The translations under genes and the position numbers were made by a program. From a virus, in IMG/VR virus record IMGVR_UViG_3300020048_000012: DNA of 64,000 bases; one strand, given 5' to 3'. Of the stretch, positions 1 through 64,000 are shown one piece after another. The notes under the pieces were generated by a model. The model did not search any database. It saw only the letters and a program-made list of their open reading frames with translations, and was not told where the DNA came from. Position 1 is the stretch's first letter. Each line of letters opens with the position of its first letter.

Positions 1-1095
1 TGTGTTAGATGCAGCAGTTAAATCTAGAACAGTGCTAGTATCAGCGTGACTCAATGTGACACTTGACGCCCCTGTTTGATTTGCAGTTCCTGCTTGGCCG
101 CCACCAGTTAATCCGGCGCCGGCGGTGACAGAAATTACTCCGTCGCCGATGTTCGATGTTAATGCCATCGTACCAGTTGTAGCTGGCATTGTGATAGTAG
201 TTGCACCAGCTGCAGCTGCTGGAATCAATAACGTTGTGCCCGATATAGATCCAGCGTATGTTGTGCTCAATATTCCAGCAATAGCCTGATTATTCGATGA
301 TGATTGAACGGCTGTTGTCCCAATATAATGTCCGTGACTAGACAATGCATATAAATTGGTGTCAATTGTGTATGTATCAGCTGTCGCGCCACGCTTAATA
401 AAACCCGCACCACCCGTTGTCATTGTCGAAGCAAGATTTGTTAATGCAGGGCCAACCTTAATGTCATACGTAATTGGTGAAGAATCATTTGCCGAGAACC
501 CAGTGCCAGTGCCAACTGTGACAGTTGTATTTGTCGCACCAGCAGTGCCAATTGACAGTGTTAACGCAGCGTCATTGACTGTCGGTAATTGTGATGTTAA
601 CGCCAACGTTCCTGTTGTTGCTGGTAGAGTGATAGTTGGCGTGCCCGCTATAGCCGTGGCGGTTATGGTCACCGTGCCGGATGTTGAACCACTCACTCTT
701 AGCGTTTTGCCAGCAGCAACAGCGATATGCTCAGAAGAAGTCCAAGCATCTGTTGCGTCAAGCCAATTGAACGTCTTATCAGTCGCGCCCTTAAGAGTAA
801 TGCCGCCGCCATCAGCTGTTAAATCTGTCGGTGCCACTACAGAACCAAGTTCGATGTTTTTATCGTCAACAGAAATTGTCGTACTATTAATAGTCGTGAT
901 AGAGCCATTGACTGTAAGAGCTCCTCCGATTACTAAATTTCCAGTGATCGAACCTCCAGCGACGTCTAATTTTTGTGCATTAAGCGTATAAAAATTAGTA
1001 TCAATGTCAGTATTAGTGAGAGAAGCGCCGTCAGCAGAATCGACTGTCCAAGCCACTGTTGGTATTGCGCTACCTCGATATTTTAAGAATGCCAT
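1..1095 (-). CDS. Tail fibre-like virion protein (runs off the window edge; missing from ORF track)
   Basis: Manual translation from ATG at 1095 (AGGT RBS): MAFLKYRGSAIPTVAWTVDSADGASLTNTDIDTNFYTLNAQKLDVAGGSITGNL...TINSTTISVDDKNIELG...DGGGITLKGATDKTFNW...TLSHADTS; motifs typical of T4-like fibre proteins. First ~110 and last 20 codons translated by hand; middle inferred from the antisense ORF. Confidence 0.8.
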   Translation of the reverse strand, partial: MAFLKYRGSAIPTVAWTVDSADGASLTNTDIDTNFYTLNAQKLDVAGGSITGNLVIGGALTVNGSITTINSTTISVDDKNIELGSVVAPTDLTADGGGITLKGATDKTFNWLDATDAWTSSEHIAVAAGKTLRVSGSTSGTVTITATAIAGTPTITLPATTGTLALTSQLPTVNDAALTLSIGTAGATNTTVTVGTGTGFSANDSSPITYDIKVGPALTNLASTMTTGGAGFIKRGATADTYTIDTNLYALSSHGHYIGTTAVQSSSNNQAIAGILSTTYAGSISGTTLLIPAAAAGATTITMPATTGTMALTSNIGDGVISVTAGAGLTGGGQAGTANQTGASSVTLSHADTSTVLDLTAASNT

Positions 1096-1127
1096 TCGAC
1101 GTTACCTATTATTGTTTGACTTGATAT

Positions 1128-1487
1128 TTATACGATGCTTTTGGCGACATTTTGGCGCTCTTGTTCTAGAGCAAGATATTGTTGTTCTGTCATACTCGTT
1201 TGCACGCGCAGCACCTTTTCTCTTAGATGACGAAGTATCTTCCAATCAGTCGACGCAAGGTAGTGCGATTTTTCTGCATTGCTCTTCTGTGTTGCAATTT
1301 CCGCAAGTGCAGAATTAGATTTAACGACAACTGCAAGTTGAGCCACGTCAAACTTGTACATTCCCGACAAAATCTTCTGTTGATCATCGTCCGAGCATTC
1401 TTGCTGAATTACATAATCAGGCGCCGTTGTCTTAGCGCTTGAGAAACTTAACGAATCAGTCGTTGTATCAAAAATTAACCAAGTCAT
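1128..1487 (-). CDS. Tail fibre assembly/chaperone-like protein
   Basis: 119 aa; C-terminal YLASTDWKILR motif typical of fibre assembly proteins; directly downstream of fibre gene. Confidence 0.6.
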   Translation of the reverse strand: MTWLIFDTTTDSLSFSSAKTTAPDYVIQQECSDDDQQKILSGMYKFDVAQLAVVVKSNSALAEIATQKSNAEKSHYLASTDWKILRHLREKVLRVQTSMTEQQYLALEQERQNVAKSIV

Positions 1488-3841
1488 TATTTTCTCCAGA
1501 TAAACATGTAATTGATGTATGGATTATTGCGCATTTCGCTATTGCCGCCAACGATATAGATATATCCTTCTGCATACATCGCCTGATACCCATACACTGT
1601 AGAATCATTTGCATCAACTGTGCCAGAATAATCTATAATCGCAGGACCGACATGTCCCGCCAATAAGTCATAAATTGTGTATCCAAATGGAGGATAGACT
1701 TTACCAGATTTGACGCTACCTCTTAAATTTGTAAATACGCGGCCCTGAACAAATGGTTCTGTCGCCATTAACATACCGGATTGTGCATATATCGTCTGAA
1801 CAGATTTTGAATCAACGTATTGTTTGGTTGCAGCATGAAGATTAGATGTTGGATTCGAATGCAATGTTAAGAATCCTGACATAGCATCACCGGTCTTAGA
1901 CACTTTGCCTGCTATACTATTGATGACATCGCTTGATGCAATCTGTGCAGGATTATCGATTTGTCCATATGCTTTAATGCAAGGAATCATTGCAACGTTA
2001 CGTGGGCGAGTCTCAGTTCCACCTTCTGATGTAGTATTCCATATTTGACCACCGCCACCATAATTGGAAATAGAATCATATGGGAATCTGCCACGACTGC
2101 CGCCATTCCAATCACTAACTCCACTTGCAAAACTCAACTGATCATCGCCAGGCATACCATGATTGTGACTCTTGAATGAATCTAATTGACTACTTCCGAG
2201 ACCTCTGCCTGGATCTATTCCACGACCATGATCCCATCCACGAATAAATTCGCCGCGCAAATCTGGTAACTTAAACATTGTTCCAGATCCACCATACGTA
2301 TAACCAATTGCTTGAAATAGCACTGGGTACAATGCAACTTGTACTAGATTACCATTACATTCGAGCCAACCATATGGAATCTGTGCAGCGAAATATGCAA
2401 CAGATCCAACAGGCATGCCACTATTTAAAACAGCCGTATTCAATTCATTATCAATGTATTGTTTGGTCGCAGCATGCAATGGCGCGGTAGGATTTGCGTG
2501 CAATGACAAGAATCCGGTCATACTATCGCCCGCCGATAACAAAAAGTTATTATCGATTGACGATTTAGTATAATAATTTTCTAAGTTAGTACTCAGTAAA
2601 CTTTGAATAAATGCCGTTGTAGCAATTTGAGTAGTATTGGTGTTTAGCGCAGGTGTTGGAGCAGTTGGAACTCCAATAAACGCAGGAGAATCTATTGTTG
2701 ATCTAAGTGCTACGGCCGTGGAGAGATCTAATACATGATCTTGAACAAACTTAGTAGTAGCCAAAATTGTGCTATTGCTAATCTTATCTGGATTTGGCGC
2801 AGTAGGAGCGCCTGTGAATGCAGGTGAACGTAATTGTGCAATGGTTTCTGTAAAGCCATTTAGACGATACATCAGATTAGATGAAGTCGACCATACATCT
2901 CCATCACTAATATTTTGTGCTAATGGCGCGCTCCCTGGCGCAATGTTTATTGATGCACTAGATGATGAACTAGCGACTAATTTCAATAAACCTGTCATCT
3001 GTTCTGACCCAGACGTCCCAAGCACGCCTAAATTTGCTCGAGCTTGATTTGCTAATGCTGCGCCAGTGCCACCATGCTCAATAGAAATAATTCCGTTTAC
3101 ATTATTTGCTAAAGTTGCATAATTTGCTAAAGTGGCTGTGTCTGCATTGCCAATTAAATCGCCAGTAAACGTATTAGCTGCAACATCACCTGTTGTACTT
3201 CGCACAACTATAGTCTCTACGTTCAGTTGTGATTCAATCGATGGACTATATCCTCTAACTCGCCAAGCATTTAAGTTAGTCAATGATGCATCTACTGCAT
3301 TTAATCGATCTGTTATAGAATTCCATGTATAATCAGCTACATTTAACTTTTCAGTTGACGCGATTGCTAGATATTTGAAATTATTATCAAGTTCATTATT
3401 TGTAAGAGGATAGCCTTTTTCTGAGCGTAATAATATCGCACTAGGGACATTCGCTGTAATGAGATTACTATTGCCCGAGAATCGTGTAAAGACAATAAGG
3501 TCAGTTCCGACAGTGACAAATCCATCACTTGTATCAGTTGCTAATGACCATCCAGTGTCAGCGAAGACATTACCATTCGTGACAATGATTATCTGACCAC
3601 TTTCTGGCTTTGGCGAAGTCAGTTCATTAAAATCGCTTGTTCTAACTAGCAACCCACTTTCATTAGGCGCATATATGCCATTTTGAATAGCAGTGCCACC
3701 AGAACCCTGAGCCTTAACTAGAATTCTATCGCCCAGTGTTATTGTTTCGCCATCAATTTGCGTTGTTCCAAGTAAAATTGGAATTGCAAGATCGATATAG
3801 GCAGTTGTAGCAACTTTTGTTTTTATAATACTTATTGTCAT
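1487..3841 (-). CDS. Tail fibre protein with phage tail collar domain
   Basis: 784 aa; collar motif PVGSV..F....PYGWLECNG...YPVLFQAIGYTYGG...FKLPDLRGEFIRGWDHGRG; repeated LHANPTxxLHAATKQY and APTAP fibre motifs. Confidence 0.85.
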   Translation of the reverse strand: MTISIIKTKVATTAYIDLAIPILLGTTQIDGETITLGDRILVKAQGSGGTAIQNGIYAPNESGLLVRTSDFNELTSPKPESGQIIIVTNGNVFADTGWSLATDTSDGFVTVGTDLIVFTRFSGNSNLITANVPSAILLRSEKGYPLTNNELDNNFKYLAIASTEKLNVADYTWNSITDRLNAVDASLTNLNAWRVRGYSPSIESQLNVETIVVRSTTGDVAANTFTGDLIGNADTATLANYATLANNVNGIISIEHGGTGAALANQARANLGVLGTSGSEQMTGLLKLVASSSSSASINIAPGSAPLAQNISDGDVWSTSSNLMYRLNGFTETIAQLRSPAFTGAPTAPNPDKISNSTILATTKFVQDHVLDLSTAVALRSTIDSPAFIGVPTAPTPALNTNTTQIATTAFIQSLLSTNLENYYTKSSIDNNFLLSAGDSMTGFLSLHANPTAPLHAATKQYIDNELNTAVLNSGMPVGSVAYFAAQIPYGWLECNGNLVQVALYPVLFQAIGYTYGGSGTMFKLPDLRGEFIRGWDHGRGIDPGRGLGSSQLDSFKSHNHGMPGDDQLSFASGVSDWNGGSRGRFPYDSISNYGGGGQIWNTTSEGGTETRPRNVAMIPCIKAYGQIDNPAQIASSDVINSIAGKVSKTGDAMSGFLTLHSNPTSNLHAATKQYVDSKSVQTIYAQSGMLMATEPFVQGRVFTNLRGSVKSGKVYPPFGYTIYDLLAGHVGPAIIDYSGTVDANDSTVYGYQAMYAEGYIYIVGGNSEMRNNPYINYMFIWRK

Positions 3842-4086
3842 TGGTCGATTCCTTTAGCGCTAAGCAATTGGCTTAACATACTCTTAATTTGATCCATATC
3901 GTTCTTGAGGTGCTCAATGTCATTAGCTTGTTGTTGTTGAGTTCTAATGCGATTCTTCTCGGCTTCTCTTCTTTTTTGATATGCGTTAAACTCATTATCA
4001 TCAATTGAAATGATAGCGTTAGAAGACATGTCTCTAATTAAAGAGGCATGTCCTTCTACTTTAACAAATGAATTTACGCTGCGCAT
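3838..4086 (-). CDS. Small conserved coiled-coil protein following the DUF4815-type gene
   Basis: 82 aa, overlaps both neighbours; KVEGHASLIRD motif and C-terminal coiled coil. Confidence 0.6.
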   Translation of the reverse strand: MRSVNSFVKVEGHASLIRDMSSNAIISIDDNEFNAYQKRREAEKNRIRTQQQQANDIEHLKNDMDQIKSMLSQLLSAKGIDQ

Positions 4087-7000
4087 GCAATGACTCTAAA
4101 GTTTTTAATACGTGGCACCTTAGACTTATTTATCGATTTCATAACAAGCTTAACCATCACACTATCAAATGACGATAAGTTTTCAATATCTGCAATGATT
4201 GCGCTAAATGTGTCATTAGATTTAGAATAAGAATTTGGCACTGCTTTAAAATAGCGAGAAGCTATAAAATCACCTGAAACACTAAGACCAGTCTTATAAT
4301 AAATGTCAACTTCTGCTGCATCTGGAATAATTGCATCAAACATAATCTTTAACATTTCTGAAGGGCGACTGAAGTTGATCTTCTTAGTCACATATTTAGA
4401 ATGTGTAGATCCGCCAACTGACGCATACTCAGATTTAAAGTGCGATAACCATGTGATATCGACTGTTTGTCCAACAGTTGTGTCCATTAGCACTTCGCCA
4501 TAAACACCTTCTAATAACAAATACATGTTACCATCGGCGTCGTAACTTTTCTCTACAATTGCCATGAACCTGTCAGCGTCAGTGATACCAGAATAAGTTA
4601 TCTTAATGACATCTCCTGGATTCAATTGATTATTGATATTATTGTATAGCGTTGGCTGAGAGATAGAGTTAATAACAAGTGTGTCTTCAGAGCCATCGCC
4701 GTCTGAGTCAATAAGATCAATTGGTTTACTTGTGCCAAGTTCAGCCCCAGTGCCAATTACAAAATAATCTAAATCAGAATCGTTGATATCAAGCGTAGGC
4801 CAATCAATCTTATTACTAACCATAGTCATAGCGACACGACTTAAGTCAATGACCGGTGACACAGAATTACGAGTACTAGAAGGAGTTAATGTCGCAATAA
4901 CGCTTAAACCAATTGGAAACGAAGCACTAGAATAATTTGCTTCAGAAGGATAAACTTTAACATCTTCGAACGTAGTGTTTTCCTTTGGAATCATTCTATA
5001 TAATGCAGGTTGATCTGCATGATCAATCACCTTTGCGTTATATGAAATTGAAGTACCTTCAGGGACAATTTCAGCAATTTCTATCATCGCCGTTTGGAAT
5101 TCAAAGTTTTCAGATGCACAGATATATCCACCGCCAACTTGGCCAGACGCCGTAGAATCTACAGTACCACCAAATTCTACAACATATGAATCGATCTCAG
5201 TTGACAATAGTTGTAATGGAGTGTCGAAAATGAAGTCTCTAGAAATTCCATTGATTGAATCAATTACTTGACGAGATTTAAGAATGACGAACTCGCCTGT
5301 AATCATACCATGATCTTTATGTTCAATACGGCACTTGCGACTTCCTGTGATGAAATTCAACGGATTGAATCCAAGATCTTTATATGCCAATTTGCTTGGA
5401 ATGAATTCGATATCGACTGGCGCACTACTAAATTGCGCGCGGCGAATAACAAATTTCATATCTTGAGTTTGGTCGGCCGTCCATGTTGACGCATTTTGAG
5501 ATTTGAACAGTACGCCATTGTACGGCTGACTACTAATTCTTACATTAGACATCACATCGATTGTATCAGTCTGAGAGATCCAAAGTCTATATGCATTAGA
5601 ATCTGACAATACGACCAATGCGTATTCTACTCCATTCTGTAAGAATACAGGAGACACAAAGTTAAATGTAGTAGCAATAGATCCTCTAGCCGCATCGATA
5701 TTAATTTGACTTCCTTTTTTCTCAACACGTGAGAATGGCAATACTGCTGCGCCTGGATAACCATTAACAACTTCGCGAATTTCTATACGAACAGGCACTT
5801 TAGTATCAGCAGAGGCAAAGAATAAATCTACTGATGTTATGAATGCACCACCTTCTTGTTGCACAAGGAATGTCTGAGCAAGAGGATCGAACCAACCTGT
5901 GTCACGTGTTAAACGATCACTAGTCGTTACAACTGTATTAGTCGCAGAAACTTGTTCTGAAACAATATTCGCTGTGCGAGTTGCAACAATTGTGCGTTGC
6001 ATAACTTCAATCAAGCCCTTTGCTTCATAGAATGCGCCGCCTGATGTAGATTCCTGAGAAGCGCGAATCGCTTGATTATTAGAAGCACTATCAGAGAATC
6101 TAATTTCGCGAGTACCCGTTCTAAACTTTAGTAATGGGCTACTTGGAATGCGGAAAATACCACATAGCATGCCAGTAAACGAAGTCGTTGGAACTGCAAA
6201 GTTTGTTCTATTGACGAATTTAACGCGTGGTTTAATTCCATTAGAAAGATATTCACCTTCTAAGTAAGAATTTGCGCCGGTAGAAAACGCACCAGTTCCC
6301 TTAATGTTCATTACGTATATGTAATATTTTCCAAGATAGACTTCTTGTCCAACTACAATTGCGCTATTGTTATTTCCACCGATTTCTTTAATTACTTCGC
6401 CGTGATTAAAAGCGATTTCAACTTCTTCTGTAGTATGCTTAGTGCCAATTACTTTTGCAGAAATATCGGTGATTGTCGCACCACTAAAAGCAGGAGTGAC
6501 AGTCAACGTGTAATTATCAGCGACATCAGTGACTAAGTATTTAGTTGGCAATCCTACGTTGATAAAGTCGCCCACCTGCACTTGTTGCAAGAACGCAGTA
6601 GCTAAACCAGTGATTTGATCACTGCCATTAGTGAGTGTTATCGTACCAGTGAGTGTCGCACCATCGTTGTATTGAACACTGCGAGCTGCATCTGTAGACA
6701 CAGCCGATCCAGCATTACGAGTTACATCAAATGACCATGGATACAAACTGCCATCGGGTTTAGCGACTGGAACAACTTCTAAACGAACTGCAGGAGAGAT
6801 ATAATCATTCACTAATGTATTGTCGAAATAACCATACATTACAGTAGATGGTTTGAATCCGTACCCAGTGAATAACACTGCACGAGGACGAATGTAAGGA
6901 ACTAACTGTGTGTCAACTACTCGATCTTCAAGAACACGACTATCAACCTTATCGACAACGAATGATCGTGTGCCAGCTCTTGTAGAAGTAGTTTCAATAG

Positions 7001-10000
7001 CCTGAGTTTCGATTGTCAGTACACGAGTGCCTGCAACGGAAGTTGCTTGAGCACTGTTAATGTCGCGATTCGTATTACCAATAAAGTCTAATTCTTCTGC
7101 TGTAAATGTAGCGCGATTTCTCCAAAAAGAACCGCCGTTATTTGTTGCATTCAGAATCTCATTATTTGCAGTAGACCATGCGCCAATATTCTGCAATCGA
7201 GTGCCAAGTGAACTAGCAGAAGAAAACGCAGTCTGCCATGAATTCCATACTGTGCCTAGCACACCATCTGCATTCGCTTTTGCTACAATAGCATTATACT
7301 GTGATTCATCATTAAGAATAACGTCAGGGCGATGATGCGTTGAGAACCATGTATCACTCCATGGATTGATGTCAACGACACCTTTCCATGAATATAGCGC
7401 GTATGGATTGACATTTTCAGTCATCGATGCTTTAGTCTGAGTGATAAGCTCTGTTTCAGTAAATGGTAGAGTTACAATGTCGCCTGAAACTTTATAATTC
7501 TTAGTTGCAGCACCAACGTATTCGAGTAAAGATACTTGTTTTTGCGAAAAGAATGGACGCAATTCTTTGTTCGTAGAATCGATAGACGCATTCCAGTCAT
7601 CCGATGCAGCATTACCGATACCCTGACCGTCAAACGAATCTACGATAAATCCATTTTGGAAACGATCAAATCCTGACGAATCGATGATACGCATATTCTT
7701 TGTATCAAGTTCAGACAATGTCAATGATGTATAGTATTCGAGATCTTGAACGCGACGTTCGAGTTTGCCAATGTCGCGCATTGTGTAACGCTTATTTTCT
7801 TGACGATTTACGACAGTTCCAAGTTGATCGCCACGCTTAAATGTATATGGTTCGACTGACACTTGTGCCAATTTCATCGACATATTAGGAGTGCCGGGCT
7901 CAGATGGGTTTGCAGATGGAATTCCGCGATTAACAATGAACGCGCCAGTACTGCTCAATGAAACATTGTCTACACGAGCTAAATTGTTCGTGTATTTGAA
8001 TGAACCAGTCGTACCAAATTTTGGAAAGTAGTGAGTTTGAAAATTAGCACCAACCATATATGGACGGAAGTCAATAGAATCACGTAAAGGATATGATGCA
8101 ACAGTTGGAATCTGATCGTATCTTAGACGCGAATTAGCGTGCGTATACGAATTTACTGCGATGAAGTCGCCTGGGCTATTTTCAACAGAAGCCAAATATT
8201 CATATTTAATCATAATAGGACCAGTTGGCAATTCTGCGCCTGGAGCTAATGACAATGATGACAATGCAATCATAGATGCATCTTGACCTGTCGAAAACTG
8301 ATATCGACTAGTAATATTCATGCTATACGATGGAGACGCAGTTCCCCAAGGATTCGCTGACATGAGTACAGACACAATACGAGTAACGTATGAATGGTTA
8401 AGCGTAATCGTTTTAACTTGAGCTGTTGCAGCTGTCGTCAGTTGTATATTTGAAGCATCGGTTAGTGTTCTTTGCGCTTGAGCATTAACTGCGTCTGATC
8501 GCTTCAAAGTCGCTAATACTGTGTGAGAACCCGCACTCACTAAATTAGTCACAACTAGATTACCACTAGTCACAGTTAATGTGGCATTAGTGATAATGTC
8601 GCCTGTTGCATTATATGAAATGATATAATTATCGCTATCGTTCACAGATTCAAATGAATACCCAGTTGGCGCTGGAATAGTCATCGATCCTGCAGTTGCA
8701 GTCGCAGTAAGAGGAGCCACGACAGAGTATGTCGATTCTTCAATATTCGCGATTGCATAATCTGGCATCGGCCAAATCAAATAGCCATCATCAGGGTTTT
8801 GAATAGACGTAACGCCATTGGTTTGCACGACATTACAATTAAATTTAGTCGACGTAGTGTAAATAGATTTTACATTCGCAAAGTCTTTTCCAGTATTCAT
8901 TCGAATATCGAATAAGAATAACTTGTATGATCCAGTTTCGTGTTTTTCTAATGCACGCACGCGAGCATATCCAATGACTGATTCAGAACCAAGTACAACA
9001 GAGTGCAATTTTACTTCTGGCAATGTAATCAAATCTGGAACGTATTGCACAGAATTGACAATGATATATGAACCCATCGACAAATCGATTGATGTTGTCT
9101 TACTAGAAGAAACAGAGTCTACAACCGCAGGGAGCGAGTTAACTCCAAAATATTCACATAGGGCAGAAGAACCAGTTGGTAACGCTCTACTTTTTTCCGC
9201 TGGTAGAAATTCGGTCGAGATCTTTTCGATCTCATAACCACGAACATACGCTTTTCCAGCTTCAACGCCATAGGCTAACATGCCATCAAGTCTGATATGA
9301 TCATTCAGCGTAAATGCTGCAAAACTATCATCGCCCGCTGTAAACGTGTAAACGCCATTATTGAAATTCGGATATAGTACATACTCCCAAACGATATTGT
9401 TATCGATGATGCTATCGACAGACGCAAACGTACTAAAATCTGGTCTAATATTGCCAGATAATCCACTTGTCGTAGCAACAAAGTACAAGAAGCTTACGCC
9501 GTATGGAACTTTAACAAGATCGCCCTGAATAAATTTCTCTCCACCGGCCCAATCTCCGCGTAAATTATTGCGATAATCTCTGACATGAATAGGAAAAGGC
9601 GAAAGAGCGTAGTCGCCAGATTCGTCATACGTACGACGAGCTAATGTTTTTTCAATTTCGGCGTATGTTGTACGATCAATTTTAAATAAAACTTGACCGG
9701 CTTTAAGACGAAGTAAATCGATAAAATCGGTTTCTTCTGTTATAGTAACAGAATCTGGATCAAGAGTGATTTTAGTAAGAACTAAATCCATCTTATATCG
9801 AGCGGCGCCTGGTGCTGCGTAATTAGGAGAACCTAATGCATTATCAAGCAATGCTTCATCGTCTTCAGAATAGACTATCGACTCATTTAATTTTAGACCA
9901 ACTCTATAACTAGGCTCATTCGTATATTTGTCAAGAACGATAGTCTGTTCCTGCGCAAGAACAAAATTCTTTTTAATATAATAGATGCCGCGTTGAATAG

Positions 10001-10541
10001 ATGCAATAGATGATGTACCAATTGGTGGATACATCGTTTCATCTAGATCACCGACTGTGACACCCAAACCCGGTGTTTCATCTACAGGCGTCAATGAATC
10101 GCCAATGCTAAAAGATTTTACATTATTACCATTCAAATCTTGAACAGAATTAACATATTTTACAAAAAGTGTATTTGGTTCAAGAATATCATTCACTGTT
10201 TCTGCTGCAGTAAATGCAATCACTTTTGCAATTAAGCCTGATGAATTTTTAATCTCTTTTCCAACCAAAGCATTAAGAATAGCCGATATGTCTACAGAAA
10301 TATCCGTGACTAACTTAATATATGAAACAGCTGTGTCATATGAGATTTGACCCGGGATGATCATCGATCCTTCTTTGAACATATGATCGCCATGACGACG
10401 AACTTGTTCTTGAAGAATAGTTTGTAATTGTGTTAATTCTCGCGCCTGAACTGCAAAACCAGGTCTAAATAAAATTCTGTGAAACTTACTGTCTTCAGAA
10501 TAATCATCGAAAAATGGTTCGGTATTAAAGTCTAGTGCCAT
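4074..10541 (-). CDS. Large virion/baseplate structural protein (DUF4815/VrlC-like)
   Basis: 2155 aa; N-terminus PFFDDY...FHRILFRPGFAVQARELTQLQTILQEQ and RTYDESGDY, DPLAQTF motifs characteristic of this family. Confidence 0.85.
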   Translation of the reverse strand: MALDFNTEPFFDDYSEDSKFHRILFRPGFAVQARELTQLQTILQEQVRRHGDHMFKEGSMIIPGQISYDTAVSYIKLVTDISVDISAILNALVGKEIKNSSGLIAKVIAFTAAETVNDILEPNTLFVKYVNSVQDLNGNNVKSFSIGDSLTPVDETPGLGVTVGDLDETMYPPIGTSSIASIQRGIYYIKKNFVLAQEQTIVLDKYTNEPSYRVGLKLNESIVYSEDDEALLDNALGSPNYAAPGAARYKMDLVLTKITLDPDSVTITEETDFIDLLRLKAGQVLFKIDRTTYAEIEKTLARRTYDESGDYALSPFPIHVRDYRNNLRGDWAGGEKFIQGDLVKVPYGVSFLYFVATTSGLSGNIRPDFSTFASVDSIIDNNIVWEYVLYPNFNNGVYTFTAGDDSFAAFTLNDHIRLDGMLAYGVEAGKAYVRGYEIEKISTEFLPAEKSRALPTGSSALCEYFGVNSLPAVVDSVSSSKTTSIDLSMGSYIIVNSVQYVPDLITLPEVKLHSVVLGSESVIGYARVRALEKHETGSYKLFLFDIRMNTGKDFANVKSIYTTSTKFNCNVVQTNGVTSIQNPDDGYLIWPMPDYAIANIEESTYSVVAPLTATATAGSMTIPAPTGYSFESVNDSDNYIISYNATGDIITNATLTVTSGNLVVTNLVSAGSHTVLATLKRSDAVNAQAQRTLTDASNIQLTTAATAQVKTITLNHSYVTRIVSVLMSANPWGTASPSYSMNITSRYQFSTGQDASMIALSSLSLAPGAELPTGPIMIKYEYLASVENSPGDFIAVNSYTHANSRLRYDQIPTVASYPLRDSIDFRPYMVGANFQTHYFPKFGTTGSFKYTNNLARVDNVSLSSTGAFIVNRGIPSANPSEPGTPNMSMKLAQVSVEPYTFKRGDQLGTVVNRQENKRYTMRDIGKLERRVQDLEYYTSLTLSELDTKNMRIIDSSGFDRFQNGFIVDSFDGQGIGNAASDDWNASIDSTNKELRPFFSQKQVSLLEYVGAATKNYKVSGDIVTLPFTETELITQTKASMTENVNPYALYSWKGVVDINPWSDTWFSTHHRPDVILNDESQYNAIVAKANADGVLGTVWNSWQTAFSSASSLGTRLQNIGAWSTANNEILNATNNGGSFWRNRATFTAEELDFIGNTNRDINSAQATSVAGTRVLTIETQAIETTSTRAGTRSFVVDKVDSRVLEDRVVDTQLVPYIRPRAVLFTGYGFKPSTVMYGYFDNTLVNDYISPAVRLEVVPVAKPDGSLYPWSFDVTRNAGSAVSTDAARSVQYNDGATLTGTITLTNGSDQITGLATAFLQQVQVGDFINVGLPTKYLVTDVADNYTLTVTPAFSGATITDISAKVIGTKHTTEEVEIAFNHGEVIKEIGGNNNSAIVVGQEVYLGKYYIYVMNIKGTGAFSTGANSYLEGEYLSNGIKPRVKFVNRTNFAVPTTSFTGMLCGIFRIPSSPLLKFRTGTREIRFSDSASNNQAIRASQESTSGGAFYEAKGLIEVMQRTIVATRTANIVSEQVSATNTVVTTSDRLTRDTGWFDPLAQTFLVQQEGGAFITSVDLFFASADTKVPVRIEIREVVNGYPGAAVLPFSRVEKKGSQINIDAARGSIATTFNFVSPVFLQNGVEYALVVLSDSNAYRLWISQTDTIDVMSNVRISSQPYNGVLFKSQNASTWTADQTQDMKFVIRRAQFSSAPVDIEFIPSKLAYKDLGFNPLNFITGSRKCRIEHKDHGMITGEFVILKSRQVIDSINGISRDFIFDTPLQLLSTEIDSYVVEFGGTVDSTASGQVGGGYICASENFEFQTAMIEIAEIVPEGTSISYNAKVIDHADQPALYRMIPKENTTFEDVKVYPSEANYSSASFPIGLSVIATLTPSSTRNSVSPVIDLSRVAMTMVSNKIDWPTLDINDSDLDYFVIGTGAELGTSKPIDLIDSDGDGSEDTLVINSISQPTLYNNINNQLNPGDVIKITYSGITDADRFMAIVEKSYDADGNMYLLLEGVYGEVLMDTTVGQTVDITWLSHFKSEYASVGGSTHSKYVTKKINFSRPSEMLKIMFDAIIPDAAEVDIYYKTGLSVSGDFIASRYFKAVPNSYSKSNDTFSAIIADIENLSSFDSVMVKLVMKSINKSKVPRIKNFRVIACAA

Positions 10542-10552
10542 GAAGTGTTCTC

Positions 10553-13060
10553 TTAAAAGCTTATCAGTGTTGATGTTACGATTGTTTGTTCGTCTGTTGA
10601 AGCAAACTTAATTCTGTTGTCGATATACAGTAATTCACCTGTATATTTATCAATGTTAGGTGAGCTCACTGACGCGATAGACATTGAATATTGCCCATTG
10701 GAGACAGTGTTACCAGCGCTTGGTACATAGTTATCATTTACTGTCGTAACTAAATAATATTTATCATTTTCAGTTGACTTCTCGATTATAGTAAACGTCT
10801 TTGACGAATCAGACAAAAGATTGAGTGTATCACCGACAGCGTAGTTATTGTACGCGGTCGTATTATCGCTATTAATAGAGCAGATTAATGCAATAGACGT
10901 AGCGCCAGTACTATTTCTATAATGAGTCTTCTCTCCATACTTATATGGATTTTTCAAAATGGAGATTTGACGATAATCGCTATTCACTTGTATTCCATGC
11001 ATTTTTTCTAAACCAAGTCGATTAGTCAATTTAATCGTGTTTGCCATTAATTCTGACACTGCATCTCGGCCATGTCCGCCTTTAGGCGAAATGACAACTC
11101 TAAGTTCTGCAGCAGAGCCACCGCCAGTTGCAACAGCCGTAGCATAAGAATATCCAGAACCTTGAGTTGTTACAACAACTCTTACGATATTACCGTTTTC
11201 GACAATTGGTATTGCGGTGCAACCAGTTCCATCTCCAGTTATGTTAATCGTTGCGCTAGCGTCATATCCACCGCCTTGATTTTCGACAACAATGACTTGA
11301 ATAGATCCATTCACTGCTAGCAATTCGACTGTCGATTGCTTTGTCTCAATGTTTCCGATACCAAATTTTAATGATATCGTGGCCTTTTTGAATCCTTCTA
11401 TATATCGCGGATCGGTTGGTTCTAACCCTTCAAGTATTTCAGCGATAGAGTAAGGATCTAAAGGATCTAATTGCTTGTACATTTTTAAGTCAACGTTTGC
11501 ATATGTATATCCAATACCAGGTTCTACTACGTTCAACCCTTGCACTTCACCATTAGATCCAATCAATGGAATGATGATAGCTTGATTTTTTTGAGTATTT
11601 GTATTCAAATTACAATTAAATTCTCGACTGATGACGTTAGCGCATGTTGTCGTAGGTGATAACGCTATAGCATTTTTAAGAATAGGCGACACCGTATCAA
11701 TTATAAAAATACCAGTTGCTTCAACTATAACGCTAGTGCTATTTGTTGTCGCAATTTTTACAACACCCGACGCCGAATTGCCAGTCTGAGTAATCACGTC
11801 TCCCACTATGAAACTATGCGCAGATGATAAATCTAATTGAACGTAATTCGTAGTTGCTGCTAATGGACCAGCGAAAACATTTTGATTAAAGACTAATGGC
11901 GATGTATATCCATATCCTTCATCTAGGACCGTTATAGTATCAACTTCGTACAATCCTACTGCGCCAGAAATTTGTCTAAATGTTACGTCGAGCCATGGCA
12001 TTTTTCCATAACTGCGTTGCGGTGGACTAAACGTAAATAAACTTCCCAATGGCTCAACAGAGAAAATTCCTCGATCTACTACAGTCACTGTCTTTAATGA
12101 ATATGGATTTTGTTCGTTATAGCCATCACCGTTAATCACTAATTCTGTTTTGGTTAGTCCATCACTCTCATATTCTACATCAAATTGTAGACCAACGCCA
12201 ACTGTTGTTTCAATTATCGGAATTGGTTGACTCGTATATCCACTACCCTGATTTGTCACTGTGATAGAAATAATATTGCCCAGCGCCCCAACTGCGTTAA
12301 CTTCAGCCGTAGCAGTGACACCGCTAACTGGTGCTGGAAATGTGATAGTGACACTATTAGTCGTATAACTAGATCCGCCATCAAGAATAAGGAATCGCTT
12401 CACTTTCCAAGTGTTTTGCGAGTACATGGCGCCTGGATCTTCAATAGAATAATCGACCACAGAACCATTGGAATAAAACTGATTAGATAATGCAGTCGTA
12501 ACTGGCATCCACGATGATGTTAGAAATTTATTGCGTAAATACAATGGTATCGTGTACATAAATTTCCAGATATAATTATCGGGAGTTATAAATGAGTCTG
12601 AACTCACGCCGATTGGCTGATTGATCGAAGGACCACCATTATTATTGAATAAGCATTTATATACATTAAAGTCTGATGTTAGTACGTAAAAACTAGCCTG
12701 ATCCAATGATGTGGCACCAGAGAACGCAGGTCTATCTTTAGAATAATCGTCATACATGTCATAAGTATAGCCCGGCACCCAATTATATCGTTTGACAATA
12801 ATACACGCATCATTAGAGTCAATCATTTTTGCGTAAATCATATTTCTACGAGTTTCTACTTCGTATGAATATGAATCTATAGGGCTTGGGGGAATGCTTT
12901 CATCTGATATCACTGTGACTCGACCATCGATAGTTTCACTCACAGTTGGCCATTCGGTGCTCTTACCAAATACATAAAAATAATGAGAAATATTAGAAAA
13001 AATCTCTGTGAAAATAGACTTAACGATATTAGTCTTTAGTGAAAATTTTAGCAATGACAT
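10553..13060 (-). CDS. gp8: Baseplate wedge subunit gp8-like
   Basis: 835 aa; YVLTSDFNVYKCLFNN, YIWKFMYTI, WMPV, GGHG and GELLYIDNR motifs of gp8 homologues; internal GxGY repeats. Confidence 0.8.
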   Translation of the reverse strand: MSLLKFSLKTNIVKSIFTEIFSNISHYFYVFGKSTEWPTVSETIDGRVTVISDESIPPSPIDSYSYEVETRRNMIYAKMIDSNDACIIVKRYNWVPGYTYDMYDDYSKDRPAFSGATSLDQASFYVLTSDFNVYKCLFNNNGGPSINQPIGVSSDSFITPDNYIWKFMYTIPLYLRNKFLTSSWMPVTTALSNQFYSNGSVVDYSIEDPGAMYSQNTWKVKRFLILDGGSSYTTNSVTITFPAPVSGVTATAEVNAVGALGNIISITVTNQGSGYTSQPIPIIETTVGVGLQFDVEYESDGLTKTELVINGDGYNEQNPYSLKTVTVVDRGIFSVEPLGSLFTFSPPQRSYGKMPWLDVTFRQISGAVGLYEVDTITVLDEGYGYTSPLVFNQNVFAGPLAATTNYVQLDLSSAHSFIVGDVITQTGNSASGVVKIATTNSTSVIVEATGIFIIDTVSPILKNAIALSPTTTCANVISREFNCNLNTNTQKNQAIIIPLIGSNGEVQGLNVVEPGIGYTYANVDLKMYKQLDPLDPYSIAEILEGLEPTDPRYIEGFKKATISLKFGIGNIETKQSTVELLAVNGSIQVIVVENQGGGYDASATINITGDGTGCTAIPIVENGNIVRVVVTTQGSGYSYATAVATGGGSAAELRVVISPKGGHGRDAVSELMANTIKLTNRLGLEKMHGIQVNSDYRQISILKNPYKYGEKTHYRNSTGATSIALICSINSDNTTAYNNYAVGDTLNLLSDSSKTFTIIEKSTENDKYYLVTTVNDNYVPSAGNTVSNGQYSMSIASVSSPNIDKYTGELLYIDNRIKFASTDEQTIVTSTLISF

Positions 13061-13085
13061 TGTTATTATAACCTTTTAGTTTTCA

Positions 13086-13742
13086 TTAATTAGCAATTGC
13101 TAATTTTCGACCAAGATGCCATCCATCTGGTGCAGTATCTAATGGAAATAACATAGCTTCTTTCCCATTAGTATACCATTTTAAATTCTTACTGGACTTC
13201 GAGAGTTTCATTTTTAATATTCTCTCGTCGTCGTGCTTTTTGCCAGTCAATGTTGTCTTGATTCTTTGCTTAACTTCTTCTGTCTGAGGGTGACTATATT
13301 GACGCATTTTCTCCAATGTAGCTTCACTTGCTTTTTTGCCAAGATGAGTTAATCTATTTTTCTCATTTGCTTCTGGCGTGTGAGTCTTTCCATGCCGATT
13401 AGTATTTCCACGTTGAGATTCGCTCATTTTCTGTCGAGATGTTATAGATCTATCTGTTGCACCTAATCCAGTCTCTTCAATAAGATTTAGCCAATCTTTA
13501 GATTTTACGATATCATTCTGTCTTGAAAACGATAGCGCAAAATCATTTATAGACTTTTCGTCTAAAAATAAACAATACCACAGTGTCTGAATGTGCTGCT
13601 TTCCATGATGAGTAAAATGTTTAGTCCATTGTAAACCAGAGCCATTATAAATTTCTGGATTTTTCGACGTCTTGCCAAAATACAACTTACCTGTAATAGC
13701 GTGCTGCTTAATATACAGGTAAGTTGGTTTAAATAATTCCAT
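13086..13742 (-). mobile_element. Free-standing GIY-YIG-like homing endonuclease with NUMOD3-like repeats
   Basis: 218 aa; YLYIKQH..TGKLYFGKT..NP..YNGSG N-terminus, HTPEANEKNRLTHLGKK repeats; own TATAAATA late promoter at 13767-13774. Confidence 0.8.
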
Positions 13743-13786
13743 ACAAATACTCCTAAGTTATAGAAGTATTTATACGCGTTAGACCA

Positions 13787-14287
13787 TCATTGTATTGTCA
13801 CAGTCCATGTGATTGTCAATGCGTCAGCTGGAAGCTTTGTGACGATTGGATATGTCGTGCGGCATAGCATAATACCAGCAGATGATGCATTGAAAATGCC
13901 TGCTTCACGAAGAACAGCTCCACCTGCTGGAGCAGATGGGTTATTTGCAGCAAAGTTAGCAGAATACGTGACAACGTTAGATGACGATGTTGCAGTAGTC
14001 AGACCTGCTCGGCTATAGCCAGTGTAACCACCAGCGACTGTCAATTCGGCGCCAAGGCCTGTGTCACCAACGACTTCAGCAGTCGCTGAAGTACCAATGC
14101 CCATGTGAGACATAACTGCGGAAGTCGTACCAACGATACGAGATGCAATAAATGTTTTACCCGTAGACACTACCAAGTTTGGCACATACACTTCTTGGCG
14201 AATTGTATTTGTGATAGTGTCTGTAACGATGATAGATAAAGAACCTTGAAGTTCGACGATGTTGTTATATTTTGGAATTAGGATCAT
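13787..14287 (-). CDS. Baseplate/fibre-attachment structural protein
   Basis: 166 aa; NLVVSTGK..IASR, MGIGT, LREAGIFNASSAG.MLCRT motifs seen in phage tail-collar/fibre attachment proteins. Confidence 0.65.
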   Translation of the reverse strand: MILIPKYNNIVELQGSLSIIVTDTITNTIRQEVYVPNLVVSTGKTFIASRIVGTTSAVMSHMGIGTSATAEVVGDTGLGAELTVAGGYTGYSRAGLTTATSSSNVVTYSANFAANNPSAPAGGAVLREAGIFNASSAGIMLCRTTYPIVTKLPADALTITWTVTIQ

Positions 14288-14298
14288 TATGATCTCCT

Positions 14299-16968
14299 TT
14301 ATGTTATTGCTGTCGCTGGTTGATAATAACTGTATGTTTCAAAGTATCCACTAGGATCACCAGAATCATACGGGTTTAAACGCAATCTGCCATCAGTGCT
14401 TAATGTTATGATGTCAGACGGTTGTTTAATTAATGGATGTGCATTCTCATCTGTTATATTTATCACATCTACATTAGACTTAATGAAATGCGCTGTTTGC
14501 GTATCATCAAAAGACACTATATCTTCTAAAAGAACAGTTCTAATTAGTTCGATAAAATCACTCAATGAAATATCGCTATTTCGTTTATGCACGGCCCCGT
14601 TAGATGACAAATCTATTATATTCAATGCGTCTATATATGATGCACTGAAATATTTATCTAATACATCATCTAAAATTTGAGAATCTATCACAGTCTTATC
14701 AATAAAGTGCAATTCATTGTCTATTATAGACGCAATTGCATCTGAAAAATTCTTTAACACTTGAACTGAATTTGAATCCAATAGATTGTTAATATTTTCT
14801 ACAAACTGTTTGCTAACAAATTTATTTAAAATATCTTGAATATCTTGTATTTCGCTTAAAGTTTTTGCGTAATTTTTAATGTATTGCGTAATAGCAATGG
14901 TGACTGCGTGAGAAAGATTCTTATCATAGAATTTATCCACTATCTCATTCAATGATAGAGATTCTACATGCATTTTATCATAATGCTTTATATTGCTATC
15001 ATCGTTATTTATAGAATCATATAATGGCTTGTTATAACTAGATGCATATTCATCTGGTTGAGTTATATTTTCAATTAGATTTTTAAAGATGCCTTTTGTA
15101 GAAAAATCAATTGGAGACGATATAAGTTCATCGATAGGCTTTTCTACAAGCTTTGAATAAGAATCATTTATTAGCTGAATATCTGTCTTTATAGTATCGA
15201 CAAATTTGGCATATGTCTCATGAGAATCGATATTCTCGTTCAATGATTTTTCGTATGATTTTACTACAGTTTCAACATAATTAGTGATAGTATCTTCTAA
15301 TGCTTTATAGACATATTTAGCGTTAAGATCTGGTACGTCAACTATTGCATCTGTGATTGACTTATCGACATGCTTATGCGCAATATAACCAGTTATTTGT
15401 TCAACGATATCGTGTGTCGTCTTAGTGCTTAATAAAGACGCAGAACCTTGGTTTGCATAAACTGGCGCGGCACCAACTGGTGGAATCGATGGCACTGCGT
15501 TCGTGTGAGTCACGCCAAATTCATCCACATGCGTATCATATTTTGTCCAACCAATACCACGATCACCAGATATAACTGTAGATGGAGGGTTGTCAAATAA
15601 TGGTAACTGTAAGATGCTTCGAACAGATGGCGTTTTTGCTAATAAATTCAGTTCGTTTAGAATACTATATTCTGAAAATATCTTCATACCCGATGGATGG
15701 ATCAATGCTTTTACAATGTCTGCATAACGACGAAGTTCTTCTTCTACTCGTACGACATATGAAAACGCCTGATAGTAATGTCCATCTTGAATATAGATTT
15801 CGTCTGAAATAAACCCATCAGATTTAAGATAATATCCTGGATATTTTGCAACTGCACCAATGTCTACTTCAATAATCGCAAGATCTTCATCCATGACTGT
15901 CTGAGAGCTATCATTGTAGAACTGTTGCTGAATATCGCCAACATAACCGGCATCGGCGAAATATCTATCCGATGCAAACGTTTCATCTCCAACTGGCACA
16001 TTGGTATCATAATAAAAATATGTTTGTTTTGACGCCCAACCATAATCTATAAATCCAGCAGCTTTTTCATTATATGCCGGTGCGCCTGGGACATATGGGC
16101 TATTAAGTTTTAATGGATGAATGTATTCAAAATTTTCTAGATTTTTACTAGACAAATATGAATAAAATTTAGTAACATAATCAAGGCCAAACTTAATAAT
16201 CTGCACGCTCTTTATACTACCAATAGAATCGACTTTAGTAATTTTTATTAAGCATCCACGACCTAGTTGTGTGTTCAGAGCAAAAATGTCACCCGCCTTA
16301 AATCCGGCTCCGCCTTTAAAGATTTTTACTTTAGTAGGACATTGTAAAATAGGACTCTCAAATGAAGTTCCATCATCTAGTTCTCCACGAACAATTGAGC
16401 CAATTGTTATTTCATTAGCATAATCACGTTGAATAAACAGTTCATGAATAGTCTCTGAATAATTTACTGTGTTTTCGACGTATGTCGTAATGACTTTATT
16501 TGGAGTAGTGATCGTAATGAATCGACCAACGAGTTGACTCATGTCAAACGTCATACCCGTCATATCTAGAAATATAGATACGTCTTGCTTCCAACGCCCG
16601 TCAGATGCTCGAAGAATTTGAGTTGACGGATAGAATAACTGCGCTTCTTTATTGAATAATACTCTAAACAAAAACTTGAACGAATCTTCAGATCCTCGAG
16701 CAAGATAAAATTCGCGCAAGTGTTTAAGAATTAACGCCTTATCAGTTGCCAAATTAATTGGAAAATTCTTAGATAGTTCGCTTTTAAATTTGTCGATAAA
16801 TTCATCTAATGTAGTGTCTACATCACGAATAGTTTCTAATTCTTGCGCCTGCGTTTGTTGCAAGTAATCGTAATACGTCTTAATGAACTCTACGAATAGA
16901 GGATAATTTTCCCGAATATGTTCGGGAATTTGTCTTTGCGCAACTATTGACTGCTTAATTTTAGCCAT
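14299..16968 (-). CDS. gp7: Baseplate wedge initiator gp7-like, with C-terminal degenerate repeats
   Basis: 889 aa; QIPEHIRENYPLFVEFIKTYY, YLARGSEDSFKFLFRVLF, IQDGHYYQAFSYVV, LIHPSGMKIFSEY motifs; position after gp6. Confidence 0.7.
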   Translation of the reverse strand: MAKIKQSIVAQRQIPEHIRENYPLFVEFIKTYYDYLQQTQAQELETIRDVDTTLDEFIDKFKSELSKNFPINLATDKALILKHLREFYLARGSEDSFKFLFRVLFNKEAQLFYPSTQILRASDGRWKQDVSIFLDMTGMTFDMSQLVGRFITITTPNKVITTYVENTVNYSETIHELFIQRDYANEITIGSIVRGELDDGTSFESPILQCPTKVKIFKGGAGFKAGDIFALNTQLGRGCLIKITKVDSIGSIKSVQIIKFGLDYVTKFYSYLSSKNLENFEYIHPLKLNSPYVPGAPAYNEKAAGFIDYGWASKQTYFYYDTNVPVGDETFASDRYFADAGYVGDIQQQFYNDSSQTVMDEDLAIIEVDIGAVAKYPGYYLKSDGFISDEIYIQDGHYYQAFSYVVRVEEELRRYADIVKALIHPSGMKIFSEYSILNELNLLAKTPSVRSILQLPLFDNPPSTVISGDRGIGWTKYDTHVDEFGVTHTNAVPSIPPVGAAPVYANQGSASLLSTKTTHDIVEQITGYIAHKHVDKSITDAIVDVPDLNAKYVYKALEDTITNYVETVVKSYEKSLNENIDSHETYAKFVDTIKTDIQLINDSYSKLVEKPIDELISSPIDFSTKGIFKNLIENITQPDEYASSYNKPLYDSINNDDSNIKHYDKMHVESLSLNEIVDKFYDKNLSHAVTIAITQYIKNYAKTLSEIQDIQDILNKFVSKQFVENINNLLDSNSVQVLKNFSDAIASIIDNELHFIDKTVIDSQILDDVLDKYFSASYIDALNIIDLSSNGAVHKRNSDISLSDFIELIRTVLLEDIVSFDDTQTAHFIKSNVDVINITDENAHPLIKQPSDIITLSTDGRLRLNPYDSGDPSGYFETYSYYQPATAIT

Positions 16969-16970
16969 TT

Positions 16971-18800
16971 TTAATTCCGACTAGTCGTAAATTTATAATT
17001 CGTTCCACCGACAAGAGTTCCAGACGATATTACATCTTCTATTAAATTGACTTTAATTCTAGAAGAAGGTATATCTACAATTTGGTTGCGAATAGAAACA
17101 ATATCGTATGACGATGTCTTAATGATAAAATAAAAGTTAGGTTCTTGCAGTGCTACAATCTTTAATCCTGAAATTGACACTAAACCATTAGCGTAATCAA
17201 TTGTTCCAATTTTGGCGTTAGAGACAGATTTTTTACCGCTTCCTTCAATTTTTCTGAATAAGCGAATATAGCCAGCGCCATCATCATCTAGATAATACAC
17301 ATCTTCAGTGTCATCGATATAAAATCCAGTTGATAAGAATGCTTCTTCCGGTACATCGGCAGAATATATAGGATTTACTAAATTTAATTTGTATTGCGCT
17401 AACACATTATATTTTGGATCAATTTCAACGTATGCTTTGACTTTAGTAATATTGCTTTGCACCGACGTGTCGATCGAATCTATTAACGCTGCAAATTTTG
17501 ACATTCTAAAAACACCATCGAATTTTTTAAGATTGTCGTTTCTATATTTCTCTATTGTTGCTATAGCGGCCGCTTTAATGTCATCCGCCGAACGTGTCGT
17601 ATTAGATTTATTGTAATAAATTGTCGTGTCAATGTCTAACTGAATATACGAAGGTCTAATAAATTCGGGTGTGATAGAAACTATTGATCGTGGTTTAATG
17701 ATTTTTTCAGCGATATAACTTTCTTCGGCGATAGTCAAGTATGCTTTATTGACAGGCTTAATAGAAATATATACTTTACCATATACAGGAGGATCATTGT
17801 CTTCTCCGCCCCAAACAGAGACAGAGTCAATATTTTGATAGTAACGTTTAATGATCGAAATATAATCGATTGGAGTGACGGCTCGATTCTGATTAAAGAA
17901 TGATTGTGAAACATTTTGCTTAATTTCATCAATTGTTTCTTTTTCATCGCCACCGAATGCTGAACTGACGAGTGATATGCCAATTCCGCCGCCTAAACCA
18001 GATCCTGCATATGAAAATAATGAAGCGCCATTGCCAGCGTCTTTATTCGTGACAATGCCAGAAATGGATATAATGTTACCTGTTAAAATTGGCTTGCCAA
18101 GGTTATTAGATCCGAATGATATTTGGTATGTTTCGTCTTCTAATTCTTTGATTAAATAAATTTCATCTTCAGCAGTTAATTCTAAGATTTCAGTTGCACG
18201 AATATAGCGTGAAAAATCTGGATTTTCACCAGTTGGTTGAACAGTAACAGTCATCGTCGATAAATCGATGTCCTTATACGGAATAACAAATTTTTGATTC
18301 GCTTCAGTGCACACATATGTCAATGTCTTTGGCGATCCTTCATAAATTTCAACATTATTGAACGTATATGTCGTACCCGATAAACTTGTGGTATAATCTT
18401 GAATAGTATAAAACGTATACGAAACAGAATCTATCATTGCATTGAAAGGAGTCTTTCTAGGTATAGTCAGTGTTTCAGCAGTTGCGGCTGGATTATTAAC
18501 AACTATGTTAATCATTGCTTTTGCACAAGATGCAGACTTTGGCGTATATCCAAAATTATTCGCGATTGAAACAGCGCTACTGCGTTTACTCGCTGAATCA
18601 AGAAACATTTCATTAACAGCAAGATTAGTATATAGCGCGTTATAATGAGTATTGTATGCTAATACATCAAGCAGTGTTGCTAACGCAGACCCTTCAAAAT
18701 TGTAGTCAGTGAATACGTCTTGACCAGACATGTATGTCTTAAGATTCTCCCGGATCTTATCAAAATCTAATTCTGAAACTTTTATTCTTTGATTGTTCAT
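16971..18800 (-). CDS. gp6: Baseplate wedge subunit gp6
   Basis: 609 aa; ELDFDKIRENLK, DYNFEGSAL..LLDVLAYNTHY, QNRAVT..DY, WGGEDNDPP.YGKVYISIKP. Confidence 0.93.
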   Translation of the reverse strand: MNNQRIKVSELDFDKIRENLKTYMSGQDVFTDYNFEGSALATLLDVLAYNTHYNALYTNLAVNEMFLDSASKRSSAVSIANNFGYTPKSASCAKAMINIVVNNPAATAETLTIPRKTPFNAMIDSVSYTFYTIQDYTTSLSGTTYTFNNVEIYEGSPKTLTYVCTEANQKFVIPYKDIDLSTMTVTVQPTGENPDFSRYIRATEILELTAEDEIYLIKELEDETYQISFGSNNLGKPILTGNIISISGIVTNKDAGNGASLFSYAGSGLGGGIGISLVSSAFGGDEKETIDEIKQNVSQSFFNQNRAVTPIDYISIIKRYYQNIDSVSVWGGEDNDPPVYGKVYISIKPVNKAYLTIAEESYIAEKIIKPRSIVSITPEFIRPSYIQLDIDTTIYYNKSNTTRSADDIKAAAIATIEKYRNDNLKKFDGVFRMSKFAALIDSIDTSVQSNITKVKAYVEIDPKYNVLAQYKLNLVNPIYSADVPEEAFLSTGFYIDDTEDVYYLDDDGAGYIRLFRKIEGSGKKSVSNAKIGTIDYANGLVSISGLKIVALQEPNFYFIIKTSSYDIVSIRNQIVDIPSSRIKVNLIEDVISSGTLVGGTNYKFTTSRN

Positions 18801-18802
18801 CT

Positions 18803-19195
18803 TTATCTCGTTCGCTCTAATATTAGGTTGACCTGAATTGGAGATTCTGTATTTCGAATCTTAAATGTAATGATTACATACAGACTATTGTTTTCTGGGC
18901 TAAGATCTACATTGACATTCATTAATACTGCACGAGGTTCAAAGTTATTGATTGTGTCACTGATTGTTCGTTCAATCATGGCTGATAATAACGGAGACGC
19001 CGGTTCAAATAACAATGCATTCATCTGAGATCCAATTTCACTTCTAAATGGTCTCTCATAATTGCGAGTCATAATTAGATTACGTATTGATTGCTTAACT
19101 GCTTCCTCATCAGAACGTACAGATACGTCCCTTGTCTTCGGATGAAAAAGGAAATTGAAGTCTACGTCTTTGAATGTGTACGTTTTTCTTGTCAT
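18803..19195 (-). CDS. gp25: Baseplate wedge/sheath initiator gp25
   Basis: Start moved to MTRKTY (19195), downstream of a late promoter; AVKQSIRNLIMT...ERPF..EIGS...LLFEP, NFEPRA motifs. Confidence 0.9.
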   Translation of the reverse strand: MTRKTYTFKDVDFNFLFHPKTRDVSVRSDEEAVKQSIRNLIMTRNYERPFRSEIGSQMNALLFEPASPLLSAMIERTISDTINNFEPRAVLMNVNVDLSPENNSLYVIITFKIRNTESPIQVNLILERTR

Positions 19196-19200
19196 AATTA

Positions 19201-19208
19201 TATTTATA
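19201..19208 (-). promoter_or_regulatory. T4-type late promoter TATAAATA (gp25-gp6 operon)
   Basis: Exact consensus 6 nt upstream of gp25 ATG. Confidence 0.75.
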
Positions 19209-19272
19209 TGTTTTTTTGAAAATCTATTTTCTAACATAATTTGTAACGATTATGATTAGATTAGATTGCCTA

Positions 19273-19508
19273 TGTACAGTGATTTTTGGTAATGGTATAA
19301 TAACAGTATTACTAGTCTAGTTCATACTTATTCTTGACTAGATTTTAAAATAGTTCTTCCAACGGCCGACCAAAGGTCGGAACAAATAATCTATCTGTTA
19401 AATTATTGAACTACAAATCCGGAGCTATGTCTACAAATAGTAGACTATAAAGAGTAACTAGAATGCCTTCGGCATGCCGTTCCGGCGAATACCATATCAA
19501 GGTAAGAG
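19273..19508 (+). repeat. Four-block conserved non-coding element, copy 1, headed by a sigma70-type promoter
   Basis: TGTACA-17-TATAAT (19273-19301); blocks 19291-19312, 19349-19396, 19412-19426, 19488-19508 recur inverted at 53706-53891. Confidence 0.85.
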
Positions 19509-19512
19509 ATCG

Positions 19513-19812
19513 TCATGAAATGAATGTGCTTGAAGCGCCTTTTCCAACTGCATCTCCGCATGAGATACTATCTCCAATCATAGCACATAAAGAACCTTCC
19601 ATATAAAACGTTCCCGATGATTCGACTATCACTCGTCCTGATGTTGGATGCGTCGTATCTCCACTAGAATGTGGTGCGTACTTTGTTTGACCTCTTAATT
19701 GGATCTGTTTACTACCAAAGAATGCAGTTGTTGTATAAGGGCCTACGTCGTTAGTTGGAGGAAACCCTCCGTGCCCAGTTGACAGGCCGCCTTGAATTGC
19801 AATCGCTGGCAT
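19513..19812 (-). CDS. gp5.4: PAAR-like spike tip protein gp5.4
   Basis: 99 aa; STGHGGFPPT, H..P.SGR, IGDSISCGD; downstream of gp5. Confidence 0.85.
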   Translation of the reverse strand: MPAIAIQGGLSTGHGGFPPTNDVGPYTTTAFFGSKQIQLRGQTKYAPHSSGDTTHPTSGRVIVESSGTFYMEGSLCAMIGDSISCGDAVGKGASSTFIS

Positions 19813-19813
19813 A

Positions 19814-20299
19814 TTAGTTACCTCTAGATCTAATTATTGAGACTGCGTTTTGTAACGCGTTTAATCCTGGTGTCCAATTCTGATCACTTACGTCAATAGT
19901 GTACGTCTTTTGGTTTCCATTAGCGGTTGCAATAAACTCGAATGTTCTAAATCGAATAGTGTCAGGAATGAATTCTATCATTTGATACACTTCATTCATA
20001 TCTATTTGTTCCCAAGTCCCTTGAGTTTCTGTTCCGCTTTTAACGACTATGTTATTTTCAAAATCTAAGTATATGATCGTATCAAAGAAAATATACTTAA
20101 AGTAACCAGAAATAGATGCCGGGTCTCCATTCAAAGTGATTATGGTTTCTTGTAAACTGACGGGTGTTATTGCAACTGGAAAGTTTGTCGGACCAAGAAT
20201 TTCATCGATTTCTTGATAAGAAATAGAATGAGAAAAATTTTCAAATTCTTTTACAGTTCCAAGTAAAGACTCTACGGGAGTCCAGATGATTTCTGTCAT
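19814..20299 (-). CDS. gp5.1-like protein
   Basis: 161 aa between gp5 and gp5.4 as in T4; similarity from memory only. Confidence 0.5.
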   Translation of the reverse strand: MTEIIWTPVESLLGTVKEFENFSHSISYQEIDEILGPTNFPVAITPVSLQETIITLNGDPASISGYFKYIFFDTIIYLDFENNIVVKSGTETQGTWEQIDMNEVYQMIEFIPDTIRFRTFEFIATANGNQKTYTIDVSDQNWTPGLNALQNAVSIIRSRGN

Positions 20300-20301
20300 T
20301 T

Positions 20302-23300
20302 TTAGGCCTTACTTGGGCGATAAATGCCAACAATAGTTTTATGCTTTGGACTTATGCCATTTGGATAACTTATTGTTACCAAGCCTCCTGTTGGATTATT
20401 GTTACTGACTTTTCCACCACCCTGATTTCCACCGACGCATGTTATGTTGCCATTGTCTAACACGTCATACACGAAATTTACATGACTATATGACCATACG
20501 ACGATGTCGCCAGGCTGAGGGTCAGTGACTTTAGTCGCCTTCCATTTGTCAGTTTTATCACGAATGTCATATGCCCGAGCTGTTTGTACATATCTATAAT
20601 TGCATTGTTTTAAAGTCCAATTTACGAACCCAGCACACCATGCAATCTGATCGCTTGTGAATTGTGGGAATCCTAGATCTTTCCACATAGCGATAATATT
20701 TGGATTGCTCTTGCTCGAATTCATGCCCATTTCTGACCAATGTCCTTCTTTTGCTAACGCCAATTGCTTTTTCAGGAATTCCTGAATATCACCAGACGTT
20801 GCGCCGGATGGCGGCATTGCTATCGCCGCTTCGCCAATATCAATTTGAGGTGGACGCTCTGGATTTACGCCCGCTGCCTCTGCCTCTGCATTATAATATT
20901 TCGATGGATTGTTTTTAAATTCGGCGATCGCTGTGTCGTTTTGACTCAATAGTTCTACTTTCAATTCTACTGGTGGAGCAGGACGAACTGGAGTTTGCAA
21001 AATATCGAATGTGTCGCCCTTAGTACCAATGATACTAGGCGCTACTTTAGTGAGTGGGATCATTGGTGCAACGTCTGATGCTACGACAGACGCGCTTACG
21101 CTTGATCCTTGCTGACCTCTAAATTGAGTGCCATCTACATTGACGTTTCCACCTGACGCTTTAATGTGCTGAGTTGCGCCAGTCATTAACATATCGCCAT
21201 CAGTTTTAACTGAATAAGCGCCAACAGAAGAAGTTTGTATTGTTGCTCCAGCTTTCATAGTCACTGCGCCATTTACTTGAGTAGAACTTACTCCAGTCAC
21301 CGACTTTGCGAAATTCCCACTAGTTTGAATTGCTTCATTTCCTGTTATAACAGTATTCGTAGATCCACCGACAGTTGTGTTATAGTCACCATCGACTTTT
21401 ACATTAAAGTTTCCACCGACTGACAAATTGACGTCTGTTGCGCACCCGATATCGACCTGCGCATGAAACGTCGCAGTGGTCGCTCCATTCACCTCTACAT
21501 CAGCGTCACCTTGCACCAAGATATTTGCCGAATTGCCAATAAAAATATTGCATCGACCTTCGATAGAAATAAATCCATTTCTATCAATTACAGTGTATCC
21601 ATCACCGACGATTTTATTAACTTGCGTGCCATTCGCGTCAACGTCGATAAATGTGCCTTTACGATGATACAATCCTACGTTTTCATGACCAGGCGTATCA
21701 TCGAATGTTTGTACGTGACCGGACTCGGTTTCATATACTTTAGAATATGGGTACTGCCCGCCAAATGGAGCAAGTGGTTGTTCCCACGTACCGCCAGCCC
21801 CATTAGCTGTAGCAATGCCAACAGTTCTAGATTGATCTTTGAATGCTATAGCAGTTTCTTTAATGACGCCACGACTCAAACGATTTGTATCGGGTTCATC
21901 GAGCAAATTGCGTAAAGGATATTTTCCAGATGGGTCTTTAAATCCAACTACTGACGTATCGGATCTATCTTCTAAAAGAGCTTGTTGTTTAGTTTGAGGC
22001 AGACCAGCAACTTCTTCTTGCGTATATGTTCTTTGTTCATCGACTGTTGGTTTATTCGTTGAATCTGTTATGACGCCTTGACCTAAAAAGTATTGATAGA
22101 ATATAGATTTCTTTTCTTTGCCTGATGCAGCGCCTCCTGTTCTTTTGAGCGCAGCGGCGAAATATCCAGGACTATTGATGTCATGCTTTACGTTTAATTT
22201 GTAAAACATTGCAGTGCATAGTGCCGACGTATCAATATCGTTAATAAGAATATCAGGATTAGTCGATATTGGTGCATCTATTCCGAGCTTCTTAAGTTCT
22301 CGTTCTAATTGTTCGTATAAGGCTCGGCCAGTAATTTGATTAAACCCACGGCCATAAAACATGGCGCCATCGTTTGGTAACTTATTGCCAGCGCCACGCC
22401 CGTTTTTATAATCTGGACTATAGATTAATTTGAAAAAATCTGCTCTAGAACCTTTCCAGCGTGCATATTCATCTGCTTTAGTTGGCTGTGATGCAAACAC
22501 TCCTGAAAATATTTTGCGCAATGCATCAGCTGAGTAACTATAACCTTCTTCTACTGGCAACCAATCAGACTCGCCGCCGCATATCGCTAACACTGCGCAT
22601 TTTGCGTATTTAGAAGTAAGCCCAACTTTATCGCATGCACTTATTAGCGCTGCAATAGATTTTCTCTTTTCCGCTAATTTAGAAGACGCGTACTTGCTGG
22701 GCGGGTCTAGTGGAATACCCTTTGTTAGAACTTCATCTGCTGCCTTAGATGGCTCTGGCTGAGCTGTGATCTTTGCATCTTCTGCTTTTACAATTTGAGG
22801 CGTTATAGTAGGTTTACTTGTATCTGTCGTGCCAATCGCTGGAGATTTTGAGCTTATTGCTGCAGCCAATGGATTTACACCAAGATCAAATCCAATGTTT
22901 TTGGCGATGTCATTTATGATGCCGCCCAACACATTTGTGGCAATTCCAACACTTACTGTCGACCCATCACTTGACACGACGGGTTGACCGGATGAATCTA
23001 CTAAAACGCCACCATCTGTTGCAAGACTATCCGAATTATCGATAACTCGCTCTGATGCTTTGCTTTGTGGGATTCCGCCAATCGTACCAATCATAATTGG
23101 CATTTGCAACTCTTCGTCATGGAACATGATGACAACCCATGTTCCAGGAACAGGCCCAACTGGTGTCCAGCCAATGCCATTAATCGCAGCTGAAGTAATT
23201 GGTTGTAATGGAAACGCCCAAGGCAAATCTGATGTTGGAAGTATCGTCTTATCTTCGGTGTGCAAACCAACTATTCGAACAAGGCACCGGCCTAGTTTCA

Positions 23301-23349
23301 ATGGATCGTCGCGAGATTCTACTACGCCTGTATATAAATTTGTGCTCAT
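20302..23349 (-). CDS. gp5: Baseplate hub/central spike gp5 with GH19-like lysozyme and C-terminal CHAP-like domain
   Basis: 1015 aa; OB fold GVVESRDDPLKLGRCLVRIVGLH; YGRGFNQITGR (GH19-like); YPYSKVYETESGH and beta-helix repeats; terminal AWCAGFVNW...PGDIVV..SHVNFV...GGNQ. Confidence 0.9.
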   Translation of the reverse strand: MSTNLYTGVVESRDDPLKLGRCLVRIVGLHTEDKTILPTSDLPWAFPLQPITSAAINGIGWTPVGPVPGTWVVIMFHDEELQMPIMIGTIGGIPQSKASERVIDNSDSLATDGGVLVDSSGQPVVSSDGSTVSVGIATNVLGGIINDIAKNIGFDLGVNPLAAAISSKSPAIGTTDTSKPTITPQIVKAEDAKITAQPEPSKAADEVLTKGIPLDPPSKYASSKLAEKRKSIAALISACDKVGLTSKYAKCAVLAICGGESDWLPVEEGYSYSADALRKIFSGVFASQPTKADEYARWKGSRADFFKLIYSPDYKNGRGAGNKLPNDGAMFYGRGFNQITGRALYEQLERELKKLGIDAPISTNPDILINDIDTSALCTAMFYKLNVKHDINSPGYFAAALKRTGGAASGKEKKSIFYQYFLGQGVITDSTNKPTVDEQRTYTQEEVAGLPQTKQQALLEDRSDTSVVGFKDPSGKYPLRNLLDEPDTNRLSRGVIKETAIAFKDQSRTVGIATANGAGGTWEQPLAPFGGQYPYSKVYETESGHVQTFDDTPGHENVGLYHRKGTFIDVDANGTQVNKIVGDGYTVIDRNGFISIEGRCNIFIGNSANILVQGDADVEVNGATTATFHAQVDIGCATDVNLSVGGNFNVKVDGDYNTTVGGSTNTVITGNEAIQTSGNFAKSVTGVSSTQVNGAVTMKAGATIQTSSVGAYSVKTDGDMLMTGATQHIKASGGNVNVDGTQFRGQQGSSVSASVVASDVAPMIPLTKVAPSIIGTKGDTFDILQTPVRPAPPVELKVELLSQNDTAIAEFKNNPSKYYNAEAEAAGVNPERPPQIDIGEAAIAMPPSGATSGDIQEFLKKQLALAKEGHWSEMGMNSSKSNPNIIAMWKDLGFPQFTSDQIAWCAGFVNWTLKQCNYRYVQTARAYDIRDKTDKWKATKVTDPQPGDIVVWSYSHVNFVYDVLDNGNITCVGGNQGGGKVSNNNPTGGLVTISYPNGISPKHKTIVGIYRPSKA

Positions 23350-24623
23350 TTAGTAATGCTCATAATTATAGAATTCTTAATTAATTCCATACCGCACGTA
23401 TGGCTTTCTTTTGTAATTATATGACTTATCGCTGATACGAGATATCGGCCTGATAAAATCTCATCTACATGAGTTTCACTTTGTTCTCGAGTAATTTGAG
23501 TCGCCTTTGGGATTCTTAATTCAACGACTTGTCCTATAGTATAATCTGTTCTGCCGAGAACTTGAACATTGACTTTATACTTTTGTAAGTTTTGAAAGAA
23601 TGACATTCTATTTTGAACAGTATCATAGTTTGTGACATCGGCGAAATTTGTATAATTCGAATGATGACGACCCATGACAATAATTGAACTGGCTGGATTT
23701 ACGATAACATGATTTGAAAACGATTGATTCTTATTGAGCAACGTCGCTGGGGCGCCCTTATCAGTCTTAAGATTAAAATCGCGAATATTATATTGTTTAG
23801 TGACAAGATCATGACTAATTATTCGCGATTTTAGACGACCACTTTGAATATCTTCCATATAATCTGTTAATACTGGCACGTCAAGTTCCAATATTCGTTT
23901 ATAGTCTTCTTCGATGTTTCTAGTTGCTGACACGCCATTTTCGCTATCAGGTGTGCGACTATAATTGTCTTTGATAAATGTACTATATGTTGGAGCTTTC
24001 AATAATTCATCGATCGATCGAAAATTAAATCCATATCTATTTTCATAAAACAGATAAGTCGCAGACTTATCATTATTAATTGCATTAGTGGCAAGAAAAT
24101 TTAAACATTTACTAGGAGACCAGAACGATGCAGTGAATGCAGTTTTATTTGATGCCTTCTCAATAAAAACTTGCTTTTTTGTATTTAGCCCAGTGTTGGT
24201 GAATAAGACGGTTGCAATGTCAGCGCAATTGCCTTTAAATGTTTGACTTAATTTTCTATTAGAGTCTATCAACCATTCTTCGGATATCGCTTTAAGTGTA
24301 TATGCAACCTCGCGCTCTTTAGTATACAATCTGTCAGTAATTTTATAGATGTAAAATGTACCCTTAATTCCATTTTTTAATGTAGGTGTTTTAATATCAA
24401 CATCAATGTACTCTTCGCCGATGAATGGAAACAAATTAAGGTAATCAACAGATTCGCACATCACAATAGATAACGTCATAAATGGCGAAAACAAATCTTC
24501 ATACACTTCAATAGACATAATTTGCGCAGCGATATTTGCAAGATTTCCATTTAATGAACGCAACACAACCTTTTCAAGTTTTACATCACCTGCGAATCGT
24601 AATACTGATTGACTATCTTGCAT
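23346..24623 (-). CDS. Baseplate hub protein (gp27-like)
   Basis: 425 aa between gp53 and gp5; YLFYENRYGFNFRSI and SGRYLVSAISH motifs of phage hub proteins. Confidence 0.55.
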   Translation of the reverse strand: MQDSQSVLRFAGDVKLEKVVLRSLNGNLANIAAQIMSIEVYEDLFSPFMTLSIVMCESVDYLNLFPFIGEEYIDVDIKTPTLKNGIKGTFYIYKITDRLYTKEREVAYTLKAISEEWLIDSNRKLSQTFKGNCADIATVLFTNTGLNTKKQVFIEKASNKTAFTASFWSPSKCLNFLATNAINNDKSATYLFYENRYGFNFRSIDELLKAPTYSTFIKDNYSRTPDSENGVSATRNIEEDYKRILELDVPVLTDYMEDIQSGRLKSRIISHDLVTKQYNIRDFNLKTDKGAPATLLNKNQSFSNHVIVNPASSIIVMGRHHSNYTNFADVTNYDTVQNRMSFFQNLQKYKVNVQVLGRTDYTIGQVVELRIPKATQITREQSETHVDEILSGRYLVSAISHIITKESHTCGMELIKNSIIMSITK

Positions 24624-24624
24624 A

Positions 24625-25380
24625 TTACCCCATTATTTCGCGATATTCGCGAAGAACTTGTTCAATTAGTGTCGGCGAAATTAATTTAATACGACGTTTC
24701 TTTTCATTTTCGTTGATCTCAAATTCATAATTAGTTATTGGCGTGTAATTTTCATTTAAATCATACCCATTATTTGGAATATTGAAATTAGCAAGAGTAG
24801 TATATACAACAGTTCCGCTATCAGCATCTGTTCGCACTCCATTTAATGAGCATAATTGGCCAGCTTCAAATCTACCAAAGTCTATTTGCACAATAACAGT
24901 ATTCGTCGTGTAATCTAATGACGTAATGCGAGAATTAGAATTTGGCATAGATATGATAAAATCATTTACTTTAGCGATATTCATTATATTCACAGGCAAT
25001 TTGATTGTCGCGATTGCTTCTTCATACACGCCATCTCGTTCATAATGATGCACATCGTATATGTTATCAACGCCATATGTGTTCTTAATATGCTGATCTA
25101 ATTCATTAGTCGTCAATGGAAAATCTGCAAGATAATCGTATCTCTGATTAACCAGCATAATGATCCAATGGTACTCGGCATTCCCATAAATTTTCTCCGA
25201 AATTATCTCAGGCGTTTCGCCCTCTTTAATATCATACTCGTCGTATAATGTTATATTTTCGAATGCGGTTTTTCTAACTCGCACATTAGCGGTTATGTCG
25301 GTGAGCACTTGTAAAAATGTGTCATCGCCAGCATAATTTGGAAAGTCGTAATATATACGAGGAAATTGTGAGAAGTACAT
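24625..25380 (-). CDS. gp53: Baseplate wedge subunit gp53
   Basis: MYFSQFP...YDIKEGETPEIISEKIYG..EYHWIIMLVN LysM-like motif. Confidence 0.88.
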   Translation of the reverse strand: MYFSQFPRIYYDFPNYAGDDTFLQVLTDITANVRVRKTAFENITLYDEYDIKEGETPEIISEKIYGNAEYHWIIMLVNQRYDYLADFPLTTNELDQHIKNTYGVDNIYDVHHYERDGVYEEAIATIKLPVNIMNIAKVNDFIISMPNSNSRITSLDYTTNTVIVQIDFGRFEAGQLCSLNGVRTDADSGTVVYTTLANFNIPNNGYDLNENYTPITNYEFEINENEKKRRIKLISPTLIEQVLREYREIMG

Positions 25381-25397
25381 AATTTGTTGCTCTATAA

Positions 25398-26564
25398 TTA
25401 CATGTATTTTTCGATTGTTTCTTTAGAAAGAAGAAGCAATTCTTTGAATGTCATAGTAACGTTAATTTGTGTTGGCATGCCATCATCGAATGTAGTAAAC
25501 ACACCATTAGGCGTGTAATTGACATTCATTTCAGTAAGAACACATGATGTATGACGGTGAATATTTAAGTTTTCTTTATTCTTAAAGTAGTATGTAATAT
25601 CAAATTCAGATGGATAGATATAAAGAAATGCGTCTTTCGTTGTAAACTCTGGGTGCATATGATATTTGAATGCACGAATTATGTTCATTACGTTTGCAGC
25701 CTCAGTCGATGATTTTGGTGAAAACTGATAGTCAAATGTAAAAGTGCGAAAGTCTACTTGATTGAATGCCTGCTCTTTCTTTGGATTTGCAGCGAGACCT
25801 GCCATAACACCTGCAGTTTGGCCACCTGGTCCTGCTTGCAGCGCCATTGCACCAATCACCTCGGCCGCTAGTCCAACTGGTTTCATTTTATCCCCTCCGT
25901 CAAAGGCTGCGCCAATTTCTTTGGCGCCTTTAGCAAAGGCTTGGATCATTTGCGTATCAACTTCACCCCAATTGGCCGAATATCGTGCGTTTAATTGATT
26001 TGGAATATATAATGCAATTGCAGACTTAAGTCTTTTTTGTGGACGTGTGAACGTTGGCGCTTTATCTTCACCCGGCTTAACGTCACCGCTATTTGCATTG
26101 AGCTCGATTGCACCGACTCCTGCTGCGCCTAATAGACCACCGACAGCTGAAAGCTTGTTGCCTCCAAGAATAGCACCAACGCCCGCGCCTGCTAGGCCTG
26201 CACCTATTCCAACTTGAGTGGCGCTGAGTTTTTCGCCCAATATAGCAGCTCGACCATCTCTTGTCACATTTTCTACAACATCTGTTGTTTCGCCACGAAC
26301 AACTCTAGAATCAGTCGCAACGTTTATATAGAAAATTACGCAATTTCCGCCATATTGATTATTGGCGGATGACATCAAATCTTCTGGATATGATAACCCG
26401 AGTGAAGAATACTTAGAGTCGATACCTTGCGCATCATATCCAAACTTTGCTGTTGCCCCACTATTTGTAGAACCTTTCGTGCTTAATGGAATTCGACGAT
26501 CTTCCATAAGACTGGAATTTACTCCAGTGTACGACTTATTGATTGCATTTTGTGATTCTGGCAT
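25398..26564 (-). CDS. gp48: Baseplate tail-tube cap gp48
   Basis: IALYIP, ANPKKEQAFNQVDFRTFTFDYQFSPKS..EA..V..II..FKYHM.P, CVLTEMNVNYTP. Confidence 0.88.
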   Translation of the reverse strand: MPESQNAINKSYTGVNSSLMEDRRIPLSTKGSTNSGATAKFGYDAQGIDSKYSSLGLSYPEDLMSSANNQYGGNCVIFYINVATDSRVVRGETTDVVENVTRDGRAAILGEKLSATQVGIGAGLAGAGVGAILGGNKLSAVGGLLGAAGVGAIELNANSGDVKPGEDKAPTFTRPQKRLKSAIALYIPNQLNARYSANWGEVDTQMIQAFAKGAKEIGAAFDGGDKMKPVGLAAEVIGAMALQAGPGGQTAGVMAGLAANPKKEQAFNQVDFRTFTFDYQFSPKSSTEAANVMNIIRAFKYHMHPEFTTKDAFLYIYPSEFDITYYFKNKENLNIHRHTSCVLTEMNVNYTPNGVFTTFDDGMPTQINVTMTFKELLLLSKETIEKYM

Positions 26565-26576
26565 GACTGCGTTCCA

Positions 26577-26584
26577 TATAAATA
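26577..26584 (+). promoter_or_regulatory. T4-type late promoter TATAAATA (gp4-gp29 operon)
   Basis: Exact consensus in the divergent gp48/gp4 intergenic region. Confidence 0.75.
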
Positions 26585-26614
26585 TACTATAACTATTCTA
26601 TTTATTCATTTTTC

Positions 26615-27040
26615 ATGAAATATTATCAAGGTCGATACAATGTAAAGAACAAAGAGAAGTACGCAGGAGACTTCACTAATGTCATTTATAGATCGTCTTG
26701 GGAATTAAAATTCATGAATTGGTGCGACAATAATCCAAACGTGATTAAATTTTCTTCAGAAGAAATTATCGTGCCATACGTATCACCTTTAGATGGAAAA
26801 GTGCATAGATATTTCGTAGACTTTAAAATCGTAACTGCTAATAATGAAACGTTTTTAGTAGAAATAAAACCAGAAGCGCAAACGATGCCTCCAAAAGGAA
26901 CAAAAAAGACGCGCAGATATCTTACAGAGGCGTCAACGTATATGGTTAATCAGACAAAATGGGAATACGCTACTCGTTATGCTGAAGCACGTAATTGGAA
27001 ATTCATTGTGCTAACAGAAAAACATTTAGGCATTAAGTAA
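26615..27040 (+). CDS. gp4: Head completion nuclease gp4
   Basis: KYAGD...IYRSSWELKFMNWCDNNP...SSEEIIVPY.SPLDGKVHRYFVDF, LVEIKP. Confidence 0.93.
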   Translation: MKYYQGRYNVKNKEKYAGDFTNVIYRSSWELKFMNWCDNNPNVIKFSSEEIIVPYVSPLDGKVHRYFVDFKIVTANNETFLVEIKPEAQTMPPKGTKKTRRYLTEASTYMVNQTKWEYATRYAEARNWKFIVLTEKHLGIK

Positions 27041-27615
27041 TGGCACAAGATCTACAGAAAATATTTGATAAGTATAAGTACGATAGTACAATTGAGACTA
27101 AGTCTAAGACTTGGTTTCAACAACAGGCTTTGTTGCTTTCTAAAAAGAGAATCAATGATAAGCGTCTATTCAGTGAGCAAAAGACGACAACTCGCATGAT
27201 TCCTGGAAATTTGTATATGTTTATATACGACCCGAAAATGAAAGAAACGCTGCCGTATTATGATACGTTTCCTCTCATATTTCCTTACGCGGTGACGAAA
27301 GAAGGATTTATGGGATTAAATATGCATTATTTGCCGTATTTTCAACGGATACAATTGATGTCGAGATTAATGACATTTGCGACAAATAAAAATTACGATG
27401 AAAACACGCGTATCAAATATTCATGGAGTTTAATTGCAGGCGCATCTAAGTTTGCAGTCGCGGCAAATTGCATTAAGCACTATTTAGCAGATCATGTTCG
27501 TTCTCCGTTCATCGAAATCCCAGCGACACAATGGCATACATGCATGATGCTTCCTGTCGAAAGATTCGTTGGAGCGAATAAGAAAACAGTATGGGGAAAT
27601 TCAGTAAGAGTATGA
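27040..27615 (+). CDS. gp2: DNA end protector gp2
   Basis: YMFIYDPKMKETLPYYDTFPLIF, GFMGLNMHYLP, CIKHYL..HVRS. Confidence 0.92.
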   Translation: MAQDLQKIFDKYKYDSTIETKSKTWFQQQALLLSKKRINDKRLFSEQKTTTRMIPGNLYMFIYDPKMKETLPYYDTFPLIFPYAVTKEGFMGLNMHYLPYFQRIQLMSRLMTFATNKNYDENTRIKYSWSLIAGASKFAVAANCIKHYLADHVRSPFIEIPATQWHTCMMLPVERFVGANKKTVWGNSVRV

Positions 27616-28367
27616 GCACATTAAAAGAATTTATTTCACAAATACGAGATGGTATGGCTCGACCAAATCATTTCTCTGTTGAATTGACTTTGCCACAAAT
27701 ATTAGCGTCAGATGATCTGATTAAGCCTAAAATGAATAAGATCATGCTATTTTGCGAACAGGCTCAATTGCCGGGCGTATCATTTACGTCTGCTCAGATT
27801 AGATCATTTGGCGAGTTTAAAGAAGTGCCATATGAAAAACTATATGAACCCGTATCGCTTACATTTTACGTAGATTCTGACTTAACAGTTAAGCGATTAT
27901 TCGATAAATGGATTAACGCAATTCAAGACACAAGCAAAAGAACATATCGATATCCAGACGAATATCTGACAAAGTCTATCACCATATTTGTACACGACAT
28001 TGAAAATAATAAAAAATACTCATGTGAATTACATGACTGCTATCCAAAGGCCGTATCGCCAATTCAATTGGATTATAACGCAAAAGATGTGATGCGTTTA
28101 CAGGTTCAACTTTCATATAAGTACTTTACAACAGATCAAGAGTTTTCTTCTGCAGAAAAAGACAAGAATAAGCTTGGAGGATTTAACATTAACGATATTG
28201 TTAACAAGGCTGAAGAAAAACTTATGAACTATGGACATGAATTGGCGAGTAGCGCAATTCCAAGTAATTATTTTACGGCGTTCGATGAATTCCAAGAATC
28301 TCTTGGTGATAGAATAGAAAACACAGGATCTTACATAGGTTCATCAATTGACGACTTTTTAGCATAG
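27612..28367 (+). CDS. gp54: Baseplate-tail tube initiator gp54-like
   Basis: Start at MSTLKEF (overlaps gp2 stop); ARPNHFSV, CEQAQLPG, PYEKLYEPVSLTFYVD tube-fold motifs. Confidence 0.75.
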   Translation: MSTLKEFISQIRDGMARPNHFSVELTLPQILASDDLIKPKMNKIMLFCEQAQLPGVSFTSAQIRSFGEFKEVPYEKLYEPVSLTFYVDSDLTVKRLFDKWINAIQDTSKRTYRYPDEYLTKSITIFVHDIENNKKYSCELHDCYPKAVSPIQLDYNAKDVMRLQVQLSYKYFTTDQEFSSAEKDKNKLGGFNINDIVNKAEEKLMNYGHELASSAIPSNYFTAFDEFQESLGDRIENTGSYIGSSIDDFLA

Positions 28368-28374
28368 AGATTAT

Positions 28375-28791
28375 ATGAATATAGATGATAACTTAAGCGA
28401 AACGTTTGGCATTGAACGTATTCAAAATAGTCAAATAATAGATAGAACGGGCGAAGTCGTTCCACCTCGTGACGACGCACTCGATCATGATTATAACACT
28501 ACTCGCGATAACTTGCATAACTTGCTTGAACAGGGCAAAGATGCGCTTGTTGCAGCAATAAGTATTGCAAAACAATCTGAGCATCCTCGAGCATTTGAAG
28601 TCGTTGGCGGATTAATGAAAAATATCGCTGACATTAATCATCAATTGTTAGATTTGCATAAAAAGAAACACGCTTTAACGGGCACTCCATCAGAAGAAGC
28701 GAAGACAAACTCAGTGACTAATAATGCAATTTTTGTTGGCAGCACTGCTGAATTAAGCAAGATGCTCAATGATCTTCGTAAAGACAAATGA
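28375..28791 (+). CDS. gp16: Terminase small subunit gp16
   Basis: DYNTTRDNLHNLLEQG, SEHPRAFEVVGGLMK, NNAIFVGSTAELSKML. Confidence 0.85.
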   Translation: MNIDDNLSETFGIERIQNSQIIDRTGEVVPPRDDALDHDYNTTRDNLHNLLEQGKDALVAAISIAKQSEHPRAFEVVGGLMKNIADINHQLLDLHKKKHALTGTPSEEAKTNSVTNNAIFVGSTAELSKMLNDLRKDK

Positions 28792-28808
28792 TTTGAAAAG
28801 GAATTAAC

Positions 28809-29522
28809 ATGGCATTACCAGTAATTAAAACACCGACGTATGAATTAGTCGTACCATCCACTAAGCAAAAAGTTAAGTATCGACCATTTTTGGTAAAAGA
28901 AGAAAAGGCTCTATTAATTGCGCAGCAAAGCGAAGATCACCAAACGATGTTCGACACGCTAAAAAGTATCGTTGATGCATGCACATTTGGTAAAGTAGAC
29001 ACAAATAAGTTAGCAACGTTTGACATTGAATATATTTTTCTTCAATTGCGAGCTAAGTCGGTTGGCGAAATTTCAGAATTAGTATTTTCTTGCTTGCAAT
29101 GCGGAGATCCAAAAGCAAAGATCAATGTGTCAATTGATCTAACTAAGATTAAAGTCGTGTTCAATGATGAACATGTATCTGATATTCAATTGTTTGGCGA
29201 CGTTGGAATTCGAATGAAGTATCCAAATATGACAACTGTGAATGCGCTAAAAAACATTAATAGCAGTGAGGTCGAAGGCGCATTTGATCTTATTGTTCAA
29301 TGCATCGATTGTATTTATGACGCAGACAGTGTGCATGTTGCAGCAGAACAGACAAAAAGTGAATTGGAAGAATTTATTAATAATCTAACTCAATCGCAGT
29401 TTGAAAAGATTAGGCACTTTTTCGAGACTATGCCTAAATTGGAAAAGGTCATAGATTTCAAATGTCCAGTATGTGGATTTGAACATACACAGGTTATAGA
29501 AGGCCTCGACGGTTTTTTCTAA
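28809..29522 (+). CDS. gp26: Baseplate hub assembly protein gp26
   Basis: MALP..TPTYEL.VPST.QKVKYRPFLVKEEK.LLIA, DIEYIFLQLRAKSVGE, ends EGLDGFF. Confidence 0.9.
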   Translation: MALPVIKTPTYELVVPSTKQKVKYRPFLVKEEKALLIAQQSEDHQTMFDTLKSIVDACTFGKVDTNKLATFDIEYIFLQLRAKSVGEISELVFSCLQCGDPKAKINVSIDLTKIKVVFNDEHVSDIQLFGDVGIRMKYPNMTTVNALKNINSSEVEGAFDLIVQCIDCIYDADSVHVAAEQTKSELEEFINNLTQSQFEKIRHFFETMPKLEKVIDFKCPVCGFEHTQVIEGLDGFF

Positions 29523-29701
29523 TAAGCCTGTGTCATGATAACTTAGCAAATTATTATAAAATGAATTTCGCGTTATTGCAATATCACAAATATTCGTTGA
29601 GCGACATTGAAGATATGATTCCATTTGAGCGCGAGATTTACGTCGCAATGTTACAGCAGTATTTGGAGGAAGAACGCCAGAGATTAGCTAGTAAGAATTG
29701 A
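29513..29701 (+). CDS. gp51: gp51-like baseplate hub assembly domain, probably reached by -1 frameshift from gp26 (first ATG at 29561)
   Basis: Manual translation: FFLISLCHDNLANYYKMNFALLQYHKYSLSDIEDMIPFEREIYVAMLQQYLEEE; not in ORF track. Confidence 0.8.
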   Translation, partial: FFLISLCHDNLANYYKMNFALLQYHKYSLSDIEDMIPFEREIYVAMLQQYLEEERQRLASKN

Positions 29702-29740
29702 TGACACAGGAATAATACAACAATAAAGAGTAAAGACAAA

Positions 29741-31591
29741 ATGGCTATTAATCTAAAAGATTTAATCGATGCACAGTTGGAGTTAGAGAAAAAGGCTCCA
29801 GTCGAATCGATGTCGATCGCCGAATTTAGAAAGATGAAAGACGAGGCGCGTGAAACTGCAAAGGCGCAACTCGATGCTCTCACTGACATTGATTCGAATG
29901 TAAAAAAAGATAGCGTAATAAAATTAAGTCGTCAAATAGAAGAGGCTAAAACTGATGCCGTTGCAAAAGAGATTAGTGAAGCGACAGTAGACGCTCTCAC
30001 TAAGATTGATAAAACTCTTAATAAGAAACTATCAACTGGCACTGGCGATTCTAAGGGTCTTGCTACAAACGTCGATAAATTGTTAAAAGAGATCTCTAAA
30101 TCATCTAAGATTAAATTATCCACAGAATCCGCAGCGCGTGTAACTGATAAGTCAATGAATCTTCCTCAGTTTAAAACTATTGGAGAACGAGTAACTGAGA
30201 AGAAAGAAGCTGTAAAGAATTTGTTTAGCGCGCGCGGGATGGCTAACGCTCTTGGAATAGTCAAAAGAGGATCTGGTGGAGTAGTCGACACGATGTTAGC
30301 ACGCCGCGAGGCTAAATGGCAATATATTGAAGATAGAAAAAAGACTGATCCTCATAATATCATGTTCCAAAAGATTAAAGATCCGAAGGAAAAAGCAAAA
30401 GCTGAAGTTGCATTTTATAGTAAGCAGTTCGATAAGCAACAAGTTCTTGCACCAGAAATGCGTAAGAACGAAAAAGAAATAGCGCGACTTAAAGCGGCAG
30501 GATATGATGATGCAGCAATAGATAGAACAGGACTGAGCAAAAGAAAAATCGAATTAGCTCAAGGAATGGCCGCACTCGATCCTCGGGTTCGCGAGAAAAC
30601 GGAAACCGCGAAAAAAGAAACACCTGCGAAAGCAACTACTAAGAAAGTCGTGACCGCTGAAAAGATAATGGATGCCGGAGCATTCTCAGACGAGTCTCAA
30701 GTCGAAGCTCAACGTTTACAAGAATCGACTGTTAACTTATTGACTAAGATTGAAGAAAATACTCGAGTGGGAAAAGAGGCGAGCACCAAACCTGAAAAAG
30801 AAGACGCTAAAGGCAGAGGAATTCTTGACAATATTATGGGATTCTTAGGTGACGGTTTTATGAAAGCTATCAAAGCAATATTTAGTCCGAAGAATTTATT
30901 AAAAGCATTCACAAAAGTGTTTGTTCCGGCGATGATAATTAGTTCTCTTATCAATGGTATCATGGATGGATTTAAAAAATTTACTGAAACAGGGTCTATC
31001 TCTGAAGCTCTCATTGCGGGCCTAGGCGGAATCTTAGACTTTCTTACATTTGGTTTATTTGATGCAGAGAAATTAAAGAGTGTTGTCGATTTCGTTGGTA
31101 AGGCGATTGATGGATTCATTGATCCAATTAAGAACTTCTTCACATCAATGATCGATGGTATCACTGGCATGATTTCCAATTTCACTATACCAAAAATAAG
31201 TCTTGGCACATATCCGGTTGTTGGCGAAGTTGCATTTGGTCCATTTCAACCATTTAAGAAAGACGCAAAACCCGAATCATCTACAGCAGCACCAGCATTA
31301 CCGATGAGTGATATGCAAAAACCAAATGGCAAAAGCAATACTGAATTCGCTGGCGCTGGAGCAACCGGTTCGTGGGATAAACCTAAGCCAACTGAAGCAA
31401 CTGAAGTATATAAAAAATCTGCTAACAATGTTGCGGCATCAGATAAGCCTAACACAGCACCAGTTATTATTAGTGCACCAACTACGAATAACACGAGCAA
31501 TCAGAAACAAAATATTACGATGCCACGATCAATTCGTAATGATGATTCTGGCTTTAATCGATACGTTAGTAAGAACGCAATTTTTGCATAA
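29741..31591 (+). CDS. Baseplate hub/tape-measure-like protein gp29
   Basis: 616 aa; charged helical N-half, hydrophobic repeat stretch, Asn/Thr-rich tail; position after gp26/gp51. Confidence 0.65.
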   Translation: MAINLKDLIDAQLELEKKAPVESMSIAEFRKMKDEARETAKAQLDALTDIDSNVKKDSVIKLSRQIEEAKTDAVAKEISEATVDALTKIDKTLNKKLSTGTGDSKGLATNVDKLLKEISKSSKIKLSTESAARVTDKSMNLPQFKTIGERVTEKKEAVKNLFSARGMANALGIVKRGSGGVVDTMLARREAKWQYIEDRKKTDPHNIMFQKIKDPKEKAKAEVAFYSKQFDKQQVLAPEMRKNEKEIARLKAAGYDDAAIDRTGLSKRKIELAQGMAALDPRVREKTETAKKETPAKATTKKVVTAEKIMDAGAFSDESQVEAQRLQESTVNLLTKIEENTRVGKEASTKPEKEDAKGRGILDNIMGFLGDGFMKAIKAIFSPKNLLKAFTKVFVPAMIISSLINGIMDGFKKFTETGSISEALIAGLGGILDFLTFGLFDAEKLKSVVDFVGKAIDGFIDPIKNFFTSMIDGITGMISNFTIPKISLGTYPVVGEVAFGPFQPFKKDAKPESSTAAPALPMSDMQKPNGKSNTEFAGAGATGSWDKPKPTEATEVYKKSANNVAASDKPNTAPVIISAPTTNNTSNQKQNITMPRSIRNDDSGFNRYVSKNAIFA

Positions 31592-31593
31592 CA

Positions 31594-31616
31594 AAAAGGA
31601 CTCTTAGAGTCCTTTT
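31594..31616. terminator. Bidirectional intrinsic terminator between convergent gp29 and gp32
   Basis: AAAAGGACTC-TTA-GAGTCCTTTT perfect hairpin. Confidence 0.85.
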
Positions 31617-31634
31617 GTGCTATCTAATTAAAGA

Positions 31635-32567
31635 TTAATCTTCAGTCGCAATAGATTTGAAATATGCCATTGCATCATCGTCGGAATCATCATCGTCTAC
31701 AACTTTTGATTGAATCTTAACTGCTGCTTTCTTAACTTCAGTTCGAACTGGTTCATCTTCTTCAGCGATAGACATAGCAGATTGCTGCGATCCACTTCCA
31801 GAATCAAGTACTGATGCAAGTTTGCGAGACAATTCTTCATATGTCTTGAAATTCTTACGATCAAGAAATTCAGTCAACAAATATTGAGAATTTACGACCT
31901 TAAGAACTTCTTCGTCATCTTTAGAAATTGGAGAAGGCTCTAAGAACACAGATTGATCATAGTTTGGATAGCCTTCAACTTTACGCTGACGAAGTTTAAA
32001 GTCTGCGCCTTCCCACAAATCAAACACATTGACTGGCGTTTCATCTTCAAACGTTGGGCGTGCTTTATCCATGATTTTGTCAAAGATCTTCTTGCCGAAT
32101 TTGAACAAACGAACTTGGCCTTCATTCTCTGGATGTTTTGGATCAGCGACGATCAAGACATTTGCAATGTACTGAAGACGACGTTTTTGTTTACGTGCAA
32201 CTTCTTTATCTGCATCAGACCCGGTGTTCCAAAGACGAGAATTCAATTCGCCTACTGGATCATTTTCGCCGAGAGTCGTAAGAGAGTTTTCGATGTACCA
32301 TTTTCCAGTAGGACCTTGGAATCCATGATTGAACATGCGAATCCATGGAAGTTCATCGGTGACTTCTTTGCCGTCGACTGTTTTTACTGTGCGTGGGAGG
32401 AATCGAATTGTAGCGCTGGCGTTACCAGCTTTATCGACTTCAAGTTTCCAGAAACGATCGTCTGAGAAAGACTTAGAATCTGATTTTGGATTAGCGACTT
32501 TTTCAAACTCAGAAGAGATTTTACCAAAGTCTGCATTGCGCATTTTACGAAGTGTATTGATGTCCAT
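31635..32567 (-). CDS. gp32: Single-stranded DNA-binding protein gp32
   Basis: DDRFWK, IRFLP, HGFQGPTGKWYIENSLTTLG..DPV, FKFGKKIFDKI, acidic tail. Confidence 0.95.
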   Translation of the reverse strand: MDINTLRKMRNADFGKISSEFEKVANPKSDSKSFSDDRFWKLEVDKAGNASATIRFLPRTVKTVDGKEVTDELPWIRMFNHGFQGPTGKWYIENSLTTLGENDPVGELNSRLWNTGSDADKEVARKQKRRLQYIANVLIVADPKHPENEGQVRLFKFGKKIFDKIMDKARPTFEDETPVNVFDLWEGADFKLRQRKVEGYPNYDQSVFLEPSPISKDDEEVLKVVNSQYLLTEFLDRKNFKTYEELSRKLASVLDSGSGSQQSAMSIAEEDEPVRTEVKKAAVKIQSKVVDDDDSDDDAMAYFKSIATED

Positions 32568-32594
32568 TTTATGTTTCCTTATATAAACGTAGTA

Positions 32595-32792
32595 TTAACG
32601 AGGTTTTGTATGTACAATTTCAATGCTGTCTTTTAATTCAATGTTGTCATCGAATTCATCGTCACCATATTCATCGTACAATTTATTTATATCACGAATA
32701 TCGTATTCGGATAGGTTTTTGGGCTTAACGGCCCTAATTTTTTTGAGGCCACGATCGTCGTCGTAGTAACGTGAGTGTGTGGTGCGACCCAT
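32595..32792 (-). CDS. Hypothetical protein
   Basis: 65 aa, co-oriented, compact spacing. Confidence 0.55.
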   Translation of the reverse strand: MGRTTHSRYYDDDRGLKKIRAVKPKNLSEYDIRDINKLYDEYGDDEFDDNIELKDSIEIVHTKPR

Positions 32793-32796
32793 GATA

Positions 32797-33387
32797 TTAA
32801 TTTGAAAGAGTTTCTAAAAGATTGTTATAAGCCGGTGTAAGTTTTATTTTATCATATTTAACGAATTTAGTACACTTTCTAATTGTCAAAAAGTGGTCGT
32901 GCCATAACATAATAAGTGGTTCCCATTTTGAAAGATAGTCTGTAAAGTCTTGTAGAATGACCATTGATTCTAAAGTAATATGACCACCGAGATATAGTTT
33001 CAATAGAAGAGGATAGCCATCAGCGATGTCATAGATGTCTTTTTGATTATTGTCTTCAGCAAATTCTTCAATTGTCTTACAGTCTATTTCGAATAGTCGA
33101 GTAATAGATTCTTTTCGAAGTTTCCAAGTCTGATAGTATTGATCAGATTCATTCGAATAGACGACATTCATATGTCCATATGCAACATTCGCAACAAGAA
33201 ATTGGATCAACTCTGCATCAGTTGGAAACTTGCGCGCCAACTTTTCATACAATAACTTATCTCGACGTTTTTCAAATGTTTCACGAGAACAATTGATTCG
33301 TCCTCGTGTTTCGAATACATCATACTTCTCAGTCGTAAAGTGCAACTTAATTGACTGAAAATATTTAAACGCTTTCAATCCATCCAT
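32797..33387 (-). CDS. gp59: Helicase loader gp59
   Basis: AFKYFQSIKLHFTTEKYD, FEKRRDK..YEKLARK, ITLESMVIL; upstream of gp32 as in T4. Confidence 0.88.
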   Translation of the reverse strand: MDGLKAFKYFQSIKLHFTTEKYDVFETRGRINCSRETFEKRRDKLLYEKLARKFPTDAELIQFLVANVAYGHMNVVYSNESDQYYQTWKLRKESITRLFEIDCKTIEEFAEDNNQKDIYDIADGYPLLLKLYLGGHITLESMVILQDFTDYLSKWEPLIMLWHDHFLTIRKCTKFVKYDKIKLTPAYNNLLETLSN

Positions 33388-33603
33388 TTATTTCTCTATA
33401 TAGGTTGTAGTGCCATTCTGAGATACATAGTTCCAAGATTTGCCGCATGTATTACATGTTACGTCACCGGAAGTCATATTCATATCAGGATTTACATTGA
33501 CTCCTGCCTTATTATAGACAGGAGGATAGTATGCAGCAGTTGTCATAGATACACCGTAACTAAACATGCATTCTTTTTCACATTCAGCATTAATATTGAT
33601 CAT
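33388..33603 (-). CDS. Hypothetical Cys-containing protein
   Basis: CEKEC and CNTC motifs; abuts gp59. Confidence 0.55.
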   Translation of the reverse strand: MININAECEKECMFSYGVSMTTAAYYPPVYNKAGVNVNPDMNMTSGDVTCNTCGKSWNYVSQNGTTTYIEK

Positions 33604-33853
33604 CAAACCATCTTTCAGTCTGAATAAATTTCTTTTCTTGTACTGTCAATTCACTAAAGAACTTACGTGGATTTCCACACATATGACAATTGGAATCTCC
33701 GCATGTAGTGCCCGATAATTTGTGCATGCGGTGTTTCTCATCTTCCTTTACTGGAAACCCATGAGACTTCGCAATCTTATATTGTCTTTCCATATAAGCA
33801 TCGTCTTTATGCAAACGCTTACTACGCTTTTCTTTATCTTCTTGAGTACTCAT
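33590..33853 (-). CDS. Hypothetical protein (C..SNCHMCGNPR motif)
   Basis: 87 aa, overlapping neighbours. Confidence 0.6.
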   Translation of the reverse strand: MSTQEDKEKRSKRLHKDDAYMERQYKIAKSHGFPVKEDEKHRMHKLSGTTCGDSNCHMCGNPRKFFSELTVQEKKFIQTERWFDDQY

Positions 33854-34119
33854 TCATTACACCTCACCATAGAACTTTTGATTAGATGATACCATTTGCT
33901 ACGATCAGATGGAAATACGTATGCATCATCCCATAGTTTTGAAAATCTAGTCAGATCTTTAATTTCAAATGTTGCATTAACTTCCATAAAACCATTAAAG
34001 CCTTCTCCATTCATGTCAGGCGGAGTTGCTGTATACGAACTAATTGCGCTTGAGAATTGCTCTGGTTGCAATAACATTGACATTAAATGTGAGTGACACA
34101 TCGTGACTGATAGTTTCAT
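33850..34119 (-). CDS. Hypothetical protein
   Basis: 89 aa with ATGA-type overlaps. Confidence 0.55.
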   Translation of the reverse strand: MKLSVTMCHSHLMSMLLQPEQFSSAISSYTATPPDMNGEGFNGFMEVNATFEIKDLTRFSKLWDDAYVFPSDRSKWYHLIKSSMVRCNE

Positions 34120-34331
34120 ACGTCCAACGTTGCAATTTTCGGAAGAAGATTTGCTTCACGCATGTTAATTTCAATCTTATCACGAAGAGGTTTATTAATC
34201 AGACTTTTGATTTCGTCTGGTTCAATGAAATTATCGGCACAATATTTTAACACTGCGTCCATATGATTCATTCTTTTTTCTACTGCTAATTGTTCGATGT
34301 ATATCGAGAATTGAGCTGCTGTTTTTAACAT
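34116..34331 (-). CDS. gp33: Late transcription co-activator gp33
   Basis: FSIYIEQL..E...NHMDAVLKYC.DN.IEPD.IK.LI.K.LRDKIE....E.NLLP. Confidence 0.88.
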   Translation of the reverse strand: MLKTAAQFSIYIEQLAVEKRMNHMDAVLKYCADNFIEPDEIKSLINKPLRDKIEINMREANLLPKIATLDV

Positions 34332-34333
34332 TA

Positions 34334-34597
34334 CTAGGCCTTACTTAAATAAAATTCGACTACTCGCATGAGTCTATTGACTTTTTCATATTCATCGGAT
34401 TTGCGCTTAAACAAAACTTTTACCGGATCTGCATTATCGCATGTTTGCAATTTTTCTTCAAACATATTTAAATATCGATCAAACCATTTATCTAACTTAC
34501 ACCGTTCTTTAAAAATATCATCTTTGATTTTTGCAATTTTGTCCCACTCATTAAATAATGCTGCAACAATGATATCTCTTTCAATTTCCTGATTCAT
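34334..34597 (-). CDS. Hypothetical protein
   Basis: 87 aa, operonic. Confidence 0.55.
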   Translation of the reverse strand: MNQEIERDIIVAALFNEWDKIAKIKDDIFKERCKLDKWFDRYLNMFEEKLQTCDNADPVKVLFKRKSDEYEKVNRLMRVVEFYLSKA

Positions 34598-34818
34598 AGA
34601 TTTTCTTGAATGAAAAGTTTTGCATGATGAATGCTAGTAAATTTACGATCATTGACTAAGATCTTTCGTGGAGAAAAGATCTTAGCTACGAATGGTGTAG
34701 TTTTTAATATGACAAAATCGACAGACTTTTCTTTAATTGGGACTTCTCCCGATGCAAAATATAACGTGTCCCACATTTCATCTTGTGCGAATTTTCTTAA
34801 GAAAGCCGAATTTGCCAT
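34594..34818 (-). CDS. Hypothetical protein
   Basis: 74 aa with GGAG RBS, downstream of early promoter. Confidence 0.6.
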   Translation of the reverse strand: MANSAFLRKFAQDEMWDTLYFASGEVPIKEKSVDFVILKTTPFVAKIFSPRKILVNDRKFTSIHHAKLFIQENL

Positions 34819-34839
34819 AATATACTCCTACTTAAATAT

Positions 34840-34868
34840 ATTATATCACATACATGAATTAAAGTACA
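34840..34868 (-). promoter_or_regulatory. Early promoter TGTACT-17-TATAAT
   Basis: Member of the repeated TGTAC(A/T)-N17-TATAAT family. Confidence 0.8.
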
Positions 34869-35563
34869 GGATTAAATGCAACCTTTTGCTTAGTTGATTT
34901 AGTAGGCGCTTTCTTTGGGACCGGTTTAGCGCGTGTCACCTTATTAGCGGTTGGTTTAGATTCTACTTCATTCTTTATTTGTGTTGCATCAGATGCATCA
35001 ACGATTGCTTTACGCAATTCTGCGCGCTTAGTAATTCGCTTAACGACTTCTTCGCCATCCATCCAAATATCTTTATTATCGAGCATCGAACTAATTTCTT
35101 CGTTTGTCATAAAGTTTAGATAAATTTCTTTCATTAGATTTTCTGACCATTTGCGCTCATGCAAAAGCTGATCGATCATCTCTCCGCCTTTACCAATAGC
35201 GCCACCAGAATAATTGTGAAACATGAACACAGAATGCGGCGTGACTTCATATTGATCTGCACATAAGAAAATCATAGTTGCTGCGGACATGCATGCGCCT
35301 TCTACTGAAATAATCACATGAGCTTGGGTGTCAGCTAATACTCGCATAAACTGAATCGCAGTGAATAAATCGCCACCATAACTATTGATATACACCTTAA
35401 TACAATCATTTTCATTCGCGTGACGAATTAGGTTGAACCATTCTACATAATCTTCAGCGGGTCCAATTTCACCCGTTAAATAGAATTCATGAACGCTAGC
35501 AATTGGATTTACGTATACGCCGCGAGTAGTTTTTTGTTTAAAATCGAACATTTCTAAATCCAT
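34859..35563 (-). CDS. clpP: ClpP-like serine protease
   Basis: INSYGGD, GACMSAATMIFL (Ser), FMFHNY (His), DIWMDGEE (Asp). Confidence 0.85.
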   Translation of the reverse strand: MDLEMFDFKQKTTRGVYVNPIASVHEFYLTGEIGPAEDYVEWFNLIRHANENDCIKVYINSYGGDLFTAIQFMRVLADTQAHVIISVEGACMSAATMIFLCADQYEVTPHSVFMFHNYSGGAIGKGGEMIDQLLHERKWSENLMKEIYLNFMTNEEISSMLDNKDIWMDGEEVVKRITKRAELRKAIVDASDATQIKNEVESKPTANKVTRAKPVPKKAPTKSTKQKVAFNPVL

Positions 35564-35577
35564 AATAATCCTTATTG

Positions 35578-36099
35578 TTAATCCCGATAGAAAATATGTC
35601 GACCAATTTTTGTAGTTTTTTCCAGTCTACTCCAATTTGGTTGAACATAATCGGCATGATAGAACGTAGCACCAAATGTGTTATCCATTGTTGAATCATA
35701 ATTGAGATATACTAATGTGGCTATATCCTGTATCTGATTATACACAGATGTGTTAATTTTATTCAATCTATTTGTCATACCAACCCACGAAAATTGATAC
35801 GTACGACCAGTTTTTTGATATACAACTCCGCATAAAGAATTTGGGTATTTTCCAGATAGTGCCCTATTCATCGTAACAGCAGCGACAGCGATCCATCCTG
35901 CCATTGGCTCTCCAGCCGCTTCTCGATAAATGTTGATAGTTAAGCAATCAATTTGTTTTTTGACTGATTTTGACAATTCTGCGTATGCTACTTTATAATT
36001 CGATTCTCTCGATAATGTCGGCGCTATAGCAGAATTTGTAGTTGATATGAATGCTAAAATAAGCATTGCGTATATTGTGTATATGCTTCTTATTTGCAT
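35578..36099 (-). CDS. SleB/Hydrolase_2 cell wall hydrolase with N-terminal signal/TM
   Basis: CLTINIYREAAGE, VTMNRA....YPNSLCGVVYQ, QFSW, GATFYHADYV.PNW, IGRHIFY. Confidence 0.9.
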   Translation of the reverse strand: MQIRSIYTIYAMLILAFISTTNSAIAPTLSRESNYKVAYAELSKSVKKQIDCLTINIYREAAGEPMAGWIAVAAVTMNRALSGKYPNSLCGVVYQKTGRTYQFSWVGMTNRLNKINTSVYNQIQDIATLVYLNYDSTMDNTFGATFYHADYVQPNWSRLEKTTKIGRHIFYRD

Positions 36100-36118
36100 A
36101 ATATCCTTTTAATTGAAG

Positions 36119-36185
36119 GCCAACTGATTTGGTTATAAGGACAGTTGGCGAAACCTCAGGCTAAGTCAGCTTACGCTGCAAGAGC
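36119..36185 (-). pseudogene. Displaced 3' remnant of tmRNA coding piece (tag end ALAA* plus hairpin)
   Basis: GCT CTT GCA GCG TAA at 36185-36171, then GCCAACTG/CAGTTGGC hairpin at 36119-36149. Confidence 0.7.
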
Positions 36186-36192
36186 CCAAACG

Positions 36193-36200
36193 TATAAATA
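36193..36200 (+). promoter_or_regulatory. Late promoter TATAAATA of the tmRNA-inserted endonuclease
   Basis: Exact consensus about 40 nt upstream of ATG. Confidence 0.75.
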
Positions 36201-36242
36201 TTTAATATTATCACACTAACATAAATTATTAGGAATGACATT

Positions 36243-36929
36243 ATGAATATCTATATGCCGTATGTATATAAAGTAACTCATACAACAACACAGCAATTCT
36301 ATATAGGAATGAGATCTGCTAATACTGTAGTTGCGGAAAATGATTTAGGCGTGCATTATTTTACTTCATCTAAATTTGTAAAGTCTAATTTTGATTGTTT
36401 TAAAATTAAAATTTTGGCATACTTTGTCGACCAAGAAGCGGCGTTCGAATTTGAAAATAATTTAATACGCGATAACTGGGGAAATTCTTTATTATTAAAT
36501 AAACACTTTCAGACATCTATGAGCACATTCTCTATGACTGGGTTTGCTCGTCCTGATCAATCTATTCGTAATAAACATACAAAAAGTAAACCAAAAGAGT
36601 CTAGAACATATGTATGTCCTAATTGCCAGATTGAACATATAAAGGTAGAGCATTCACATTTGATACGAAAGGACAAATATTGCAGTAAGAGATGCTCAAA
36701 TCAATCAAATGGCAAAAAGTCTATTCAGCACAATAAAGGCAAAAAGCTCAAAAACACTGGAAGAGTCGCGTGGAATAAAGGAATATCAAATCAACATAGC
36801 GCTGAAAATGGAAAAAGAAGTGCTGCGAAGCAATCTCAAACAATCACTGGAAGAAAAAGAAAATATAGAGATGATGGATCTTGGTTCTGGATTAAAGAGT
36901 CAGTTGATCCTGTTACGAAGCTCAACTGA
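36243..36929 (+). mobile_element. GIY-YIG homing endonuclease (Zn finger and AWNKG motifs) inserted antisense in the tmRNA locus
   Basis: PYVYKV...FYIGMRS, FENNLI, CPNC..CSKRC, AWNKG; flanked by two tmRNA tag ends. Confidence 0.85.
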
Positions 36930-37241
36930 CAAAGCTCTACTCTATTGCTACTTATGCAGCTTGAAGAGAATATGCATACTCATCGTTTGCTTTTACTTGA
37001 TTTGCTTGATTAACGGTCATCGCGTACCGTGTCGCCGTCTCTACTATTTAGCCCAATCGATCGCCATGTCAGCCCCATCAGAAGAATTCTTGGCGTATCT
37101 GTCTTTGTTACCGGAATTGCACCGTACAAGCGGGATCTGGGATGCCAAACCTGAGGGATTAACCTTCAGAATTCTTCTGGTGGAGCTGCCGGCTTCGAAG
37201 CCGGTTCTTGGACTCCTTCATATTGAAGGGATTACGACAAT
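36899..37241 (-). ncRNA. ssrA: Circularly permuted (two-piece) tmRNA, tag (A)NDEYAYSLQAA
   Basis: Acceptor piece ~37241-37178 ending CCGGC-TTCGAA-GCCGG-CAGCTCC-ACCA; 101-nt intervening segment closed by GAAGAATTCT/AGAATTCTTC; coding piece starts GGGGCTG at 37076; tag frame 36990-36952; P2 TTGGGCT/AGTCCAA. Confidence 0.92.
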
Positions 37242-37244
37242 ATT

Positions 37245-37454
37245 TTAATTATATCCCAAATCGATATTGTCTGAACAATCTAATTTTGGACATAAAAACC
37301 ACTTAGTTTTACGTAAGTATTCTAACATATCGCTCTTATTCATGGCCATTGCTTTTGATGACATCTCAACAAACACATCGTATCCATGTAATATTTCTTG
37401 CTCTGATTGCCCTTGGCACCATGCCTGATACATTGTTTTTGTGTAGATATACAT
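37245..37454 (-). CDS. Hypothetical protein
   Basis: 69 aa; TATAAATA at 37481-37488 upstream. Confidence 0.55.
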   Translation of the reverse strand: MYIYTKTMYQAWCQGQSEQEILHGYDVFVEMSSKAMAMNKSDMLEYLRKTKWFLCPKLDCSDNIDLGYN

Positions 37455-37494
37455 TCTGACCTCAAATAATACAGGTCTATTATTTATACAAAAA

Positions 37495-38145
37495 TTAATG
37501 TCCTTTTATGCGACGGAATTGTTCTCGTAGTTCAACAAACTTATCGATCCAATTATCGCGCTTTTCTATAAATATGCATGGATTTTCATTGTCAACTCCC
37601 ATGATAATCACAAGTCGTGAAACAGGAATGCCAGTTCTTTCTTCGAATGCAACTGCATACGCAGAGCACTGAATAAAATAACCAGGAATATCTTCTTTTG
37701 TTTTGACACGAGAAGACGTCTTAAAATCGACTACAGATATCTTACCATCGTAATCGCAGATACAGTCGACTGTTCCCGCGACTTGAAGATGATCAGAATA
37801 AAGTTTTGACTCCAATGCATGAATGTTATCCATCATATCAAGATGTGGAATCATTGAGTTAAATACTTGCTGATCGAAAATAGTAGGCGTTGGATTCTTG
37901 TCGTGTAAATAATCCTCGCACAGAGAGTGAATAATAGTTCCACGCCTACTAGCTCTAGCGCCGACTCGATTTGCTTCTTCTTCGCCAACTCGCCGACGCC
38001 ACGCAAACAGCTCATCTCTACCCAATTGCCCTGTGATAGAAGTCACAGATGGATATTTCAGTCCTGTTGGAGTTTGATAAACGCGTCCATTAGGTCCATC
38101 GACGCGTTTAATCGATGGAAATTCATGATGTATAAAATTTTTCAC
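37495..38145 (-). CDS. PD-(D/E)XK exonuclease (Cas4-like phage exonuclease)
   Basis: YPSVTSI, RGTIIHSLCE, AGTVDCIC..DG.ISVVDFKTS, YFIQCSAYA. Confidence 0.85.
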   Translation of the reverse strand: MKNFIHHEFPSIKRVDGPNGRVYQTPTGLKYPSVTSITGQLGRDELFAWRRRVGEEEANRVGARASRRGTIIHSLCEDYLHDKNPTPTIFDQQVFNSMIPHLDMMDNIHALESKLYSDHLQVAGTVDCICDYDGKISVVDFKTSSRVKTKEDIPGYFIQCSAYAVAFEERTGIPVSRLVIIMGVDNENPCIFIEKRDNWIDKFVELREQFRRIKGH

Positions 38146-38573
38146 TAGTCGATAGTCTTTCCTGCTTGTAGATCTTTTAGCGTCAATCCACCGGTATACT
38201 GAAAGTGCGGAAATTCACGAAATGTCTTCCAATCGCCCGCCCATTCTAGGCCAACCGATTTTCCAATATTACCGAGTGCCTCCCAAATGTCGTAATCTGC
38301 GCCCTTTGTTCCCCATACAGGCTTGCCATTTCGTAGTGGTACAACATCAAATGCACATCGATAATTATGCCAAGACTGACCGGCTTTCGCATTAGTTACT
38401 TTATTGCCAGGCTTTGTTCGCCCTTGAGCATATAATGCGTTTTGCGATTCCGCATCGCGATAAGTTGAAGTGACTAGCACATCAATGTCATATTGCGCGC
38501 ATTGAAATAGAAATGACTGAGCCATTACTTTTACTTTTGGATGCAATTCATCCAGTGATCTGCTATTAATCAT
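38145..38573 (-). CDS. M15-family L-Ala-D-Glu peptidase (endolysin)
   Basis: TSTYRD...QNALYAQGRT, SWHNY..AFD, WAGDWKTFREFPHFQ. Confidence 0.9.
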   Translation of the reverse strand: MINSRSLDELHPKVKVMAQSFLFQCAQYDIDVLVTSTYRDAESQNALYAQGRTKPGNKVTNAKAGQSWHNYRCAFDVVPLRNGKPVWGTKGADYDIWEALGNIGKSVGLEWAGDWKTFREFPHFQYTGGLTLKDLQAGKTID

Positions 38574-38574
38574 A

Positions 38575-39342
38575 TCAATATCCGTTTTCTTCGCAAGCGA
38601 TAATCCACGATTTTACTAAACTACTACGAACAATGTCATCGGGTGTGAAATACACTTCTTGGAATGCTGGCATCGATGTAGCAATCTTTCTAAAGTCGTG
38701 AAATGCACTTTGATCTTTATTACTACGAATCAAATCAGATTGCTTATAATCGCCACAAAAAATAATCTTTGAACGATGACCAACTCGAGTAATAATAGTG
38801 TTAATTTCTTGGAAATTCATATTTTGAATTTCATCGACGATGATAATCGAATCATCGATGGAAATGCCACGAATCGCAGTAGTAGAAATGAAACGAGCAT
38901 GGCCTTGTTCTTTTAATCGTTCCCACGAATCAGAACGACCAAACAATGTAGTGCACACTTCCTTATATGGTAACTCATAAATTTCCTGTTTCTCTTCAAG
39001 AGACCCAGGAAGATGTCCAATTTCGCGCAATTGGACCATACTGCGAACTACTACGATATTTTTAAAGTTATTGTCTTTCGATAATACTTCTTCGATCGCC
39101 TTATACATTGCAAGGAATGTCTTGCCTACACCTGGACTTCCAAATAATCCCATGAAGTATCCACCACCTCGATACATTTCAAAGAATAGTTCCTGATTTG
39201 GTGTTAGCGCGTTAAATGTTTTTAAATGATCTAGCTTAATTTTTAAAGCATTACTTACAGGTTGATGACGATGTGTATGTCCATCATCTTCGACTAATTC
39301 CAACTTGTGTTGAACTGGAGAGCGTTTATTATTGCTAGCCAT
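38575..39342 (-). CDS. phoH: PhoH-like ATPase
   Basis: GSPGVGKTFLA, IGHLPGSLEEK, IRGISIDDSIIIVDEIQN, GDYKQSDL. Confidence 0.93.
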   Translation of the reverse strand: MASNNKRSPVQHKLELVEDDGHTHRHQPVSNALKIKLDHLKTFNALTPNQELFFEMYRGGGYFMGLFGSPGVGKTFLAMYKAIEEVLSKDNNFKNIVVVRSMVQLREIGHLPGSLEEKQEIYELPYKEVCTTLFGRSDSWERLKEQGHARFISTTAIRGISIDDSIIIVDEIQNMNFQEINTIITRVGHRSKIIFCGDYKQSDLIRSNKDQSAFHDFRKIATSMPAFQEVYFTPDDIVRSSLVKSWIIACEENGY

Positions 39343-39362
39343 GCATTTCCTATTATGTTAAA

Positions 39363-39620
39363 CTAAAGATTAGTAGTTCTATTCATATCACTACCGGCGG
39401 TTCTTTTATGAACTTTATTTAAGACTTCTTTAAATCCTCTTTGATGCTGGTTTAACCCTAGAGCAATCGAGTCGCCATGACGTGGCGCAACAAACGTGCG
39501 CTGTTCAGTTTCAATTGAATCGCAGTTTGGACACTCATGAGCATTGGATCTTTCGGCTATTTTGCATGTCACTTCGAACACAGTGTCGCATTTCATACAT
39601 TGATAATCATATAGTGGCAT
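39363..39620 (-). CDS. FmdB-family zinc-ribbon protein
   Basis: MPLYDYQCMKC...CPNC. Confidence 0.85.
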   Translation of the reverse strand: MPLYDYQCMKCDTVFEVTCKIAERSNAHECPNCDSIETEQRTFVAPRHGDSIALGLNQHQRGFKEVLNKVHKRTAGSDMNRTTNL

Positions 39621-39653
39621 GTTTTTCCTATTTAAGTAGTCTCTTTTTATTTA

Positions 39654-40250
39654 TCACGCAGTTAGGATTGCTCGAGCTAACAATTGCATTCTCATCACGT
39701 CCATTACAATATCATGACGTGGGTCGTGTTTGACAAATTTTGCCTCTAGCGCAGATGGCATGAAGTCATTTTTAATGTTCATTCCATATGACATACCTTC
39801 AATCATAGATCGAGTGTCGCGGATGATACGCCAGTGCATTGGATTTTTTGTACCGCAATTTTCTAGAACAGAGTCAAGGAAGATTGGGTCAAACGTGTTA
39901 CCTCTTGTAAAGGCCTTTTTCAATGTCTTAAAATCGATATTTTCCATAAGAAAAGCATGGAGTGTATCGATCGATTCGTCATTTTCAGATGGAGCGAGTT
40001 GTTTTCGCGCTTCATCACCTTGGGCTAACCACCAATCAATAGTTTCTTTTGATACAGATCGACCATATTTGTTAGCTTGTTCATCGACGTTAAATTTGAT
40101 GTATTTGCAATTGCTGAGGAGTTCGTCGTACGAATATTCATTTTCAGTGAAACGCGATTCGTCATACGATAATAGCGCCAATGAAAGAACGGCGCTTTTA
40201 CGCTGATCTTGGCCAAGAGTTTCAAAGTCATAAATTACACAGTTGTTCAT
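39654..40250 (-). CDS. dexA: DexA-like 3'-5' exonuclease
   Basis: IYDFETLG, ETIDWW, RGNTFDP, RDTRS, HDPRHDIVMD. Confidence 0.8.
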   Translation of the reverse strand: MNNCVIYDFETLGQDQRKSAVLSLALLSYDESRFTENEYSYDELLSNCKYIKFNVDEQANKYGRSVSKETIDWWLAQGDEARKQLAPSENDESIDTLHAFLMENIDFKTLKKAFTRGNTFDPIFLDSVLENCGTKNPMHWRIIRDTRSMIEGMSYGMNIKNDFMPSALEAKFVKHDPRHDIVMDVMRMQLLARAILTA

Positions 40251-40265
40251 AATAAACTTTCTAAA

Positions 40266-40739
40266 TTACATAAGATATACGATAATGCATATCACAAATA
40301 GCGTTATAAGTGCTATTTTATACTTAGTGAATATGCTTTTCTTGGTGTTAGATTGTGCAATAGCGTTTTCTTTGCGATATAACTCTCGAAGTTGATACCT
40401 AAACATATTTGTTCTACGTTGCACAAGAGTTTTTGGCGGTCGTGGCTCAGTTCTAACTACATGCTTACTACGAGTTTTCAAAGACTGTGTAGTTCTTACG
40501 CTGGATTTAATTATTGGCGTTTTTACTTCTTTTTTCTTAGCAAAAAGCTTTATAGTTTTTACATATCTAGCGCCATTGCCAAGATTATAAGTTGTTGTCA
40601 GGCCTTTTTTGCCAAAATTTAATGTTAGATTGTTGCCTATCTTTTGACTTTGCGATATGCCGATACCGCCAGTTCGAGACGCATGGAAATTAGTCCATGA
40701 TTTGGCACCTTTAGTACGTTTGCGTACTATAAATCCCAT
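40266..40739 (-). CDS. Basic protein with C-terminal TM helix (DUF4236-like N-terminus)
   Basis: MGF.VRKR.K...N.S..GGIG.S, C-terminal IALITLFVICIIVYLM. Confidence 0.5.
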   Translation of the reverse strand: MGFIVRKRTKGAKSWTNFHASRTGGIGISQSQKIGNNLTLNFGKKGLTTTYNLGNGARYVKTIKLFAKKKEVKTPIIKSSVRTTQSLKTRSKHVVRTEPRPPKTLVQRRTNMFRYQLRELYRKENAIAQSNTKKSIFTKYKIALITLFVICIIVYLM

Positions 40740-40740
40740 T

Positions 40741-41238
40741 TCATTCTCCGCCGTAATATTCTAGATTCAAGTCCAGCAATTGCTTCACAGTTTCTTCAAT
40801 ATCTTTATGAAGAATTGCAGTGCCTCCGGCGACACGATAGCGCTCAACCACGTGAGGCGTGTCATCAATGAGAATATGCCACGGTTGTGCAAACTTTGCT
40901 TTATGACCACCACCGGGCACAATATTTACGGGAAAGTCAATGTCATGAGACTTTAGCCATGCAGTCTTTTGTTCTACTACTAAGTCATGCGAATACCCGC
41001 CACCAGAAGATGAAAGGATCTCGATTGGAACTCGAAGTTGGCGCACTACGTGCAAAAGAGCATCTGCGTCTTTATGCTTTTCAAGTGTTTCAAAGTCGCG
41101 ATCATCTACAAAGGTTTTCCAGTTATTCCAGAAATGTTTAGTACGACCTTCAATTTCAGTGGGAAATTCGCCGAATTTTTCGACGTATCGTTTATTAAAA
41201 TCGGCAAGAACGCCATCCATATCTAAAAAAATCTTCAT
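40741..41238 (-). CDS. HAD-family 5'(3')-deoxyribonucleotidase
   Basis: IFLDMDGVLADF, ILSS, KTAWL, ILIDDT. Confidence 0.88.
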   Translation of the reverse strand: MKIFLDMDGVLADFNKRYVEKFGEFPTEIEGRTKHFWNNWKTFVDDRDFETLEKHKDADALLHVVRQLRVPIEILSSSGGGYSHDLVVEQKTAWLKSHDIDFPVNIVPGGGHKAKFAQPWHILIDDTPHVVERYRVAGGTAILHKDIEETVKQLLDLNLEYYGGE

Positions 41239-41262
41239 TTACTTGCTCCATTACTGGATTTA

Positions 41263-41291
41263 ATTATATCACATAATCTAATTAATGTACA
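41263..41291 (-). promoter_or_regulatory. Early promoter TGTACA-17-TATAAT
   Basis: Exact family match. Confidence 0.85.
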
Positions 41292-41357
41292 CCGTTATTT
41301 TTTATAGTCACGGGATGTCATGAATGTTTCAATGAGTATATCTATTAACTCATGCCA

Positions 41358-41376
41358 TGAACAATGACGTACGTCA
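41358..41376. promoter_or_regulatory. Repeated motif TGAACAA-TGACGTACGTCA (12-bp palindrome), copy 1
   Basis: Also at 48781-48799 and 62598-62615, each 66-74 nt upstream of an early promoter. Confidence 0.7.
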
Positions 41377-42126
41377 ATCCCAAAGCGTTTGAAAATACGT
41401 TCCAAATAAACGCAGTCCATTACTAATACGAGCTTGATGTTTTGCCATTGCCGCATAATCGCATTTGTATGTGTCTTTTGATCCATGCTCTATAGAGTAA
41501 GTCATTGGGTCGCCATTTTCGTCTAATTTATCAGAAGGAACCCAAACAATGTCATGCTCGCCAGACCGATATTGTCGTTCCCAATCATAGTCTGGTTGAA
41601 GCTGCTTGAACGCCCAAATCATTTCATTGAGCACCCATTCGTATTGAGTATGCACATCGACTTTCAGTTTGTCTTCATCGGCAGTCTCATGGTAGAATTC
41701 AAAACATTTCTGACTATCATGATCTTCAGTCTCTGTGAATTGTAGATGAGGAGGAAGATCTTTATGATCAATAAAACCAGAACCATGCTTAGTATCTCTC
41801 AATTGTCTTAGCAATGGGAGAATAATTGGCGACAATGTAGAATCTAAATTCCAAGAATCCCAAGGATCGAGTTTTACAACAATCTTTTGCTTATTCTTTG
41901 AAGAGATCCATTCGCACACTTTGTATAACGTAGTCTTTGGGCGATCGTCATGCGAAAACAATCCATTTGCTTTCTCTCCCTTTGCAAATCCATGCGCTAG
42001 AAACTCGCCAAATTTATGAACTCGACGATCCTCATATTTGTCTAGCCAAAACAAAAGCTTTTCAGCTATTTGATACGGTCCGATCCATGTTGGATATTTA
42101 CCTATTCTTACATACATTTTTGACAA
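41374..42126 (-). CDS. Conserved hypothetical phage protein
   Basis: 250 aa; WIGPYQIAEKLLFW, RISNGLRLFGTYFQTLWD. Confidence 0.8.
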   Translation of the reverse strand: MSKMYVRIGKYPTWIGPYQIAEKLLFWLDKYEDRRVHKFGEFLAHGFAKGEKANGLFSHDDRPKTTLYKVCEWISSKNKQKIVVKLDPWDSWNLDSTLSPIILPLLRQLRDTKHGSGFIDHKDLPPHLQFTETEDHDSQKCFEFYHETADEDKLKVDVHTQYEWVLNEMIWAFKQLQPDYDWERQYRSGEHDIVWVPSDKLDENGDPMTYSIEHGSKDTYKCDYAAMAKHQARISNGLRLFGTYFQTLWD

Positions 42127-42277
42127 CCTCTGTAATTTCTTTTAGCCATGCTGTCGCCTCGTCTGCGCTATCAAACATAGGACTAGAGTGAACGTTCATG
42201 CCATCGATGACTTCTGTCCAAAAGTATAGATAATCATCATTTTGGACGTCGCGATATCTAACTAATTCGAGCTTCAT
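42098..42277 (-). CDS. Hypothetical protein
   Basis: Likely start MKLELVRY at 42277. Confidence 0.5.
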   Translation of the reverse strand: MKLELVRYRDVQNDDYLYFWTEVIDGMNVHSSPMFDSADEATAWLKEITEVVKNVCKNR

Positions 42278-42911
42278 ATTGACTAAGTGGCATTGACACA
42301 ATGCGGTTTTGTTTTGGTTTATGTTCCATATAACACGTATCACCATACAATTTGTTTATGCCTAAAGCAAACCAATCTGGCATAGCACGATTTGTCCAAC
42401 GAGACATTTTGACTTTTTCGCCAAGGTAATATGCGCGATACGAATTCATCGTATAATTTGGTTCATTTCTAAGAGCTTTATATTGATCGGGCATAGCACG
42501 CCATGGACTAGAAAATTGATATTCTGTCGAAATATTGTTTGGAGTACGAGCAAGATGCGCCAATAATCTTTCGCATGCATGACGTTTGCCATATCGATGA
42601 GAATATTCATCTAGTAGATTAGTCCACATCGTAAACAACCAATGATAATTAGATGAACAGTGACGAGCCCACTTGGCAGAAGGATGATTCACGTGAGTAG
42701 CCTTATATAGGATTGGTTCACGATCATCGGGAAGCACATATAACTTTTGCTTACGCCCTGACTTAGAAAGCCCAATTGATTCAACGCCATCGATAATGCG
42801 ATGAGCAGAGGAAAGCAATTGGGCATATTCAACAATCATTTTGACAACATGCTTGTCATTATGCATTTTGGCGCATAGCGCTGGATCAGAATCGATATAA
42901 AAGATATTCAT
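42258..42911 (-). CDS. Pyrimidine-dimer DNA glycosylase-like protein
   Basis: MNIFYID.DP..CAKMH.DKHVVKMIVEYAQLLSSAH, YKATHVNHPS.KW, EYSHRYGKRH. Confidence 0.75.
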   Translation of the reverse strand: MNIFYIDSDPALCAKMHNDKHVVKMIVEYAQLLSSAHRIIDGVESIGLSKSGRKQKLYVLPDDREPILYKATHVNHPSAKWARHCSSNYHWLFTMWTNLLDEYSHRYGKRHACERLLAHLARTPNNISTEYQFSSPWRAMPDQYKALRNEPNYTMNSYRAYYLGEKVKMSRWTNRAMPDWFALGINKLYGDTCYMEHKPKQNRIVSMPLSQYEARIS

Positions 42912-42916
42912 AATTT

Positions 42917-42945
42917 ATTATATCAAATTGACGAATTAAAGTACA
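42917..42945 (-). promoter_or_regulatory. Early promoter TGTACT-17-TATAAT
   Basis: Family match. Confidence 0.8.
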
Positions 42946-43004
42946 CAAAATGATGCATATGGCCATCCTAACGTATAAATATTTATTTTAAATAGCATGT
43001 TAAA

Positions 43005-43685
43005 ATGTCACCAATATACTTATACATAAAAACTCACAATATCACTGGATTGAAATATTTTGGCAAAACAATTGCAAAAGATCCATATGCATACAAAGGA
43101 TCTGGAACTCATTGGGTTGCACATATTAGAAAACATGGATATGATGTCACGACGACAATTTATGGAACTTATTACGATAAATTGGAATGTCAAATTGCTG
43201 CTATGGCTTTCAGCGAAGAAAATAACATAGTAGAATCTAACGAATGGGCTAATCTTAGAATTGAAAATCTAGATGGTGGCGACACTAGTCATACAGATGG
43301 TTATAAAAAATCTTTACACAAAATAGGCGAGGCCGCTAGAAAACACAAATGGTGGAATGATGGGGTGACACAGGCGTTTTCAGAAATGCCTCCAAGCGAA
43401 AATCATGTACGTGGTAGATTACATTTCAATAATTCTGGAGCAAAGTTGGGAGGTGCTGCACAAAAAGGGAAAATATGGGTTAATAATTCTATCGAGGAAT
43501 GCATGGTTTATACAGACGCAATCCCAAATGGATTTACTAAGGGTCGGTTAAAATCTAAATTAAAATCATTAACGCCAAGGCATTTTAATAAAGGAACTAA
43601 ATGGTGGAATAACGGAGAAATAGAATTAATGACTAATTCTCCATTAGAGTCGTTTGTTCCCGGTCGTTTAAAACGAATCAAATGA
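43005..43685 (+). mobile_element. Free-standing GIY-YIG-like homing endonuclease, opposite orientation
   Basis: IYLYIKTHNITGLKYFGKT..KDP..YKGSG.HW; KWWNDG/IWVNN/KWWNNG repeats; TATAAATA at 42974-42981. Confidence 0.8.
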
Positions 43686-44577
43686 TGCTATGATTATAAT
43701 TATTTGAAACCAATTCATTAGTTGGCATATCATCTAAGTCTATCACCAGACATTTGAAATTCGCATAATCTGGTCGCTCATTTGGATATCCGCGTGGATT
43801 GCACGCGACTAATGTATCACCCATATAATACCAATGTTGATGATGCACGTGCCCGCATGTCCATAATTTGATCTGAGGTCGATCAAGGATGAATTCGCTT
43901 AAATCAGAATAGTACGCCCCATTCATTAAATACTCGTTTTTGTAATCTTCACTGATACTCAATACGCTTGGTGCATGGTGCCCAACGATCACAAACTTTT
44001 CATCATGTTTTTCAGACACAACTTGTTTGATATAGCCCAGACTCTTACGATGACGATGAACTGCGTGAGCTGCGCGAAGTTTAGTATAACCATGCTCGTC
44101 ATTGCGAATAATACGAAAGTCATTCATCATGTCGCCGACTGCATGCAGCGTCAACGGGTCGACCTTATTCATATCAGTCCAGAGCGTAGCTCCAACAAAC
44201 GTAACGTCATCTAACTTAAAGATTTCATCTTCAAGAAAATGAATGTTGTCATGACGAGCATATAATTCGCGTAGAATAGACAATGACTTAACCCACTTAC
44301 CATTATAGAATTCATGGTTGCCCGCGATAACGATCACGTGTGGAAATTCTGAACTAATTTGTTTCAAAAAGTCCATGTACTTAATCGCATTACGAGTGCG
44401 ATGCGACATCTTCTCCACTGCGCCTGATGCATACGGATTGAAGTCGGGAATCTCACGATCAAAATCATCGGCAATAAGAATATCGCCCGACAAAACCAGA
44501 ACGTCAGCCTCTTCAGTATTTTTAAGTTCTATCATCCCAAATTCAAGATGTAGGTCACTGCACACTGCGATTTTCAT
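43678..44577 (-). CDS. Calcineurin-like metallophosphoesterase
   Basis: SDLHLEF, LSGDI, IAGNHEFY, VGHHAP, GHVH, CNPRGY. Confidence 0.92.
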   Translation of the reverse strand: MKIAVCSDLHLEFGMIELKNTEEADVLVLSGDILIADDFDREIPDFNPYASGAVEKMSHRTRNAIKYMDFLKQISSEFPHVIVIAGNHEFYNGKWVKSLSILRELYARHDNIHFLEDEIFKLDDVTFVGATLWTDMNKVDPLTLHAVGDMMNDFRIIRNDEHGYTKLRAAHAVHRHRKSLGYIKQVVSEKHDEKFVIVGHHAPSVLSISEDYKNEYLMNGAYYSDLSEFILDRPQIKLWTCGHVHHQHWYYMGDTLVACNPRGYPNERPDYANFKCLVIDLDDMPTNELVSNNYNHSII

Positions 44578-44771
44578 TTATAATAGCCTGTAAAATTTTC
44601 TTCTATTTCAACGACGATTGCGTCGTGTGTCTTTACGATATTGGAATATCCTGCAGGTTCGCGCGACATATATTCATCTGTGTACTCTCTCAGATATGGC
44701 ACGATATGTCCAACATGATTTCTATACCACATCAGACAATCTCGACAATCTATAATCTTAAGCGCTTTCAT
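44574..44771 (-). CDS. Hypothetical protein
   Basis: 65 aa, overlapping neighbours. Confidence 0.6.
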   Translation of the reverse strand: MKALKIIDCRDCLMWYRNHVGHIVPYLREYTDEYMSREPAGYSNIVKTHDAIVVEIEENFTGYYK

Positions 44772-45058
44772 TAAATGCTTTTCATAGTCAAATAAAACTT
44801 GCCAACATTGCCAGTGAGAGTAAGAAACTTTGCAAACGCTATACTTATTGATTCATCAAATCTGTACTTTTCTGGTAGATCTACAAACCCAAAATCTGGT
44901 GTTGCAAATAAGCCAATACCTACGACACAATTTTCGTTTTTAGTATTCTGATTAGGCCAAAAAATTTCTAGACCAGTTTCTTCAATTTCTTCTGGCGACA
45001 TGCCTAACTCAGTAAATGGCATGCCGATAACCAGCCAAGCTGAATAATTTGTACTCAT
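44771..45058 (-). CDS. Hypothetical protein
   Basis: Likely start MSTNYSAW (ATGA overlap). Confidence 0.55.
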   Translation of the reverse strand: MSTNYSAWLVIGMPFTELGMSPEEIEETGLEIFWPNQNTKNENCVVGIGLFATPDFGFVDLPEKYRFDESISIAFAKFLTLTGNVGKFYLTMKSI

Positions 45059-45297
45059 TTTCCAAGACCCATCATAATTTTTAATCTCCAAGCAGTAAAT
45101 GAAATAATCTTCAAACCATCTACTCTTTCCGTTGTATGAATTGCAAACAACAGAGTCTGCAATTTATCATCCACGATTTGAGACCAACAATCTTCGGCCC
45201 AAATCCATTCACCCATAAATCTACCAAATTCAAATGTGTGACGTGGATTTGCACATGACTTTAAGTTAAAGTGTACTCTAAGTTCATCTTTTGTCAT
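45055..45297 (-). CDS. Hypothetical protein
   Basis: 80 aa with GAAGG RBS. Confidence 0.55.
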   Translation of the reverse strand: MTKDELRVHFNLKSCANPRHTFEFGRFMGEWIWAEDCWSQIVDDKLQTLLFAIHTTERVDGLKIISFTAWRLKIMMGLGK

Positions 45298-45346
45298 TTT
45301 TCGCCTTCAAGAGACTGGCGCGCCAATGACCATCCGTGCTGCATAA

Positions 45347-45538
45347 TTAATCCTTTGCAATGTATTCCATGCGAACATCATACTTTTTATCTTCTTTTTC
45401 GACAACATCATACGCCACAATTAGAAAGCCATACTTTTTCATTTTGTAAGACTTTACCAATTGTAGCATTTGTGAATGATTCAAATCACTATAATCTCTT
45501 ACAGTGATATGTGGCTTAAGAAGAATTGGAATCTTCAT
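45347..45538 (-). CDS. Hypothetical protein
   Basis: 63 aa overlapping the ligase stop. Confidence 0.5.
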   Translation of the reverse strand: MKIPILLKPHITVRDYSDLNHSQMLQLVKSYKMKKYGFLIVAYDVVEKEDKKYDVRMEYIAKD

Positions 45539-46590
45539 TTTTCACCTTCAAGATAAAGATTAGAAACACACTTGAAAGAAATTCTTTTACCAGAATTGGC
45601 TTTGTATACAATACCTTCGCGTAGGCAGCCCACTTGTCCAAGAACAGATTGTCCATCTGCGTGGGCAAGAAGTTTATTAGCAGAGATGCCAGCCAAAACT
45701 CTTTCTTTATTGTACACAGGAGCATCGGTTAACTCAAGAAGTGCTGTCAATTCTCTACGATCAACTGGGGCATAATATTCAAACTTATCGATGTTAAACA
45801 CATCAAATACAAAGAACATGTGCTTTGTCAAATTGTAAATGTTGCCTTGGATGCCTGGGCCACACAGTTCACCTTGAATAGCGACATTTTTTCCAAGATA
45901 TGTCAACTTGGTTTTCAGATCAAGTTCAAGCGCCATCTTCCAGAATGTATTATCTTCAGATTCCTTCAGATCAAGATTCCGAGAACAAACGCCAAAGTCT
46001 CCATCACGGAAGTACACCGTCATAGAAGAACCTTCGCACTTTTCAGTTTCTTCCCAAGTTTCAGTATCGAAGTACTTTGCAACATCATCGTAGCAATTCT
46101 GTACACGTTCCTGATCAGTCTTGATGATGAAAGACGGAAAAGATCCGCGGGCATCAGCAGAAGTAAACTCCGGTGGTGCTTCCCACTTTACAATACCAAG
46201 AACTTCTGAAACATCATCTCCAACTTTATAATCTGGCATCAAATCTGCTGGTTCATCATACCCAGAGCCACAACCAAAAATAGACATCGGCAGAATCAAT
46301 CCTTGAGACAGAGCCTTACGAAGACGAATGGTACGAAGCTTTTCACCTTCGACACCGTTATACACCTTTGGAAAATGTCCAGCCTTAGTCAGGAATGGAG
46401 CAATCGTAGACGGGATGAAGGAATCAACTTCACAGAAGATGACTCGGTCACCGACTTGGTACTTACCGACTTGATCAACTACTCTCCACCCATTGATGCC
46501 ATACTGACAAATTTTGTCGGCACCTTCAATTGGGTGAACGCCATTTACTTCTTGAATAGAAGCCATTTTTCTCACATAAACATCATTCAT
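45535..46590 (-). CDS. RNA ligase, DRB0094 family
   Basis: RKMASIQ...HPIEGADKI, SQGLILP, FPSFIIKTDQERVQN, TEKCEGSS, IQGELCGPGIQGN, REGIVYK, SFKCVSN.YL. Confidence 0.92.
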   Translation of the reverse strand: MNDVYVRKMASIQEVNGVHPIEGADKICQYGINGWRVVDQVGKYQVGDRVIFCEVDSFIPSTIAPFLTKAGHFPKVYNGVEGEKLRTIRLRKALSQGLILPMSIFGCGSGYDEPADLMPDYKVGDDVSEVLGIVKWEAPPEFTSADARGSFPSFIIKTDQERVQNCYDDVAKYFDTETWEETEKCEGSSMTVYFRDGDFGVCSRNLDLKESEDNTFWKMALELDLKTKLTYLGKNVAIQGELCGPGIQGNIYNLTKHMFFVFDVFNIDKFEYYAPVDRRELTALLELTDAPVYNKERVLAGISANKLLAHADGQSVLGQVGCLREGIVYKANSGKRISFKCVSNLYLEGEK

Positions 46591-46786
46591 TTTCATCTCC
46601 TGCCATTTTATCTAATTTTAAAGACAATTCATAATCATATTCTGATCCATACCGACACTCTTGTTCGCGTGTCCAATTTCTTCGATCAGTGCAACTATGT
46701 TCTGTAAATCGTTCATATTGATTCATACACGATTCGCGAAGAGCTTCGGCGGCTTTTCTTAATATATCTATTTGATCTTCAGTCAT
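46583..46786 (-). CDS. Hypothetical protein, paralogue A
   Basis: MTEDQIDILRKAAEALRESC...QECRYGSEYDYELSLKLDKMA; paralogue at 47897-48115. Confidence 0.7.
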   Translation of the reverse strand: MTEDQIDILRKAAEALRESCMNQYERFTEHSCTDRRNWTREQECRYGSEYDYELSLKLDKMAGDENE

Positions 46787-46917
46787 TCTATCATCCAATA
46801 TTTTGCAAATTTCTTTGTTGGAAAATATTCACAATCGCCGACTTGGTGCCCTTTATGATCCAAGATCAAACCGACCCATACTCTGAATTGGCGATCATAA
46901 TAAATTTCTTTTGACAT
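46783..46917 (-). CDS. Small hypothetical protein (44 aa; not in ORF track)
   Basis: MSKEIYYDRQFRVWVGLILDHKGHQVGDCEYFPTKKFAKYWMIE directly after an early promoter; stop overlaps next ATG. Confidence 0.6.
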   Translation of the reverse strand: MSKEIYYDRQFRVWVGLILDHKGHQVGDCEYFPTKKFAKYWMIE

Positions 46918-46923
46918 AATTGT

Positions 46924-46952
46924 ATTATATCACAAAAAAGAATATTTGTACA
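46924..46952 (-). promoter_or_regulatory. Early promoter TGTACA-17-TATAAT
   Basis: Exact family match. Confidence 0.85.
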
Positions 46953-47504
46953 CTATTTTGCGACGATCAAGTTCTTGTTAGCTTTCCAGACACACGGGTT
47001 CTTAATTACACCATTTTCAATTGTTCCGTGCTGAATAATTTCAAACAGTGAAGCCACAGTCACTTCAAATTGAATTCCACGAGGATCGAGCACTTTGAAC
47101 AGCTTGTTACCGCGGTAACGATTGACTGTATCTACAATCATAAATCCAGTCAGTGGTTCATTTTCCCAGATTCGTGGTGCATACTCTAGCTCAATCAGTT
47201 CATCAAAATCAATTCTTACTGCCGGAGTGCCCAACCTATATGCATACTGATAACCTTTGCGCCGCCATTCGCCAGTATCCGTTTGATAAGCGCAATTATG
47301 GTAACCATATCCATTGGCATACGCCCAACCATGCTGAGTTTCTTTCCTCTTGGTGTTGGCTTTTAATTGTGGTTCGTGGGGATGGAGAAACCCAAAATTA
47401 CTTACCGTTTCAGTAAAAGTATCAAAATCTGGTGTCAGATATTCGCGTTCTACAACTTTTTTCGAAACCACATACAACTGCTTGGGGATTTTTTGGTTAC
47501 TCAT
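46953..47504 (-). CDS. Conserved hypothetical phage protein
   Basis: 183 aa; NEPLTGF, VLDPRG.QFEVTV..L..II....IENG.I..PCVW. Confidence 0.75.
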   Translation of the reverse strand: MSNQKIPKQLYVVSKKVVEREYLTPDFDTFTETVSNFGFLHPHEPQLKANTKRKETQHGWAYANGYGYHNCAYQTDTGEWRRKGYQYAYRLGTPAVRIDFDELIELEYAPRIWENEPLTGFMIVDTVNRYRGNKLFKVLDPRGIQFEVTVASLFEIIQHGTIENGVIKNPCVWKANKNLIVAK

Positions 47505-47740
47505 TATTCAATATCATTCATAGTTGTTAAGCACAATCCGTTCTGTTTTACCCATTCCCGTAGAAAAGATTCATCTGGAAATGTTAATTCAGTAACCTGT
47601 AATCCATCACCTGAGGCGTAACATTCATCACCATCATCGGCCATTTCTTCCATTTTATCCAATACTGCTTGATCAAGTACCCAATGTACACCATTTGAAC
47701 CATCACCGGAATTAGTGATGATCATATAAATTTTACTCAT
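47504..47740 (-). CDS. Hypothetical protein
   Basis: 78 aa; NSGDGSNG motif. Confidence 0.6.
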   Translation of the reverse strand: MSKIYMIITNSGDGSNGVHWVLDQAVLDKMEEMADDGDECYASGDGLQVTELTFPDESFLREWVKQNGLCLTTMNDIE

Positions 47741-47919
47741 TTTGTTTCCGTTTCCTTCAGTTGTTTTTCAATTTCAAATTTTTCTAACTCTCTTTCGGGA
47801 GTAGTAGTTCGTTCATAAGTATCAAGCCTACGAAGATATTCTAAACGATCCTTCAACGATATCATTGATTGCAGTATGGGCGAAATCGTTGAAGGATTAG
47901 CTGGTAGAATCGGAATCAT
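47737..47919 (-). CDS. Hypothetical protein (start uncertain, maybe 47865)
   Basis: Fills gap between co-oriented genes. Confidence 0.4.
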   Translation of the reverse strand: MIPILPANPSTISPILQSMISLKDRLEYLRRLDTYERTTTPERELEKFEIEKQLKETETK

Positions 47920-48115
47920 TATAATCCTCTGCCATTTTATCTAATTTTAAAGACAATTCATAATCTTCTTCTGACCCATAGCGACACTCCTGTTCATGTG
48001 TCCAATCCCTTCGGTCAATACAACTATTTCGTGTGTATATATCGAACCGGAACATACAAGACTCGCGCAAAGCAGAGGCTGCTTTTCGTATCAAATCTTT
48101 TTGATCTTCAGTCAT
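47897..48115 (-). CDS. Hypothetical protein, paralogue B
   Basis: MTEDQKDLIRKAASALRESC...QECRYGSEEDYELSLKLDKMA. Confidence 0.7.
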   Translation of the reverse strand: MTEDQKDLIRKAASALRESCMFRFDIYTRNSCIDRRDWTHEQECRYGSEEDYELSLKLDKMAEDYNDSDSTS

Positions 48116-48124
48116 TTTGATTCC

Positions 48125-48475
48125 TTACATAAACAAATTCTGTGGCACTGGACCAAACATCTTATGCAATACTCTACTTGGCGTAGAAGCAACGGCAAGT
48201 TTTATGCCTTTTTTAGTTGCTTGAACTTTGTAATAATTACGAGCAATGCAATTACGAGCATTGCCTCTACTATTATTGCATTCAAAACATGCAGCAACTA
48301 AATTATCTGGCGATTCTATCTTAATATGCTTTGGACTAGACCACTTATCAAGTAAATGCTCAAGCGTCGCCTGGTGCGGCGACTTCTTAGTCACGTTCAT
48401 TTCGCAATTACAGTAATAACATTTATTACACTGGCTGTTCACCAATGTAGAAAGAGTTATATGCTGATTGCTCAT
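48125..48475 (-). CDS. HNH endonuclease-like protein
   Basis: CYYC...ATLEHL...NLVAACFECNNSRG. Confidence 0.75.
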   Translation of the reverse strand: MSNQHITLSTLVNSQCNKCYYCNCEMNVTKKSPHQATLEHLLDKWSSPKHIKIESPDNLVAACFECNNSRGNARNCIARNYYKVQATKKGIKLAVASTPSRVLHKMFGPVPQNLFM

Positions 48476-48482
48476 GATAAAG

Positions 48483-48656
48483 TCAAAAAACTTCTTTGAT
48501 GATGTCAAATGATTCGGCTGGAAATTTCGTCTTGAATTCTTCGGCCTTCACGTACTCATTGAATGCCTTTGCTTCAAAGAACACTTTCTTAAAGACGCTC
48601 AAATGAGAACGCTTTGGGCACACGGTGAGATAAATTGATTTTGCTTTACCGGCCAT
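48483..48656 (-). CDS. Hypothetical protein
   Basis: Start MAGKAKSIY after AAGGA RBS and early promoter. Confidence 0.65.
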   Translation of the reverse strand: MAGKAKSIYLTVCPKRSHLSVFKKVFFEAKAFNEYVKAEEFKTKFPAESFDIIKEVF

Positions 48657-48686
48657 TTTGATTCCTTGTTTGGTTTTGATAAATCT

Positions 48687-48715
48687 ATTATACCACAAAA
48701 TCTAATTGTTGTACA
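48687..48715 (-). promoter_or_regulatory. Early promoter TGTACA-17-TATAAT
   Basis: Exact family match. Confidence 0.85.
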
Positions 48716-48832
48716 CCGTTATTTGCAGTGCTTTCTGGTGTCAAAAATCTCATGATGCTGGTAGATACTAACAAAGAGCATGAACAATGACGTACGTCAC
48801 TTTCGGTGCTCTAAGTTGTTGATTTATATAGG

Positions 48833-50152
48833 TCAGATTTTAGCCAAATTGGCCTTATACACGCTCATAGGTGTTTGTTTCTTTAGCATTTCAAGAGTCT
48901 TATTCTTGTCTGCAATCTTGGCCTCAAGCTTGGCGACCTCGTCTGTTGTACATTCATACAGAGGGATATTGACAAACTTCTTGCCAAAGTCTTTTGGCGT
49001 AATCTTCTTTGCAATGAAGTCGAGCAATTGTACTTTCGTATTAGTCCTGAAGTCGACCTTACGTTCAATCACTGCAGTAATAAACTTTGCACGGTGAATC
49101 ATTTCATCCAATGCTTCATTAGTTTCATCGATGTCATATGCAATTTTATCACCAAACTTGGTAATACGATATTGGACAAAATAGTGAATCAATTGAGCGA
49201 CTGATTCGAAGATCTTGAGTTTGCCATCATACCCAAGAGTCGTAAGAATCTCGGTATGAAGACGAACAAGTTTAAAGTACTTGAACATATCTTTATCGAT
49301 AGCATTGCGTTGCTGAGCCGTAACTTTAATCTCAAACCCAAAGCCATCTTTAGAGCATGCATCATCATAGTCACGAATCATGTCTTTGTCGATAAGACCA
49401 TTCAAGAATTCTACATAACTTTCGCGATCAAATCCGATTGGCAGTTCTGTGATGGCGTACGTAAATTTGCCTAGGTATTCGATGCATCCAATTGTGCGAT
49501 ACTGATTGCCAGCCACGTATTCGACTTTTCCTTTAAAGGAAGGGAACTTTGGCATGATGACATCATTTGCTTTCAGGAACTTCTCAGGAGATTTCAGACA
49601 TTGATTAGTAGCTTCAATCAAAGAAGGAATTGATCGAGGAAGAATGTCAGTCTTGAATCCAACTGCGATACCACTGATGCCATTAACAAGCACCCAAGGA
49701 ATGATAGGCAAATAGAATGCCGGCTCTGGATTTTCTGGATCGAAAGCTTTTGGGGCAACTTCAGTGTCAACAAAGAATTTCTTGAATGTATCAGACAAAG
49801 ATGCAAAGATATATCGAGGAGCAGCCGCTTCTTGAACAAGACGAGAACCAAAATTACCATGTCCTGTAAAGATTGGAGCATTATTATTCCAATCAGACGC
49901 CATGCCCACAGCCGCACCTTGAGCTGAGCCCTCACCGTGGTGATAGTTCATCTTAGCAAGACCACCGCCTAGTTCAGCGACTTTGACCTTATTACCCTTA
50001 TACTCAGTGATCATTGCATATAGCAACTTACGCTGAGTTGGCTTCATCCCATCGATGACGGAAGGAATTGCACGACTCTCGATCGTGTACATACTAAACT
50101 CACGTAGGTCAGTATCAATAATATCAGTTAGATTACGAACTTCAACTTTCAT
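48833..50152 (-). CDS. gp52: DNA topoisomerase II medium subunit gp52
   Basis: RAIPSVIDGMKPTQRKLL, NYHHGEGS, GNFGSR...AAAPRY (catalytic Tyr), YLPIIPWVLVNG..GIAVGF. Confidence 0.95.
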   Translation of the reverse strand: MKVEVRNLTDIIDTDLREFSMYTIESRAIPSVIDGMKPTQRKLLYAMITEYKGNKVKVAELGGGLAKMNYHHGEGSAQGAAVGMASDWNNNAPIFTGHGNFGSRLVQEAAAPRYIFASLSDTFKKFFVDTEVAPKAFDPENPEPAFYLPIIPWVLVNGISGIAVGFKTDILPRSIPSLIEATNQCLKSPEKFLKANDVIMPKFPSFKGKVEYVAGNQYRTIGCIEYLGKFTYAITELPIGFDRESYVEFLNGLIDKDMIRDYDDACSKDGFGFEIKVTAQQRNAIDKDMFKYFKLVRLHTEILTTLGYDGKLKIFESVAQLIHYFVQYRITKFGDKIAYDIDETNEALDEMIHRAKFITAVIERKVDFRTNTKVQLLDFIAKKITPKDFGKKFVNIPLYECTTDEVAKLEAKIADKNKTLEMLKKQTPMSVYKANLAKI

Positions 50153-51957
50153 GCCAACAACCAATCTTTACGTAGTTCTGCGGAATCGCCAAATGCCATT
50201 TCCAATTTGTTCATATCATCACCATTGACTTGGATAAGTCGAGGGTTATTCACACATTCATAATACACATTCTCAGGCATAGAACCCAATCCTTTAAAGT
50301 AATCAACTGCGTAGCCTTTAAGATTTGCAGAGTCAAATTCTTCCTTTGTATAGAAGATCTTAGTATCCTTTCCTTTAACGCAATAGTATAAAGGTGACAT
50401 CAAACGATAAATTCGTTTTTGCTCAAACAACTCAGGCCACAAACTAAAGAAGTTAAGCAGCAATCCAAAGATGTGCAAACCATCAACGTCGGCATCACTG
50501 AACGCAACAATCTTGCCATAATTCAAATTGACTGCAGGCTTACCGAGTTCCAATCCAATGATCGCCATCAACTCAAAGATTTCTTTGTTCTTGATGATAT
50601 CGATGGGCTTCATACCCCGTACGTTAAGAGGCTTACCACGCAGAGGGTAACCACCAACAGTCTTTGGATTACGCACACAGATGAGTGAACCAATAGCGGA
50701 CAAACCTTCGCAAAGCAAAAGCATCTTATGCTCAGGATTTGGATCAGTTGCAGCGATATGATTAACTACTCGCACTTTTGCAATGCTCTTCTGCTTCTTA
50801 GCCAGAGCCAACTTATCATTCATTTCCTTCTTGTAAAGGATAGCCTCGATCATTGGATCAATGATCTCCGGTGTGCCTAGAATGTGCTTAGCAATCTTTT
50901 CATAATCAATAGTTCCAAGTACATTTGAGACTTCGCCATACGCATTAGTGATACGTTCTTTAGTCTGTGAATCAAATTTCAAGTTAGGAAAATTGTTCAC
51001 CCAAGACGCAAAAAGCAAATGTTGTTTAATTTGATTAGGCGGTACTTCGATTTTGTATTTCTTCTTTACGAATTCACGAAGACTTGTGATGATGTTGTTC
51101 AAAACGTAATCGACGTGAGTTCCGCCGTTTTTGACATAAATGCCATTTACATAACTCAAGCACCGAAATTCTTCATCTTTACCTGAAGGAGCAAATACAA
51201 ATGCGAAGTTCGTGCCTTCAATTGAAATGGCATTTTCATTAAATTGCTTAGCGACTTGCTTGATGTTCTTGAATTTGATCTTCTCACCATTAAATGAAAA
51301 GACAATGTTATGATACATGACTGCGAGATTTGCAATACGATCTTTTAACACATCGACATGATCTTGCGTGAATTCAGTCAATGCAAATTTGGACAAATCG
51401 GGCATAAACTTCACCGTCACGCCGCGAACAGGATTAGTAGGAGTACTAACTTTATGCCTGACAGACTTCATATTGTTATCGCAAGTGACAACAATTTTTT
51501 GCTTACCGTCACATGAAGCACCAACGAACGATGTAGAGAAAATGTTAGTCAGTGAAACGCCGACGCCATTCATACCCGCACCAATGCGAGTAGAATCATC
51601 AAAGTTAGATCCTGCTCGTAGTTTCGTCCAAGCGAGCAAAGGACGATATTCACCACCATGAAGTTCAACTGGAATTCCTCGACCATTATCGGATAGAGTT
51701 ACCTCACATCCTTCAAGAGTAGTTTCAATTTTAACATCAATCTTTGTTGCAAACTTACCTTCGGTTCGAATGTGCTCGTCGACACTATTTTGAATAACTT
51801 CTTCGACGATTTTAATCAAGCCAGGCACAACAGTCTTGACTTGGTATTCATAATTGATAATGCCTGAATGAGGTTCAGGCGTAACCGAACCAATGTACAT
51901 TGCAGGTCGTGCAAGCACATGTTCTCGATCATCTAGTACTTTAAATTCTTCTGTCAT
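50149..51957 (-). CDS. gp39: DNA topoisomerase II large subunit (gp39+gp60 in one ORF)
   Basis: EHVLARP.MYIGS, NSVDE, DNGRGIP, GMNGVG, CEGLSA, PLRGKPLN, DADVDG, YFKGLGS. Confidence 0.95.
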   Translation of the reverse strand: MTEEFKVLDDREHVLARPAMYIGSVTPEPHSGIINYEYQVKTVVPGLIKIVEEVIQNSVDEHIRTEGKFATKIDVKIETTLEGCEVTLSDNGRGIPVELHGGEYRPLLAWTKLRAGSNFDDSTRIGAGMNGVGVSLTNIFSTSFVGASCDGKQKIVVTCDNNMKSVRHKVSTPTNPVRGVTVKFMPDLSKFALTEFTQDHVDVLKDRIANLAVMYHNIVFSFNGEKIKFKNIKQVAKQFNENAISIEGTNFAFVFAPSGKDEEFRCLSYVNGIYVKNGGTHVDYVLNNIITSLREFVKKKYKIEVPPNQIKQHLLFASWVNNFPNLKFDSQTKERITNAYGEVSNVLGTIDYEKIAKHILGTPEIIDPMIEAILYKKEMNDKLALAKKQKSIAKVRVVNHIAATDPNPEHKMLLLCEGLSAIGSLICVRNPKTVGGYPLRGKPLNVRGMKPIDIIKNKEIFELMAIIGLELGKPAVNLNYGKIVAFSDADVDGLHIFGLLLNFFSLWPELFEQKRIYRLMSPLYYCVKGKDTKIFYTKEEFDSANLKGYAVDYFKGLGSMPENVYYECVNNPRLIQVNGDDMNKLEMAFGDSAELRKDWLLA

Positions 51958-51983
51958 TTATGATGTTTCGTTGTTTAAATGTT

Positions 51984-52012
51984 ATTATACCACATACACG
52001 ATTTATTGTACA
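51984..52012 (-). promoter_or_regulatory. Early promoter TGTACA-17-TATAAT (topoisomerase operon)
   Basis: Exact family match. Confidence 0.85.
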
Positions 52013-52411
52013 TTAAACGTTTATTTTTGGCGAAGTTGGTCGAGTGACATCGCGCGCCACTGCGCATAGAGTTTCAGCGATATTGGATGCAACTGTTCCG
52101 AGTCCATTGACGAAATCGTTTTCATACTTAAACTCTCCCGCTGTGTCAAGCGTGACCAATTTTCCAAGACCAAGAGCGCAATGTTTTGCAGTGACATACC
52201 AAAGTTCACCAATGTGCGTGTTTTTAACCAAGTTCGATGTCTTGCCAACACCTATTACCATAAATTCACCATTACGCGTCTTTTCGATTTTAACTGATTT
52301 TGACAAAATCGAATATGTGACATTATTATCATTTTGAGCCACTTTAATCCATTCTTGAGAATGGGCCGAGATCGATGCGCACGTAATTAGAGCTGCAATA
52401 AAGATTTTCAT
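52013..52411 (-). CDS. Secreted/periplasmic hypothetical protein
   Basis: Signal-peptide-like MKIFIAALITCASISAHS; two Cys. Confidence 0.65.
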   Translation of the reverse strand: MKIFIAALITCASISAHSQEWIKVAQNDNNVTYSILSKSVKIEKTRNGEFMVIGVGKTSNLVKNTHIGELWYVTAKHCALGLGKLVTLDTAGEFKYENDFVNGLGTVASNIAETLCAVARDVTRPTSPKINV

Positions 52412-52472
52412 TTAAATTTCCTTCGTTAATTTCGTTCGTCGCCTAGATAGTGGGGTGTTACTTATCGACCAT

Positions 52473-52682
52473 TCAATGAATGACTGTAAAACTATTGCCC
52501 CAAGTTGATGGCTTATACCATTTTTGTTCACTAAATCCAAATTCTTTTGCGATCGTAAGAGCTTCATTAAGAGTCTTATCATGCAATTTGCATTCGCTTT
52601 TCCACATCCCATCGTCCCATCGAAAACAAATTGTCGATAGAACGCAATTGTCATTAAATTGTTCGAGGTTTTTGCTATTCAT
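52473..52682 (-). CDS. Hypothetical protein
   Basis: 69 aa with AAGGA RBS. Confidence 0.55.
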   Translation of the reverse strand: MNSKNLEQFNDNCVLSTICFRWDDGMWKSECKLHDKTLNEALTIAKEFGFSEQKWYKPSTWGNSFTVIH

Positions 52683-52691
52683 TTCGATTCC

Positions 52692-53129
52692 TTATTTGAT
52701 TTGTGCAATCATTTCTTTCAAACGAACGATCTGATCTTGTTCAGCTTGCATGCAGCTATCAAAGATAGTCTGAGGAGCATCATACGTACCGGCATCCATA
52801 GATGCTTGACGAGAAGCAATGCTTTTTACATAACCATTGATTAAGCGAGTAAGACGCTTGAATTCTTTTGATGTTTGGATAGAGGTTTTGCCTTCTTCCA
52901 CACGTTCCCACTGAAGAACTAAACCCTTAGCATGCGTAGACTTTTCAACTTTAGTGACGCCCGCATCATCGCATGTATAGAACAATTGATATGAATTGCC
53001 ATGCAAATGACCGCTCGTACTGTACTCGCCATCTCGACATTGGCTAAGCAAAAAGCTAGCCTGTTTATCACTCTTGAAAAAACCATTGTTAGTTTTTACT
53101 AAAGAAGCGAAAGAGATAGAGAGGTCCAT
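52692..53129 (-). CDS. Hypothetical protein
   Basis: 145 aa, first gene after early promoter 53158-53186. Confidence 0.7.
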   Translation of the reverse strand: MDLSISFASLVKTNNGFFKSDKQASFLLSQCRDGEYSTSGHLHGNSYQLFYTCDDAGVTKVEKSTHAKGLVLQWERVEEGKTSIQTSKEFKRLTRLINGYVKSIASRQASMDAGTYDAPQTIFDSCMQAEQDQIVRLKEMIAQIK

Positions 53130-53157
53130 TTGTAATCCAGTCTGATTAATTAAATCT

Positions 53158-53186
53158 ATTATACCATCAAATCTAATTAATGTACA
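53158..53186 (-). promoter_or_regulatory. Early promoter TGTACA-17-TATAAT
   Basis: Exact family match. Confidence 0.85.
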
Positions 53187-53368
53187 CCGTTTTTACGGCC
53201 AATGCGTTCAGCAATCTTCAACTTGATGAATTCAAGATGTTCATTGAACTTCATTTGAGGGTAGTCGACCACAGCCAATTCGAATTGTGTTCGAAGAGCG
53301 TAAAGTTGTGTCAAAGACTTGCTAGCATACTCTGCCTCAACATCATATGTGCGCGTGTTGTTCCCCAT
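53177..53368 (-). CDS. Hypothetical protein
   Basis: 63 aa with AAAGG RBS. Confidence 0.55.
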   Translation of the reverse strand: MGNNTRTYDVEAEYASKSLTQLYALRTQFELAVVDYPQMKFNEHLEFIKLKIAERIGRKNGVH

Positions 53369-53380
53369 GATAAAGCCTTT

Positions 53381-53566
53381 TCAATGAACGTTAACTTGAA
53401 TGACAACACATGGAACAACGTCAGGGTACGAAGGATCCATATCTTCGGGAGTGAAACAATCAATGTTATCAATTGCAAATATTTTGCCGCCGCGATTGTC
53501 ATTAACTTTGACAACGTAGTCCTGTGGCATGCTTTTGAGAATATCGATAAGGTCTGAGACTAGCAT
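53381..53566 (-). CDS. Hypothetical protein
   Basis: MLVSDLIDILKSMPQD, common small early phage protein pattern; AAGGA RBS. Confidence 0.6.
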   Translation of the reverse strand: MLVSDLIDILKSMPQDYVVKVNDNRGGKIFAIDNIDCFTPEDMDPSYPDVVPCVVIQVNVH

Positions 53567-53594
53567 TTCAATTCCTTGTTTGTTTGTTAGATCA

Positions 53595-53623
53595 ATTATA
53601 CCACAAAATCTAATTGTTGTACA
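53595..53623 (-). promoter_or_regulatory. Early promoter TGTACA-17-TATAAT
   Basis: Exact family match. Confidence 0.85.
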
Positions 53624-53705
53624 CTACTTTATGCAGTGCTCGTACGTCCTTGTATGACTCGATGTATATGCCTACTCACTCAAGCAGTCTCGAGTCACAT
53701 ACGTC

Positions 53706-53891
53706 CTCTTACCTTGATACGGTATTAGAAAGAATAGGTTTGTTTACAAACAGAGCTCCGGATTTGTATCTTAAGTATTAAACAGAATTGAAAAGAAGAT
53801 AGATTATCTGTTCCGACCTTTGGTCGGCCGCTGGAAGAACTATTATTTAATATAGTTGTTTTCCAGATTGTAATACTGTTATTATACCATT
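53706..53891 (-). repeat. Four-block conserved non-coding element, copy 2
   Basis: Blocks match copy 1 at 22/22, 46/48, 15/15 and 20/21 nt. Confidence 0.85.
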
Positions 53892-53964
53892 CTTCATGAT
53901 TTAATAAAATCTATTTGTGATACTGTATCATTTAGTATACAATTACATTGACCTAGAAACGACA

Positions 53965-53988
53965 AAAGCCCGAATAAATTCGAGCTTT
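53965..53988 (-). terminator. Intrinsic terminator
   Basis: AAAGCTCGAA-TTTA-TTCGGGCTTT(T) on minus strand after the small-gene operon. Confidence 0.7.
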
Positions 53989-54003
53989 GTATTAAATATT
54001 TAA

Positions 54004-54174
54004 TTACTTTTTATCGTAAAGACTTAATCGTTCATTTTCATCGGATAATTGTTTCTGTAAATTATCTGATTCTTTTTGTTTATCTTTTCCGAATATAGCA
54101 TCCCATCGATTATCATATTCTTCTTGTGTCACACTATATGGTCTTGGTTTAGACCCTTTTCCACCATCACTCAT
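54004..54174 (-). CDS. Small conserved phage protein (56 aa; not in ORF track)
   Basis: MSDGGKGSKPRPYSVTQEEYDNRWDAIFGK...; start overlaps upstream stop. Confidence 0.7.
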   Translation of the reverse strand: MSDGGKGSKPRPYSVTQEEYDNRWDAIFGKDKQKESDNLQKQLSDENERLSLYDKK

Positions 54175-54317
54175 TTTGATTCAACCTTAATAGTCTCGGC
54201 CAATGACTTTTGGAAACTATCTTCAGATAGTACGTGACTGCCATTACAATATCCAGACGCGCTGCGACCACAACTGCATAATTTTTTGACCTCGGTTAGC
54301 ATAATTTTTTCGCTCAT
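54171..54317 (-). CDS. CDGSH-like iron-sulfur mini-protein (48 aa; not in ORF track)
   Basis: MSEKIMLTEVKKLCSCGRSASGYCNGSHVLSE...; CxCxxS...CxGSH motif; AAGGA RBS. Confidence 0.7.
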   Translation of the reverse strand: MSEKIMLTEVKKLCSCGRSASGYCNGSHVLSEDSFQKSLAETIKVESK

Positions 54318-54325
54318 ATAGTTCC

Positions 54326-54955
54326 TTATAAGTAATGACAGAATGTCGTCATGATATATTTAGGGTCGCTGATTGGTTTAAATCCACAATGTAGATATTG
54401 CCAAGTGCTCGGAAATATTAGCATACTTCCTTTCTTGGGTTGACAACTAAATCCCAATTTAGGAAATGCTGCGTCACCACCTTCAGGGATATCATTCAAA
54501 TAATATAATGCAGTGATGAATCGACGGGCCGATGCGTAATCACCGACATCAGTATGTAACCCAAATCCATCTTTGCCATTATTCATTGTCCGATTAATTC
54601 TAAAATGCTCAAATCCGTATTTTTCTGGAATTCTAGTTGGAGCATCCTGTGCATCAATATCAATCATATATTCGCCAATAGCTCGAACAGTGTAGTTTAC
54701 TACATGCGTGTGTAGATGTTTGAATAAAGGAATGTGTTGATTATCTGTGACATTCAATTGATCAAATCTAAAGTGGCCTTCGCCTTGCGCGTGAGTAACA
54801 TGTAATTGAGAATTTTTATCATACAATTGCAATAACTCATTGCATAAAGACGAAGGCAAAACATTTGGTTTATACGTGATATAGAACGCCAAATGCGTCT
54901 TATCAGGACGCCAAGTCATATAATCTTCTGGTGCAAGACGAATAATATCATTCAT
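54326..54955 (-). CDS. 2OG-Fe(II) oxygenase (prolyl-hydroxylase-like)
   Basis: FGLHTD, RFITALYYLND..EGG, PKKGSMLIFP..W.YLHCG, KYI. Confidence 0.88.
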   Translation of the reverse strand: MNDIIRLAPEDYMTWRPDKTHLAFYITYKPNVLPSSLCNELLQLYDKNSQLHVTHAQGEGHFRFDQLNVTDNQHIPLFKHLHTHVVNYTVRAIGEYMIDIDAQDAPTRIPEKYGFEHFRINRTMNNGKDGFGLHTDVGDYASARRFITALYYLNDIPEGGDAAFPKLGFSCQPKKGSMLIFPSTWQYLHCGFKPISDPKYIMTTFCHYL

Positions 54956-55638
54956 AATTTTAAATTCCTAGAATACGCTTCAATTTCGACTAATAAATCA
55001 TCTCTACAAATGTCTACATTTATAATTTTACCACTAATATTGTATTTTTGTAAAATATGTTTTACAACTTGATTTGATTCTTTATTCTTTACGTAGATAG
55101 TATACACTAAGTCTGAATTAGTTACACCCGATGTTGTCATCAATCTTCCGATATTATTAAGCGTTAAATCTATTTGACCAAACAAATCATCTTTATACCA
55201 TGTTTCACTGCCACGAATACTGGCTGTGCCAGATATCAATAAGTTATTGTCGTGTATTGCTGCTCGCGAAAATAATGGAACGCCATACACAGATGGATAA
55301 TTGAATGGATCTATTTGATTTGTATTGCTAAAGAAACGAGCTGGCGTTCGTGCTCGCGTATAGATGAGAGTGTATGTATCATCGAATGATCCTAAAGCAC
55401 ATGCAGTAGGATATTCCGTTACATTAAATTTAGTGAATATCTTTTTGCGAACTACATTGAATTTTGAGTATCGCTGAACGCCATCTTCATAACGAAGAAT
55501 ATCGGGTATAAAGTTTCTTATGTTGATAATGTATGGATATTCAGAATTGGGCGTAAACATTGCATTATACGCCCGTTCAATTTGTGATTCTATATCATAT
55601 CCACTTATTTTGATTTTAGTAGTTTGATAATTTTTCAT
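54952..55638 (-). CDS. FkbO/Hyg5/XanB2-like chorismatase (RidA/YjgF-fold)
   Basis: YPYIINIRNFIP, QRYSKFN..R, PTACALG, NQIDPFNYP..YG.PLFSRA, LISGTASIRG, DICRDDLLVEIEA; start moved to MKNYQ. Confidence 0.72.
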   Translation of the reverse strand: MKNYQTTKIKISGYDIESQIERAYNAMFTPNSEYPYIINIRNFIPDILRYEDGVQRYSKFNVVRKKIFTKFNVTEYPTACALGSFDDTYTLIYTRARTPARFFSNTNQIDPFNYPSVYGVPLFSRAAIHDNNLLISGTASIRGSETWYKDDLFGQIDLTLNNIGRLMTTSGVTNSDLVYTIYVKNKESNQVVKHILQKYNISGKIINVDICRDDLLVEIEAYSRNLKL

Positions 55639-55648
55639 AATATTAAAA

Positions 55649-55724
55649 TGGTGGTCGGAAGAACACTCGAAGTTCCACATTTATCCGTATGAAGGATACT
55701 CTCTGCCTCTTAAGATACCCGACC
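55649..55724 (-). tRNA. tRNA-Met/Ile2 (CAT)
   Basis: Cloverleaf; TATCC-TTCATAC-GGATA; CCA. Confidence 0.8.
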
Positions 55725-55727
55725 AAT

Positions 55728-55802
55728 TGGTAAGTCGAATAGGATTCGAACCTATATTAAAGCCTTATAATGGACTCTACTCTACCGTTGAGTTATCGAC
55801 TT
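55728..55802 (-). tRNA. tRNA-Ile (TAT), weak anticodon stem
   Basis: Good acceptor, D and T arms; loop ATTATAA; CCA. Confidence 0.65.
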
Positions 55803-55807
55803 ATTTA

Positions 55808-55951
55808 TTATAGTTTAGCACACTGTTCATACACTTTACCTTCACCTACACAAGGTATGAAGGCCCTCGAGGTAAATTCCGACTTTTCACATTTTCAGGT
55901 AATTACTCCTTACTTAGTGTTTCTCAGTTCGTGCAGTGCGCTAAACTATAA
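55808..55951 (-). ncRNA. Stem-closed ncRNA cassette A
   Basis: 18-nt terminal inverted repeat, 17/18 (G.U on minus strand). Confidence 0.5.
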
Positions 55952-56048
55952 CATATTAAACCATACTAACTGCCTAAGCCACAAGAGCTTAACCCTGCCC
56001 GTGATGTGAGCTACCTCATCTATCACGCACCCAGTGTGGTTTAATATG
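55952..56048 (-). ncRNA. Stem-closed ncRNA cassette B
   Basis: 16-nt terminal inverted repeat, 15/16. Confidence 0.5.
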
Positions 56049-56049
56049 C

Positions 56050-56145
56050 GAACTCATTGTAGGCAGGGGTCGAACCTGCACGAGGCGTCTATTTCCTCCG
56101 ACCCTATGAGAGGTCTATGACTACCAATTCCATCACTACGAGTTC
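56050..56145 (-). ncRNA. tRNA-like RNA with bulged acceptor stem, long variable arm and no CCA
   Basis: GGAATTGGTAG D-loop, GCAGG-TTCGACC-CCTGC T-arm, irregular TCTCATAG anticodon loop. Confidence 0.55.
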
Positions 56146-56194
56146 CTCAGGTGATCAGTCCCGAGAATGGTGAAGGGTAATTAATCCTTCGTTT

Positions 56195-56319
56195 ACCATA
56201 TTTAAGCGTCTTAATATCTCTCATAGTTGACGCTATAAGTTTTCGCAGGCCGTCAAACCCACCGAAATACTCTACGCGTTTCTTGCATAGAGTACCCCGT
56301 CAAGACACTTAAATATGGT
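56195..56319 (-). ncRNA. Stem-closed ncRNA cassette C
   Basis: 18-nt terminal inverted repeat, 17/18; arm includes the ACCA of tRNA-Val. Confidence 0.5.
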
Positions 56320-56390
56320 GATTGAGATAAGAATTGAACTTATGACCTCAACGATGTCAACGTTGCGTTCTACCACTGAACTACTCAACC
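56316..56390 (-). tRNA. tRNA-Val (GAC)
   Basis: Canonical cloverleaf; CAACG-TTGACAT-CGTTG; CCA. Confidence 0.92.
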
Positions 56391-56464
56391 AAGTTATGAT
56401 ACACGTATCACTTCAATACGTATCCATCGACTTCCGTCGTGCTTTCTACAATATCTTAAGCTAG

Positions 56465-56540
56465 TACCATATTAAAACACACACCTTGAACCTATGTTTC
56501 TCATCGTGTCCGCACAGGCGGGATGTGTTTTAATATGGTA
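56465..56540 (-). ncRNA. Stem-closed ncRNA cassette D
   Basis: Perfect 17-bp terminal inverted repeat; arm includes the ACCA of tRNA-Lys. Confidence 0.5.
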
Positions 56541-56609
56541 GGGCTGCTCGGTAACGATCCGAGTTTTACGAGTTAAAAGCTCGTTACTTCACCTTAAAGT
56601 TTCAACCCC
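56536..56609 (-). tRNA. tRNA-Lys (TTT)
   Basis: ACGAG-CTTTTAA-CTCGT; T-loop ATCGTTA; CCA. Confidence 0.85.
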
Positions 56610-56614
56610 ATGTA

Positions 56615-56689
56615 TGGTCCCGTGGCTCAGATTCAAACTGAGTTCTCTCGGCTTAAGAGGCCGGACTTCATCGTCAAAGTTTCCTCGGG
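56615..56689 (-). tRNA. tRNA-Lys (CTT)
   Basis: Loop CTCTTAA; one acceptor mismatch; CCA. Confidence 0.78.
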
Positions 56690-56801
56690 TGTTACGTATT
56701 GAATTATCTTTTACGTGCACACTTTAGACCATACATGGGATCTAAAGGGCACTATCGTTTAGCAGATGCTTTCATATAGTTTCCTTTTGTTTTAAAAATT
56801 A

Positions 56802-56830
56802 ATTATACTCTAATTACGTATTATTGTACA
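56802..56830 (-). promoter_or_regulatory. Early promoter TGTACA-17-TATAAT within tRNA cluster
   Basis: Exact family match. Confidence 0.85.
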
Positions 56831-56837
56831 CTAATTT

Positions 56838-56914
56838 TGGAAAGCCATGAGAGATTTGAACTCCCGACCTCTTCGTTCGAAGCGAAGTACTCTAGTCCAC
56901 TGAGTTAATGGCTC
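56838..56914 (-). tRNA. tRNA-Arg (TCG)
   Basis: CTTCG-CTTCGAA-CGAAG; CCA. Confidence 0.88.
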
Positions 56915-56920
56915 ATTGAT

Positions 56921-57124
56921 TTACGCGTAAGAATAAAACGTCTTAGACTTACCTTTAGAATTAGTTACAACGCTTGTGTTAATCGCGTATCCATGTTCAC
57001 GGATATCGCTAATGCGTGCGCGGACAGCATTTGGCGTAGTCTTAAGGCGTGATGCAAGTTGTGCGACGGTTTGTGTTTTGCCTTCAAGCACGAGAGTTTC
57101 AAAGATTTTGCGTTTAATCGACAT
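56921..57124 (-). CDS. Small winged-HTH DNA-binding protein
   Basis: TVAQLASRLKTTPNAVRARISDIREHGYAI; GAGGA RBS. Confidence 0.75.
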   Translation of the reverse strand: MSIKRKIFETLVLEGKTQTVAQLASRLKTTPNAVRARISDIREHGYAINTSVVTNSKGKSKTFYSYA

Positions 57125-57146
57125 AATATATCCTCTTATAATAAAA

Positions 57147-57220
57147 TGGAGTACTCATAGGGAATCGAACCCTATTACCCGGTTTTGCAGACCGTTGCCT
57201 ATCCAACTGGCTCTGAGTAC
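57147..57220 (-). tRNA. tRNA-Cys (GCA)
   Basis: Loop CTGCAAA, U73, CCA. Confidence 0.9.
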
Positions 57221-57224
57221 AAAA

Positions 57225-57299
57225 TGGTGCCGCTCCTAGGTTTCGATCCTAGTACCAAGGAATTATGAGTTCCCTGCTCTCCCATTGAGCTAGAGCGGC
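57225..57299 (-). tRNA. tRNA-Met/Ile2 (CAT)
   Basis: GGGAA-CTCATAA-TTCCT; CCA. Confidence 0.9.
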
Positions 57300-57307
57300 A
57301 AATAAAA

Positions 57308-57624
57308 TTAACACTTCCACTGGACCAGCCTGGCGTACAGACTGCGGTGGCTCCACCGACAGAAACGTTTATCAGGATTTGAAGAACTTTGATTGCCTCG
57401 AGTCTTTCGACTTGTCAATGGCTAATCGTTGTGCTTTCATGATTTAAACGTTTATCTTTGACACTTAAACTTTGAACTTTAATATTTAAACGTTGAGGTT
57501 CCATATTGGTAGGCATTTCTGCCCGATAGTTCGTTGATTTAAAATATCAATGATTTGTCCATATTTTGATACTGAGGACAATAAGTAAGGCCGTTCTAAT
57601 CTGTTCGGTCCAGCAAAGTGTTAA
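57308..57624 (-). ncRNA. ~315-nt stem-closed RNA with 7-nt repeat core, directly after coiled-coil gene
   Basis: Terminal helix TTAACACTT..CTGGACC/GGTCCAG..AAGTGTTAA; eight heptamers at 57495-57440. Confidence 0.6.
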
Positions 57625-57625
57625 C

Positions 57626-58264
57626 TTAAAAACTGATAGTTGTCTTGGCGTTAACCTCAGACAAAGTGAAATCCAATTCAGTATCGACAAGAGAAATTTC
57701 TTCCTCAAGTGCAGCAATCTTCTCAACAATGTTGACTGGGTCAATCAATGCAGCTTCCTTCATAGCCTTCTGAGGCTTAGCAATTAGGTCATATGAACCT
57801 GCGTCCACCTTGGATTTATCGCTACCATAAATGGTCTTCAAGTTAGAGTCAATGTCTTGCTCCAACTTGGCGTTCAATTGAGACACAAGGCCTTGAGCAC
57901 GAGTTTGTTGAAGACGCATAACATTCAACAGATTACGCTTGCTGTCGATCGAACGCTTCATTTCGATAGCTTCTGCGACAGTCACTTCAATCGAACCAAT
58001 CTTCACTGTCGTGACAGCATTGGACTTAACGATCGCAGCTTTGATTGCGGCACGTTCCTTAAACAGCGAATTCACAGTATCAAAAGAACTCTGGATCTTA
58101 GCCTTAGCCTGATCGACGGACAGTCCTGCCGTATCATTGACCTTCATCTGAGCGTCTTTACCAACACTGACAGTCACAAACATACCGGCACTCGTCGCAC
58201 GAGCAATACGGTCATCGAGACGCTTCAATTCAGCCAAAGCACGAGTTACAGACATTGTGTTCAT
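57626..58264 (-). CDS. Coiled-coil protein (DIP1984-like family)
   Basis: MSVTRALAELKRLDDRI, VTVAEAIEMK, LIDP..I..KI..LEEEI...D..LSEVNAKTTI; start set by AAGGA RBS. Confidence 0.75.
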   Translation of the reverse strand: MNTMSVTRALAELKRLDDRIARATSAGMFVTVSVGKDAQMKVNDTAGLSVDQAKAKIQSSFDTVNSLFKERAAIKAAIVKSNAVTTVKIGSIEVTVAEAIEMKRSIDSKRNLLNVMRLQQTRAQGLVSQLNAKLEQDIDSNLKTIYGSDKSKVDAGSYDLIAKPQKAMKEAALIDPVNIVEKIAALEEEISLVDTELDFTLSEVNAKTTISF

Positions 58265-58296
58265 TTTCATTTCCTTCATAGTTAAACGTTGATTAT

Positions 58297-58375
58297 TGGT
58301 ACCCAAGAGGAGACTCGAACTCCTAACTTTTCTTCGTTCTTAGCGAAGCGCCTTTTCCAATTTGGCAACAAGGGC
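58297..58375 (-). tRNA. tRNA-Leu (AAG)-like, two acceptor mismatches
   Basis: CTTCG-CTAAGAA-CGAAG; Leu-type D loop; CCA. Confidence 0.55.
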
Positions 58376-58381
58376 ATTATA

Positions 58382-58456
58382 TGGTACCTCTGCCAGGAAT
58401 TAAACCTGGATCTGAACCTTCGCAGGGTTCTGTGATATTCATTTCACTACAGAGAT
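58382..58456 (-). tRNA. tRNA-Arg (GCG)
   Basis: GAACC-CTGCGAA-GGTTC; CCA. Confidence 0.78.
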
Positions 58457-58462
58457 AAATTC

Positions 58463-58610
58463 ATTATTGTTAAGAGTTATCATGCAAATTTAGGAGTGAG
58501 GTGCTTCCTCTCCAAAGCCGATGCAGTTATATTAGGATCAGTCGCCGGCCGCTTTGACCCGAATAGATTACACGTCTGTAATCGATACCTTGATAACGCT
58601 TAACAATAAT
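58463..58610 (-). ncRNA. Stem-closed ncRNA cassette E
   Basis: 20-nt terminal inverted repeat, 19/20. Confidence 0.5.
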
Positions 58611-58681
58611 AAAACACATTAGGAGTCCTATGGAGGGGAGATTATGACCTTCGGAACAACCCTAAGAACTAACGTGTTTTA
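58610..58681 (-). ncRNA. Stem-closed ncRNA cassette F
   Basis: 13-nt terminal inverted repeat, 12/13 (G.U on minus strand). Confidence 0.45.
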
Positions 58682-58822
58682 ATAAATCAGAGGCTGGTCT
58701 AAGATGTCACAGAATCGAACTGTAAAACCATCATCTTAAAGAGCGCGGAGTTTCTAGCTACTCATTGCTCCACTCGGCCGAGTTAACCCGTTACATGCGC
58801 TAACACATAACACCTCTAAACT

Positions 58823-58900
58823 TGGTGTGAGCATCCGGATTCGAACCGGAGTATCTGAGTTGGCAACCCAGGACATTAGACCAAACTATGCTATGCCCAC
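58823..58900 (-). tRNA. tRNA-Gly (GCC)
   Basis: CTGGG-TTGCCAA-CTCAG; A73; CCA. Confidence 0.85.
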
Positions 58901-58907
58901 GAAAATA

Positions 58908-58982
58908 TGGTGCTCCCATAAGGACTTGCGCCCTACTCTGAGGCTTACAAAACCCCTGCATCGCTATCTATGCTTTGAGAGC
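58908..58982 (-). tRNA. tRNA-Thr (TGT)
   Basis: GGGGT-TTTGTAA-GCCTC; T-loop CGCAAGT; CCA. Confidence 0.78.
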
Positions 58983-59109
58983 AGATCCAACTGTGAACTT
59001 ATGCTAAGCCGTTGGCGCTTTCGCAGCCAGATCAAGGTTCTGGAAGACCTAAATTGGTGGGATCAGTTTCACAGTCGTCCCGGCGTGTAGGATATACTAC
59101 AACTATATC

Positions 59110-59180
59110 TGGATGCGGGTGAAGGGCACGATCCTTCTGGGCCGAGCTTATGAGACTGGCCGATCACCTGAATACCCGCA
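59110..59180 (-). tRNA. tRNA-Met (CAT)-like with reduced D-arm
   Basis: Perfect 7-bp acceptor, CTCATAA loop, 71 nt, CCA. Confidence 0.5.
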
Positions 59181-59236
59181 ATATTTTGTTTATTGATTAA
59201 TTATACAACAATTTCTATTTAATAGAAAATCTAATT

Positions 59237-59311
59237 TGGCTCCCCAGGAAAGGTTCGAACTTCCGACCAAGTGATTAACAGTCACCTACTCTACCACTGA
59301 GCTACTAGGGA
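59237..59311 (-). tRNA. tRNA-Asn (GTT)
   Basis: Canonical; G73; CCA. Confidence 0.93.
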
Positions 59312-59413
59312 ATAATAAAAATGTAGTGTAACTGGAGTCTTAATTACCAGTATAGCGCAGGCGCACGCGGGAGACTAATCATCTCAGGCAAGTGATAACG
59401 CCTACTACAAAAT

Positions 59414-59499
59414 TGGCTCCACGGGTAGGGATCGAACCTACGATTGTCAAAAGACGACTGGTTAACAGCCAGCTGCATTACCTCTCTGCGCACCGTGGA
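59414..59499 (-). tRNA. tRNA-Asn (GTT) with long variable arm
   Basis: GCTGG-CTGTTAA-CCAGT plus GTC-TTTT-GAC extra arm; G73; CCA. Confidence 0.8.
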
Positions 59500-59587
59500 A
59501 TAAAATTCATTGAATCGATTCGGAATTTAACCGCTCTGTTTCCTCTTTCGAGTGAAGGCTCGTTCGACACCTCCCAGATCACTTATT

Positions 59588-59661
59588 TGGTTGGTCTGTT
59601 ACGAATTGAACGTAAATCGGTCGCTTATAAGGCAACTGCTCTCCCATTGAGCTACAGTCCA
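59588..59661 (-). tRNA. tRNA-Ile (TAT)
   Basis: GTTGC-CTTATAA-GCGAC; CCA. Confidence 0.8.
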
Positions 59662-59669
59662 ATAAATTT

Positions 59670-59744
59670 TGGTACCTGGTGTTGGTTACGCTCCAACTAC
59701 AAACGCCTTATCAAGACGCTACCTCGCTATTCGGTCTACCAGGC
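59670..59744 (-). tRNA. tRNA-Ile (GAT)
   Basis: GCGTC-TTGATAA-GGCGT; T-loop AGCGTAA; CCA. Confidence 0.82.
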
Positions 59745-59769
59745 ATGCGGACCCAGATTTATGTCATTA

Positions 59770-60010
59770 GGCCCATTAGACAGAGGTCTCTTGAGTTTAG
59801 ATAGTCAAGCTATCAAAGCGAGTTGGAGACACTGCTTATACATTTGAGTTCCCGTTTGTCATTGTGGCACGGGTCGCCTTGACGTCCTCAAAAAGGTTCT
59901 CAGAAACTGTGTTAACAGTCTTGTCTCGTAAGAAGGAGATCTTGCGTGTTCGTGTGAAAAAGCCCAATCAGTTGGCACTACTTGCGACTCGACTTCTACG
60001 TCTATCTGAA
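59770..60010 (-). ncRNA. Candidate RNase P-like RNA, possibly circularly permuted
   Basis: P4-like AAG-T-CGAGT / ACTCG-CTT helix with bulged U; P5-like GTCGC/GCGAC; P15-like CCCGT/ACGGG followed by GAACTCAAATG. Confidence 0.5.
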
Positions 60011-60013
60011 ATT

Positions 60014-60090
60014 TGGAGCGTCCACCCGGATTCGAACCGGGACCATCAGCTTGGAAGGCTGTCATGCTAGCCGTTAAACACCATGAACGC
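60014..60090 (-). tRNA. tRNA-Gly (TCC)
   Basis: Loop CTTCCAA; U73; CCA. Confidence 0.92.
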
Positions 60091-60096
60091 AAAACT

Positions 60097-60222
60097 TGGT
60101 GTGTAGAGTAGGTCTCGAAGCCTACAAATAGTACCATACTCTGAGTCGTTAAACTCATATCAGAATCGAACTGAATGACCAGGCTCATCACCCGGCGCGT
60201 TTACCAATTACGCCATCTACAC
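60097..60222 (-). ncRNA. 126-nt giant tRNA-like RNA (Leu-type frame, multi-hairpin variable region)
   Basis: 7-bp acceptor plus ACCA; D and T arms intact; loop TGATGAG; three extra hairpins, one a second TTCGATT T-arm. Confidence 0.7.
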
Positions 60223-60230
60223 ATAAAAAC

Positions 60231-60305
60231 TGGTATCCCGTATCGGTTATGCTCCGATCTCAGTAGGGTGAAGGCCTACTTGCCACACTAGCTGCATCAC
60301 GGGAT
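60231..60305 (-). tRNA. tRNA-Glu (TTC)-like with C33
   Basis: GTAGG-CCTTCAC-CCTAC; T-loop AGCATAA; CCA. Confidence 0.65.
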
Positions 60306-60314
60306 ATAAAAACT

Positions 60315-60389
60315 TGGCGATCTTAGCCGGTAACGATCCGGCTCTTCCTCTTAGACAGAGAGGTGTGCGTCCATGAACACTTTAAGACC
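60315..60389 (-). tRNA. tRNA-Asp (GTC)
   Basis: CCTCT-CTGTCTA-AGAGG; G73; CCA. Confidence 0.88.
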
Positions 60390-60394
60390 TAAAA

Positions 60395-60745
60395 TTCAAG
60401 TCACAACCATTGGGACTCATACCCATTCTATAAAGTGTACCAGTGTGACCAGCGTACACGAAGTTTACTCATGGGCATTTACTTTCCCATTAATTCTTAA
60501 ATTAGGTCGGGAATACACGGCGTTAGAAATAAAGTGGCTCTCGGTTTCGAATCAAAAGCGTATGAATATAACTTCTGTCCCTAGGCAGTCTTTCCGCCGA
60601 CAATGTGTTTCAAACCCCTACTGGACCGACTTACTCTCGCATCGTCAATGATCTGTGGCTTAGTACGTCCAGCATTATTGAAGACCTCCCAGTCTCGGAA
60701 GGCTCGGCACCCATCTACTCATCCTACTAAACATTGTCTTAGTAA
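60395..60745 (-). ncRNA. Candidate large structured RNA
   Basis: No credible CDS; helices CTGGAC/GTCCAG, GTCGG/CCGAC, GGCGG/CTGCC, GTGTAC/GTACAC. Confidence 0.35.
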
Positions 60746-60747
60746 CT

Positions 60748-60824
60748 TGGCTCCCGTGGCACTCATCGCATAGTGCGTTATCTAACCATTGGCTAAGGTC
60801 CGCGCAGACCCGCTAAACACGGAA
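60748..60824 (-). ncRNA. tRNA-like RNA with CCA and non-canonical anticodon arm
   Basis: Acceptor TTCCGTG/CACGGGA-G-CCA; GCACT/AGTGC and GGTC/GACC arms; anticodon unreadable. Confidence 0.5.
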
Positions 60825-60831
60825 ATAAAAT

Positions 60832-60917
60832 TGGTGGAGTTTGTCACAGGCTTTCACTGTGATTTGCTCAGCTAAGTTATAGCTGCTTTCGTCCTATATG
60901 TTACGTATTCAAACCCC
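60832..60917 (-). ncRNA. tRNA-like RNA with Ala-type acceptor (G3.U70), 8-bp acceptor, 6-bp T-stem, AAC loop
   Basis: GGGGTTTG/CAAACTCC-A-CCA; CAGCT-ATAACTT-AGCTG. Confidence 0.6.
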
Positions 60918-60983
60918 ATAAATTGGTGGACCCCTGTTTCTATGCCTGGGCCCATTGATAGAGTATCTACTATCAGCATGTTT

Positions 60984-61059
60984 TGGTGGAGGTGAGGAGG
61001 ATCGAACTCCTATCTAAGCATTGCAAGTGCTCCGTGTAACCCATTATCACTACACCCCC
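60984..61059 (-). tRNA. tRNA-Ala (TGC)
   Basis: G3.U70; loop CTTGCAA; CCA. Confidence 0.92.
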
Positions 61060-61065
61060 AAAAAC

Positions 61066-61137
61066 TGGTGGACCTATGGGGAATCGAACCCCAAGCATGG
61101 CATTGCAAGTGCCTTTCCCGTCCCATACGGTAAGCCC
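61066..61137 (-). tRNA. tRNA-Ala (TGC), compact D-arm
   Basis: G3.U70; loop CTTGCAA; 72 nt; CCA. Confidence 0.75.
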
Positions 61138-61253
61138 AAAATAAAAGTAACGGTATATGGATTCTTTCCCGTCAGTTGCAGAATTGAACTTTCGAACAAT
61201 CGCCACATTCCAAGTACTCCGTGAAAGGGAGGATGTATCTGCATCTTATAAAC

Positions 61254-61329
61254 TGGTCAGTGATGTTGGTCCCGCCCCAACGGCCTCTCGCTTCCAAAAC
61301 GAGTACTCTACTAGCTGAGCTAATCACTG
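61254..61329 (-). tRNA. tRNA-Pro (TGG)
   Basis: Loop TTTGGAA; T-loop GGCGGGA; CCA. Confidence 0.82.
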
Positions 61330-61434
61330 TAAATTCTTGCTGTGGTAGCTAATACCTCAAGCACAAGCAGTGCATCCCAGTTACGCTGGTTCGTTTATGC
61401 AAGGGCGAGTTTGCTTACGCCTTAGAGTGCTCAT

Positions 61435-61510
61435 TGGTCTCCATACGAGGATTTGAACCTCGGCTTCTTGGTCCCAAACCAAGTGCGCTACCAGGCTACG
61501 CAATACGGAG
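61435..61510 (-). tRNA. tRNA-Pro (GGG)
   Basis: CTTGG-TTTGGGA-CCAAG; CCA. Confidence 0.9.
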
Positions 61511-61516
61511 AAAATC

Positions 61517-61602
61517 TGGTGGATGCGGTAGGATTCGAACCTACAAGTCCGTGAGGAGCCGGATTTACAGTCCGGGGAGCCAACCAATTGCTCAACACAT
61601 CC
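61517..61602 (-). tRNA. tRNA-Tyr (GTA)
   Basis: CCGGA-CTGTAAA-TCCGG; long variable arm; CCA. Confidence 0.92.
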
Positions 61603-61609
61603 AAAATTA

Positions 61610-61721
61610 ATTATACATAAACATACTCGCATCTGCCTTTGGAGCCGCGTGTTCCTCCCCTTGTTTTACCACAGGATCCTGTGGAGGAGTGTGCACATTT
61701 ACACCAATGTTTATGTATAAT
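61610..61721 (-). ncRNA. Stem-closed ncRNA cassette G (112 nt)
   Basis: Perfect 15-bp terminal inverted repeat. Confidence 0.5.
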
Positions 61722-61831
61722 CATATTGAAACATATTCCAGGGGGATTCGCACTTGCCTTTTCTTCAGTAAACACTGACCCTGCATCTTAAATCAATAAG
61801 AGGAACCTAACAAAATATGTTTCAATATGAT
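61720..61831 (-). ncRNA. Stem-closed ncRNA cassette H (112 nt)
   Basis: Perfect 18-bp terminal inverted repeat. Confidence 0.5.
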
Positions 61832-61924
61832 CCCGAGGGTATCTCGGTAAATTGAGTAGCATTCCAGCGACAGTCCGATTACCAGTCGGATGCCTGCATC
61901 TCTACACAATCATTATCATATTCA

Positions 61925-62295
61925 AATGCTCCGGGAATACTGAAGGGCATTCTTAGCATCTCTCTTTCCACAGTATAAGACGAATGGAAGATTGCTTAAC
62001 TCACCCCATGTTCAAACCAAAACACTTGAATATGATTCCTGAAGCAGTGAACCAGCACACGTGTCCGGCGCTTACTTCAGGATATCATGAAAAATCATCA
62101 AATTTTGAAAGAACAAATCGGGATATCTTACGATACATTACATGCAACAAGGATCGACCAAGCCGCAAACTTTCGTTCACCTCATCAAACATCATTTCTG
62201 TGTTCAACTACCTTAGTGCGCCACTTAGTGGACTACACTCAGAACCCGATTAAAATTTTAAAGAATCTTTCTTGAAGTCCCGATCAACTTCTAAG
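61925..62295 (-). ncRNA. Candidate large structured RNA directly after a promoter
   Basis: AATCGGG/CCCGATT domain closure, TCCTGAAG/CTTCAGGA long hairpin, TTCAA/TTGAA hairpin; no credible CDS. Confidence 0.4.
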
Positions 62296-62300
62296 ATTTT

Positions 62301-62329
62301 ATTATACCACATTTACTAATTAAAGTAAA
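62301..62329 (-). promoter_or_regulatory. Early promoter GTTTACT-17-TATAAT (T4-like -35)
   Basis: Matches T4 early GTTTAC box. Confidence 0.8.
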
Positions 62330-62495
62330 CAAGTATTTTAAAAATTGTGATACGCTTGGTGTGAAACAAGTCGTCTTTATGTGCGTTCTTTTTTGGCTAT
62401 ACCTGCGAGTTTCACGCAGCGTCAATAAACACATAAATTTCACAATTTTTAAAGAACTTCCAAGCAAACTCGATGGTTTGTTTGTTTATGGATTT

Positions 62496-62524
62496 ATTAT
62501 ACCACGAAGTCTATTTAATGTACA
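62496..62524 (-). promoter_or_regulatory. Early promoter TGTACA-17-TATAAT
   Basis: Exact family match. Confidence 0.85.
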
Positions 62525-62655
62525 CCGTTTTATGCATTATTTTTAGTGCTTCAGGTGACTTCAAGAGACTTACGTTGGTATACTTACACTTGCCCGATGA
62601 ACAATGACGTACGTACACTTGATGCACATAAGTTGTTGATTTATATAGGCCTAAA

Positions 62656-62730
62656 TGGCATCCCGACTAGGACTCGAACCTAGACATGCAGTTTTGGAGA
62701 CTGCAGTGCTGCCAATTACACTATCGAGAT
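62656..62730 (-). tRNA. tRNA-Trp (CCA)
   Basis: GCAGT-CTCCAAA-ACTGC; G73; CCA. Confidence 0.92.
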
Positions 62731-62746
62731 ATGAAAATACAAAGGG

Positions 62747-62818
62747 GTGACCTATGGGGAATGCTCCCATTCTATCGCTTTCACAGAGCGAGGTGCGAAA
62801 CTTTTACACTAAGGTCAC
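62747..62818 (-). tRNA. tRNA-His (GTG), no encoded CCA, inside an extended terminal stem
   Basis: TCGCT-CTGTGAA-AGCGA; C73; flanks AATACAAAGG/CCTTTGTATT pair. Confidence 0.6.
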
Positions 62819-62836
62819 ACCTTTGTATTCTAAACT

Positions 62837-62913
62837 TGGTGCGTCTGGAGGGATTTGAACCCCCAACAGTTCGGGTAGAAGCCGAGTACTCTATCCAGTT
62901 GAGTTACAGACGC
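62837..62913 (-). tRNA. tRNA-Arg (TCT)
   Basis: Loop CTTCTAC; CCA. Confidence 0.92.
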
Positions 62914-62920
62914 AAATTCT

Positions 62921-62997
62921 TGGTGCCCGAGGTCAGATTCGAACCGACACGATTTTGATTTTGAATCAAACGCCTCTACCAATTGGGCTACACGGGC
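62921..62997 (-). tRNA. tRNA-Leu (CAA), short variable loop
   Basis: TTTGA-TTCAAAA-TCAAA; A73; CCA. Confidence 0.85.
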
Positions 62998-63006
62998 AAA
63001 TATTCT

Positions 63007-63083
63007 TGGTGCGAATGGCGGGACTCGAACCCGCAGATTATGGGTTTTAAGCCCACTGCCTATACCAATTCGGCTACATTCGC
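63007..63083 (-). tRNA. tRNA-Leu (TAA), short variable loop
   Basis: GTGGG-CTTAAAA-CCCAT; CCA. Confidence 0.88.
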
Positions 63084-63097
63084 ATACTAACTAATTC

Positions 63098-63185
63098 TGG
63101 CGGAGCATGTAGGAATCGAACCTACTCACCACTTACGCAGTGACAGATTAGCAATCTGTTGCCTTAACCGGTCGGCCAATGCTCC
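63098..63185 (-). tRNA. tRNA-Ser (GCT)
   Basis: ACAGA-TTGCTAA-TCTGT; long variable arm; G73; CCA. Confidence 0.93.
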
Positions 63186-63193
63186 TTAAAATT

Positions 63194-63268
63194 TGGTGCT
63201 TCGTGACAGATTCGAACTGCCGACCCTCGCCGTGTAAAAGCGTAGCTCTACCACTGAGCTAACGAAGC
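63194..63268 (-). tRNA. tRNA-Val (TAC)
   Basis: Loop TTTACAC; CCA. Confidence 0.9.
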
Positions 63269-63269
63269 A

Positions 63270-63503
63270 TTAACCATTTCGTCTACACTTATAGACATAT
63301 TCTAATCCATCTGGCAATACGCCATCATTGATACTATCAACACCAGATTTTCCAACTTGATTTGGATCTTCGCATACTGTTGTAACAAATGACATACCCA
63401 ATTTACGCATTCCTTCTGACACTTCTAACGCTCTAAGTAGAGTCGCTGTGTCTACAGCGTGTGACCAGTTTGTGACTGGATCAGTATAATACACTTTAAA
63501 CAT
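63270..63503 (-). CDS. Conserved hypothetical protein within tRNA cluster
   Basis: 77 aa; MFKVYYTDP...FVTTVCEDPNQVGK.GVD.I.DG.LPDG..Y. Confidence 0.75.
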   Translation of the reverse strand: MFKVYYTDPVTNWSHAVDTATLLRALEVSEGMRKLGMSFVTTVCEDPNQVGKSGVDSINDGVLPDGLEYVYKCRRNG

Positions 63504-63518
63504 AATTCACTTTATTTA

Positions 63519-63595
63519 TGGTGGGGATGGAGAGACTCGAACTCTCAGCTTACGGCTTCTAAGACCGCTGCGTCTACCAATTGCGCCACATCCCC
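63519..63595 (-). tRNA. tRNA-Leu (TAG), short variable loop
   Basis: GCGGT-CTTAGAA-GCCGT; CCA. Confidence 0.9.
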
Positions 63596-63604
63596 GAAAT
63601 ATAT

Positions 63605-63678
63605 TGGTCAGTGATGGAGGTACCGCCCCTCCGCTTCAAGTTTCCAAAACTCGTAGACTACTTTTATCTCAATCACTG
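63605..63678 (-). tRNA. tRNA-Pro (TGG), second copy
   Basis: Loop TTTGGAA; T-loop GGCGGTA; CCA. Confidence 0.75.
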
Positions 63679-63685
63679 ATTAATC

Positions 63686-63759
63686 TGGTGCCCCTTCAAG
63701 GAATTGAACCTCATTCTGATGCTTACAAGGCAACTGTAATACCAATATACTAAAAGGGC
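63686..63759 (-). tRNA. tRNA-Thr (TGT), second copy
   Basis: Loop CTTGTAA; CCA. Confidence 0.82.
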
Positions 63760-63763
63760 TTCT

Positions 63764-63834
63764 AATATTTGAGCATACTAACTGGATCCATCTCGCACTA
63801 GGTGCATCTCGGGCGATCAATATGCTCAAATATT
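63764..63834 (-). ncRNA. Stem-closed ncRNA cassette J
   Basis: Perfect 14-bp terminal inverted repeat. Confidence 0.45.
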
Positions 63835-63873
63835 GGAGCTGCTACGGAGAATCGAACTCCGCTTGTCGGGATG
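63834..63873 (-). pseudogene. 3' half of a tRNA (starts in the anticodon loop)
   Basis: CATCCCGAC-AAG-CGGAG-TTCGATT-CTCCG-TAGCAGC-T-CCA; 5' half absent. Confidence 0.65.
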
Positions 63874-63876
63874 ATC

Positions 63877-63951
63877 TGGAGTCGCATACGGGAATCGAAC
63901 CCGTCTCTACAGCATGAAAGGCTGTTGATCTAACCGATAATCTAATGCGAC
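63877..63951 (-). tRNA. tRNA-Glu (TTC)
   Basis: ACAGC-CTTTCAT-GCTGT; CCA. Confidence 0.88.
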
Positions 63952-64000
63952 ATTGTTCTACCTTGTTTAAATCCTTCTGGTATTATATCACTATCTTTTA

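Follow-up and report, generated by a model that had tools for sequence, protein, structure and literature searches.

The last 12 kb of the 64,000-nt viral DNA analysed here (hereafter the window) form a phage-type tRNA array with 31 tRNA genes, all on the minus strand. Between the tRNA-Leu(AAG) and tRNA-Met genes of this array lie an ORF of 212 codons and 326 nt on the strand of that gene, whose TAA stop codon is at 57628-57626 on the minus strand. The tRNA-array setting of the gene and of the region behind it had been overlooked in an earlier note on this DNA, which was made by reading the letters of the window.

That note had described a non-coding region of ~315 nt immediately after the stop codon, closed by a helix of 57624-57607 with 57326-57308. 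The coordinates of the helix proved exact and the length of the region was measured at 317 nt. The description as non-coding also holds, in that no ORF of at least 40 aa lies wholly inside the RNA stretch on the gene's strand; a 65-aa ORF (57547-57744) enters the stretch from inside the gene. The eight consecutive heptamers reported at 57495-57440 are exactly in that position, and five hairpins could be located on the two sides of them.

The predicted folding energy of the window RNA is -88.8 kcal/mol, as compared with -65.0 +/- 4.6 kcal/mol for dinucleotide shuffles (z = -5.2), and none of 100 shuffles was as low. In the window the closing stem, P1, consists of 9 bp and 6 bp around a small internal loop, PK1 has 7 bp and PK2 has only about 3 bp. 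The features of the locus are listed in Table 1, together with the pairing statistics of the helices in the alignment (A2) described below.

Table 1. Features of the locus, in the order of transcription, with pairing of the conserved helices in alignment A2 (n = 60)
Feature	Position in the window	Strand	Remarks	A2 columns	Paired in A2	Pairs with changes on both sides
tRNA-Leu(AAG)	58297..58375	-	directly upstream of the 212-aa gene
Gene, 212-aa all-helical protein (phrog_1491, T5 ORF080 family)	57626..58264	-	ORF list
Whole structured RNA, 317 nt	57308..57624	-	first to last closing-stem base; folding, alignment
P1 5' strand, closing stem	57607..57624	-	UUAACACUUUGCUGGACC	7-19	97.9% (with 3' strand)	11/13
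Junction G and PK1 5' strand (ACAGAUU)	57598..57606	-	junction G pairs with U of GCUG
PK1 (A2 values: core)	57598-57604 with 57337-57343	-	segment right after P1 with segment right 5' of the P3b 3' strand		94.4%	2/3
PK2 (phage-type)			next 5' segment with the loop of a 3'-domain hairpin		87.6%	6/6
P2 hairpin (UUGUCC...GGACAA)	57555..57581	-	relatives: hairpin, or tRNA-like cloverleaf in many cyanobacteria
Two variable hairpins (57534-57550 and 57511-57524)	57511..57550	-	length of the region differs among relatives
Eight 7-nt units CAACGUU UAAAUAU UAAAGUU CAAAGUU UAAGUGU CAAAGAU AAACGUU UAAAUCA	57440..57495	-
GAAA-loop hairpin (GCC...AGUCGAAAGACU...GGC)	57395..57422	-	between tract and 3' domain; folding
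Conserved 3' domain	57325..57409	-	holds CAAAUCC, P3a, P3b, P4, PK1 3' strand and GCUG; R1 match, covariation
P3a	57373-57376 with 57329-57332	-	within the 3' domain	609-614 with 664-668	98.7%	3/5
P3b	57365-57367 with 57334-57336	-	within the 3' domain	621-623 with 661-663	96.7%	3/3
P4 hairpin	57345-57358	-	within the 3' domain
PK1 3' strand	57337-57343	-	within the 3' domain
GCUG	57326-57329	-	within the 3' domain
P1 3' strand, closing stem	57308..57326	-	GGUCCAGUGGAAGUGUUAA; then UUUUAUUU and tRNA-Met	670-682	97.9% (with 5' strand)	11/13
tRNA-Met(CAU)	57225..57299	-	directly downstream of the RNA; begins 8 nt past the stem

Conservation of the RNA and its 7-nt tract

Alignment A2 was made with MAFFT from 60 non-redundant RNAs. 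Over the whole structure 94.5% of its cells are paired, against 70.8% after shuffling (0 of 500 shuffles as high), and the covariation score is 0.638, against 0.230 for shuffled alignments and at most 0.149 with slid partners, the observed value being reached by none of the 500 shuffles. PK1, PK2 and P4 were counted per subfamily, MAFFT placing phage-type and cyanobacterial rows in different columns. The junction differs by one base between the subfamilies; an ungapped anchor register paired poorly, and column-based counts were used. The cyanobacterial PK2 is UUUAUGG with CCAUAAA, with variants UUUGUGG/CCACAAA. P3 (P3a and P3b) crosses PK1 and PK2, and the core is therefore a pseudoknot.

Nearly all relatives have a closing stem, of 8-24 bp and typically 13-20 bp, with GAAAAY directly after it and GGCUG before. 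A G.U pair is found at the junction in 59 of the 60 sequences, and at a second P1 position in 48 of 60. Read on the opposite strand, these conserved pairs would turn into C.A mismatches, which assigns the fold to the sense RNA and not to the DNA. The size of the RNA among relatives ranges from 229 to 472 nt, and every phage record examined has 360-480 nt without a CDS behind the gene, with complementary ends and a central YAAAG run. The stretch behind the gene is a real, covarying, pseudoknotted RNA of the sense strand.

The 7-nt units stand in register from phage to cyanobacterial members of A2, with invariant A columns, and a scan of all column pairs in this alignment found no conserved helix that involves the tract. 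The downstream regions of 51 unique relatives contain AAAG some 9-10 times each (about 3 in shuffles), and half of the spacings between AAAG occurrences are divisible by 7 (17% in shuffles). The consensus of the tract is YAAAGYU, in which AA at unit positions 2-3 is followed by A/G, then G, with U at positions 6-7. What is conserved in the repeat is the AA every 7 nt together with the U at positions 6-7, not AAAG as such. Many units, as read from the sequences, are AANNUU, a pattern whose reverse complement is of the same type.

Coupling, distribution and tRNA-array context of gene and RNA

Loci were taken from IMG/VR (80) and from GTDB genomes (80), and an ORF clustering took in 166. The gene of the 212-aa family is present in all 166, where it is the sole universal protein, no third conserved gene being found by this clustering. 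An iterated nucleotide profile detects the 3' domain of the RNA behind the gene in 117 of 126 unique regions, and most of the remaining ones are recovered by covariance model. The covariance model R1, which covers the 3' domain, has a single match in the 64-kb window (57325-57406, minus strand). It also matches held-out loci at the expected place and on the expected strand, such as Bcp1 (E 1e-5) and two loci with an ORF or repeats between gene and RNA (L090 and L079); in T5, Bf23, AG74, Pyxpy01 and COT4 the R1 matches are weak, at the correct place and strand.

Exactly one gene and exactly one RNA occur in each of five genomes, two of them complete phage genomes (198 and 263 kb) and three bacterial (3.7-11.4 Mb), with the RNA 170-350 nt downstream of the gene and in the same orientation. 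In four loci (L093, L121, L090 and L079) gene and RNA are separated by 146-278 nt or by a whole ORF, so a position next to the stop codon is not required for the RNA. Terminators come after the RNA, and not after the gene, in Pyxpy01, COT4, Bcp1 and AG74. Gene and RNA are strictly coupled, one to one. The earlier note had joined the upstream gene to a stem-closed, non-coding RNA with a core of 7-nt periodicity, and had suggested as a check a covariance model built downstream of the protein's homologues; the 117 of 126 regions, the five whole genomes and the matches of R1 bear this out.

The gene was found in 743 of 50,697 phage records, as homologues of the same length. Carriers include T5 (ORF080), BF23, Pseudomonas Otagovirus, Vibrio Thalassavirus and Bacillus Bcp1, as well as Klebsiella and Salmonella myoviruses, Erwinia jumbo phages and Lactococcus phages, and an exhaustive profile-free search returned 2034 protein cluster representatives at E<=1e-3. 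The T5 RNA has 351 nt (AY587007.1, 43064-43414, complement strand) and a perfect 17-bp P1, and ends just before the annotated promoter T5P23; the presence of the pair in this model phage makes it testable at once. Matches in GTDB fall mostly in contigs or chromosomes of filamentous cyanobacteria (among them Phormidium, Calothrix, Moorena, Lyngbya and Coleofasciculus). The abundant lncRNA beside tRNA-Met of phage K (PMC9241854) was considered as a member and rejected: gp233 is unrelated to the protein, and the R1 match is weak and on the opposite strand. No description of the pair was found in the literature searched, which covered T5 stable RNAs, DIP1984/DUF6847, tRNA-array RNAs and RAGATH-27.

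All of the 720 tRNAs within 1.5 kb of the gene (160 loci) are co-oriented with it. The link to tRNA arrays is frequent and not obligatory, since no tRNA lies within 1.5 kb in 37 of the 80 viral loci, nor in T5 among the phage records examined. A tRNA is called by ARAGORN inside 22 of 113 unique RNAs, nested between PK2 and the tract at the place where other members have a plain hairpin. The cyanobacterial nested elements share one common body with variable anticodon calls and loop lengths; they resemble mimics of tRNAs more than decoders.

The cyanobacterial copies of the pair sit inside long tRNA arrays, where an HNH gene and a microbial-type PARG gene are frequent neighbours. Translational stress induces these arrays, the 'L-arrays', and they help cells to survive it (PMC8421152); the paper on them speaks of embedded genes, but the gene and RNA pair does not appear there. 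The pair links phage tRNA clusters to cyanobacterial tRNA arrays that aid survival under translational stress.

The protein: a predicted helical bundle and dimer

The protein matches phrog_1491 (E 4.6e-58), a family labelled 'tail fiber protein'. This label, which has spread from phrog_1491 to many phage annotations, is probably a mislabel. The window protein has no Pfam match at E<=0.1, no NCBIfam match at E<=1 and no sequence match in the PDB. It shows no match to PF20935 at E<=1 in a scan of alignment A1, and a PF20935 search of T5 and two viral genomes gave nothing; 10 of 77 relatives touch this family weakly (best E 0.0019).

An AlphaFold2 model made with 77 diverse sequences (pLDDT 96) shows a long antiparallel helix bundle with a small sheet, and the conserved residues are two SNAxT-like motifs, one ending each half. 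The one structure that stands out among the matches of the model is 3KDQ (VIA Z 12.0, rmsd 5.8, 151 of 152 residues aligned, with the next entry at Z 7.5; Foldseek E 1.8e-3, probability 1.00). 3KDQ represents the DIP1984/DUF6847 family, since a canonical DIP1984 protein from Phormidium (locus L167) matches both NF038048 (E 3.5e-57) and 3KDQ (E 6.4e-39). Judged by its model, the window protein is a distant structural relative of DIP1984/DUF6847. The resemblance to DIP1984 that the first reading had proposed is thus right at the level of the fold, while the sequence stays below the cut-offs of both families.

Prediction as a homodimer gave a score of 0.57, the best of three controls being 0.00. 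Among solved proteins, 20 of 30 pairs of one chain attain the mark applied, as does 1 of 23 single chains. At least 96% of contacts are shared between runs, and the partner pLDDT is 86 or higher. The protein is therefore predicted to form a homodimer, although this pass may reflect likeness, because the relative 3KDQ was solved with four chains. The earlier note had pictured one heptamer bound per subunit of a TRAP/Hfq-like ring or filament; what the prediction gives is a homodimer alone, and the fold is a long bundle of helices. No recognised RNA-binding domain is found in the protein, and neither the AlphaFold2 model nor its structure matches contain a nuclease fold.

Possible role of the pair and comparison with known systems

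We favour, with a probability of roughly 0.55, a two-part module, most likely a ribonucleoprotein, which is carried on the tRNA-array transcript and tied to the upkeep of tRNAs or translation. Because gene and RNA recur together in hundreds of phages and in cyanobacterial tRNA arrays, the pair is probably an undescribed protein-RNA particle. Gene and RNA would be co-transcribed within the tRNA-array transcript, from which RNase P and RNase Z, by excising the flanking tRNAs, would release a piece consisting of mRNA and RNA; the RNase P cut at tRNA-Met would set the 3' end of the RNA. The RNA folds to a compact core, its 5' and 3' ends forming the long P1 with the conserved G.U pairs and the 25 nt after P1 pairing with the 3' domain (PK1, PK2) across P3a and P3b to give the pseudoknot. 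This core holds out a long loop that contains, besides a hairpin or tRNA-like element, 8-12 single-stranded units with AA at every seventh base. The helical protein, a predicted dimer with the fold of DIP1984, would bind the RNA, for which the reiterated units may be the likeliest multi-site platform. Gene and RNA accompany mobile tRNA arrays, both phage and cyanobacterial, beside RNA-repair-type genes, and because of this company the job of the pair probably concerns the upkeep of tRNAs or translation in infected or translationally stressed cells; this is the weakest step of the proposal. Points that tell against the proposal are that the protein shows no recognised RNA-binding domain, that the PK2 of the window is so short and that many viral loci lie away from tRNAs.

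A wider form of the proposal is more tentative. Dimers of DIP1984-like proteins, lined up on a ruler of 7-nt units that a pseudoknotted RNA core holds out, might constitute a widespread ribonucleoprotein, an accessory of mobile tRNA arrays of phages and bacteria that, for example, captures, protects or presents tRNAs or ribosomes under infection or translational stress, within a superfamily whose members would each have a downstream RNA of their own.

It is unlikely, in our judgement, that the RNA is instead a large self-assembling RNA like GOLLD or ROOL, with the protein as a co-expressed neighbour or chaperone and not a stoichiometric partner. The genomic niche is GOLLD-like: GOLLD and ROOL are found beside phage tRNA islands and bacterial tRNA arrays, and GOLLD may carry tRNAs in a variable linker, as the RNA described here does (PMC12286853). 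The knotted core is elaborate, and the many AANNUU-type units, closed under reverse complement, could mediate RNA-RNA contacts, but the tract columns show no conserved helices. The Rfam models of GOLLD and ROOL have no match in the window, in six phage loci or in the loci of 19 relatives. Further, we know of no dedicated protein for GOLLD or ROOL, whereas here gene and RNA stand 1:1 across phyla.

We also doubt that the RNA is a cis-acting 3' element of its own mRNA or of the tRNA precursor, be it a stabiliser, a processing site (e.g. for RNase III on P1) or an autoregulatory operator. Its position directly 3' of the gene, on the same side of the transcript and with terminators or tRNAs after it, would suit such an element, as would the shape of P1 (a long stem and then a U-run), and strict synteny also fits an action only on the gene's own mRNA. 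However, an RNA of this size, with two pseudoknot helices and a periodic tract, goes far beyond known 3' stabilisers, the RNA is set apart from the gene in the four loci with a spacer or ORF, and nested tRNAs would sever it from the mRNA.

The earlier note had thought of a toxin-antitoxin or anti-defence module. In such a module the RNA might neutralise the protein (type III), or act as a decoy that sequesters an RNA-binding factor or an A-rich-specific ribonuclease of the host. A repeat-bearing RNA does adjoin a small protein gene in phages, and the units resemble A/U-rich single-stranded nuclease sites, which speaks for a role of this kind. Type III antitoxins, however, are tandem repeats of ~34-36 nt upstream of an endoribonuclease toxin. 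The RNA described here has no long tandem repeats; its 7-nt units are set in a unique fold, 3' of a helical-bundle gene without a nuclease fold, and the pair occurs in virulent phages and chromosomal tRNA arrays. The type III reading was rejected, and a toxin-antitoxin role finds no support. A single host nuclease target is unlikely because the hosts are as different as Bacillus, enterobacteria and cyanobacteria, and we regard the whole proposal as quite improbable. Finally, an element that acts as DNA, for instance an origin whose iterons the protein of the neighbouring gene would bind, to which short AT-rich direct repeats between inverted repeats might point, is excluded by the G.U pairs tolerated on one strand only, with the covariation of the pseudoknot helices and the strict co-orientation with gene and tRNAs also against it.

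Among known systems, the favoured ribonucleoprotein can be compared with HutP and TRAP, ring-forming alpha/beta or beta-sandwich proteins that read spaced triplets and act on leader terminators. HutP sites are UAG every 7 nt, and the HutP-hut and TRAP-trp leader systems resemble the present pair in their short purine motifs, regularly spaced in single-stranded RNA. They differ from it in that we find a predicted helical-bundle dimer, rather than a ring, and a large free-standing RNA fold 3' of the gene; HutP and TRAP are absent from the fold matches of the window protein. Ro60 with Y RNA or YrlA is similar in that pairing of the 5' and 3' ends closes the RNA, a tRNA-like module is found inside some copies and RNA-repair-type genes lie nearby (PARG-like in cyanobacteria). 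The protein of our pair, however, is a helical bundle and no Ro60 (TROVE), Y RNAs have no periodic tract to our knowledge, and YrlA (RF02553) has no match inside the RNA, its weak rows overlapping real tRNAs outside it. The pair tmRNA-SmpB was also considered and rejected: ARAGORN finds no tmRNA, and the gene annotated 'smpB' beside the Pyxpy01 copy has no Pfam match.

The canonical DIP1984 (NF038048) and DUF6847 (PF20935) proteins, represented by 3KDQ, share with our protein the long helical-bundle fold and an SNAxT...TVAEAI-like motif, but are shorter (~150 aa vs 212 aa). Ten canonical loci, from one cyanobacterium and nine Bacillota, gave no R1 match (0/10) and no 7-nt periodicity. The AAAG-repeat tracts that the earlier note placed behind bacterial DIP1984 genes are thus not a feature of these loci, but they do occur behind the 212-aa relatives in cyanobacterial tRNA arrays. 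Canonical DIP1984 genes have another downstream element, of 190-210 nt and conserved across phyla, which starts with GGUAGCUAAA..AGAGGCGAGUA, ends with GUGAGGGYGGGNNAGGGGA and has no Rfam match. Its conservation suggests that an RNA encoded behind the gene may be a trait of the whole DIP1984 superfamily.

With GOLLD and ROOL, the RNA described here has in common the niche of tRNA islands and the nested tRNAs, and all are large and knotted. It has half their size or less, and is distinguished by its 7-nt periodic tract and its dedicated protein gene. If the pair is a particle, it would add a protein-partnered member to the few large RNAs that travel with tRNA islands and whose purpose is a standing puzzle.

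No described RNA family covers the whole RNA, and the earlier note could name none; it missed that a piece of the RNA in relatives is already in Rfam. RAGATH-27 (RF03100), an orphan candidate sRNA of 86 positions, covers the first ~86 nt of phage-type relatives, behind the same gene. Among 19 loci, five lie above its threshold of 76.1 bits (L027 with 97.1 bits, L015, L021, L089 and L061) and ten more below. Rfam scans of the window and of six phage loci gave no match within the RNA, the RF03100 model giving no row for the window copy in 57280-57640 (361 nt) even at E<=10, and T5, Bcp1 and the cyanobacterial copies have no match to it either. The window RNA is nonetheless homologous to the RNAs that match RAGATH-27, as it occupies the same site behind orthologous genes and shares P1, PK1, P3a and P3b with them in A2; R1 matches RAGATH-27-positive and -negative RNAs alike. 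The RF03100 model runs only from the P1 5' strand, through GAAAAC, to the PK strands, all of which it leaves unpaired, and has a single annotated 7-bp hairpin. Having neither heptamer tract nor closing stem nor 3' domain, RAGATH-27 represents a fragment of our RNA. The motif is not named in any paper of the literature searched. The gene and RNA pair offers a first functional lead both for DIP1984/DUF6847 proteins and for this orphan motif, whose sibling RAGATH-18, found 3' of IS607 TnpB genes, sets a precedent as the RNA partner of that protein, a guide RNA (PMC11061315).

The 3' end of the RNA and its nested tRNAs

Directly after the closing stem of the structured RNA there is a U-rich run, UUUUAUUU (window 57300-57307), and a U-rich run is found at the equivalent position past the closing stem in many relatives. 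Stem and run together could serve as a long-range terminator or as a protector of the 3' end. In one Eubacteriales contig carrying a related gene and RNA (L101), two complete tRNA genes (Asn and Ser, 2237-2403) lie inside the RNA itself, with core strands on either side.

Genes and RNAs in and around the tRNA arrays

The window tRNA array contains duplicate genes for Asn, Ile(UAU), Ala and Pro. At its edge, two ORFs overlap each other, and the start of the one with chorismatase and RidA domains also overlaps tRNA-Met; the other is a 2OG-Fe(II) oxygenase, and the two make an odd combination in a phage. The tRNA-rich phage neighbourhoods of the pair also hold two further orphan Rfam RNAs, RAGATH-36 and FuFi-1.

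Among cyanobacterial arrays, a PARG gene is located after the RNA in 19 (L093 and 18 others). A canonical DIP1984 gene lies ~10 kb from the PARG-bearing locus in the same Phormidium genome, and an ORF near it looks, judged by eye, like a putative RNA 2'-phosphotransferase.

Features in the window and at related loci
Feature	Location	Strand	Evidence or remark
242-aa ORF, FkbO/Hyg5-like chorismatase N-domain + L-PSP/RidA domain	within window 54326-55680	-	
209-aa ORF, 2OG-Fe(II) oxygenase	within window 54326-55680	-	
88-nt tRNA, undetermined two-base anticodon	window 56055-56142	-	ARAGORN
67-aa ORF, solitary between tRNA-Cys and tRNA-Arg	window 56921-57124	-	HTH/winged-helix matches weak, sub-threshold
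Additional tRNA, absent from ARAGORN list	window 58911-58982	-	Rfam, 37 bits
FuFi-1	L021:1149-1321	-	Rfam, 66.7 bits
RAGATH-36	L059:428-555	+	Rfam, 103 bits
Microbial-type PARG gene	L093:2553-3398	+	PF10021, E 3.7e-50
Canonical DIP1984 gene	L167:1492-1950	-	conserved element is the ~190-210 nt past the gene; L169-L177 alike

An element behind canonical DIP1984 genes

Canonical DIP1984 (NF038048) genes of one cyanobacterium and several Bacillota (L167, L169-L177) are followed by a conserved non-coding element of ~200 nt, which starts with GGUAGCUAAA..AGAGGCGAGUA and ends with GUGAGGGYGGGNNAGGGGA. The element gave no match to Rfam and differs from the heptamer-tract RNA of the window; it could represent a second partner RNA that has not been described before.
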